Below, piece by piece: positions 1 to 32,000 of a DNA stretch of 32,000 nucleotides. The stretch spans positions 3,600,001-3,632,000 of the forward strand of contig NC_003272.1 of the NCBI RefSeq assembly GCF_000009705.1, given 5' to 3'. The notes beneath the pieces were generated by a model. It was not told where the DNA came from, ran no database searches, and saw only the letters and a program-made list of their open reading frames with translations. The DNA comes from Nostoc sp. PCC 7120 = FACHB-418 (GTDB taxonomy: Bacteria > Cyanobacteriota > Cyanobacteriia > Cyanobacteriales > Nostocaceae). Every line of letters starts with the position of its first letter. Within the stretch, counting starts at the first letter, position 1. A program made the position numbers and the translations under genes.

Positions 1-624
1 GAAAGTGGAGCGATCGCCCAGTTACAATTACCAGAGAAGACAGAGTTAAGTTCCTTTAGTGCGATCGCCTGCGGCCCTGGTTTAACGAAAGATGCTACAT
101 CTATTGTGGAAGAAGTCTTAGCAAGCGATCGCCCTTTAGTTCTCGATGCCGATGGTTTAAATATTTTGGCACAGTTGGGGACAATACCCACACTGCAACA
201 GCGCCCAGCAGTAACAGTACTCACACCCCACACAGGCGAATTTCAACGATTGTTTCCTGATGTTGCTGATGCTAAACATGATCGAGTCAAAGCCGTGCAG
301 GAAGCAGCCACCCAAAGCGGTGCGGTGGTATTGTTAAAAGGAGCGAGAACTGCGATCGCCAATCCTCAAGGTTCAGTATGGATTAATCCCGAAAGTACGC
401 CGGCTTTAGCTCGTGGTGGTAGTGGCGATGTGTTAACGGGGTTATTGGGTGGATTGTTGGCACAAGTGGCAAATAAAGAAATACCTGTAGAAGATATTGT
501 GGCTACGGCTGCATGGTGGCACGGGCAAGCAGGTATTTTAGCCGCCAGTGAGCGCACAGAGTTAGGCGTGGACGCATTTACGTTGTCACAGTATTTGTTG
601 AAGGTGATTGTTGGTCGCTCTTAG
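1..624 (+). CDS. nnr: NAD(P)H-hydrate dehydratase domain (C-terminal part of Nnr/YjeF); the 5' end lies outside the window
   Basis: Frame 1 is open from nt 1 into the track ORF at 106. The translation carries YjeF_C/carbohydrate-kinase signatures: LLKGARTAI, GGSGDVLTGLLGGLLAQ and WWHGQAG. Confidence 0.8.
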   Translation, partial: ESGAIAQLQLPEKTELSSFSAIACGPGLTKDATSIVEEVLASDRPLVLDADGLNILAQLGTIPTLQQRPAVTVLTPHTGEFQRLFPDVADAKHDRVKAVQEAATQSGAVVLLKGARTAIANPQGSVWINPESTPALARGGSGDVLTGLLGGLLAQVANKEIPVEDIVATAAWWHGQAGILAASERTELGVDAFTLSQYLLKVIVGRS

Positions 625-665
625 GCTGCTCTAAACTTAAGATAATTAAACATTATATAAACACT

Positions 666-896
666 ATGAGCTATCGCAATATTATCACTATTGAACCAGA
701 TAAACGAGGTGGTAAGCCCTGTATTCGACGAATGCGAATTACAGTGTACGATGTTCTGGGGTGGTTAGCTGCTGGTATGTCCCATGCAGATATTTTAGAA
801 GATTTTCCTGAATTGACAGAGGAAGACATCAGAGCCTGTCTAGAATTTGCTGCTGATCGTGAACATCGTTTAGTTGCTTCAGTGGGTGATGCTTGA
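666..896 (+). CDS. DUF433-family small protein (antitoxin-like)
   Basis: 76 aa. The pattern IEPDKRGGKPCIRRMRITVYDVL...ILEDFPELTEEDIRACLEFAA is typical of DUF433. Its stop overlaps the start of the next ORF. Confidence 0.8.
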   Translation: MSYRNIITIEPDKRGGKPCIRRMRITVYDVLGWLAAGMSHADILEDFPELTEEDIRACLEFAADREHRLVASVGDA

Positions 897-1225
897 AGTT
901 ACTTTTTGATCAAAATTTGAGTCGCAAATTGGTGACAAGATTGGCGGACATATACCCTGGTTCTAGCCATGTTCAGTTTCATGGGTTGGCAGAGAAGACT
1001 GATACCGAAATATGGCAATTTGCTAGAACCAACGACTTTTGTATTGTGACTCAAGACGCAGATTTTGCTGAGAGAAGCCGCCTGTATGGTTCTCCGCCTA
1101 AAATTGTATGGTTACGCTGCGGCAATGTTCCAACTAATCAAATCGAAGTCTTAATTCGTTCTGGAGTAGAAGCAATTGAAGAGCTTTTAAATAACCCTAA
1201 TTTACATTGCTTAGAACTCTATTAG
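893..1225 (+). CDS. DUF5615-family PIN-like (Mut7-C-like) protein, the putative toxin partner of DUF433
   Basis: 110 aa. MKLLFDQNLSRKLV...IVTQDADF resembles DUF5615/PIN-like proteins. The TTG start sits in a 4-nt TTGA overlap with the upstream stop, which indicates translational coupling. Confidence 0.7.
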   Translation: MKLLFDQNLSRKLVTRLADIYPGSSHVQFHGLAEKTDTEIWQFARTNDFCIVTQDADFAERSRLYGSPPKIVWLRCGNVPTNQIEVLIRSGVEAIEELLNNPNLHCLELY

Positions 1226-1305
1226 TATAGATATGTTTTTCTCAAAAGTATCATGGTGGTAGCCGAGACTATTATGTGACTGATTAGCTATCATGAGCGA
1301 ATTTA

Positions 1306-2052
1306 TTATGATGCTTTCAAAGTTTTTATCGCACTAGCCTGAGATACTCTCTCAAGCCATATTTCCTTGTACAGGTTCATCTCTTGTGGAGTTATAATGA
1401 ATTCATTATAAGAACCATCGTTAATCAAATAAATTAACGCTGCTTGTTCAACAGGATATAGAGTTTCAATTGGGATATAGTAAGCTGCTAATTGAATAAT
1501 CTTATCCTGAATCCAATTTATGGAAACTTTGGGCTTTATAGAAGTTTTGAAGTCACTAAGGGTTAAAGTTTTTCTATAAAAACCTAAGTGGTCAATTTTA
1601 CCAAAATACCGATATTTGAAGCTTACAACAAATTGTTCTGATAGTATAGTTTCTCCAAAATTGGGCAACAATGTATTAAGAGATTGAAGATAATTTTGAT
1701 AAAGTTTGTCAACAGGTTTAGCTTTTTTTCCCATTAAGTGAGAATGAAGATAAGCATGAATAGCATTTCCTGCTTTAACTGCTTCATTTCTAATACGGTT
1801 AGCTTCTTGTTGCCCTACTCTAAGCATCCACTCACGAAGAGCTTCTTTAGAGCTTTCTTCTTGTGTTAGTTTCAGAATATTGCTGACGCTGCGAAGAGGA
1901 TTCTGTTTATTTGATTGTATACCTTGGGCTATATAGCAAGACTCGCCATTTAAAATTACTCTAGATAAAATAGGTAAATTAGATTCTTTATGGGTTAGGG
2001 GATAAAGTGTTCCATCAAAATGACGATGGTAGAGTGCTGCTTCTTTCAACAT
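1306..2052 (-). CDS. RecB/Cas4-like PD-(D/E)xK nuclease, candidate effector of the RT cassette
   Basis: 248 aa. The ordered motifs are GNAIHAYLH (aa 95-103), GKID (D154, nt 1591-1593), SDFKT (D167-x-K169, nt 1546-1554) and QLAAY (Q187-x3-Y191). There is no C-terminal Cys cluster. The start lies 36 nt downstream of the RT stop on the same strand. Confidence 0.6.
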   Translation of the reverse strand: MLKEAALYHRHFDGTLYPLTHKESNLPILSRVILNGESCYIAQGIQSNKQNPLRSVSNILKLTQEESSKEALREWMLRVGQQEANRIRNEAVKAGNAIHAYLHSHLMGKKAKPVDKLYQNYLQSLNTLLPNFGETILSEQFVVSFKYRYFGKIDHLGFYRKTLTLSDFKTSIKPKVSINWIQDKIIQLAAYYIPIETLYPVEQAALIYLINDGSYNEFIITPQEMNLYKEIWLERVSQASAIKTLKAS

Positions 2053-2088
2053 TATTCTTACAGTTATTGAATTGAACTGAATAAATAT

Positions 2089-3009
2089 TCAATTTTCATT
2101 TGTTTGAGTATTGTTAGCTTTATGAATCTGCTGTACCTGTGATTTTAAACCTTTCAACTTACTCATTAGATGAGCATAGGTGTCAGGATGGGTTTCTTTA
2201 GAGATTTGCTTGCGGATACTGTACATTTTTTTGTGCTGTCGATTAGGAATTTTTAAAACCCCTTTTTCAAAATCAAGGATCACGCCAGTTATTTTTCGCG
2301 AGTTTTTTCCAATATAATATTTTTCTTTCTTTGTATTACTACTTAATCCGTACCGATGAAATTTCTTTTTAATCTGCCAAATCAAATTACGGCTTACATA
2401 GTCTCCCGATATTGTTACATCGTCCATATAGACGGTAAGAATACAACCTGCATCCTCAACAATATTATTAATTTCCTCCCACATATCTATATGAGCAAAG
2501 TATGACAAAATTGGACTCAAGGGGCTTCCAGTTGGAAGATGTTCTTTATAGGTAGATAGTTTTGTTAAAATTGCCGCTACATCTGGAGAGCATTTCATCC
2601 GTGTGTGGAAAAACCAATAAACACGTTTTGATTTTGTGGATGGAAAGTATTTCACAATATCTAGACTGCTTATCACATAACTATTTAGATGAGCTTTTGC
2701 ATTACTAACATAAGAGCGTCCCTTTGTTGGTGCATGAATATATTTAGGTATTTCAATTCGCTTGAGAAGCCCTTCAATTCGCTTTTGAATAAGCTTTAAT
2801 TCATATTTTGGTTTTTCCACAAGACGAGATTTTTTTCGCCTTGGATGAATAATTTCTTTTTCTATATATAAACTTTCCGAGCGAGCCAATTGTATGAGCC
2901 TACTGCGGCTTACGCCTAATAAAGTTGCAAGTTTTGCTTTAGATTGCAAACAATAGAAAGGTGATTGGTCTAGTTTATAACCTATTTTTTTAATCCTCAG
3001 CACAGGCAT
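2089..3009 (-). CDS. Retron-type reverse transcriptase
   Basis: The layout is colinear with retron RTs as I remember them (for example Ec86): KPKYELKLIQKRI, SNAKAHLNSYVISSLDIVKYFPS (NAxxH...D..FFPS), LPTGSPLSPILS, the catalytic YMDD (nt 2419-2430) and RKITGVIL (VTG-like). I prefer the ATG at 3009 (MPVLRIKK) over the TTG at 3063. It overlaps the upstream HTH gene by 20 nt. Confidence 0.85.
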   Translation of the reverse strand: MPVLRIKKIGYKLDQSPFYCLQSKAKLATLLGVSRSRLIQLARSESLYIEKEIIHPRRKKSRLVEKPKYELKLIQKRIEGLLKRIEIPKYIHAPTKGRSYVSNAKAHLNSYVISSLDIVKYFPSTKSKRVYWFFHTRMKCSPDVAAILTKLSTYKEHLPTGSPLSPILSYFAHIDMWEEINNIVEDAGCILTVYMDDVTISGDYVSRNLIWQIKKKFHRYGLSSNTKKEKYYIGKNSRKITGVILDFEKGVLKIPNRQHKKMYSIRKQISKETHPDTYAHLMSKLKGLKSQVQQIHKANNTQTNEN

Positions 3010-3298
3010 TACCAGACCTTTCAGCAATAAAGTTGAGGATTGCAATAATCTTAGAAGATACAAAATTCCTCAATTTTTCCGTTTTTACATCCTTGTCTAA
3101 GTTTTCCGAAAAGAACATAATTGAGGATACGGGTATATCAAATAAACCAGAATAACGATTAAGTAAATCAAGGGTGGGAATTTTTTTACCTGATTCAATT
3201 TCCGAAAGATACGACTTGGATATTCCTAGTCTCTCTGCCATCTCCTTTTGAGATAAATCATGGAATACCCTCATCAACCTTAGAGCCTCATTCAACAT
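2990..3298 (-). CDS. XRE-family helix-turn-helix DNA-binding protein
   Basis: 102 aa. LSQKEMAERLGISKSYLSEIESGKKIPTLDLL is a classic Cro/C1 HTH. It is on the same strand as the RT and overlaps its start. Confidence 0.85.
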   Translation of the reverse strand: MLNEALRLMRVFHDLSQKEMAERLGISKSYLSEIESGKKIPTLDLLNRYSGLFDIPVSSIMFFSENLDKDVKTEKLRNFVSSKIIAILNFIAERSGNACAED

Positions 3299-3355
3299 AT
3301 TTAGTCTTCTTTGGCTAGAGGGTCTGTAATAGAGTTATATAAAAGAGTTAACAGT

Positions 3356-3517
3356 CTAGTCTTGCCACAAATCGATCAACCACTTCAAAATTTTGAAAAT
3401 GACTGGGCCAATTTGAAACAATAGACGAAGCGTTTGAGGTTTGCGGAGCCATTTTAGAAACCGCTCATAACGCTTTTTCGACTGTTCCTGCCGTTTGTCA
3501 GATTCTGAATAATTCAT
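3356..3517 (-). CDS. Possible 53-aa small protein with a basic N-terminus and a hydrophobic/amphipathic C-terminus (below the ORF-track cutoff)
   Basis: Hand translation gives MNYSESDKRQEQSKKRYERFLKWLRKPQTLRLLFQIGPVIFKILKWLIDLWQD. The ATG at 3517 is preceded by GGGAGAG about 7 nt upstream. It ends 57 nt upstream of the HTH gene on the same strand. Confidence 0.3.
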   Translation of the reverse strand: MNYSESDKRQEQSKKRYERFLKWLRKPQTLRLLFQIGPVIFKILKWLIDLWQD

Positions 3518-3530
3518 CAGAGACTCTCCC

Positions 3531-3848
3531 TATAAAGGTGTTTGCACTCACTTACAGGAAAGTAAATGAGTGTTGCCTCAAACAAACCCGGAGAACGGCA
3601 GTTTTAACCCTCTTTATACCGGCGCAGCCCTTTGCCAAGGCTGCGTTTGTATTGTGCTTTTTCAGTACCTTAATTCGTTAAAGATTTCAGTAGCATTAAT
3701 TACACTACAGATTTCTTTAAGTTCAGTACACAATAGATTACTACTGAGTAGCTAACGAAATTTGTTTACTGAGCAAAATACGGTAGAAGATGAAACATCT
3801 TCCTCAGATCGTAATGACGATCCAGTGAGTGGCAAATGTCTCCTTTAA
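3531..3848 (-). ncRNA. Candidate retron msr-msd-like structured RNA (leader of the RT cassette)
   Basis: A long-range imperfect inverted repeat pairs 3533-3538 with 3842-3847, 3541-3545 with 3832-3836, and 3546-3552 with 3824-3830, about 18 bp in total. On the minus strand GG follows the 5' arm directly. Local hairpins then follow at 3807-3822 (6 bp), 3786-3802 (7 bp), 3678-3720 (13 of 16 bp), 3622-3646 (8 bp, GC-rich) and 3545-3572 (10 of 11 bp). Confidence 0.3.
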
Positions 3849-3934
3849 CCTGACTGAACATAGTCTAACAGATATTTGTGAATTTTGTTCGCTACTAGCG
3901 AATATTTTTTAGAATCACTTTCACTCTTTGATCA

Positions 3935-4753
3935 CTACTTGCGTTCTTCCATGCCAAAAACGCGCCGGACAAGAGACTGTATCAAACTAGGAGTCAATTG
4001 ATAAGCTGCCTTCCAAAAGTTAGCTGAACCAACGACGACATCAGAACGCTTTTCTTTGACTGCACTCCAAATTGCTTTGGCTACGTCTTCTGGTTTTTCT
4101 AACACAGGCATTTGAATCGCCTTACCTACTAATTCAGTCCGCGCCTGAGCCATTTCCTCATCTTTACCACGAAAAATGGCTCGTTCCATAAGTTGGGTGC
4201 TGATGAAGCTGGGATAAATGCCGCTAACGTGAATGTTTTTAGGTGATAACTCTGCGTGTAGGGATTTTGTTAACCCTGTTATGGCGTATTTGCTGGCTGT
4301 GTAAGGCACATGATAAGGAATAGGTTCTAAACCACCAATAGAACTGACATTCACAATAGTTCCTGCACCACGCTGGAGAAAATGGGGCAATATGGCATGA
4401 ATGGTATGGATATAACCCCACAAATTAGTATCAATAATTTGATGCCAATCTTCTAAGCTGAAATTTTCCACAGAACCTAAACAAAAGATACCTGCATTAT
4501 TAATTAATACATCTACTTGACCAAAATGAGCGATCGCCTTTTGCATCATGTTATTGACTTGTGTAGCATCTTTCACATCGGTAGAAATGGCGATCGCTTG
4601 TTGTCCCATTTCCCGTATCTCCGTGGCGATCGCTTCTAAACGATCAAGTTGGCGAGCTGCCAGCACAACATTATAGTTGTGACGAGCAAATAATAATGCT
4701 GTGGCTTTGCCAATGCCTTGAGATGCGCCTGTGATAATTACTGTGTTAGTCAT
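3935..4753 (-). CDS. Short-chain dehydrogenase/reductase (SDR) family oxidoreductase
   Basis: Motifs are TGASQGIGKATA (TGxxxGxG), NNAG and the YTASK catalytic Y-x3-K. I prefer the start at MTNTVIITGAS (nt 4753) over the track start at 4816. Confidence 0.85.
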   Translation of the reverse strand: MTNTVIITGASQGIGKATALLFARHNYNVVLAARQLDRLEAIATEIREMGQQAIAISTDVKDATQVNNMMQKAIAHFGQVDVLINNAGIFCLGSVENFSLEDWHQIIDTNLWGYIHTIHAILPHFLQRGAGTIVNVSSIGGLEPIPYHVPYTASKYAITGLTKSLHAELSPKNIHVSGIYPSFISTQLMERAIFRGKDEEMAQARTELVGKAIQMPVLEKPEDVAKAIWSAVKEKRSDVVVGSANFWKAAYQLTPSLIQSLVRRVFGMEERK

Positions 4754-4982
4754 ATAGCTGTTGACTTGAGCTTCTACAATACACAAACACCTGAAAATGC
4801 TTGAATACAAATCCATGTAATACTATCTGAGTCTTTAATATCTCTTTCCATGTGTGTATCTTTTTGATTGATGAGCCACAAAGCCAATCACAGCCAGTTA
4901 AGCCTTAGGATTTTAGGCGAGGTAAGAAAAATAATCAGCCTGCAAGTACACAATCTCAAGTGCAACAAAGAATATACAACTA

Positions 4983-5011
4983 TTGACGAAATGATATTTG
5001 GTACATAATCT
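4983..5011 (+). promoter_or_regulatory. Candidate sigma70-type promoter for the 5059 gene
   Basis: TTGACG (4983-4988), a 17-nt spacer, then TAATCT (5006-5011), about 45 nt upstream of the ATG at 5059. Confidence 0.3.
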
Positions 5012-5058
5012 TGGAATCTGATGAATAACAGGTGTAAATTTATCTGCTTGTATTATTT

Positions 5059-5454
5059 ATGGGAATGATCTTATTCGTTGTCTTATGCGTTTGGGCAATC
5101 GTAAATTTTATAGGTTTATGCTCAGTTGTAATCTCATTCATTCGTTGTCGTACTGTAGCAGGATACCGAAATATTGCGATTATCGGAGCGGTTTTCATCC
5201 CAGCGATCCTTGTATTTTTAACTTTTTTGGATCTGTTAAAGAATAAACCCGTTCCTGGCCCAATCGCTACTTATATTCAGGCATTCGTAACTATCGTCTG
5301 GTCTAAAACTTATTTAATTTGTTTTTTGGGTGCTTGTGTAACTGCGGCAATTACCTTGTTGAAGCAAAATGCTATTCGTCGTTATTCAGCACTTGCTTGG
5401 GGTTTTCTGATTTCATCTGTTTCGGTTTGTGCATTTGTATTGATCAAATTTTGA
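5059..5454 (+). CDS. Hypothetical multi-pass membrane protein
   Basis: 131 aa with about four hydrophobic segments. I recognise no motif. Confidence 0.5.
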   Translation: MGMILFVVLCVWAIVNFIGLCSVVISFIRCRTVAGYRNIAIIGAVFIPAILVFLTFLDLLKNKPVPGPIATYIQAFVTIVWSKTYLICFLGACVTAAITLLKQNAIRRYSALAWGFLISSVSVCAFVLIKF

Positions 5455-5480
5455 TGGCAATGCTATTGCAGAGATTGGTA

Positions 5481-6809
5481 TTAACGAGATTCTTGGAGGT
5501 AAGGCAAATCTGCTGGACGATGCAGCACACTCATGGTTTTACTAGACAGGATTACACGAACGTGGCGATCGCTCCCTAAATAAGTATGTAGCCAAGTGAG
5601 TAACACTAGCAATCGACTGCGGTAGCCAGGCAGATAAACTAGATGAACTCCCAACCACATTAACCAAGCCAAGAAACCTGTAAACGCAAACGCGCCGATT
5701 TTCCCCACACCTGAATAACAACCAATAATTGCCAATCTACCTTTATTAAAATAACTAAAAGGCTTTGGTGATTTCCCTCGTATTTGCTGCTGAATATTGC
5801 GTGCTACCGCCACACCTTGCTGAAGCGCTTCCGGTGCAACCCCAGATAATGACTTACCGTTCTTTTCCACATAAGCCAAATCCCCAATTGCATATACATT
5901 GGGATGTTCCAACACTTGTAAGGTGGGATGAACAACAATTTTGCCCTTATGCGCCACAGGTAACTCCTCTGATACTCCGGGGAGGTTGGCTTCTAAACCC
6001 GCAGTCCAAATTACACTGGCACAGGGAATAATTTCCGCGTTGTCCAGGTGGACAAATCCCTCTGTAAGTTGACTGACTCTCGTTTGCAGGTAAACTTCAA
6101 CTCCTAGCTGATGCAATTTTTTGTAAGTGTAGTTTCCTAGCTTTTTTGGGAATTCGACTAATAAGCGATCGCCCGATTGCACTAAAATTATTTTCACTTC
6201 CCCAAAATCTATGGTGGGACAATCTCGACGCAAGCAGCCTCGCAGCATCTCTACCAAAGCACCCGCCATCTCCACCCCAGTTGCACCACCACCCACAATG
6301 GTAAAAGTTAGTAATTGTTGCCGTTTTGCTGCATCAGATTCTTGAATAGCTTGTTCAAAACAGGAAAAAATATGATTGCGTAGGGCAACAGCTTCTTCTA
6401 AACTTCTCATGGGAAAAGCGTATTCTTCAGCACCGTTAACGCCCCAAAACTGAGTCCGACTACCAGTCGCCAGCACCAGAAAGTCATAATCAATTGCACC
6501 CTTAGCTGTTTTGACAATTTGCCCAGAAAAATCAATCTGCTCAACCTCAGCCATGAGAAACTGAACCTGAGGCTTGTGATGTTGCCTTCTATAGTTAAAA
6601 GAGAAACGCCGTAAAATCGTCCGAATGGGGTAAGCAATGTATTCTGGTTCTATTTGCCCAGTGGCTACCTGATAAAGTAACGGGACAAAAGTGTGATAAT
6701 TGTGGCGATCGATTAGCAATACATCTGCACCAGAATGAGCTAAAGATTGGGCAGCTTGTAAACCACCAAATCCAGCACCAACAATAACAACGCGGCGATT
6801 CCTCATCAT
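5481..6809 (-). CDS. Type II NADH dehydrogenase (NDH-2), an FAD/NAD(P)-binding oxidoreductase
   Basis: It has an N-terminal VVIVGAGFGGLQAA dinucleotide fold, a second fold at TIVGGGATGVEMAG, and a C-terminal AIGD motif. The track start at 6836 is a TTG. The ATGATG at 6809 preceded by GAGGGG is more plausible. Confidence 0.85.
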   Translation of the reverse strand: MMRNRRVVIVGAGFGGLQAAQSLAHSGADVLLIDRHNYHTFVPLLYQVATGQIEPEYIAYPIRTILRRFSFNYRRQHHKPQVQFLMAEVEQIDFSGQIVKTAKGAIDYDFLVLATGSRTQFWGVNGAEEYAFPMRSLEEAVALRNHIFSCFEQAIQESDAAKRQQLLTFTIVGGGATGVEMAGALVEMLRGCLRRDCPTIDFGEVKIILVQSGDRLLVEFPKKLGNYTYKKLHQLGVEVYLQTRVSQLTEGFVHLDNAEIIPCASVIWTAGLEANLPGVSEELPVAHKGKIVVHPTLQVLEHPNVYAIGDLAYVEKNGKSLSGVAPEALQQGVAVARNIQQQIRGKSPKPFSYFNKGRLAIIGCYSGVGKIGAFAFTGFLAWLMWLGVHLVYLPGYRSRLLVLLTWLHTYLGSDRHVRVILSSKTMSVLHRPADLPYLQESR

Positions 6810-6989
6810 TCCCCTCTTGATTGAGTTGGCTGGCAAAACTCTTGAATATTAAGAAAATGTAATAAATTGATAATATAGCAATTATAAATAAGTTGTTAGA
6901 AAAAACACACCCTAGCCAGCATTATCATTGGTCACTCTACGGTGTACACATCCTTGATTTCTTTACAGAATATTTATATCCAAAAATAA

Positions 6990-7072
6990 AAATAAAGGGT
7001 ATGAGGATGTAAGTTTTGAAAACCATCACATCCTTATACCCTGTCAAAGCAAAGAGACTCGTTGCATAAATC
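6990..7072. repeat. Degenerate copy of the dispersed hairpin (MITE-like) family
   Basis: The hairpin GGGTATGAGGATGT...ACATCCTTATACCC followed by TGTCAAAGCAAAGAGACTCGTTGCATAAATCC is colinear with the element at 18604-18723. Confidence 0.35.
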
Positions 7073-7080
7073 CACAATAC

Positions 7081-7569
7081 CTATTTATTTTTCTCCAAAT
7101 AGATTTGAATATTAGTTTTGCCAACTAACTCGCCAGATAGCTGTTTAACATTTTTCAACTGAGTATTAAAAGTGAGAAATGTTTTTCCATTCTGTTTTAA
7201 TAATAAAGTGACGGTATTATTATTGTTAACTGTAGCGACTAATGTACCACTTTGCAAAACTATATCTTTGTTGGTCTTAACATCAGAACCCCAAAATTTC
7301 CAGCTTCCTTGTTTAACTGCTCCAGGTTGAGATGAAACATCTATCTCTACAACTGTTCTAACATCATCACCCTTACTACCTATTGATCCTTTCCAATTGC
7401 CTACAATAGAAGGTGCAGGACTAAACACTTTATTAATTTGATGATTCCCTTGTTTTGATATGGGAACGTTTGCCGAAACTTGATTATTATTACTCAAAAA
7501 TGTGATGCTGCTAATAATAGTTGTTGTTACTAAAGTTGCCAATGTCAAAGATTTAGTAGAGACTTGCAT
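7081..7569 (-). CDS. Hypothetical secreted protein
   Basis: 162 aa with an N-terminal hydrophobic signal-like segment (LTLATLVTTTIISSITFL). I recognise no domain. Confidence 0.5.
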   Translation of the reverse strand: MQVSTKSLTLATLVTTTIISSITFLSNNNQVSANVPISKQGNHQINKVFSPAPSIVGNWKGSIGSKGDDVRTVVEIDVSSQPGAVKQGSWKFWGSDVKTNKDIVLQSGTLVATVNNNNTVTLLLKQNGKTFLTFNTQLKNVKQLSGELVGKTNIQIYLEKNK

Positions 7570-7685
7570 ATCGATTCACTCCGTGAGTAAGTTTTTGTAA
7601 TTAACGTCTTCACTTACTTACTAGATCCGTTCGCAACTTTTTATGCAGTGATTAAAAATTCTGGGAGGGTATCGGGTGCATCTGG

Positions 7686-7797
7686 ATGGCTACGAATACG
7701 AAAAATCAATGGTTTGGACAAAGGTATAGGAATATAGGAGTATAAATGTTTCAAACCCTTACCCCCAGTTTCCACAGACAACCTGGGTACATTAGCT
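7686..7797. repeat. Second copy of the ~120-bp hairpin (MITE-like) family, with degenerate termini
   Basis: GGTTTGGACAAAGGTATAGGAATATAGGAGTATAAATGTTTCAAACCCTTACCCCCAGTTTCCACAGACAACCTGGGTAC aligns by eye, roughly 75% identical, with 18634-18715. Confidence 0.45.
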
Positions 7798-7853
7798 ATC
7801 TAACCCGTTAGCTATATATTGTCATCTGTGTAAATGTATAACTGAATTAGCTT

Positions 7854-8690
7854 ATGTTACGTGAATTTGCTAGCCGAGACGAATTAATAGCTTACCTGCG
7901 TGAACAATTTCCCCAAGCCGCAGAAAGAAGCGATTATGTTAGTGATACCAAAGGTGGAAGGCAAGCCGCTCAGAAAGCTCTGCAAAAAGTTAACCCTGCT
8001 ACCTATGCAAAAACACGTAACTTTTTAACAGGAGATGTAACCAGACTTTCACCCTACATCCGCTATGGAGTTTTGAGCCTGGGAGAAATACGAAATTATG
8101 TATTAGATAACGTCAAACACCCTGATGATGCTAAAAAACTTATTAATGAATTAGGTTGGCGGGATTATTGGCAGCGATTGTATATCAAGCTTGGCAATGG
8201 TATCTGGGAAGACCAGGAAGAATATAAGACAGGTTACACTCCCGCAGAATACGCATCTGATTTAGCCGCAGATATCAAAGAAGGGAAAACAGGATTAGTT
8301 TGTATCGACAGCTTCAGCCGCGAATTGCAGGAAACCGGCTACTTACACAACCACATGAGAATGTGGCTAGCTGCCTACATTGTCCATTGGCGACGTATTC
8401 GCTGGCAAGAGGGAGCAAAATGGTTCCTAGAACACCTCTTAGATGGTGATCCTGCTAGTAATAATATGTCCTGGCAATGGGTAGCCAGCACCTTTAGTCA
8501 AAAACCATATTTTTTCAACCGCGAGAACTTAGAACGCTATACCCAAAGCATTTATTGTCAAAAATGCCCTTTATATGGTCATTGCAATTTTGAAGGCAGT
8601 TACGAAGAATTAGAACAGCAACTTTTTCCCAAAGGAAAATTTACCAAACAACCCAACAGTCAAAGTTGGCAACGTGGTAAGAAAAAGTAG
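7854..8690 (+). CDS. Stand-alone FAD-binding (C-terminal helical) domain protein of the photolyase/cryptochrome family
   Basis: Motifs are TRLSPYIRYGVLS, GWRDYWQ, TGYLHNHMRMW and DGDPASNNMSWQWVAS. Cys150 plus CQKCPLYGHC (Cys235, Cys238 and Cys244; nt 8556-8585) are also present. Confidence 0.8.
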   Translation: MLREFASRDELIAYLREQFPQAAERSDYVSDTKGGRQAAQKALQKVNPATYAKTRNFLTGDVTRLSPYIRYGVLSLGEIRNYVLDNVKHPDDAKKLINELGWRDYWQRLYIKLGNGIWEDQEEYKTGYTPAEYASDLAADIKEGKTGLVCIDSFSRELQETGYLHNHMRMWLAAYIVHWRRIRWQEGAKWFLEHLLDGDPASNNMSWQWVASTFSQKPYFFNRENLERYTQSIYCQKCPLYGHCNFEGSYEELEQQLFPKGKFTKQPNSQSWQRGKKK

Positions 8691-8855
8691 TTATGTGATA
8701 ATTGGTCAAGTCGCTTCTCTACGAGACGCTACGCGAACGCTCCAATTCAAAATTCAAAATTCAAAACAACTGCTCCCTACCTTATTCCAACAATAATTAT
8801 TTACGCCGACTTACTTATTTCCCCTATTTCCTAATTTCTCCTCTCCATTTCTAAT

Positions 8856-9272
8856 ATGAATAAACCAATTGTTTGGATACATGGTGATTGTCTAAGTCCC
8901 CTCAACCCAGCCTTACAAGAATACCCAGATGCTCCGGCTATTTGGGTTTGGGACGATGCTTTAATAGAAGAATGGCAATTAAGCCTAAAACGCATCACTT
9001 TTATTTATGAATGCTTGCTAGAGTTACCTGTGGAAATTCGCCGTGGTAATGTGGCACAAGAAATTATAGGTTTTGCCAAAGAACATCATGCTGATTTAGT
9101 GGCGACAGCCAATAGTCCCAGCCCCAGGTTTGATAATATCTGTGATGAAATCGAGAGTTCTTTAAAATTAGAGGTTTGGGAAGTAGAACCGTTTTTTGAC
9201 TACGACGGTTACATTGAATTAAAGCGATTCTCTCGCTATTGGAAAGTAGCGCAAAAGTATGTATTTGAATAG
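8856..9272 (+). CDS. Stand-alone photolyase N-terminal alpha/beta domain-like protein
   Basis: 138 aa. IVWIHGDCLSPLNPAL...ITFIYECLLEL...RGN resembles the N-terminal domain pattern of photolyases (WFRRDLR..DNPAL...F..ESL..L). Confidence 0.55.
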   Translation: MNKPIVWIHGDCLSPLNPALQEYPDAPAIWVWDDALIEEWQLSLKRITFIYECLLELPVEIRRGNVAQEIIGFAKEHHADLVATANSPSPRFDNICDEIESSLKLEVWEVEPFFDYDGYIELKRFSRYWKVAQKYVFE

Positions 9273-9618
9273 TTAATTTTATTAATTTATTTTACACAGA
9301 GGTGCAAAGATACAGTGATTTTCATCAGCTAGCAAAAATCACCAATCAAATAATTATGTCCACAGTGTGCATAAATGAATCAGAGTGATATGTTAAGACA
9401 TACATCTATTCACAAAAATCAGAGCTTGTACAAAGCATCGACTAATTTGTAGTACTAAATACTGTGGCTTAAATAATTGAGTGTTTTGTCGCAGTACTGA
9501 AAAGTTTTGCTGGATGTAGGTTAGCAATTCCTTTACTTTTAGAGTATCCTTTGTCAGATTACCTTGGCACTTAGCCAGACTTAGGCGAAGAATCTACCTT
9601 TGTTTCCTCGGAGACACT

Positions 9619-10755
9619 ATGCAAATGAATAAAGTTCTAATTAATGACACTACACTACGCGATGGAGAGCAAGCGGCTGGTGTTGCTTTTAGCGTAGAGG
9701 AAAAAATAGCGATCGCCAAATTTCTCGATGCAATTGGTGTGCATGAAATCGAAGTGGGAATACCCGCAATGGGTAAAGCAGAACAAGAGGCGATCGCTAA
9801 TATTGTGAAGTTAGATTTGTCAGCAAATTTACTTGGTTGGAACCGCGCCGTGATTGCTGATATTCAGGCTTCCATCGCTTGTGGTTTACAGCGAGTACAT
9901 ATCTCTATTCCCGTTTCTGCAATCCAAATCGCCGTCAAATTTCACGGACAATGGCAAGTAGTTTTACAAAAACTCCACGATAGTATTAGCTTTGCTGTTG
10001 ACCAAGGTTTATTTGTCTCCATCGGTGGTGAAGACTCATCAAGAGCCGAAGAAAGCTTCCTCCTTGATGTAGTGCTAGCTGCTCAAGAATGGGGTGCGTC
10101 ACGATTTCGCTTTTGCGACACAGTAGGTATTCTTGACCCGTTCACTACCCACGCCAAGGTAAAACAATTGGTGGCATCTTTGACAATACCTGTAGAAATG
10201 CACACCCACAATGATTTTGGTTTGGCAACAGCCAACGCTCTGGCAGGTACCAAAGCAGGCGCTTTATCTGTAAATACTACTGTGAATGGATTAGGTGAAA
10301 GAGCCGGGAATGCTGCTTTAGAAGAGGTGGTTATGGCTCTCAAGCACTTGTATCACCATGACTTAGGAATTGATACACGGCGTTTACTGGAAATATCTCA
10401 ACTCGTAGCATCAGCATCAGGTCATCCTGTACCACCTTGGAAAGCAATTGTTGGTGAAAATACTTTTGCTCACGAATCCGGGATTCACGCTCATGGTGTA
10501 CTGCAAAATCCTCAAACCTACGAGCCATTTGCACCAGAAGAAGTAGGGAGAGAGCGCCGTTTAGTTGTGGGTAAACATTCTGGTAGACATTTACTCTCTA
10601 GTATTTTGCAGCAACACGACATTATTCTCAATCACGAAGAAACCCAATTTGTCTTAGATGCAGTTAGACAAGAATCAGTAGAAAAAAAACGCAGCCTCAC
10701 AGATCAAGAACTTTTGCATTTAGTGCAGACAAAACAACATTTTCGTGCTTGTTGA
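9619..10755 (+). CDS. nifV: Homocitrate synthase (NifV-like, HMGL/isopropylmalate synthase family)
   Basis: 378 aa. INDTTLRDGEQAAGVAFS, EVGIPAMG, HTHNDFGLATANALAG and ESGIHAHG are present. It is short and lacks the LeuA regulatory domain, as in NifV. Confidence 0.75.
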   Translation: MQMNKVLINDTTLRDGEQAAGVAFSVEEKIAIAKFLDAIGVHEIEVGIPAMGKAEQEAIANIVKLDLSANLLGWNRAVIADIQASIACGLQRVHISIPVSAIQIAVKFHGQWQVVLQKLHDSISFAVDQGLFVSIGGEDSSRAEESFLLDVVLAAQEWGASRFRFCDTVGILDPFTTHAKVKQLVASLTIPVEMHTHNDFGLATANALAGTKAGALSVNTTVNGLGERAGNAALEEVVMALKHLYHHDLGIDTRRLLEISQLVASASGHPVPPWKAIVGENTFAHESGIHAHGVLQNPQTYEPFAPEEVGRERRLVVGKHSGRHLLSSILQQHDIILNHEETQFVLDAVRQESVEKKRSLTDQELLHLVQTKQHFRAC

Positions 10756-10946
10756 ATGAGTTTATTAGGATTCTCCAGGACTTACGCAACTGGTATATTA
10801 GTAGGATGCGTCAGGTATCAAGAATCTGTTTATTGACAGCATTCGAGCCGTCTGACGCACCTTAAACAATACATATAGCTGTCGTCAGTGGTGTTAGGAC
10901 ATCAATAGATGATACAACCTAGACACAACAAGACTTTTAACCCACT

Positions 10947-10973
10947 CCCCAGTCCCTAGTCCCCAGTCCCCAG
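10947..10973. repeat. STRR1-type heptamer array
   Basis: The array reads CCCCAGT CCCTAGT CCCCAGT CCCCAG. Confidence 0.8.
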
Positions 10974-11011
10974 CTATATCATGTGACATAATTTCAGGTG
11001 TATTGTGTAGT

Positions 11012-12673
11012 TCACCCTTGTTGATCTAAAATATACACTGTCGCTGTATCTGTTTCTAAAAAAACCTTGGCTGGTCTAGTAATTTTGGTATTATCAGCAA
11101 TTTTAAATATTGGCCATAGATTCTGCAAATCTGATTGTGTAAATTTTACATAGTATGGTTTTTCATAACTCGTGTCATTAATATAACCACTCTCAAGCAG
11201 CAATAATCTTTTAGGATGGATGACATAATTGCCAGCTTCACAAACGTTAACAAGTTTAATTCCCTGACGCGTAATATTACTATCAATATAATTATATTGA
11301 TTATGAATTTTTCTCCTCTTCCTAATTCTGGGGTCGCAGAGGACTGCATCTGAAGGTAATTTACTAATTATTTCAGTCATATCTGCTGTGTTCATTACCC
11401 GATTGCTACCATATTTACTTAATAGAAACTGAGATTCATAAAATAAATTACTAAAGCAGGAAATGGTAATAATGATGCCACTAAATATATAAAGAATCCG
11501 TTTCTTGCTTTGGGAAAATTTGTTGTATGCCAGGGATGTAATTGTTAAAACAATGGGTGCAAATACAATGAGTAACTTATAATGAAAATAAGTTATTTCT
11601 GAATCAAGGTTAGAAGCAGCATATAGATAAATGCCCCATGTAGCACACAAACTACCCCAAATATATTGATTTCCCTTAAATTTAATTATCCCCAAATATG
11701 TAACTAAAGAGATAAAGATAAGAGTTATGAGGAAGTAAATCCAAGATGGATGCCAAAGATATGCTTCTTGAAATAGCTTGTAATAGTTCAGAAATAAATT
11801 GCTTAGTCTTTTACCCAGGCTCATCAACAAAGAATTATCTGATGCTGACTTAGCCTTAAATATAGTTTTAAGAATATACTTTGTATTTTTAAACCCCCGT
11901 CCAAATTCACCTATCCAATACGGCAATAATACAATTGCGCTCGCCAAAATACTGATGATAGGTAAAGTTATTAATGAGTAGCTTTTTCTTTTAACTGCTT
12001 TATATATAAAAATAGCGCAATTAATAATAAATACCACGGGCATGACAAATAGCGTGGAGGAGTGCAAACTCATTAATATAGCTAAAACTACTCCATATAC
12101 TGCCCAACATATTGCTTGTATAGGGAGAGAAAATTTACCCTCCATTTGAAAATAGTACAGCAATGTAAAGGCTATTAAAAAGAAAGGAACCGAACTTGGA
12201 TTCCATTGAAAGTTACTAATAAATATTTCCCCGTAAAGCACACTGTACCAAAATCCAGCTAAACCACTTAGCATAATTCTGGTTTGTGGTTCAACATTTT
12301 CTAATAATTGGTAAACTAAATAAATTAATAGAGGGATAGATAAAAAAGAGAATAAGGCGTTTGGGAAAGCTTGAAAAACCGGAGATGCTCCTAAAAGGGT
12401 GAAAGGAAAGAAAAGATAATAATAGAGGGGTAAAATATGGTGTCCGCCTACAGCAGCTTGGGGGCCAAGTGTAGGCAACTCTCCTTTCCACATATTAATA
12501 ACAGTAAAGGCATCTTTAATTTGATCAGGCGCTGGGCCAATATCGAATGAAACATATTGAAAAACAGCGATGATTCTGGTGATAAAACCGACGGCGATCG
12601 CTAAAAATATCAGACTGTATCCTATAAGCGTGATCTTACTAAGATTCTTTAACTCTGAGCTAAGTTTAAACAT
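11012..12673 (-). CDS. Polytopic membrane protein, probably a GT-C type (ArnT/PMT-like) glycosyltransferase
   Basis: About 553 aa with more than 10 hydrophobic segments followed by a soluble C-terminal domain. The gene is AT-rich. I prefer the start at MFKLSSELK (12673). The family assignment rests on architecture only. Confidence 0.45.
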   Translation of the reverse strand: MFKLSSELKNLSKITLIGYSLIFLAIAVGFITRIIAVFQYVSFDIGPAPDQIKDAFTVINMWKGELPTLGPQAAVGGHHILPLYYYLFFPFTLLGASPVFQAFPNALFSFLSIPLLIYLVYQLLENVEPQTRIMLSGLAGFWYSVLYGEIFISNFQWNPSSVPFFLIAFTLLYYFQMEGKFSLPIQAICWAVYGVVLAILMSLHSSTLFVMPVVFIINCAIFIYKAVKRKSYSLITLPIISILASAIVLLPYWIGEFGRGFKNTKYILKTIFKAKSASDNSLLMSLGKRLSNLFLNYYKLFQEAYLWHPSWIYFLITLIFISLVTYLGIIKFKGNQYIWGSLCATWGIYLYAASNLDSEITYFHYKLLIVFAPIVLTITSLAYNKFSQSKKRILYIFSGIIITISCFSNLFYESQFLLSKYGSNRVMNTADMTEIISKLPSDAVLCDPRIRKRRKIHNQYNYIDSNITRQGIKLVNVCEAGNYVIHPKRLLLLESGYINDTSYEKPYYVKFTQSDLQNLWPIFKIADNTKITRPAKVFLETDTATVYILDQQG

Positions 12674-12856
12674 AATAATTATATTTTGATAATGATGATG
12701 TGAAACTGAATACTTAGTGTTTAAGCATTGATTTCTAGTATCATACATCACGAGTTTATAAATTTTTGTTTTTTTATTGCTATGTATCCATGAAGATACT
12801 TAGAAAGTCAAGCATTTTATTATAGTGACAAAAAACACATCAACTTTTTTGGGTAG

Positions 12857-12886
12857 GACGAGAAGCGTAGTTTTGCGTTTCTCGTC
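12857..12886 (-). terminator. Strong hairpin downstream of sdhA, either a possible terminator or an RNA-stabilising stem
   Basis: An 11-bp stem (GACGAGAAGCG / CGTTTCTCGTC) with an 8-nt loop lies 19 nt after the sdhA stop. No U-tract follows on the minus strand. Confidence 0.3.
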
Positions 12887-12904
12887 TCAATTTACTGAGT
12901 TGAT

Positions 12905-14632
12905 CTAATACTTCCGCTCCTGTGGTTCAAACATGGTAATGGTGACTGGGCGATATTGAATGTCAATCCCGGCGGGTGAATAGTAAGCCATTGTGTGTTG
13001 CAGGAACTTGGTATCATCTCGCTGTGGGTAATCTTCGCGGAAATGTGCGCCACGACTTTCTTGACGATTTAAAGCAGAGGCTAAAATCGTCTGTCCGACT
13101 ATCATTAAACTCCGCAACTCTAAAGCTTCTACTAGTTCAGTATTCCAACAACTGCCTTTATCGTCTAAGTATATTTGACTGTATTTTTGTTGTATTTCTG
13201 TAATTTTTTGCCAACCTTGGCTCATTAACTCTTGAGTACGGAAAACGCCACAGTAATCTGTCATCGCATCTTGGAAAGCTTGGCGGACTTGGTTGATTCG
13301 GTACTCTCCCGGCTGTTCCAGTAGGGCTTGGATTTCTTGCTGGGCTTGTTTGATGTAACGTTGTTCATCTATGGCAGGTAATTTACGTTTCTGCACATAT
13401 TGAGCGATCGCCGCCCCAGTTCGTTTACCATAGACTACACATTCTAATAGCGAATTACTACCGAGACGATTTGCCCCGTGGACGGATACACAAGATGTCT
13501 CACCAGCCGCAAAAAACCCTTCAACTAAGCCATCGCCACTACTGCGGACTCTACCATCAGTGTTTACAGGGATACCACCCATACAATAGTGAATTGTCGG
13601 ACGGACTGGCATGGGTTGAGTGACTGCATCCACACCGACTAAGCGGTGGGCTTCTTCCCAACAGAAGGGAACGCGACTCATGATTTTTTCTTTGCCCATG
13701 TGGCGCAAATCCAGATAGACAAAGGGGCCGCCTGGGCTACCATCCAAATTTACACCACGTCCAGCCCGAATTTCATAAGCGATCGCCCGTGAGGTAATAT
13801 CGCGGGGTGCTAGTTCCATGCGACTGGGTGCATAGGTCGCCATGAAGCGATCGCCTTCACTATTAATTAAATACGCCCCTTCCCCCCGTACAGCCTCGGA
13901 AATCAAGACACCCACCGGATACAAACCCGTGGGATGGAATTGGACAAACTCCATATCTTCCAGAGGTAAACCGGCGATCGCTGTCATTGCCAAGCCATCT
14001 CCAGTAGACGCATAATCATTGGAGGTGGTGTTATAAACGCGACCATAACCCCCTGTGGCAAACATCACCGCCTTAGCCCGGACAACCTCAATATGTCCGT
14101 CTAATAGGCTGTACATGACTAAACCCTTCGCCTCATTTTCTTCCAAAATCAGGCGCATCACGTACCACTCTTGGTAAATATGCACACCGTAACGCCGCAA
14201 ATTATTTACCAACTCGTGTAGAATGGCGTGACCAGTCTTATCAGCTGCGTAACAGGTGCGGTTGTGGGAGTGTCCACCAAAAGCCCGTTGAGCAATCCGA
14301 CCATCAGGGAGACGTGAGAATAAAACCCCCATGTGTTCCAGGTCTATCACCACATCTGGGGCTTCCTGAGTCAGAATTGCCACTGCATCTTGGTCTGCTA
14401 AATAATCAGAACCTTTGACAGTATCAAAAGCGTGAGCTTCCCAAGTATCAGTAGAATCTACATTTTTCAGTGATGCAGCCATACCACCTTGAGCTGCAAC
14501 AGAGTGGGAACGAATGGGGTGAGTTTTGGCAACCACCGCCACATTTAAACTAGGGTCAGTACGGGCAATTTCCACAGCCGCCCGACATCCCGCCAGCCCA
14601 CCCCCGACAATAATCACATCATGCTCTAGCAT
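12905..14632 (-). CDS. sdhA: Succinate dehydrogenase/fumarate reductase flavoprotein subunit
   Basis: Motifs are [15 protein letters not shown], the [13 protein letters not shown]-attachment region, HPTG and RLGSNSL. I prefer the start at MLEHDV (14632). Confidence 0.9.
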
Positions 14633-14770
14633 ATTAGCCACCGACTGCAAAACACTGCTGTTCTATTGTAGAGAGGTGATTCACTCAGCAGTTTTGCATT
14701 TTTACAAAAAAATTCCCTGCCAGTAGACAGGGAACTTACAAAATTCAAAATTCAACATTAATTAATAATA

Positions 14771-15088
14771 TCAACTTGTGGCTTGTACAGGTTGTTGTTG
14801 GGAAACATTACCAGGGATCGGTTCAGTCTTTGTTCCTGGTTCTACAGCCATAACTTCAATATGATTTAACAATGTCGTTACAAATGCGAACAACAAGAAA
14901 GGTAAGGATAAAAGCACAACCAGACCTACCGTTACTAAAGCATACACTGGTCGTCTAGCACCCATTAGCGCTAAAGCTGATGCCAAACTGACAGTAATAG
15001 TAATTAACCAAACAATTATTTGACCGTAGATATCACCAAAGGTCAAAGTACAGATAAAACGATATTTTTGATTATTATTTTTGCTCAT
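14771..15088 (-). CDS. Hypothetical small membrane protein (2 TM)
   Basis: 105 aa with two long hydrophobic segments. I recognise no motif. Confidence 0.45.
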   Translation of the reverse strand: MSKNNNQKYRFICTLTFGDIYGQIIVWLITITVSLASALALMGARRPVYALVTVGLVVLLSLPFLLFAFVTTLLNHIEVMAVEPGTKTEPIPGNVSQQQPVQATS

Positions 15089-15379
15089 TTATTTTTGCCT
15101 CAAGTCTCTCCTATAGGTTCTACGTTAAAACCATGTTCGACAGGCAGACAATTTCTCAATATTTTTCCAAGGTTCGTAATATCACTTCATATGATCTAAG
15201 TGATGACTGTCGAGGGTTGACACTTCGATAAGCTCAGTGCGGCGCTGATGACTAATGACTACTCACCAATGACTTATTACAAAAGATTACAAGATTTATC
15301 ATATATTGGGTTTGCACCCGTCTTTATGGGTGTCTATTTTTATGTGCAGCGAATGGAATTCGCCTGAATAACTAAACCC

Positions 15380-16027
15380 ATGAGTCAAATAGTCTGGATC
15401 GCAAGACACGCCAACCGCCTTGACTTTGTTAACCCCGATTGGTTTCTCACCGCAGAACGACGCTATGATCCACCCTTGTCTGATGATGGGATGGTACAAG
15501 CTCAACAGCTCGCTCAACGTTTGCGAGGGGAAAAAATCGCTCATATTTTTGCTTCTCCCTTTCTGCGAACAGTACAAACAGCTAACGCCGTAGCAGAGAT
15601 CTTGGATTTGCCCATAAATCTAGAAACGGGTTTGAGTGAATGGCTCAATCCTGCTTGGATGACTGAAGAACCAGAAAAACTATCAACTCCAGCCTTAGCA
15701 GAATTATTTCCCCGAATTGATCTTGGTTACACAGCACGCATTGCCGCCAACTATCCTGAAACCCACGAAGAAGTCAGGGCGCGTTCGGGACAAACAGCCC
15801 GATGTTTAGTAACTGAATGTTTTCCAGATAATATTTTGTTGGTAGCACATGGCGCTTCTGTGCTGGGGGCGGCTATGGGGCTAGTAGGAGAAATTGCCAA
15901 AACTGAAGTTAAAGCTTCCTTATGTTCCCTAGTCAAAGTTGTGCGTTATGGCCCGGATTGGTTGCTAGAACTAAAAGGAGACACTTCTCATTTGGCTCAG
16001 GTAGAAGAAGTTATCCGATTTGCTTAA
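15380..16027 (+). CDS. Histidine phosphatase (phosphoglycerate mutase-like) family protein
   Basis: IARHANR is an RHG-type motif at the N-terminus, followed by SPFLRTVQTA and LLVAHGASV. Confidence 0.8.
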   Translation: MSQIVWIARHANRLDFVNPDWFLTAERRYDPPLSDDGMVQAQQLAQRLRGEKIAHIFASPFLRTVQTANAVAEILDLPINLETGLSEWLNPAWMTEEPEKLSTPALAELFPRIDLGYTARIAANYPETHEEVRARSGQTARCLVTECFPDNILLVAHGASVLGAAMGLVGEIAKTEVKASLCSLVKVVRYGPDWLLELKGDTSHLAQVEEVIRFA

Positions 16028-16206
16028 ACTGTTCACTGTTGACCGTTGACCCTTACAGGTTCGATAGTTGCTTTCCGACGCAAGGCGACACGCCACTCCC
16101 TCCAGTCGGGAAACCCGCCCACGGGGGCGGCTCAGGAACGCACTATGTCACTGTTGACTATGGACTAATGATTCATGACCACTAACTAAATTTACTGATA
16201 AATGTT

Positions 16207-17235
16207 ATGACCTTATTGTTAGCAGGAGATATCGGCGGGACGAAAACGATTTTGCGATTGGTAGAAATATCAAATTCGTCGGAACTGCACAATATTTATG
16301 AGGAAAGTTACCAGAGTGGGGATTTTCCAGATTTAGTGCCGATGGTGCAGCAATTCTTAGTCAAGGCTAATATACCTAGTCACCCCGAAAAGGCTTGCTT
16401 TGCGATCGCTGGCCCTGTGGTGAATAATACTGCCAAACTGACCAATTTAGTCTGGTTTTTGGACACTGAACGGCTAGCACAAGAATTAAGTATTCCCTTC
16501 ATTTCCTTAATTAATGATTTTGCTGCTGTTGGCTATGGGATTTTTGGGTTAAATAAACAAGACTTGCTGACCTTACAAGCTGGTAAACATCAACCAGAAG
16601 CACCTATTGCTATTATTGGTGCTGGCACTGGATTAGGACAAGGATTTTTAATTAAACAGGGAAACCAGTATCAAGTTTTCCCCTCGGAAGGTGGACACGC
16701 CGACTTTGCCCCCCGCAACGAGTTAGAGTTTCAGTTGTTGAAATATCTGCTGGATAAACATGATATCCAGCGCGTTTCTGTGGAAAGGGTGGTTTCTGGA
16801 CAGGGGATTGTCGCCATTTATCAATTTTTACGCGATCGCAAACTCGCTACAGAATCGCCAGAAATTGCTCAAGTTGTCCGCACTTGGGAACAACAAGCAG
16901 GACAGGCTGAAAAAACCGTTGATCCTGGTGCGGCTATTGGTAAAGCCGCAGTCCAAGGAAGCGATCGCCTTTCGGAACAAGCCCTACAATTATTTATCGA
17001 TGCTTACGGTGCAGAAGCGGGAAATCTTGCCCTCAAACTCCTACCATACGGCGGCTTGTACATTGCGGGTGGGATTGCGCCTAAAATCCTACCTTTGATT
17101 GAAAATAGCAATTTTTTGCTTAATTTCAGCCAAAAAGGCAGAATGCGTCCTCTGCTAGCAGAAATACCGGTGCATATTATTCTCAATCAACAAGTGGGAC
17201 TCATAGGTGCTGCTTTGTGTGCTGCTAGGTTATAA
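16207..17235 (+). CDS. glk: Glucokinase
   Basis: It has the LLAGDIGGTKT ATP-binding motif, the length and pattern of ROK-less bacterial Glk, and GGLYIAGGI. Confidence 0.9.
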   Translation: MTLLLAGDIGGTKTILRLVEISNSSELHNIYEESYQSGDFPDLVPMVQQFLVKANIPSHPEKACFAIAGPVVNNTAKLTNLVWFLDTERLAQELSIPFISLINDFAAVGYGIFGLNKQDLLTLQAGKHQPEAPIAIIGAGTGLGQGFLIKQGNQYQVFPSEGGHADFAPRNELEFQLLKYLLDKHDIQRVSVERVVSGQGIVAIYQFLRDRKLATESPEIAQVVRTWEQQAGQAEKTVDPGAAIGKAAVQGSDRLSEQALQLFIDAYGAEAGNLALKLLPYGGLYIAGGIAPKILPLIENSNFLLNFSQKGRMRPLLAEIPVHIILNQQVGLIGAALCAARL

Positions 17236-17280
17236 CAGCTAGCATCATCAGTGATATCAGCATCTGCGAATGCTAAAACC

Positions 17281-17898
17281 ATGACACCAAAATTTGTCTT
17301 ACCATTAATCGCTGCTACCATAGTTTGTAGTGGTTCCATGATTGTAGAAGCACGCCAGCCGAAACCTGCTTCTGTGTCTGCCAAAACAGCAGTGTCTCAA
17401 AAGAAACCTGCTCAACCAGTCCCATCAGAATGGAAGTTATTTACTGCCCCAGATGGACGCTTTTCTGTATTGATGCCAGGAATACCTAAACAGGATTCTC
17501 AAACCCAAAAAACTTACATGGGGGAAATTAACCTAGAGGTATTTTTAGCCCAACCAGCAAAACAGGAAGTAGCCTATTTAGTGGTGTATAACGAATTTCC
17601 CCATAGTTATGGGAAAATAACCAACCCCCAAGAAATATTGAATAACGTTCGGGATATGGCGCTCAAGACTACTCAAAGTAATTTGTTGAATCAGCGCAAT
17701 ATTCGCAGTTCTAATGGTCATCCAGGTAAGGAAATTGCATACATTAATTCCGGTGGCAAAATTACCAGAAGTAGAATTTACTTAGCTGAAGGACGCTTGT
17801 ATCAAGTAATGGCTATAACTACTAAAAAACAGCAGAAGAATTTAGCTAAAACCATTACGGGATATCTCAATTCTTTTCACCTAGTTCTGAAAAAGTAA
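17281..17898 (+). CDS. Hypothetical exported protein
   Basis: The signal-like segment MTPKFVLPLIAATIVCSG is present. The track start at 17251 is also possible. I recognise no domain. Confidence 0.5.
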   Translation: MTPKFVLPLIAATIVCSGSMIVEARQPKPASVSAKTAVSQKKPAQPVPSEWKLFTAPDGRFSVLMPGIPKQDSQTQKTYMGEINLEVFLAQPAKQEVAYLVVYNEFPHSYGKITNPQEILNNVRDMALKTTQSNLLNQRNIRSSNGHPGKEIAYINSGGKITRSRIYLAEGRLYQVMAITTKKQQKNLAKTITGYLNSFHLVLKK

Positions 17899-17980
17899 AA
17901 AAATATCGGGGTGTGAGGATATAATTCTTACACCCTTAAACACTCGTAAAATATAGAATTTGGCTGCATAAGTCCTAATA
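17899..17980. repeat. Internally shortened copy of the hairpin (MITE-like) family
   Basis: It starts right after the stop codon. The hairpin GGGGTGTGAGGATATAATTCTTACACCC ends in CTGCATAAGTCCTAATA, matching the right terminus of the 18604-18723 element. Confidence 0.45.
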
Positions 17981-18029
17981 GAATAATCAAAGTATTTGTT
18001 TTACATAATTCAACTGGCCAAAAACTTCT

Positions 18030-18602
18030 ATGAATCCTCAGGAAAGTGATACGAAACAAGCCTCTACACCATCGAAAGCATGGCGAGGTTGGCAAGAAAA
18101 TTTAACGCTCATAGCGATCGCTTTATGTTTAGCCCTATTAATTCGGACATTCATAGCCGAACCCCGCTACATACCTTCAGAATCAATGGTTCCTACTTTA
18201 TATGAAGGCGATCGCTTAGTAGTGGAAAAAGTCTCTTACAATTTTCAACAACCAACAACTGGGGATATAGTCGTTTTTCAGCCACCCGCAGAACTACAAC
18301 GCCGGGGATACCCCAAAGACCAAGCCTTTATCAAACGAGTAATTGGTACACCAGGAGAAATCATCAGCGTTAACAATGGCAAAGTCTACTTAAACGGGAA
18401 AGCATTACCAGAAGACTACATTGCAGAACCACCCAATCAACCATTTCCACCAGTCAAAGTCCCAGAGAACCAATTCTTCGTCATGGGAGACAACCGCAAC
18501 AATAGCAATGACTCCCGCTACTGGGGCTTTTTACCCAAGGAGAATATCATTGGTAGGGCAGTATTTCGCTTTTGGCCTCTGGATCGTTTAGGAATAATTT
18601 AA
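18030..18602 (+). CDS. lepB: Signal peptidase I
   Basis: Motifs are SESMVPTL (catalytic Ser box), KRVIG (Lys box) and GDNRNNSNDSRYWG. Confidence 0.9.
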   Translation: MNPQESDTKQASTPSKAWRGWQENLTLIAIALCLALLIRTFIAEPRYIPSESMVPTLYEGDRLVVEKVSYNFQQPTTGDIVVFQPPAELQRRGYPKDQAFIKRVIGTPGEIISVNNGKVYLNGKALPEDYIAEPPNQPFPPVKVPENQFFVMGDNRNNSNDSRYWGFLPKENIIGRAVFRFWPLDRLGII

Positions 18603-18603
18603 A

Positions 18604-18723
18604 TAGGACTTACGCATGAAAACAAAAAATCAAGGTTTGGAAAGGGGTGTAGGGGTATAGGGGTGTAAATGTTTAACATCCTTACACCCAGTCTCAACAG
18701 ACAGCGTGGGTGCGTAAGTCCTA
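18604..18723. mobile_element. MITE-like element, 120 bp, with perfect 13-bp terminal inverted repeats
   Basis: TAGGACTTACGCA (18604-18616) pairs with TGCGTAAGTCCTA (18711-18723). The internal hairpin is GGGGTGTAA...TTACACCC, followed by CAGTCTCAACAGACA. It begins 2 nt after the lepB stop. Related copies or fragments lie at 6990-7072, 7686-7797, 17899-17980, 24985-25020 and 29891-29927, and a solo terminus lies at 10782-10793. Confidence 0.55.
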
Positions 18724-18825
18724 ATAAATTCTCTAACAATCTGGCGGGTTTGATTGGTAATAGGTAATAGCTATTAAGCAATTGTTTTTACCATTACCAA
18801 TTACCAATTACCACAGTTATCATAA

Positions 18826-19359
18826 TTAAAACCTTAGAAAATACATTAACTGGGCGATCGCTTCACCAGGAAGTTGCAATCTGCGTTGGAAATCAGCTAA
18901 GTTACGATAAGCTCCAGCCGACACTCGATTGTCTACCACAGCCTGGGCTAAAGACATATCCATGTATGGTATTTGGGCTAACTGTTCAACTGAGGCGGTA
19001 TTAGGATTAACTAATTGCGTAAAACCAACTATTGATTCGTGGTCATAATAACTAAAAGTCAATAAAGGCTTTAACGGTTCTAGCCTTTGTGCTGGTAGCC
19101 CCAAAGCCGCAGCAATATCTTCAATACAGTAAAATTTAACACCAGAACGAGAAAGTTCCACTAGCGATCGCGCTTGGTGAATTGACAAACCTGGTAGCCG
19201 TAACCAATCATCAACAGTTGCTTGATTAGTATCAATACGAATTCCTAATTCTGCTGCAATCTGAATCTCCTCCCCAGACTGTAGTCGATAGTATGGGTCA
19301 TTGAGCAGCTTGGCACGAAGTTTTTGTAACTTAGAATTCCAAGGAAGCCATTTAGTCAT
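18826..19359 (-). CDS. ComEA-like helix-hairpin-helix DNA-binding protein
   Basis: There are two HhH-like segments: WLRLPGLSIHQARSLVE and NPNTASVEQLAQIPYMDMSLAQAVVDNR. Confidence 0.65.
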   Translation of the reverse strand: MTKWLPWNSKLQKLRAKLLNDPYYRLQSGEEIQIAAELGIRIDTNQATVDDWLRLPGLSIHQARSLVELSRSGVKFYCIEDIAAALGLPAQRLEPLKPLLTFSYYDHESIVGFTQLVNPNTASVEQLAQIPYMDMSLAQAVVDNRVSAGAYRNLADFQRRLQLPGEAIAQLMYFLRF

Positions 19360-19364
19360 TAGCT

Positions 19365-19431
19365 AGTTGTCAGTTGTCAGTTGTCAATTGTCAGTTGTCA
19401 TTCTTCCCCAATCCCCAATTCCCAATCCCCA
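19365..19431. repeat. Two adjacent heptamer (STRR-like) arrays filling an entire intergenic spacer
   Basis: AGTTGTC occurs five times with one variant (19365-19399). CCCCAAT-type units follow at 19406-19431. The spacer between the two minus-strand genes contains almost nothing else. Confidence 0.8.
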
Positions 19432-19806
19432 TCAAGAAATCTGATCTAGCAACTGACGGCGCTTTTGTTCAAATTCGTACTCAGAAATCAAGCCATCTTG
19501 ACGTAGACTATCTAATTCGCGCAAGGCATCAGCGATGGCCCCCACCTGATTCACTACATATGGGGATTGCTTGACTGCGGGTTTACCCAAATTAAAATTT
19601 CTGTCAAAAGCTTCTTCATCTTGGGCTAAATACCAAACCCCTTCAATAGCACTAGCTACCTTAGGAATAGGTGTCCAAGAAAGTAAAACATACAACAACC
19701 CCCAAAGTGGCTGTCCTAAATAAAACTTATGTAATCCAGAGATGCTCACTGTTCCAGCAAAGGCTAAAATAGCGGCAATGCTTCGACTTTTACGCTTAGT
19801 TAACAT
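19432..19806 (-). CDS. TM2 domain plus SHOCT domain membrane protein
   Basis: GLHKFYLGQPLWGLLYVLL is TM2-like. The C-terminal DGLISEYEFEQKRRQLLDQI is SHOCT-like. Confidence 0.65.
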   Translation of the reverse strand: MLTKRKSRSIAAILAFAGTVSISGLHKFYLGQPLWGLLYVLLSWTPIPKVASAIEGVWYLAQDEEAFDRNFNLGKPAVKQSPYVVNQVGAIADALRELDSLRQDGLISEYEFEQKRRQLLDQIS

Positions 19807-19917
19807 ATCCCCTATTAATCTATCATTACCACAGTTTTGTCAATCAGAGTGCGATCGTAGCAAAACGCCTAAATAAATACAGCCTGACAAAATTTCATCT
19901 CACCAGCAAAATATAAA

Positions 19918-20040
19918 ATTCCTCATCCCCTTGTGGGTGAGGAATCTGGTAATAGGTAATTGGACTATTACCCATTACCCATTACCTATTACCAAAGCGG
20001 CGGGGCGGCTATCCTTCACCTCCCACAAGGGGATGGAGTT
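19918..20040. repeat. Composite palindromic element
   Basis: The hairpin ATTCCTCA-TCCCCTTGTGGG-TGAGGAAT spans 19918-19945. GGTAATAGGTAAT (19948-19960) pairs with ATTACCTATTACC (19981-19993). TCCCCTTGTGGG (19926-19937) pairs with CCCACAAGGGGA (20022-20033). A related GGTAAT/ATTACC inverted array occurs at 18756-18812. Confidence 0.6.
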
Positions 20041-20172
20041 TCCCACCGCTTTTATAAATATATTTTATTCATTTAAACCCTACGTAAATATTAATCCCTA
20101 ATCCCAGTCCCCAGTCCCCAATCGCCACTTCTCGATGCTATCTTAAAGTTTTCATCTGCAAATCCTAATCAA

Positions 20173-21135
20173 ATGTCACAGACTTCTCTCCCCACAGAAT
20201 GGCTGAAACAACTCTCCGACCCCTATGCTGTGTTAGGGATTCCTGTGACTGCTGATGAGAAGAAAATTCTCACCCGCTATCACGTTTTAGCAAAACTATT
20301 ACATCCTGACCGCTACACTAACGACAATAGTCTAGAGAAAGAATTAGCCACAGCAACCTTTACCTGTTTAGTTAACCCTGCTTACGAGCAATTGAAGAAT
20401 AAGCACGAGCGTCAGAGCATTTTAGAATCGCTGCGCTCAGAAGCGATCGCCTGGAAAAAGCAGTCCTTATATCTGCAAAGTGCCATAGCCAAGCAAATGA
20501 TGGCAATGTCTGCACGAGAAGCAGATTCATTTTATCAACAAGCGATCGCTGCCTGTGCTGAAGCCCAGTATAAATCTCCGCGCAAGTCCCATCAAGTAAC
20601 TAGACAAATAATTACCCTCAATCTAGCTTACTTATCCTTGCAAAAGTCCGAACCTTTAATTTTAGAAGTAAATCCACCTGTCAAATCCAAGAGAAACCCT
20701 CAACCAGTAGAACCCCAGGAAAGAGAGATCACATCAGATGAGAAAGCTAGTGTCCAACCCGCAGTCATAAATTATGCTCCACGGCACTACCAGCGTGGCC
20801 TTCAGTATACAAAACAGGGTCAATGGGCTAGTGCTGTGCAGGAACTACGGGACGCGATTAAGCTAGAACCGAGTAACAGCGATTATTATGCCTTATTAGG
20901 CTTTGTTTATCTACGACAGAGTTTTGTGGGGATGGCAAAAGTTTATATGCGCCAAGCATTAAAACTAAATCCGCAGCAGGAACTAGCTTTAAAATATGCT
21001 CAATATTTAAAAATTGACTGTATTGATAATCTTGATCCACCATCACTGGCTAAAGCTTTAGGCATTGCTGCTGTATTGAGCAAATTTGTTACCAAATTAG
21101 AAGCTAACATCAGTCAAGTGTTGAAATCTCGGTAA
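20173..21135 (+). CDS. J-domain (DnaJ-like) protein with C-terminal TPR repeats
   Basis: DPYAVLGIPVTADEKKILTRYHVLAKLLHPDR contains the HPD tripeptide. The C-terminal AVQELRDAIKLEPSNSDYYALLGFVYL is TPR-like. Confidence 0.75.
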   Translation: MSQTSLPTEWLKQLSDPYAVLGIPVTADEKKILTRYHVLAKLLHPDRYTNDNSLEKELATATFTCLVNPAYEQLKNKHERQSILESLRSEAIAWKKQSLYLQSAIAKQMMAMSAREADSFYQQAIAACAEAQYKSPRKSHQVTRQIITLNLAYLSLQKSEPLILEVNPPVKSKRNPQPVEPQEREITSDEKASVQPAVINYAPRHYQRGLQYTKQGQWASAVQELRDAIKLEPSNSDYYALLGFVYLRQSFVGMAKVYMRQALKLNPQQELALKYAQYLKIDCIDNLDPPSLAKALGIAAVLSKFVTKLEANISQVLKSR

Positions 21136-21247
21136 AAAACCGTACTGAGACCGAAGTTTATTTATAAGATGAATCCCCTAGACTAGAATGAAAATAGAGG
21201 CAAAACTATAAGCTGCTGAGTGATATTACTCAGCCCAGTAGAGGCAC

Positions 21248-21571
21248 ATGGGATTCTTTGACTCTGAGATAGTTCAGCAAGAAGCAAAACAGTTGTTTGA
21301 AGATTATCAAGCACTGATTAAACTAGGCAATAACTACGGCAAGTTTGACCGTGAAGGTAAAAAGTTATTTATTGAGCAAATGGAAGCAATGATGGATCGC
21401 TATCGCGTCTTTATGAAGCGATTCGAGCTTTCAGAGGACTTTATGGCACAAATGACCGTAGAGCAGCTCAAGACTCAATTAAATCAGTTTGGCATCACTC
21501 CTCAACAGATGTTCGACCAGATGAATCTGACTCTAGAGAGGATGAAATCTGAACTGGAGAGACAGACTTGA
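21248..21571 (+). CDS. Conserved cyanobacterial small protein (DUF1825-like)
   Basis: 107 aa. MGFFDSEIVQQEAKQLFEDYQ... matches my memory of DUF1825, but this was not verified. Confidence 0.55.
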   Translation: MGFFDSEIVQQEAKQLFEDYQALIKLGNNYGKFDREGKKLFIEQMEAMMDRYRVFMKRFELSEDFMAQMTVEQLKTQLNQFGITPQQMFDQMNLTLERMKSELERQT

Positions 21572-21685
21572 CACTAGGGACTGGGGATTAGGTACTAGGA
21601 AGCAAGCACAGCAGCAGGGCGTACAGCGCAGGAGGCGGCAGGGAAGAGAAAGTGACCAATTCTCCCATCCCCGATACCCAGTCCC

Positions 21686-23608
21686 TTAATTCGCCTTAGG
21701 ACGCGGAAATTGGGAAGGCGGCTTGAAGTTTTGCACCGGCACGCCCTTGAGTGCCTTAGTCATAAAATCACGCCAGATGGGAGCAACCTTCCCACCACCA
21801 GTTGCACCACTGGCTAGTTGTCGGTTGTCATCTCTACCTATCCAGACCGCAGTTGTTAACTGCGGTACAGTACCCACGTACCAAATATCTTTTTCAGATG
21901 AGGTTGTACCTGTTTTCCCCGCAGATGGGCGATCTATCGCAGCACCTTTACCAGTACCATTAGTAACAACCGATCGCATCACATCTATAATCGCTGCCGA
22001 TGCCCAAGGATCTAACACTAGCTGGGGTTTGGGAGTATTATCTAATAACACATTACCACTGCTATCAGTAATCCGGGCAATAACGGTCGGCGGTGATTGC
22101 CAACCATAATTGGCAAAAGTCGCATAAGCACTAGCCATTTCTAGTGGCGTGACACCAATCGCCCCTAGTGGCAGGGAGGTCACAGGTTCCATCGGACTCA
22201 TGATACCCAAAATGCGGCAAGTTTCCACTACTTTATTCATGCCAATGGTTTTACCCAGTTTAATCACAGGAATGTTACGTGATTGCGCTAGGGCAGTGCG
22301 GATGGACATGGCACCGCTAAAGCCACCATCATAGTTTCTAGGACTATACCAATTATTACCATCTCGATACCTCACTGGGGCATCTATCACCGTGCTATCA
22401 GGTGCAAATTTCCCAGTAGCAAAAGCAGCATAGTAAACAAACGGTTTAAAGGAAGATCCCGGTTGACGTAGAGCTTGTGTAGCGCGGTTAAACTCACTAG
22501 CTCTAGAGTCTACACCACCGACTAGGGCTTTGACAAAATGAGTCCTGGGGTCAATAGCTACCAGTGCAATTTGATTTCTACTTAATCCTTCACCAAGTAG
22601 AGTTTTATGCCATTTCTTCACAGTGTCTTCCGCCATTGTTTGGAAATTAGCATCGACTGTAGTTTGTACCCGCATACCACCCTTCAGCAGGGTTTCACGA
22701 CCAAACTTTTTCGCTAGTTCCTGGGACACAGTGTTGGTTATATATGGCAGCGCACTACCTTGAAAAGACTTAATTCTACCGAATGTAAGTTCTTCCTTGA
22801 GAGCATCATCATATTCTTTCTGGGTAATCCAGTCCAATTCCAGCATCCGCCCCAGTACTTCTTTTTGTTTCTGCTGGGCTAACTTTTTGCTGGCAAATGG
22901 GCTAAATTCTTCTGGTGCTTGGATTAAACCCGCCATCATCGCTGATTCAGCGATAGTTAAGTTCTCAGATGACTTATTAAAGTAACTCCGTGCTGCTGTT
23001 TGCACCCCATAATTATTGTGACCCCAATACACTTGATTGAGGTACATTTCTAAAATTTGGTCTTTTGTGAGAATTTGTTCTAACCGAATTGCCAGTACTC
23101 CCTCGGCTAGCTTCCGAGTAAAGGCACGCCTCCGAGTCAAAAATAGGTTTTTCACCAACTGCATGGTGATGGTAGAACCACCTTCTTTTACACCACCCGC
23201 CGCTAAGTTAGTGACAACAGCACGCCCTACACCAGTGGGGTTAATACCGTGGTGATAATAGAAATGACTATCTTCACTGGCGAGTACAGCCCGTTTCAGA
23301 TTGGGGGAAATTCTATCTAAAGGTACGACTTCGCGGTTGGCTTCCCCGTGGACACTAGCTAGTAGTTTGCCCTTAATATCGTAGATGTAAGTTGTTTCCG
23401 ATGGGAAGAAATTACGTAGCTGTCTGACATCTGGTAAATTCCGGAAACTGATCGCTAAACCAACAAGCCCTCCGGCTACAATGGAGCTTGTCAACATCGT
23501 CAGTGATAACAGAGTGCCGCCAGCTATCTGGCCTACTCCTTTAAAAAACTCAAATCCCGACGAAGTACGACGTTGCGGTTGCTTTTGTTCAAAAGTCCTA
23601 GACGACAC
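21686..23608 (-). CDS. Class A penicillin-binding protein (PBP1A-type transglycosylase/transpeptidase)
   Basis: Glycosyltransferase motifs are EDSHFYYHHG and GGSTITMQL. Transpeptidase motifs are SSFKP, SRN and KTGTT. The start is GTG, followed by an N-terminal TM anchor. Confidence 0.9.
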   Translation of the reverse strand: MSSRTFEQKQPQRRTSSGFEFFKGVGQIAGGTLLSLTMLTSSIVAGGLVGLAISFRNLPDVRQLRNFFPSETTYIYDIKGKLLASVHGEANREVVPLDRISPNLKRAVLASEDSHFYYHHGINPTGVGRAVVTNLAAGGVKEGGSTITMQLVKNLFLTRRRAFTRKLAEGVLAIRLEQILTKDQILEMYLNQVYWGHNNYGVQTAARSYFNKSSENLTIAESAMMAGLIQAPEEFSPFASKKLAQQKQKEVLGRMLELDWITQKEYDDALKEELTFGRIKSFQGSALPYITNTVSQELAKKFGRETLLKGGMRVQTTVDANFQTMAEDTVKKWHKTLLGEGLSRNQIALVAIDPRTHFVKALVGGVDSRASEFNRATQALRQPGSSFKPFVYYAAFATGKFAPDSTVIDAPVRYRDGNNWYSPRNYDGGFSGAMSIRTALAQSRNIPVIKLGKTIGMNKVVETCRILGIMSPMEPVTSLPLGAIGVTPLEMASAYATFANYGWQSPPTVIARITDSSGNVLLDNTPKPQLVLDPWASAAIIDVMRSVVTNGTGKGAAIDRPSAGKTGTTSSEKDIWYVGTVPQLTTAVWIGRDDNRQLASGATGGGKVAPIWRDFMTKALKGVPVQNFKPPSQFPRPKAN

Positions 23609-23784
23609 GGCGATTTCACTTCCTCACTTGTAAATATTACTGTAATTCATTCTTTGAAGCAGGGCGGTTAATTTTTTGCAATTATATTAGTTTGGCAGAT
23701 GAAATAACGGACAATTTGTCTCGTGAACATAACCAACCCAATTTCTCTAGTAAAAAACGTAGTTAATAGCGAATCTCTTAAAGT

Positions 23785-24981
23785 ATGGCGGAAAATTTTT
23801 CTTGGCTACATCGTGGGATAGCGGAAGTTTTCCCACAACCTACTGATGCTGAAAGTGACATCGAGAGTCTAGAGAAACGCCTAGCAACTACGGATCGACC
23901 TCTACGGGTTAAGTATGGTATTGACCCGACAGGAGCCGATATTCATCTTGGTCATAGCATACCAATGCGTAAACTGCGAGGGTTTCAAGATGCTGGTCAT
24001 ACGGCAGTGTTAATTATTGGTGATTTTACGGCACGTATTGGCGACCCGACAGGTAAGTCTGAGATGCGTCGTCAACTGACAGAGGAAGATGTGAAGCAAA
24101 ATGCTCAAACCTACCTCGACCAAGTGCGTCCTATTTTGGATTTTGACACACCCGGAAGATTAGAGGTACGCTATAACTCAGAATGGCTTTCCCGGCTTGA
24201 TTTAGGGAAAATTACTGAGTTACTTGCCACCATGACCGTGGGGCAAATGTTAGCCAAGGAAGGCTTTGCCGATCGCTATAAAAAAGAGAATCCAATTTTC
24301 CTGCATGAGTTCCTTTATCCTTTGATGCAGGGGTATGATTCGGTGGCTATTGAGGCAGATGTGGAATTAGGCGGCACAGACCAGAAGTTTAACATTGCTG
24401 TTGGCCGTGATTTACAGCGACACTTTGGTCAAAAGCCCCAGTTTGGTGTACTTCTACCAATTTTAATTGGTACTGATGGCGTGCAGAAAATGTCCAAGTC
24501 TTTAGGTAATTACGTGAGTTTGTCTGAACACCCAGGACAAAAATACCAAAAGTTACAAGGCGTTCCCGATGTTCTGCTAAAAGACTATTTTGAATTATTG
24601 ACTAATTTACCCATTGATGCACTGCCAGAAAATCCGCGCGATCGCCAAATGCTCTTAGCTTGGGAGATTGTCAAACAATACCACGGTGAACAAGCAGCCA
24701 ATGAAGCTAAAGAAGCGGCTCAAAGTGGCGGTAAAGAAGGTGCAGTCCCAGAATTTTCTCTATCTAATGTCTCTCAATTCCCCGTCAAGTTAGCTTATTT
24801 ACTTGGTGCGACTGGCTTGTGTAAAAGTACAGGGGAAGGTAAACGGAAAATTCAAGAAGGCGGAGTACGCTTAGATGGCGATCGCATTTCTGATGCCGAT
24901 ACCACCTTTCAACAGCCAGATGAACTCCAAGGGCGAGTGTTACAAGTAGGGAAAAATAAGTTTATGCGCTTAGTACCTTAG
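23785..24981 (+). CDS. tyrS: Tyrosine--tRNA ligase
   Basis: It has the class I signatures HLGH and KMSKS plus a C-terminal S4-like domain ([16 protein letters not shown]). Confidence 0.93.
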
Positions 24982-25024
24982 AGGAGATAGGGGTATAAGG
25001 GTGTAAGGGTGTAGGGGGAAATTA

Positions 25025-25741
25025 ATGAGTAATGACAAAATAATTGTGGCTTTGGATGTGCCAGATACGGAGAGTGCGATCGCTCTCATTGATAAGCTAG
25101 AGTCGGTGACTTTTTGGAAGGTTGGGTTGGAATTGTTTACTAGTTCCGGCCCCAGAATTCTAGAAGTACTGAAATCTAGACAAAAGCGCATCTTTCTCGA
25201 TTTGAAGTTTCACGACATCCCCAATACGGTGGCTGGGGCTTGTCGTGCGGCGGCTGGTTACGGGGTGGATTTGATGACAATCCATGCTACCTCTGGTAGA
25301 GATGCCCTGAAGGCTGCAAAAGAGGCGGTAGAGGAAGGGGCTGCACAAGCTGGTGTGAAACCGCCCAAGTTAATCGCTGTGACGGTGTTAACCAGTATTT
25401 CTGCCAGACAGTTGGCGTTAGATTTGAAAATTCCTTCAGAATTGCCAGAATATGCTTTAGATATGGCTCTAATGGCGCAGGAGATGGGGTTAGATGGGGC
25501 AGTGTGTTCACCCCAAGAAGTGGCACATTTACGCCAAATTTGCGGGGATGATTTCGTGTTGGTTTGTCCGGGGGTACGCCCAACATGGGCAGAAGCGGGA
25601 GATCAAAAGCGATCGCTCACCCCCTCCCAAGCCATCCAAGCAGGGGCTGATTATTTAGTGATTGGTCGTCCAATTACTGCTGCTGCTGAACCTGAGTTAG
25701 CCTGGAAACGCATTTCTCAAGAGTTAACAACAGTGGTATGA
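25025..25741 (+). CDS. pyrF: Orotidine 5'-phosphate decarboxylase
   Basis: Motifs are [18 protein letters not shown] and DYLVIGRPI. Confidence 0.93.
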
Positions 25742-26454
25742 GGGTAAAAATGGGAGGGCATAAAGGGAGCAGGGGGGGCAGAGGAGCAGGGGGGGCAGGG
25801 GAAGGATTTATTACTCAGTACGCTGCTCAAATCCCGTTAACAGCACTCAACTTTGTTAAAAAGACAAGTTATGGTTTTTGGCTGCTGACCTTGGGTTTTT
25901 GGCTGATTGTCTCGAACAGTTCCGAAAAAGCGGCATTTTCACAAAATTTCTCTCCCCAACCCTCTGTACAACCTCAGAAGAAGTTTGTTTGTCATCAGCA
26001 AAGTTTAGAGACTTTTACTACTCAGTTATTGCGTGATTTACCGAGTTATGCCAATCGCGCCAGTCAACGCGGTCGCCGCCTCCGCCGCAGTAGCGATATT
26101 TATAGTTATATTTTGGTAGCTGGTAGACCTGAGTTTCAGCCCTTGTCCCTAAATCTTGATGGTTCTGGCACAGATGGACAAACAAAAGCTACCTCTGATG
26201 TTGAGCAAGTTTTCTTTACTACTTTAGAAAGGCAGTATATAGCTAAAAAAGCTGTGGAATTACAAGAATTTCACTGGCTATTACTGACGAAAACTTCAGG
26301 CGATCGCCGTTTTATCATGATGTTTACTCAGACTGCTGCTTATCCCCAACAACAGCCACCATCACCGCCACGAGATAGTAGTAACGGTAGTATTGCCCAA
26401 GGTATTAAAACTTGGTTACGAGATTGTCAGGCGGGAAGTATTCGTATGCGATAA
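25738..26454 (+). CDS. Hypothetical protein with a Gly-rich N-terminus and one hydrophobic segment
   Basis: An ATGA start/stop overlap with pyrF suggests translational coupling. I recognise no domain, and the start is uncertain. Confidence 0.45.
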
Positions 26455-26632
26455 AGAAGGAGAATAAGTAATAAGTAATAAGTAAAGGTCAAAACTCAAA
26501 CAATGTACTTTTAAAATATAAATATAAGTTCGCTTCCTAATTTGTCTCATGTCAAATCCGTTTTATGACTTTACTCTGCATGACATAATAATTAGAAGCA
26601 ATAGGTTAAAACTCATGTAGGAGGTAAGCTAT

Positions 26633-26848
26633 ATGTTAAAAACAATTCAAGGAATTTATAAAAACGGCAAAATTGAATTAGCTGAAACACCACAGGGTAT
26701 AACTGAAAGTTTAGTGTTCGTTACATTCCTAGAAACTAAACCCAGCCAATGGCCAGACATAATTATGCAATATTCAGGTGTGAAAGAAAGTATTATATTT
26801 GAATCATATCGAGATGAATTGATACCACCAAAGGAAATAGAACTTTAA
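26633..26848 (+). CDS. Small antitoxin-like protein (AF2212/DUF104-like pattern)
   Basis: 71 aa. The N-terminus IQGIYKNGKIELAETPQGITESLVFVTFLE is the pattern common in cyanobacterial VapB-type antitoxins. GGAGG lies upstream of the ATG. Confidence 0.55.
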   Translation: MLKTIQGIYKNGKIELAETPQGITESLVFVTFLETKPSQWPDIIMQYSGVKESIIFESYRDELIPPKEIEL

Positions 26849-26854
26849 TTATGT

Positions 26855-27066
26855 ATGGGTTATCTACTAGATACTTGCGTGATTAGTGATGTTGTCAAAG
26901 GAGAAGAAAACACCCTCAAGCAGATAAAATTAATATCTCCTACTGAAATTTTTGTTTCATCTCTAACAGTTATGGAAGTCAAATATGGATTGTTTTAGAG
27001 AATTATCCAACTTTGACACCACAAGCGGTGCAAGCTGTGTTTGTATTTGTTGCTGACAAGGCGTAA
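26855..27066 (+). pseudogene. Remnant made of a vapC (PIN) 5' fragment joined to a DUF433 3' fragment
   Basis: The ATG at 26855 gives MGYLLDTCVISDVVKGEENTLKQIKLISPTEIFVSSLTVMEVKYGLF, followed by a stop at 26996-26998. Only the N-terminal third of a PIN domain is present. A second frame reads ...VLENYPTLTPQAVQAVFVFVADKA* (to 27066), which parallels the C-terminus of the DUF433 protein at 666-896 (ILEDFPELTEEDIRACLEFAAD). Confidence 0.55.
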
Positions 27067-27153
27067 ATCTAAATTATTTAAGTTAAATTGCGTAATTTAC
27101 GGCTAAATCCGTGTCTTACTAAGTAAGTAAGATGCACCTCAACAAATTAGCAA

Positions 27154-29811
27154 ATGGAACCTTTAACTACTGCTGCGATGTCTGACGACAAGCTGCAACC
27201 CTGTGGAAACAACAAAACCAAACGCATCTACGCAATTAGCTCTGTAGTCAGCAATAAAACCTTAACAAAAATGAGTAAGAGAACAGTTAAGAGATTATTA
27301 ACTGTCAGTGCAGTTTCTTTCTCTTGTCTCTGGTTGTCTGTAATGCCAATGAGTAAGGTATGGGCGCAAATTAGTCAAGATCCAGAAATTTCTACCTATA
27401 TTCAACAGTTAAAAGACAAAGATGCAAATGTTCGCTTTAATGCTGCTTCTGCCCTGTGGAACATGGGAGGGGAAGCAAAGGCAGCAATTCCCTCTTTGAT
27501 TCTGGCTTTGCAGTCCGACAAAGATGCAAATGTTCGCTCTACTGCTGCTTTTGCCCTGGGGAGCATGGGAGGGGAAGCAAAGGCAGCAATTCCCTCTTTG
27601 ATTCTGGCTTTGCAGTCCGACAAAGATGCAAATGTTCGCTCTACTGCTGCTTTTGCCCTGGGGAGGATGGGAGGGGAAGCAAAGGCAGCGATTCCCTCTT
27701 TGATTCAGGCTTTGCAGTCCGACAAAGATGCAAATGTTCGCTCTACTGCTGCTTTTGCCCTGGGGAGGATGGGAGGGGAAGCAAAGGCAGCAATTCCCTC
27801 TTTGATTCTGGCTTTGCAGTCCGACAAAGATGCAAATGTTCGCTCTACTGCTGCTTTTGCCCTGGGGAGGATGGGAGGGGAAGCAAAGGCAGCGATTCCC
27901 TCTTTGATTCAGGCTTTGCAGTCCGACAAAGATGCAAATGTTCGCTCTACTGCTGCTAATGTCCTGGGGAGCATGGGAGGGGAAGCAAAGGCAGCAATTC
28001 CCTCTTTGATTCTGGCTTTGCAGTCCGACAAAGATGCAAATGTTCGCTTTAATGCTGCTGATGCTTTAGCAACAATAAGTGCCAGCTTTCAAGACAAGGC
28101 AGGTACTATGGCTTTTGCAGAGTTAGACAAAGCCATAGAGGATTTAGAAAAAGTACTCAAAGCGTTAAAGGATAATAAAGATAAAAATTTAGACACCAGC
28201 ATTACCTCTGTCAATCGTTCTCTTGATGCCTTAAAAACCAAAAGACAATCTCGCCTCCTTGACAGAACTTTAGAATGGATGACGAAAAACCCTTGGGTAA
28301 CAGGGGGATTAATTTACATTATCTTCTTCCCCTCCCTCTGGCTCATCTTGTTGCGGGTGCGTCCTTTGTGGGTATTACACGTCAACAATGCCCTTAAACC
28401 TTTATCTAGTTTTAAATTACCCGATGCCCTTGGCGGTGTAGCTTTCCCGATTCGCACATTATTATTTATCGAATTTTTTAACTATCACCCCAGAGTCCTT
28501 GATGCTTGGGTAGAAAAACGCCTCACCTCTGCCAAAGAAGGATTTAACAAAAAGAAAACTGTCACAGAACGTTCGATTTTCGTCCCCATTCCCGTAGTTT
28601 TAGATAATAATAATCTCGCTCAATTTACAGCCACAGACTTACAACTAATATTTAACCAAAAACGTGCAACATTATTAATTTGGGGAGAAGGTGGTGCAGG
28701 TAAAACCAGTCTGGCTTGTACTTTGGCGCAATGGGCAATGAATGACAATGAAAGTCAGCGCCTATCTAAACACCAAATGTTACCAGTCTTAATTGAACAA
28801 GAATTAGATCATCCTTTAAAAGAAACTATCGGCGGACAACTGCAAGCACTTATCAGCGAAACCAAAACAATTGACGATGAATTGTTAACTAATTTACTCC
28901 GTCAACGCCGAATTTTAGTCATAGTAGATCACTTTTCGGAAATGAGTGAAGCGACACGCAACAAAATTCATCCCGCAGAAAAAGATTTCCCGGTAAACGC
29001 CCTCATTGTCACTTCTCGCGTAGAAGAAAAATTAAACGAAGTACCCAAAACCACAATTCAACCCCTGCGGGTTGCTGGTGATAGACTCTCATCTTTCATG
29101 GAAGCTTATTTAACACAACGCCGCAAACGTGATTTGTTTACTGATGTGGAATATTTTGATGCTTGTCACCGTCTTTCGTTGATGGTAGGACAACGCAATA
29201 TTACCGTGTTACTGGCGAAACTCTACGCTGAACAAATGATTGCCACAAAAGAAGGAACAGCAAGTGATTTACCAGAAAATATCCCTGATTTAATGCTGGC
29301 ATACCTCAACGAACTTAACCGGGATAGATTAGAAACTGAACCAAATAATCGCACTGTCCAAAGAGATGCGAAGGTAATTGCTTGGCAATGTCTAAAAACC
29401 ACTTTCCGTCCCACATCAGCCAAACTAGAAGATATCTTAGCCGCCCTTGATGACGGTAATAAAGTAGAAGAACGTTTACAACATTTAGAAAAACGCCTGC
29501 GTCTCATTCAAACTATCGGCGCAGCCCAAGATAAAATCCGCTTGGCATTAGATCCCTTAGCTGAGTATCTAGCTGGTTTATATTTAATAGATAGCTACGG
29601 TGGAGATACAGCATCTTGGCGAGGCTTTCTCTCACAAGTCAATACTATACCCGATGTGGAATTAATTAAAGGTTTCCTCTTAGCCGTGCAGGATTGTTGT
29701 TTAGCATTGGGCAACGAAGCCGGAGTTCCCGACTTTGTGGCGGACGAACTAGCCTTGAAGACTGCTTTAACTACACCAGCACCTACTGTGTTAGTTGGTA
29801 ATTCGCAATGA
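27154..29811 (+). CDS. Large protein with a signal/anchor, a HEAT-repeat array, a TM segment and a STAND-like (NACHT/NB-ARC-like) P-loop NTPase
   Basis: A signal-like segment (LLTVSAVSFSCLWLSVMPMSKVWAQ) is followed by six full and one partial 34-aa HEAT/PBS-lyase-type repeats (DKDANVRSTAAFALGRMGGEAKAAIPSLILALQS). The TM segment is WVTGGLIYIIFFPSLWLILL. Walker A is GEGGAGKTSLA (28684-28707), Walker B is ILVIVD (28912-28929), and ALIVTSR follows. The start may be the ATG at 27271 instead of 27154. Confidence 0.8.
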   Translation: MEPLTTAAMSDDKLQPCGNNKTKRIYAISSVVSNKTLTKMSKRTVKRLLTVSAVSFSCLWLSVMPMSKVWAQISQDPEISTYIQQLKDKDANVRFNAASALWNMGGEAKAAIPSLILALQSDKDANVRSTAAFALGSMGGEAKAAIPSLILALQSDKDANVRSTAAFALGRMGGEAKAAIPSLIQALQSDKDANVRSTAAFALGRMGGEAKAAIPSLILALQSDKDANVRSTAAFALGRMGGEAKAAIPSLIQALQSDKDANVRSTAANVLGSMGGEAKAAIPSLILALQSDKDANVRFNAADALATISASFQDKAGTMAFAELDKAIEDLEKVLKALKDNKDKNLDTSITSVNRSLDALKTKRQSRLLDRTLEWMTKNPWVTGGLIYIIFFPSLWLILLRVRPLWVLHVNNALKPLSSFKLPDALGGVAFPIRTLLFIEFFNYHPRVLDAWVEKRLTSAKEGFNKKKTVTERSIFVPIPVVLDNNNLAQFTATDLQLIFNQKRATLLIWGEGGAGKTSLACTLAQWAMNDNESQRLSKHQMLPVLIEQELDHPLKETIGGQLQALISETKTIDDELLTNLLRQRRILVIVDHFSEMSEATRNKIHPAEKDFPVNALIVTSRVEEKLNEVPKTTIQPLRVAGDRLSSFMEAYLTQRRKRDLFTDVEYFDACHRLSLMVGQRNITVLLAKLYAEQMIATKEGTASDLPENIPDLMLAYLNELNRDRLETEPNNRTVQRDAKVIAWQCLKTTFRPTSAKLEDILAALDDGNKVEERLQHLEKRLRLIQTIGAAQDKIRLALDPLAEYLAGLYLIDSYGGDTASWRGFLSQVNTIPDVELIKGFLLAVQDCCLALGNEAGVPDFVADELALKTALTTPAPTVLVGNSQ
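27415..28066 (+). repeat. Tandem 102-nt coding repeat (six full units plus the conserved start of a seventh)
   Basis: Unit starts fall at 27415, 27517, 27619, 27721, 27823, 27925 and 28027. The middle units differ at only a few positions. Confidence 0.95.
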
Positions 29812-30036
29812 TGCAGCGCTCATATTCTACATAGCCTAAGTAAATGCGTCTAAGCATTTGTCCTATCAGCTTGTGCAGTAGAGCAAAACTATTACACCAA
29901 GTCTCAACAGACAATCTTTCTGGGTAAGCTTTGACAGTAAATTCCTCAATGCCAACTGTGCTACTTATGGAGTTATGATTTTTAAGTTATTAAATCTTAG
30001 CTGATGAGTTCGCCCAGTATTTTTTAGGTTAATGAG

Positions 30037-30960
30037 ATGACTGTTGCAAAAAAGCACTGGTTTCAAATAGCTTTTCAACTTAGAGGCTCAGTTATTGGCG
30101 CAATTTACAAACGCGTTATTTGCTGTGCTTTATTTGGGGTATTAGTTACTTTACTTTATCAACTAAAAATTCCAGTATCTCAACCAATTTTAGGTAGCGT
30201 TATTCCTAGTATTGTTCTAGGTTTATTACTCGTTTTTCGGACAAATACTGCTTATGATCGTTTTTGGGAAGGGAGGAAAGCCTGGGGTTCTATAGTCAAC
30301 AATACCCGTAATCTAGCTAGACAAATTTGGGTATCAGTGGAGGAAGTATCACTAAAGGATAGAGAAGCTAAAATATCAGTTTTAAATTTACTAGTAGCTT
30401 TTGCTGTAGCTACTAAATTGCATTTGCGTGGAGAACCGATAAATAGTGAACTAGAAGATTTGATATCAACTTCTCGATATTTCAAACTTAAGAGCATGAA
30501 TAATCCGCCTTTAGAAGTAGCGTTCTGGATTGGAGATTATTTACAACAGCAATATACTTGCAAGTGCTTAAATAGTTATCAATTAACATCTATACAAGAA
30601 TTATTAAACAATTTAGTTGATAATTTAGGTTCTTGTGAACGGATTCTCAGAACACCTATGCCTTTAGCTTATTCTATACATCTCAAGCAATTATTATTAT
30701 TATATTGTTTTCTCCTGCCTTTTCAAATGGTGGAGAGTTTGGGTTGGTGGACGGGTTTAGTTGTGGGGTTAGTGAGTTTTACATTATTTGGTATTGAAGC
30801 GATTGGCTTAGAGATTGAAAATCCTTTTGGCTATGATCCTAACGATTTACCATTAGATGCTATCTGTAACACTATGAAGCGAAATATTGACGATTTAACT
30901 AGTTTATCTCCCAATGTGCGTTCTCATGATCTGGGTGAAACTTCAAATGTGACAATATAA
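30037..30960 (+). CDS. Bestrophin-family (YneE/UPF0187) ion channel
   Basis: FRTNTAYDRFWEGRKAWG is the family signature as I recall it, and there are four hydrophobic segments. Confidence 0.75.
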   Translation: MTVAKKHWFQIAFQLRGSVIGAIYKRVICCALFGVLVTLLYQLKIPVSQPILGSVIPSIVLGLLLVFRTNTAYDRFWEGRKAWGSIVNNTRNLARQIWVSVEEVSLKDREAKISVLNLLVAFAVATKLHLRGEPINSELEDLISTSRYFKLKSMNNPPLEVAFWIGDYLQQQYTCKCLNSYQLTSIQELLNNLVDNLGSCERILRTPMPLAYSIHLKQLLLLYCFLLPFQMVESLGWWTGLVVGLVSFTLFGIEAIGLEIENPFGYDPNDLPLDAICNTMKRNIDDLTSLSPNVRSHDLGETSNVTI

Positions 30961-30981
30961 GAAATTGGCAAAGCAAAACTT

Positions 30982-31548
30982 ATGCAAACAGCCAGTAAGC
31001 CTTTGAGCCTAGCTGAATTTTTAATACTGCCAGAGACAAAACCCGCTAATGAGTTTATTGATGGTTATATATACCAAAAACCCATGCCCCAAGGAAAGCA
31101 TAGTACTCTACAGATTCGACTTGCAGATGGTATCAATGAGGTAGGCTTTCCCAGTAAAACCGCTTACGCTTTTCCAGAATTGAGGTGTACGTTTTCTGGA
31201 CGTTCAATTGTTCCCGATATTGCTGTATTTCGTTGGGAGAAAATCCCCTTTGATGCAGATGGCGAGGTAGCTAATGCTTTTGAAATTCCTCCCGATTGGA
31301 CAATTGAAATTCTCTCACCGGAGCAATCGCAAACACGAGTCACAGACAATATACTTTTTTGCTTACGCCATCAAACTAGTTTAGGATGGTTGATTGATCC
31401 AGCTGAGAAAGCGGTTATTTGCTTTTTACCCAATCAATTACCAGAAATCAAACGACAATTTGATGATATTTTACCTGTGCCAGATTTTCTGGATTTCAGA
31501 TTGACAGTTGGGCAATTATTTGCATGGCTGAAATTGGGATTCCAGTAA
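30982..31548 (+). CDS. Uma2-family (DUF820) PD-(D/E)xK-like endonuclease
   Basis: LSLAEFLILPETKPANEFIDGYIYQKPMPQGKHS, PDIAVF and PDWTIEILSP form the typical pattern of cyanobacterial Uma2 proteins. Confidence 0.8.
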   Translation: MQTASKPLSLAEFLILPETKPANEFIDGYIYQKPMPQGKHSTLQIRLADGINEVGFPSKTAYAFPELRCTFSGRSIVPDIAVFRWEKIPFDADGEVANAFEIPPDWTIEILSPEQSQTRVTDNILFCLRHQTSLGWLIDPAEKAVICFLPNQLPEIKRQFDDILPVPDFLDFRLTVGQLFAWLKLGFQ

Positions 31549-31554
31549 CTTTGT

Positions 31555-32000
31555 TCACAGCCGTCGGATACTTATTTCCAAGCCTTCACACACACTTGTG
31601 AGAAAATCTAAATCGAGAGTAGCGATCGCATCACTAGCTTGATGATAGTGAGGATTCCGCAAAAAGGCTGTATCTGTCACCATAATTGCTGGATAACCTG
31701 CATCCCAAAACGGTGCATGATCGCTTAATCTGGTTTGGGGAACAATCAAACCCCGCTTTGGGACTGGTAGCCACTGGCTTGATACCCCAGCTTTGCGGAT
31801 ATTGCGACTCATACCGATTAAGTCGGGGATAGTGCGTAAATTACCAATTAAAGCAATAAAATCACCTGTATTAGGGTAAAATTTTTCTAATGGTGCAGGA
31901 TATCTCTGCGAACCGGGTGTAGAGTCCCGATATCCCAACATTTCTAGTGACATCATCAATCGTAACGGCTGCTGTTGTTGACGTAATAAGCCTGCATAAT
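31555..32000 (-). CDS. M28-family peptidase-like protein, C-terminal part; the 5' end lies outside the window
   Basis: The reading frame stays open upstream of the track start all the way to nt 32000. SLEMLGY, SDHAPFW and RNPHYHQASD are M28-like zinc-ligand regions. Confidence 0.65.
   Translation of the reverse strand, partial: YAGLLRQQQQPLRLMMSLEMLGYRDSTPGSQRYPAPLEKFYPNTGDFIALIGNLRTIPDLIGMSRNIRKAGVSSQWLPVPKRGLIVPQTRLSDHAPFWDAGYPAIMVTDTAFLRNPHYHQASDAIATLDLDFLTSVCEGLEISIRRL

Follow-up and report, generated by a model that had tools for sequence, protein, structure and literature searches.

A Type VI retron of the cyanobacterium Nostoc sp. PCC 7120 with a co-evolving gene for a predicted MGME1-like exonuclease

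Analysis of a 32,000-nt stretch of DNA from Nostoc sp. PCC 7120 (henceforth the window) points to a Type VI retron with a co-transcribed and co-evolving fourth gene, whose product is an MGME1-like exonuclease acting on the retron's own ssDNA, a reading to which we assign a probability of roughly 0.55. The new part at this locus is this fourth gene, a clade-specific addition to a known system.

Organization of the locus and its relationship to known retrons

The retron occupies the minus strand of the window as one tight unit, with a structured leader followed by a 53-codon open reading frame (ORF), the gene for an XRE-type helix-turn-helix (HTH) protein, a retron reverse transcriptase (RT) gene and a gene for a PD-(D/E)xK nuclease. 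Every ORF of the co-directional unit outlined in an earlier, preliminary description of this DNA was recovered with the spacing given there, the HTH and RT genes overlapping by 20 nt (2990-3009) and the RT and nuclease genes being separated by 36 nt (2053-2088). The unit reaches slightly past the upper limit drawn in that description, up to a conserved palindrome and promoter (3862-3902). It lies in an AT-rich patch (GC 0.32-0.35 across ~1250-3250 versus 0.44-0.48 in the flanks) and adjoins a plus-strand TA-like pair (666-1225) of DUF433 and DUF5615/PIN-like genes, both features having been reported correctly before.

The RT (2089-3009, minus strand) matches the PADLOC RT_VI model with E = 6e-100 and 332 bits, residues 34-320 aligning with model positions 1-278 of 279, and the second-best PADLOC model, RT_III-A, scores only 148 bits. 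This upholds the original assignment of the enzyme to the retrons as opposed to the group II intron, DGR or Abi/UG RTs. The retron motifs can be read from the translation as NAKAH (NAxxH), YMDD and ITG (VTG-like). The RT is also recovered by Pfam RVT_1 (4.3e-13) and by the NCBIfam retron St85-family model (2.8e-38, under that model's cutoff). Its start is the ATG at 3009 in place of the mechanical TTG start (2089-3063), which yields a 306-aa product identical to BAB74660.1. The HTH protein (2990-3298, minus strand, 102 aa) matches PADLOC HTH_VI (5.5e-38, over model positions 1-91 of 92) and Pfam HTH_3 (1.6e-13), and has the attributes by which Type VI HTH proteins are defined, namely a Cro/C1-type domain, a length of 91-110 aa and a gene upstream of or overlapping that of the RT.

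Type VI was delineated in the classification of Mestre et al. 2020, where it has 158 entries and its RTs are assigned to RT clade 3; the systems characterised to date are Retron-Vpa2 (Zhang et al. bioRxiv 2025) and Retron-Sen3 (Garcia-Rodriguez et al. bioRxiv 2026). The Nostoc locus resembles them in that its RT fits the Type VI model, its ~100-aa Cro/C1 HTH overlaps the RT start, its genes are ordered SP-HTH-RT (SP being the upstream small protein, with a hydrophobic C-terminus), a conserved structured RNA extends from the leader into the beginning of SP and forms hairpins close to the RBS, and the non-coding part of this RNA shows complementarity to the SP coding region. Judged by sequence, the leader, SP, HTH and RT together are an already catalogued Type VI retron in its canonical layout. 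In the literature searched for retrons in PCC 7120, we found only a myRT figure that notes a retron-class RT in the genome.

This assignment bears on the proposal of the preliminary description that the unit is an undescribed RT-based defence system, with a RecB/Cas4-like nuclease as effector and the XRE protein as a transcriptional regulator only. The confirmed five-part co-directional unit is in line with such a proposal, as is the stand-alone PD-(D/E)xK nuclease, which is uncatalogued as a retron partner. However, the matches of the RT and HTH to the Type VI models are full-length, the SP toxin and hybrid RNA (hyRNA) of the characterised Type VI retrons have their counterparts in the 53-aa ORF and leader, the nuclease is MGME1-like and neither Cas4 nor RecB, and the majority of Type VI retrons, close relatives among them, do without a nuclease. 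That description had itself held that an architecture already catalogued would speak against novelty, and four of the five parts are catalogued. Since the leader, the 53-aa ORF, the overlapping XRE/HTH gene and the RT constitute a catalogued Type VI retron, the locus is not an undescribed system, and we consider the original proposal highly improbable. The notion of the XRE protein as a mere regulator has likewise to be abandoned: in Vpa2 and Sen3 the Type VI HTH is both an SP-neutralising factor and an RT repressor, and by analogy the HTH protein of Nostoc would fill both of these roles and be more than a transcription factor.

The leader RNA, its promoter and the small protein

The segment spanning the leader (3300-3856, minus strand) folds at -176 kcal/mol with z = -7.4 (100 shuffles) and contains four hairpins with compensatory changes across loci, in agreement with the structured leader noted at the outset. 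The 5' domain of the hyRNA (3785-3855) is defined by an RNAalifold consensus of 19 loci with 16 pairs, 8 of which show compensatory double changes. It includes a conserved single-stranded block, UUGCCACUCAC (3825-3835), and hairpins at 3805-3824 and 3785-3803. This block is present in all 25 cyanobacterial leaders and also in some proteobacterial leaders. The minimum free energy fold of the segment alone pairs the 5' GGAGAC tract across hairpin 2, and on account of this conflict with the covariation-supported hairpins it was not used for fine structure. The 5' domain is followed by an arm (3652-3784) that varies between loci in both sequence and length and forms a long composite stem in the fold of the segment; by analogy with Vpa2, it is a candidate for the msd, the template of reverse transcription.

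The 3' non-coding domain or riboregulator (3518-3651) is supported by RNAalifold on 18 loci, with compensatory changes in 8 of 20 pairs. It comprises a hairpin at 3623-3645, then the invariant tract AAACUGCCGUUCUCC / GUUUGUUUGAGGCAA, and a further hairpin at 3545-3572 (CACUCAUU...AAGUGAGUG) situated ~15 nt upstream of the Shine-Dalgarno sequence GGGAGAG (3524-3530), a layout that agrees with published descriptions of hyRNAs. A long-range UUGCC/GGCAA pairing, with one compensatory pair in 3 sequences and about 2 events, is suggestive only. Inspection by eye of the 5' end against the conserved tract that follows the stop codon of SP revealed no convincing complementarity of the kind expected for an a1/a2-like closing helix, and a permissive Rfam scan of positions 1-6000 returned no RNA family, with miRNA and snoRNA matches at chance level only.

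Upstream of the leader, an extended -10 promoter (3862-3870, minus strand) missed by a generic -35/-10 scan emerges as a conserved alignment block across loci, with the consensus TGnTATAnT and the sequence TGT-TAGACT in PCC 7120; the transcription start is predicted near 3855. Just upstream of this promoter lies the palindrome TTCGCTAGTAGCGAA (3888-3902, minus strand; TTCGC-N5-GCGAA), which was scored as a hairpin in the motif scan. Of 9 aligned leaders, 7 preserve the inverted repeat (the extracts of loci L011 and L012 being out of register or too short for the palindrome), and the genes upstream differ among loci. This palindrome is a candidate operator, which may be bound by the HTH protein.

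The SP ORF (3356-3517, minus strand) encodes a 53-aa protein whose N-terminus is basic (DKRQEQSKKR) and whose C-terminal helix is hydrophobic (LRLLFQIGPVIFKILKWLIDLW). It is kept in 11/11 retron-bearing loci examined, including those without a gene call at this position, and was also recovered by tblastn in nearly all cyanobacterial loci of a species-representative scan. As SP is the toxin in Vpa2 and Sen3, the conservation, position and features of the Nostoc SP lead us to predict that it is the toxic effector of the retron. In contrast to the named Type VI SP clusters (cl2075, cl2760, cl3272 and cl3897), with 75-79 aa, these SPs have 53-55 aa and probably belong to the unclustered 'Large' lineage.

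Identity and provenance of the nuclease

The last gene of the unit (1306-2052, minus strand) encodes a 248-aa protein which, by its sequence profile and modelled fold, is an MGME1-like predicted ssDNA exonuclease. A search of its profile against the PDB recovers MGME1 (E = 5e-13), with all four motifs aligned in the HMMER alignment. A first AF2 model from 27 close homologues had a pLDDT of 60 and was discarded; the final model, obtained after adding distant relatives, has a pLDDT of 92.6 and a pTM of 0.89. In a Foldseek search of the PDB, human MGME1 accounts for each of its top 9 matches (E = 5e-14 to 1.5e-11, TMt 0.67-0.87), the next family following at E = 1.6e-4. The protein shares with MGME1 (PDB: 5zyu, 5zyt, 8xa9) a fold over about 200 residues (Foldseek TM 0.69-0.87), four RecB-type motifs and a similar core size. 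It differs in having only 22-23% identity, in being bacterial and retron-linked, in its activity being a predicted one and in possessing an extra beta-rich N-terminal extension of ~50 residues, a family-specific feature (residues ~1-50) preceding the catalytic core (~53-247).

The motifs of the core are E139 (motif I), G151xxD154 (motif II), D167xK169 (motif III) and Q187xxxY191 (motif IV). G151, D154, D167, K169, Q187 and Y191 are invariant across 53 sequences including MGME1-like proteins, whereas E139 is invariant within the nuclease family and reaches a conservation of at least 90% in the wider alignment. D154 and K169, singled out early on as catalytic residues, recur in all, or almost all, of the aligned homologues, and are on these grounds the right catalytic candidates.

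The earlier designation as a RecB/Cas4-like PD-(D/E)xK nuclease hence stands with respect to the PD-(D/E)xK superfamily, but its Cas4/RecB part has to be replaced with MGME1-like on the basis of both profile and fold. Single-sequence scans with Pfam, PADLOC and NCBIfam had given only sub-threshold matches to PDDEXK_1, Cas4 and AddA, and the 'Cas4-like' label drawn from such scans is rejected by the profile and fold searches. The protein shares with Cas4 and the RecB nuclease domain the PD-(D/E)xK superfamily and the QxxxY motif; unlike them, it has no four-Cys Fe-S cluster, cas neighbours or helicase fusion. The PADLOC Cas4 matches are weak (E = 0.0019), the Foldseek TM to Cas4/ACE1 is 0.26-0.39, and the corresponding E-values are weaker than that of MGME1 by 9 or more orders of magnitude. 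An Fe-S cluster is precluded by the presence of a single Cys (C39) in place of the four of Cas4, and the alignment has zero conserved Cys columns. No cas genes adjoin the nuclease in the window or in the gene-annotated related loci, its neighbours in the window being the retron genes, the TA-like pair and an SDR gene. With respect to RecB, AddA and AdnAB, it is a stand-alone protein with neither a helicase fusion nor a partner, its match to AddA is a weak local one to the C-terminus (E = 0.0037), and AdnAB is recovered by Foldseek at E of about 2e-4 and TM 0.37-0.46.

Outside its own family, the nearest relatives of the nuclease are phage proteins. The nuclease matches phrog_298, annotated as "exonuclease", with E = 4.6e-30, and tblastn recovers matches at 25-34% identity in 502 phage records, with a BFVD TM of about 0.7; examples include the 'exonuclease' of the T4-like cyanophages S-CAM7, S-SKS1 and B3/B23 and of the Pelagibacter phage HTVC008M. 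Unlike the retron nuclease, these phage genes are found in replication/recombination modules and their products are devoid of the N-terminal extension. They probably represent the evolutionary source of the retron nuclease gene. The wider family consists of phage replication and recombination exonucleases, and the fold is equally compatible with a role on phage or host DNA.

Phyletic distribution and linkage to the RT

Co-conservation of the HTH, RT and nuclease genes, without which the preliminary description would have been refuted, was borne out: in 8/9 homologue neighbourhoods the nuclease lies directly 3' of the RT, in the order (SP)-HTH-RT-nuclease and with unrelated flanks. In the species-representative scan, it was present in 10 of the 28 informative cyanobacterial Type VI loci and 0/46 non-cyanobacterial loci, and in all 10 nuclease-positive loci it directly follows the RT. 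The gap between the two genes is 7-88 nt when measured from the tblastn match; by called start codons the two genes range from overlapping slightly to lying about 70 nt apart, with 161 nt in L038, where the RT is broken. It is the only sizeable family downstream of Type VI RTs that recurs in unrelated genomic contexts. No other conserved fourth gene was found in the nuclease-negative loci. The only other downstream ORF to recur, of 80-100 aa, was seen in a group of closely related Nostoc genomes, and is likely to reflect synteny.

The close nuclease family is restricted to cyanobacteria, and the nuclease-positive loci form essentially one RT subclade with a single loss, in L028, which has retained SP-HTH-RT. 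Pairwise identities of the RT and the nuclease are strongly correlated (r = 0.95, Mantel p about 2e-4), which demonstrates co-inheritance though not necessarily physical interaction. The retron-linked proteins form a tight cluster, separate from the phage exonucleases: at 50% identity they reduce to two representatives, beyond which the E-values jump from 5e-49 to 1e-31. P0026, the family member furthest removed from the others, is a stand-alone gene whose neighbour is a large HTH-SNF2-helicase-NOV_C gene. Among the Nostoc Type VI retrons there is also a sister clade with no nuclease, in hosts that presumably have no RecBCD either. Together with the loss in L028, this indicates that the nuclease is not essential for retention of the retron.

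These patterns raise the question of whether the gene is a passenger, i.e. a phage-derived exonuclease gene inserted once and co-inherited in a small mobile island without functional coupling to the retron. The small size of the family and its confinement to one clade, the known stand-alone homologue, the persistence of the retron in L028 after loss of the nuclease and the location of the cassettes in mobile or defence-island surroundings, where integrase fragments and TA pairs are found, could all be accommodated by such a scenario. However, the nuclease directly follows the RT, most loci being too tight for a promoter in between, and its catalytic residues are all invariant despite divergence to about 50% identity. 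Moreover, the constancy of the order in at least 10 species with unrelated flanks argues for selection on the linkage. We accordingly regard a passenger as quite unlikely.

Possible function of the nuclease in the retron

In the characterised Type VI retrons, the RT, HTH and RNA form a complex, and the HTH holds the RT in check, neutralises SP or does both. When recombination proteins or nuclease inhibitors of a phage change the level or state of the reverse-transcribed ssDNA, SP is released and the infection is aborted. RecBCD has been proposed to turn over the msDNA of Vpa2, its inhibition triggers Sen3, and the ssDNA of Sen3 is debranched by host nucleases. Nostoc sp. PCC 7120 is without recB(ec) and recC. 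MGME1 is described as an ssDNA-specific bidirectional exonuclease, and its loss is reported to cause a small ssDNA species, 7S DNA, to build up in elongated form.

Membership in Type VI, together with analogy, suggests that the Nostoc locus may work in the manner of Vpa2 and Sen3. An autoregulated promoter would give rise to a structured hybrid RNA serving as both the template of reverse transcription and the SP coding sequence, with the HTH and RT encoded downstream, and the locus may be expected to produce msDNA and to function in defence. The nuclease would act on the retron ssDNA, either as a turnover activity that keeps msDNA low or by trimming the msDNA into an active form. If a phage protein were to block the nuclease or shield the ssDNA, msDNA would then rise and SP would be switched on. 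The nuclease may thereby parallel RecBCD in Vpa2 and Sen3 in setting the amount or ends of retron ssDNA and in having its inhibition by phages as the trigger; unlike RecBCD and the other host nucleases, which have been credited with this role in E. coli hosts, are host-encoded, act in trans and are of unrelated architecture, it is encoded inside the retron operon.

Alternatively, the nuclease could be a second effector, a triggered exonuclease that degrades replication and recombination intermediates of the phage or host, alongside or downstream of SP. Nucleases are common as retron effectors (types I, VII, IX and XIII), and the 3' end of the operon is the effector position in the related types IV and V (Mestre 2020); furthermore, phage exonucleases with phage DNA as their substrate are the closest out-of-family relatives of the nuclease. 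Yet SP, the demonstrated toxin of Type VI, is intact in every nuclease-positive locus, suggesting that the nuclease supplements the toxin and does not replace it. MGME1-type enzymes require free ssDNA ends and are not known to be toxins, there is no obvious gene for a cognate inhibitor, and the retron survives without the nuclease in the sister loci and in L028. We therefore see a second effector as an unlikely role, albeit a better candidate than a passenger, and an accessory activity on retron ssDNA as the more likely one.

The more specific proposal that this is the first retron with its own msDNA-directed nuclease, which would constantly trim or remove the ssDNA and whose blockage by annealing or ssDNA-binding proteins of a phage, or by inhibitors of nucleases, would de-repress or unleash SP through a rise in msDNA, is offered tentatively and at rather less than even odds. 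A stand-alone PD-(D/E)xK nuclease is absent from the retron accessory proteins and effectors in Mestre 2020 and the Vpa2 and Sen3 papers, as the preliminary description had supposed, and none of the papers searched links a retron with an MGME1-like nuclease. The presence of such a gene directly 3' of the RT sets the locus apart from the reported Type VI retrons.

Implications

Type VI retrons are the least canonical of the retrons: their msDNA is scarce or shows no coupling to activation, and the studies of Vpa2 and Sen3 give conflicting accounts of the links between ssDNA, RecBCD and toxin release. A natural variant with a dedicated, predicted ssDNA exonuclease beside the RT provides a self-contained test of the effect of a nuclease on retron ssDNA, as well as a way to ask how phages trip the retron switch, in a genetically tractable host without RecBCD. 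This host is a cyanobacterium, a group of which the Vpa2 and Sen3 papers make no mention, so that cyanobacteria are added to the hosts hitherto discussed for Type VI, and bacterial MGME1-like nucleases gain a defence context. Pipelines that call "retron VI" on the RT and HTH only would miss this co-evolving component. If the proposal of an msDNA-directed nuclease is true, the sensing step that enterobacterial Type VI retrons delegate to RecBCD would be built into the operon itself, in a host without RecBCD.

Organization and setting of the cassette

The cassette comprises five co-directional features on the minus strand (window 1306-3902), namely a non-coding leader of ~340 nt, a 53-codon ORF for a small protein (SP; 3356-3517), a helix-turn-helix (HTH) gene encoding 102 aa (2990-3298), a gene for a 306-aa RT, and ORF248, encoding 248 aa (1306-2052). 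The mechanically called RT ORF begins further upstream with a TTG at 3063, but the true initiation codon, the ATG at 3009, gives a product identical to GenBank BAB74660.1. The HTH and RT genes overlap by 20 nt and a gap of 36 nt separates the RT gene from ORF248. The entire block is AT-rich, with a GC content of 0.32-0.35 against 0.44-0.48 in the flanks. It is adjoined by a plus-strand pair of genes (666-1225), convergent with ORF248 and overlapping each other by 4 nt, which encode DUF433 (76 aa, E = 5e-27) and DUF5615/PIN-like (110 aa, E = 6e-37) proteins and look like a VapBC-like toxin-antitoxin module. Every detail of this layout reported in the preliminary description, from the ORFs and their spacing to the AT-rich block and the adjoining toxin-antitoxin pair, was thus borne out.

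In several of the related loci (L001, L002 and L010) the cassette likewise has toxin-antitoxin pairs at its flanks. In Trichocoleus sp. DQ-A3 (L008) the four-gene cassette has fragments of phage-integrase genes on both sides (2237-3016 and 5870-6511) and lies near a gasdermin-protease gene, which together indicate a mobile or defence island. Elsewhere in the window, and unrelated to the retron, is a plus-strand gene for an 885-aa HEAT-repeat protein (27154-29811). Sister strains carry it under the label "PBS lyase" or "NACHT C-terminal helical domain", and several assemblies contain it in pieces.

A Type VI retron core

The RT aligns end-to-end with the PADLOC model RT_VI (E = 6e-100, 332 bits, against 148 bits for the second-ranked retron type), as does the HTH protein with HTH_VI (5.5e-38), and the RT contains the motifs NAKAH, YMDD and ITG. 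The SP combines a basic N-terminus (DKRQEQSKKR) with a hydrophobic C-terminal helix (LRLLFQIGPVIFKILKWLIDLW) and is conserved in all related loci, even where gene callers overlooked it. All features of Type VI membership that can be examined in sequence (RT model, HTH model, SP, structured RNA and RT motifs) are present, and the leader, 53-aa ORF, HTH and RT have the architecture of a catalogued Type VI retron. A retron-class RT in PCC 7120 is mentioned in the myRT paper. Within Type VI, this clade probably falls in the 'Large' lineage.

Two relatives have been characterized in preprints. In Retron-Vpa2, a ~470-nt "hybrid RNA" carries the msr-msd along with the coding sequence of a toxic SP, kept under translational repression, and makes up a complex together with the RT and the HTH protein, which represses reverse transcription; msDNA accumulates only upon a trigger by phage recombination proteins, and SP translation requires msDNA. 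In Retron-Sen3 the SP is a toxin with the HTH protein as its antitoxin, the ssDNA is constitutive, and the trigger is inhibition of the host RecBCD. The earlier proposal of an undescribed RT-based defence system hence does not hold for the leader, SP, HTH and RT: the RT and HTH match PADLOC models, and the four together have a published architecture. The additional nuclease gene falls outside that architecture, and PADLOC-DB v2 has no model for its product.

Conserved RNA structure in the leader

The region 3300-3856 on the minus strand folds with -176 kcal/mol (z = -7.4). Leaders of loci whose flanks are unrelated share, when aligned, a conserved extended -10 element, TGnTA(T/G)A(n/C)T (3862-3870, minus strand), which predicts a transcription start near 3855. 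Immediately upstream of it is a conserved palindrome, TTCGC-N5-GCGAA (3888-3902, minus strand), found at the equivalent position in L001-L010 and accompanied by a third half-site-like sequence, TTCGCA/TTCACA (3877-3882). A generic scan reads this palindrome as a plus-strand terminator-like hairpin; an autoregulatory operator for the HTH protein is a plausible candidate function.

The leader consists of a conserved 5' domain, a variable, strongly paired middle arm that is a candidate for the msd, and a conserved 3' domain terminating at the SP Shine-Dalgarno sequence. RNAalifold detected compensatory changes in 8 of 16 pairs of the two 5' hairpins (19 loci) and in 8 of 20 pairs of the two 3' hairpins (18 loci). 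The 5' block UUGCCACUCAC occurs in each of the 25 cyanobacterial leaders inspected and also in some from proteobacteria. In its minus-strand copy in the 5' domain (3825-3835) it resembles GGCAACACUCAU (3566-3577), the 5' strand of the RBS-proximal hairpin, and some loci alter the same position in both copies (ACUUAC/ACUUAU). This direct repeat recalls the 7-nt repeats proposed to mediate pairing between msDNA and riboregulator in Vpa2. Furthermore, the segments UUGCC (3831-3835) and GGCAA (3573-3577) complement each other, and in three sequences (~2 events) one U-A pair is replaced in a compensatory manner by C-G.

An invariant non-coding tract, ACUGCCGUU...GUUUGUU (~3581-3601), is complementary to GACAAACGGCAG (3479-3497, minus strand) within the SP coding sequence, a stretch that encodes DKRQ and whose DNA sequence hardly varies between loci. 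Non-coding RNA and coding sequence may accordingly pair over a long distance, in a manner similar to that reported for the cl2075 Type VI lineage.

ORF248 encodes a predicted MGME1-like exonuclease

Single-sequence scans of the ORF248 protein gave only sub-threshold matches to PDDEXK_1, Cas4 and AddA. The family alignment revealed invariant E139, G151-x-x-D154, D167-x-K169 and Q187-x3-Y191, which constitute the four RecB-type motifs. A profile search against the PDB recovered human MGME1 (mitochondrial genome maintenance exonuclease 1; E = 5e-13), with an alignment that spans almost the whole core and brings all four motifs into register, and PHROGs yielded phrog_298, "exonuclease" (4.6e-30). 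By tblastn, homologues with 25-34% identity were found in 502 phage records, chiefly of T4-like cyanophages. In an exhaustive HMM search the retron-linked family proved compact, collapsing to two representatives at 50% identity, and was separated by an E-value gap from 5e-49 to 1e-31 from ~2,600 distant relatives of ~220 aa that lack the first ~50 residues. Some of the relatives are annotated "genome maintenance exonuclease 1", and insect MGME1-like proteins were recovered at ~1e-39.

An AlphaFold2 model, built from an alignment that included the distant relatives, attained a pLDDT of 92.6 and a pTM of 0.89. Human MGME1 accounts for each of its nine top-ranked PDB matches (E = 5e-14 to 1.5e-11; TM 0.63-0.71 when scaled to the query and 0.67-0.87 when scaled to the target), with the nuclease domains of DinG, AdnAB, Cas4, ACE1, Dna2 and RecE at 1.6e-4 or worse; a viral fold library returned phage PD-(D/E)xK exonucleases (TM ~0.7). 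The motifs, profile matches, phage homologues and predicted fold together identify the protein as a predicted MGME1-like exonuclease with a family-specific β-rich N-terminal extension. The label "RecB/Cas4-like" given to it earlier should accordingly be replaced, as MGME1 ranks first in both profile and fold comparisons. With a single cysteine, it lacks the Fe-S cysteine cluster that defines Cas4, and no cas genes are present; the helicase expected of RecB or AddA is likewise missing.

Linkage and phyletic distribution

Homologues of ORF248 form 26 clusters among 5.8 billion proteins, all cyanobacterial and all annotated "hypothetical". In eight of nine homologue neighbourhoods the gene lies immediately 3' of (SP)-HTH-RT, with gene order and strand preserved and a spacing from the RT gene that ranges from a 4-nt overlap to a 98-nt gap; the flanks of these eight are completely different, a Scytonema plasmid being among them. 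The exception is the most divergent member (P0026, 51% identity), which stands alone without an adjoining retron (L006 5001-5786, and L007). This gene is divergently oriented to a 1222-aa HTH-SNF2/DEAD-helicase-NOV_C gene on a plasmid-like, ParAB-bearing contig, with a faint-SMODS protein, the ParAB genes and a YhcG-like nuclease nearby, and may mark another defence setting of this nuclease.

A scan of species-representative genomes with an RT profile yielded 80 Type VI loci, of which 10, all cyanobacterial, matched the nuclease profile, always directly 3' of the RT; the co-conservation of HTH, RT and nuclease, suggested as a check in the preliminary description, is seen in both data sets. The profile matched none of the 46 non-cyanobacterial loci and none of 18 informative cyanobacterial ones. 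The nuclease-negative loci have heterogeneous downstream genes, such as MazEF- or VapBC-like pairs, and among downstream families of some size the nuclease alone recurs in unrelated contexts. In a neighbour-joining tree of the RT the nuclease-positive loci group into one subclade, within which the gene was lost once (L028). Pairwise identities of RT and nuclease are strongly correlated (r = 0.95, Mantel p ~2e-4), more tightly than those of RT and HTH (0.70) or RT and SP (0.67). The simplest history is a single acquisition in the ancestor of a cyanobacterial sub-lineage, followed by co-inheritance under selection.

In Nostoc desertorum CM1-VF14 (L009 4082-4982, the same locus as L038) the RT is apparently broken into ORFs of 252 and 41 aa beside an intact HTH and nuclease, which would reflect a retron in decay or else a fault in the assembly. 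No locus returned by the one-genome-per-species scan exceeded 72% identity to the window's RT; the representative genome of this species apparently lacks the retron, suggesting that it is strain-variable within the Nostoc PCC 7120/Trichormus variabilis group.

Potential role of the nuclease

Beyond the gene identities, operon layout, co-conservation, fold and conserved RNA structure documented here, the characterized relatives suggest that the SP would be a toxin, that the HTH protein would restrain the RT and/or the SP, and that activation would be controlled by the reverse-transcribed ssDNA together with phage recombination or anti-nuclease proteins. Within such a system the nuclease may act on the retron's own ssDNA, a reading to which we assign a probability of about one half. 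MGME1 is described as an ssDNA-specific bidirectional exonuclease upon whose loss a small ssDNA species, 7S DNA, accumulates in elongated form. RecBCD and other nucleases were proposed to turn over basal msDNA in Vpa2, and RecBCD inhibition extends Vpa2 msDNA and triggers Sen3; PCC 7120 lacks recB(ec) and recC. The putative co-transcription of the nuclease with the RT, and its tightest co-evolution with it, point in the same direction. The SP is intact wherever the nuclease is present, which argues that the nuclease adds to the effector and does not take its place. It could be a negative regulator that turns over msDNA, or a maturation factor that trims or debranches it.

Against an action on msDNA stand the sister Nostoc retrons without the nuclease gene, its loss in one clade member and the existence of a stand-alone homologue. 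The wider nuclease family works on phage DNA, which also counts against the msDNA reading. A role as second effector is unlikely, and that of a mere passenger quite improbable. The remaining probability falls to other functions.

Neither Mestre 2020 nor the Vpa2 and Sen3 Type VI preprints mention a PD-(D/E)xK or MGME1-like retron partner, in agreement with the preliminary description, by which no stand-alone RecB/Cas4-type nuclease is known among the curated retron effector classes, and none turned up in literature searches on retrons with MGME1 or in PCC 7120. The core cassette is an ordinary Type VI retron, and what is new is the added exonuclease. It bears directly on how the gating of Type VI retrons depends on nucleases and on the level of ssDNA, in a host that is a tractable model organism.

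Follow-up and report, generated by a model that had tools for sequence, protein, structure and literature searches.

What makes up the structured RNA of a retron, and where does that RNA end, when two small genes lie between it and the reverse transcriptase? The window (the whole 32,000-nt stretch of Nostoc sp. PCC 7120 DNA that was analysed) raises this question on its minus strand, where the original prediction, made from the letters and their open reading frames, had placed a candidate msr-msd RNA at 3531-3848, bracketed by an a1/a2-like long-range inverted repeat and with a branching guanosine expected directly after the 5' arm. Window coordinates are used throughout and the retron is read on the minus strand, on which the genes are arranged as follows:

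4816-3935, minus strand: SDR gene, first in minus-strand order, before the spacer
Between the SDR gene and the 53-aa ORF, minus strand: spacer of 417 nt
3356-3517, minus strand: SP, a small protein of 53 aa, basic at its N-terminus and with a hydrophobic helix at its C-terminus
2990-3298, minus strand: Cro/C1-type HTH protein, 102 aa (PADLOC HTH_VI, 5.5e-38; Pfam HTH_3, 1.6e-13)
2089-3012, minus strand: retron reverse transcriptase (RT), 307 aa, with its ATG at 3012 (PADLOC RT_VI, 6e-100; Pfam RVT_1)
1306-2052, minus strand: ORF248, 248 aa, a predicted PD-(D/E)XK nuclease related to MGME1 (profile match and invariant motifs)

The RT matched the PADLOC RT_VI model across its full length, with RT_III-A as the runner-up at 1e-43, and its YMDD motif is intact, with Y195, D197 and D198 invariant in the homologue alignment. 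At 102 aa the Cro/C1-type HTH protein falls within the type VI range of 91-110 aa, and its gene, which in this type lies upstream of the RT gene or overlaps it, here overlaps it by 23 nt. The type VI feature of an SP upstream of the HTH gene with a hydrophobic C-terminal helix was also present, the ORF ending in LRLLFQIGPVIFKILKWLIDLWQD, and profile searches with SP gave no family match. The RT_VI and HTH_VI matches therefore assign the locus to the type VI retron class (Mestre et al. 2020, PMC7736814) and, judged by its sequence, it is a type VI retron with the operon ncRNA-SP-HTH-RT plus an optional nuclease gene. It follows from the SP-HTH-RT layout of type VI that the "two small genes" of the original prediction are SP and HTH, and a position upstream of them, which had been remarked on as differing from one directly upstream of the RT, is the normal layout (10.64898/2026.04.27.721009). 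Searches of Rfam families gave no match at gathering score, and E-values of up to 10 brought in implausible eukaryotic families only. A DUF433/DUF5615-PIN pair adjoins the retron.

Before 2025 type VI retrons were believed to have neither ncRNA nor msDNA, a view that two preprints have changed. Retron-Vpa2 of Vibrio parahaemolyticus is described, in the available text of its preprint, as having a hybrid RNA (hyRNA) of ~470 nt that holds the msr-msd as well as the sequence coding for a toxic SP (Zhang et al., 10.1101/2025.10.22.683967). Retron-Sen3 has the SP-HTH-RT layout, with a conserved ncRNA upstream of SP and inverted repeats, IR1 and IR2, which pair and flank SP (Garcia-Rodriguez et al., 10.64898/2026.04.27.721009).

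The database held 864 relatives of the RT, and 80 loci came out of a scan in which each species was represented by one genome. From these we took the 28 that were cyanobacterial and had SP, HTH and an alignable upstream region, giving 29 sequences with the window, and retained a further 10 proteobacterial loci with a recognisable SP. Synteny of SP-HTH-RT was found in the 38 related loci, with the SP ORF conserved at the same position, and by blastn both ends of the spacer were conserved and its middle was variable. Alignment A2 covers the upstream regions and A3 the full RNA, from its predicted start to the HTH start codon; the closest genome-collection locus to the window is L001. The elements distinguished along the RNA are, from 5' to 3':

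3849-3854, minus strand: 5' strand of helix P0, GUCAGG, at the RNA 5' end, pairing with SP codons 5-7 (3502-3497)
3836-3848, minus strand: leader UUAAAGGAGACAU, Shine-Dalgarno-like and conserved in sequence, including the proposed outer arm TAAAGG
3831-3835, minus strand: a1-like pentamer UUGCC, complementary to both GGCAA repeats
3824-3830, minus strand: ACUCACU, near-invariant from cyanobacteria to proteobacteria, the same as the proposed inner 7-bp arm
3805-3824, minus strand: hairpin 1 (msr-like), core GATCGT-CATT-ACGATC at 3822-3807, with the GG as stem pairs
3786-3802, minus strand: hairpin 2 (msr-like), GAAGAUG-UUU-CAUCUUC
3649-3781, minus strand: long, branched, sequence-variable stem, the msd-like candidate template
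3623-3645, minus strand: 23-nt GC hairpin with the first GGCAA in its loop (3636-3632), conserved and with compensated pairs
3605-3618, minus strand: IR1, 5' strand of junction helix X, whose partner IR2 (3350-3338) lies after the SP stop codon
3594-3601, minus strand: 5' strand of helix H2, CUGCCGUU, pairing with SP codons 8-10 (AACGGCAG, 3495-3488)
3573-3577, minus strand: second GGCAA direct repeat, in the arm bearing the SP ribosome-binding site
3545-3572, minus strand: local hairpin CACUCAUUUAC-UUUCCU-GUAAGUGAGUG, which uses the proposed 3' arm
3338-3355, minus strand: tail after the SP stop codon, made up of the H3 3' strand ACUGU (3355-3351) and IR2 (3350-3338)

All of the sequence features listed in the original prediction were found in the window at the coordinates given for them, including both arms, the GG, the hairpins and the alternative pairing of the 3' arm. 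The proposed duplex comprises an outer helix of 6 bp (TAAAGG/CCTTTA, 3847-3842 with 3538-3533), a middle helix of 5 bp (TTTGC/GCAAA, 3836-3832 with 3545-3541) and an inner helix of 7 bp (ACTCACT/AGTGAGT, 3830-3824 with 3552-3546), with GG at 3823-3822 directly after the 5' arm. On a canonical reading this duplex (3847-3824 with 3552-3533) would close an msr-msd, G3823 or G3822 would branch and reverse transcription would start just upstream of the 3' arm. In the window itself the arms complement each other far better than chance would give. The arm duplex reached -19.4 kcal/mol against -7.1 +/- 2.6 in shuffles (RNAduplex; 0 of 1000 as good), no other site in the 560-nt RNA suited the 5' arm better than the proposed 3' arm, and forcing the bracket on the non-coding part gave -106.4 kcal/mol against an MFE of -110.4, a cost of only 4. 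The flagged region as a whole folds far better than shuffles (z = -6.1), and the GG immediately precedes the first msr-like hairpin on its 5' side, an arrangement shared with classical retrons.

When covariation was examined on homologous loci, as had been suggested together with the prediction, the bracket was however unsupported. On A3 (n = 29) 62% of its cells paired, a level reached by 478 of 500 column shuffles, and its covariation score of 0.103 fell below the shuffled mean of 0.115. Taken helix by helix, 25% (outer), 78% (middle) and 82% (inner) of cells paired on A3, and on A2 the outer 6-bp helix paired in 27% and the inner 12 bp in 79%, with the outer helix missing even in L001. A single pair of the inner 7-bp helix is compensated, from C-G to U-A, in four loci (L008, L010, L023 and L025). 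The middle helix is broken or weakened by the variants UCGCC/GGCGA and GUGCC/GGCAC, which still pair with the GGCAA repeats. What stands of the 5' arm is that it contains a real pairing element, UUGCC, whereas CCTTTA, the partner of the outer arm TAAAGG in the bracket, pairs in only 25-27% of cells. The 3' arm, rather than acting as a2, sits in the local hairpin at 3572-3545, in which 95% of cells paired and 7 of 11 pairs are compensated and which ranked first in an unbiased scan for helices, all columns against all; the local alternative for this arm, mentioned originally as an ambiguity of the fold, is thus present, conserved and covarying.

In the alignment neither G behaves as an unpaired, invariant branching guanosine would. 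G3823 is G in 22 and A in 7 of the 29 sequences and pairs with U or C (GU:16, AU:7, GC:6), and G3822, though invariant, forms a G-C pair of hairpin 1 with C opposite in 29 of 29. No bracket of this kind was seen in the proteobacterial relatives inspected, and the only covarying pairings of a terminal type join the 5' end to SP codons and IR1 to IR2. The canonical msr-msd closed by a1/a2 is, on these data, very improbable.

The remaining parts of the predicted architecture were upheld, and the flagged region is indeed a structured retron RNA that is conserved and covaries. Both compact msr-like hairpins covary (hairpin 1, 95-96% of cells paired and 4 pairs compensated; hairpin 2, 90-92% and 3 pairs), and hairpin 2, after which ACCGUAUUUU comes next, was also flagged as terminator-like. 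The larger msd-like structure proved to be a variable insert of 73-272 nt on a conserved base (GUGUU.../...GCACAC) which closes it in 28 of 29 loci, as assessed by single-sequence folds; this basal stem was excluded from the formal pair count because its register in the window (GUAUU/AAUAC) sits 3 nt off the consensus (GUGUU/AGCAC). By analogy with Retron-Vpa2 (10.1101/2025.10.22.683967) the variable stem would be the template for reverse transcription. The 23-nt GC hairpin that follows, whose proteobacterial equivalent holds a group-specific repeat in its loop, would correspond in size and position to the 23-nt 5' stem-loop of Vpa2 msDNA, as far as the available Vpa2 text describes it.

Conservation extends well past the proposed 3' arm. 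The conserved unit is an RNA of ~520 nt, probably running from A3855 through the SP gene to about 3338, and the functional unit thus reaches about 190 nt farther than the 3' limit set by the bracket. In the model of this RNA 93% of cells paired and 32 of 70 pairs were compensated against 14.9 expected (29 sequences), values that none of 500 shuffles reached, with slid controls pairing at 37-48%. The same helices were obtained with RNAalifold on A3 and from an unbiased search through every pair of columns for stacked, conserved helices. Helix P0 paired in 99.4% of cells, with 3 of its 6 pairs compensated (CG:26/UA:3; GC:19/AU:8; GC:15/GU:10/AU:3), and is extended to up to 9 bp in gamma-proteobacterial loci. 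No conserved partner was found for the leader UUAAAGGAGA in the unbiased helix scan.

Three further helices involve the SP gene. Helix X paired in 90% of cells with 5 of 13 pairs compensated, the window having GUAUAAAGAG/CUCUUUUAUA and the consensus GUAUAGGGAG/CUUCUAUAC; H2 paired in 99.6% of cells with 3 pairs compensated (CG:21/UA:7 and others); and H3, which joins 3485-3481 (ACAGU) to 3355-3351 (ACUGU) directly past the stop codon, paired in 98.6%, also with 3 compensated. The three pair in 90-99.6% of cells, have 11 compensated pairs altogether and make up a nested three-way junction. Its arms consist of the msr-msd-like part, the region of the SP start and what remains of the SP coding sequence, and it links SP codons 8-12, as well as the segment past the stop codon, with the non-coding part. 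All three helices are already present in the unconstrained MFE of the full window RNA. In the 10 proteobacterial loci the junction helices keep their distances from the start and stop of SP in unrelated sequences, the tail motif is conserved in all SP-HTH spacers, and the 5' block AGUC...GGAGAUA-a1-ACUCACUG-hairpin-GAGGAAGG can be made out all the way from cyanobacteria to gamma-proteobacteria.

The SP coding sequence hence supplies one strand to each of three helices, the 3' strand to P0 (3502-3497) and to H2 (3495-3488) and the 5' strand to H3 (3485-3481), P0 and H2 together covering +13 to +30 of it, and is preceded by the ribosome-binding site GGGAGAG at 3530-3524. Around this site and the AUG, where the alignment is poor, RNAalifold gave no consensus structure; the SD/anti-SD hairpins noticed there, by eye, were all locus-specific.

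The pentamer UUGCC paired with the second GGCAA (3577-3573) in 96.5% of cells and with the loop copy (3636-3632, context AGGCAAC/GGCAA) in 93%, figures that belong to an element of only 5 nt which covaries equally with two partners. Both copies of the repeat co-vary with it across groups, UCGCC occurring with GGCGA and GGCGA in L017 and L019, and GUGCC with GGCAC and GGCAC in L021 and L022; in gamma-proteobacteria UCGCC stands with GGGCGA, and in alpha-proteobacteria GCCAUC with GAUGGC. We also considered an extension of UUGCC/GGCAA by CUCA/UGAG over a 2-nt bulge and rejected it, as the opposite position varies between A, U, C and G without compensation (alignment read by eye). Since P0 and UUGCC/GGCAA cross the three-way junction, they must belong to a pseudoknot or to an alternative state, and forcing both in nested folding costs about 12 kcal/mol relative to the MFE. 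For Vpa2 an msDNA copy of the first repeat has been proposed, in the available text, to hybridise with the second (10.1101/2025.10.22.683967). With a 5' complement of the repeats, the RNA studied here itself bears an RNA version of that msDNA segment.

A multi-state RNA leaves some room for the inner part of the bracket (UUGC-C-ACUCACU with AGUGAGU-GCAA) as a real alternative conformer in the window and some relatives, which would open the local hairpin as part of a switch and would not be a priming duplex. Its 12 bp are perfect in the window and L001, the 7-bp helix ACUCACU/AGUGAGU is perfect also in L008 and L010, where one of its pairs is compensated, and CACUCAUU, on the 5' side of the local hairpin, repeats the a1 extension CACUCACU almost exactly in direct orientation, which would be expected of strands in competition. 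The pairing is broken, however, in L003, L015, L016, L020 and L024, and ACUCACU is kept across phyla with no conserved complement in proteobacteria, which suggests recognition by a protein instead. We regard this conformer as possible, though rather unlikely.

Two elements upstream of the RNA bear on where it starts:

3887-3901, minus strand: palindrome TTCGCTAgTAGCGAA, lying some 30 nt upstream of where transcription is predicted to start
3862-3870, minus strand: extended -10 box TGtTAGACT (TGTTAGACT), with A3855 as the predicted transcription start

The motif TGnTAnAnT was found 6-7 nt upstream of AGUC in all loci, and the first covarying helix starts at nucleotide 2 of the predicted RNA. 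In gamma-proteobacterial loci a canonical promoter, TTGACC-17-TATACT, ends 7 nt before AGUC, a spacing that supports A3855 as the predicted start in the window, and GCGAAC palindromes overlap this promoter. The palindrome of the window is kept in nearly all cyanobacterial loci covered by the alignment, and the changes in it are single-sided and uncompensated. We rejected it as an RNA stem-loop or terminator on account of these uncompensated changes, its place upstream of the -10 box and a T-run on the wrong strand; it is probably an operator for the Cro/C1-type HTH protein and not a part of the RNA.

How closely the locus resembles Vpa2 was judged from the published description of the Vpa2 hyRNA and not from its sequence. 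Within the available text of that description, the two share the gene order ncRNA-SP-HTH-RT, a single transcript for the msr-msd-like part and the SP coding sequence (predicted here), three arms that leave a central node, with inverted repeats as the links and the 3' tail folded back onto the first arm, short direct repeats in the msd-arm loop and the SP-RBS arm, and a long template stem followed by a hairpin of roughly 23 nt, at a total length of about 520 nt here against about 470. They differ in that the host here is a cyanobacterium and that a subset of the cyanobacterial clade, including this locus, has an extra, MGME1-like nuclease gene; two features found here, a 5' end that pairs with SP codons and a 5' element complementary to the direct repeats, receive no mention in the available Vpa2 text. 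The Vpa2 RT was not among the best 120 of the 864 RT homologues listed.

With Sen3 and its cluster, cl2075, the locus shares SP-HTH-RT, a structured ncRNA with a long variable internal stem no more than about 300 nt upstream of where SP starts, IR1-IR2 flanking SP, RNA structure under selection inside the SP coding sequence, two proposed alternative conformations and a 5-bp palindrome upstream. SP is 53 aa here, in contrast to 75-79 aa in the cl2075 cluster, and the SP ribosome-binding site is not, as in Sen3, in a basal stem with the 5' end, which here pairs with codons 5-7. With its uncompensated changes and its place upstream of the predicted start, the palindrome of the window resembles a DNA operator and not an RNA stem-loop as in Sen3.

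Classical retron msr-msd RNAs (Ec86, Mx162) have short 5' hairpins, a long template stem, an a1/a2 duplex and a branching G. The present RNA resembles them in its msr-like hairpins, its long variable msd-like stem, its retron-clade RT and its proposed anti-phage toxin/antitoxin logic. It differs in that a conserved a1/a2 duplex at its ends is lacking, no unpaired invariant G can be identified as the branching one, the RT gene does not adjoin it and a predicted toxin gene lies inside it; msDNA would also activate the toxin instead of neutralising it, if Vpa2 as described in the available text is a guide. In toxin mRNAs of the hok/sok type a long-range fold-back of the 5' end blocks translation until the RNA is remodelled. 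There is an analogy of mechanism only, the systems being unrelated, in that a small toxin mRNA would be kept untranslatable by long-range pairing, although the proposed trigger here is reverse-transcribed DNA and not 3' processing and antisense RNA. Of the defining features that were examined, the locus shows those of a type VI retron and those of a Vpa2-type hyRNA, and it lacks the a1/a2 duplex of classical retrons.

We conclude, with a probability of roughly 0.85, that the flagged stretch represents the half of a type VI hyRNA that is non-coding and msr-msd-like, the steps of its switch being taken over from Vpa2 and Sen3. The RNA might instead be a translational leader (riboregulator) for SP and nothing more, not reverse transcribed, with the RT using another template or acting non-catalytically. 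This would fit most of the long-range helices that covary, since they clamp the SP initiation region, and the six type VI retrons without detectable ssDNA in heterologous tests (cited in 10.64898/2026.04.27.721009). The RT nevertheless retains its invariant YMDD motif, a variable long stem that has a conserved base, with a conserved hairpin after it, is what retron templates look like and, in the available accounts of Vpa2 and Sen3, the corresponding region is where RT-dependent ssDNA maps or to which it is attributed, and Vpa2 defence needs catalysis. A leader of this restricted kind is, in our judgement, extremely improbable.

For the hyRNA, the following sequence of events may be envisaged. 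SP is a predicted toxin, by analogy with the SPs of Vpa2 and Sen3. The RT and the HTH protein would bind the hyRNA as a complex, as in those systems, and the fold of the RNA would keep SP untranslated, because the clamps sit within or just past the ribosome footprint. Reverse transcription would start next to IR1 and copy the variable stem and the 23-nt hairpin. On phage infection the single-stranded DNA made by the RT would accumulate, and TTGCC in that DNA would hybridise to the second GGCAA and remodel the SP-start arm, so that toxic SP would be translated and the infected cell would stop growing. The HTH protein may also serve as antitoxin or repressor and would probably autoregulate via the palindrome at 3901-3887. 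Sen3 differs from a Vpa2-type switch in making ssDNA constitutively and being regulated post-translationally, and a translational switch of the Vpa2 type may thus not apply here.

More speculatively, the UUGCC of the RNA and the TTGCC of the msDNA could vie for the same GGCAA in the SP-start arm, such that the msDNA would be a DNA mimic of a1 that unlocks the toxin, ORF248 would set the msDNA threshold and the 'essential upstream stem-loop' of Sen3 would be the HTH operator; we consider this competition unlikely as a whole. Turnover by RecBCD has been proposed for Vpa2 in E. coli, according to the available text, and ORF248 would do likewise in cyanobacteria.

The ORF248 family profile matched structures of MGME1, a PD-(D/E)XK ssDNA exonuclease, at E 3.4e-13, and E139, D154, D167-x-K169 and Q187xxxY191 are invariant in the family. 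The AlphaFold model of ORF248 (pLDDT 57) was judged too poor for a fold search. The family comprises only 26 database clusters, all of them cyanobacterial hypothetical proteins, and the gene comes after the RT gene in 10 of the 28 cyanobacterial loci. On the evidence of profile and motifs ORF248 is an MGME1-like PD-(D/E)XK nuclease, an optional fourth gene of a cyanobacterial retron clade. A literature search for a link between retrons and MGME1 found none, and ORF248 would be a previously unlinked ssDNA-nuclease partner gene for retrons.

RNAs of this kind are already known from the 2025-26 preprints, and the locus adds a member. The 29 cyanobacterial and 10 proteobacterial loci give independent comparative support for an architecture in which the toxin gene lies inside the retron RNA, and the comparison provides precise base-pair hypotheses, for the 5' end with codons 5-7, for the pentamer with both repeats and for the junction with codons 8-12. 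It also shows the conserved N-terminal D-K-R-Q of SP to be constrained in part by the pairing of the RNA that encodes it.

Three covarying helices of the retron RNA were found to take their 3' or 5' strands from codons 5-12 (window 3481-3502) of SP, the 53-aa predicted toxin, and the conserved D-K-R-Q of this protein falls within the same codons. At three homologous loci (L003, L024 and L027) the SP Asp is replaced by Asn, and the 5' end of the RNA has changed there to compensate. The pairing of these codons, together with the compensated Asp-to-Asn change, shows that part of the N-terminal conservation of SP is an RNA constraint.

Four Shine-Dalgarno-like purine tracts were identified:
3836-3848, leader purine tract, AAAGGAGA
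3605-3618, IR1 purine tract, consensus GGGAGGG
3524-3530, SP ribosome-binding site (RBS) purine tract
~3305-3312, HTH RBS purine tract

Several CUCC/CUUCU tracts are also present (UUCUCC at 3594-3589, in IR2, and in the spacer before the SP AUG), such that many pairing combinations could form; no single conserved partner was found for the leader tract.

Hairpin 2, an msr-like hairpin, together with the ACCGUAUUUU that follows it (3785-3803, minus strand), scores as intrinsic-terminator-like, inside the retron RNA. The consensus cyanobacterial loci carry ACCGUGUUU after hairpin 2, and gamma-proteobacterial loci are without the U-run. In the Coleofasciculus locus (L019:3097-3200), the stretch from hairpin 2 to the msd stem holds three extra tandem copies of a unit of ~11 nt, CUUCUGCCGUG, which duplicate the conserved junction sequence.

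Upstream of the extended -10 box, a palindrome is kept across loci:
3887-3901, palindrome, TTCGCTAgTAGCGAA

Changes in it between loci are single-sided and uncompensated, and in proteobacterial relatives GCGAAC palindromes overlap the -35/-10 spacer. The palindrome looks like an operator for the HTH protein. For Retron-Sen3, a 'conserved upstream stem-loop essential for defence' has been reported (10.64898/2026.04.27.721009). As that element resembles our operator-like palindrome in form, with a 5-bp stem, by analogy it might be a DNA site.

Directly adjoining the retron, in convergent orientation, are a DUF433 gene (5.4e-27) and an overlapping DUF5615/PIN-like gene (6.2e-37; window 666-1225, plus strand), which are probably a toxin-antitoxin pair; the two modules are flanked by housekeeping genes (NAD(P)HX dehydratase, SDR and NDH-2).

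The RT gene is followed by a further open reading frame:
1306-2052, minus strand, ORF248 (248 aa), starting 36 nt past the RT stop codon

A database search returned only 26 clusters for its family, every one a cyanobacterial 'hypothetical protein', and a type VI RT is followed by a gene of this family in 10 of the 28 cyanobacterial loci. The family profile matched MGME1 (E 3.4e-13), a PD-(D/E)XK ssDNA exonuclease, and residues E139, D154, D167-x-K169 and Q187xxxY191 are invariant in the family. No link between retrons and MGME1 was found in the literature searched. ORF248 may be a retron-encoded msDNA nuclease.
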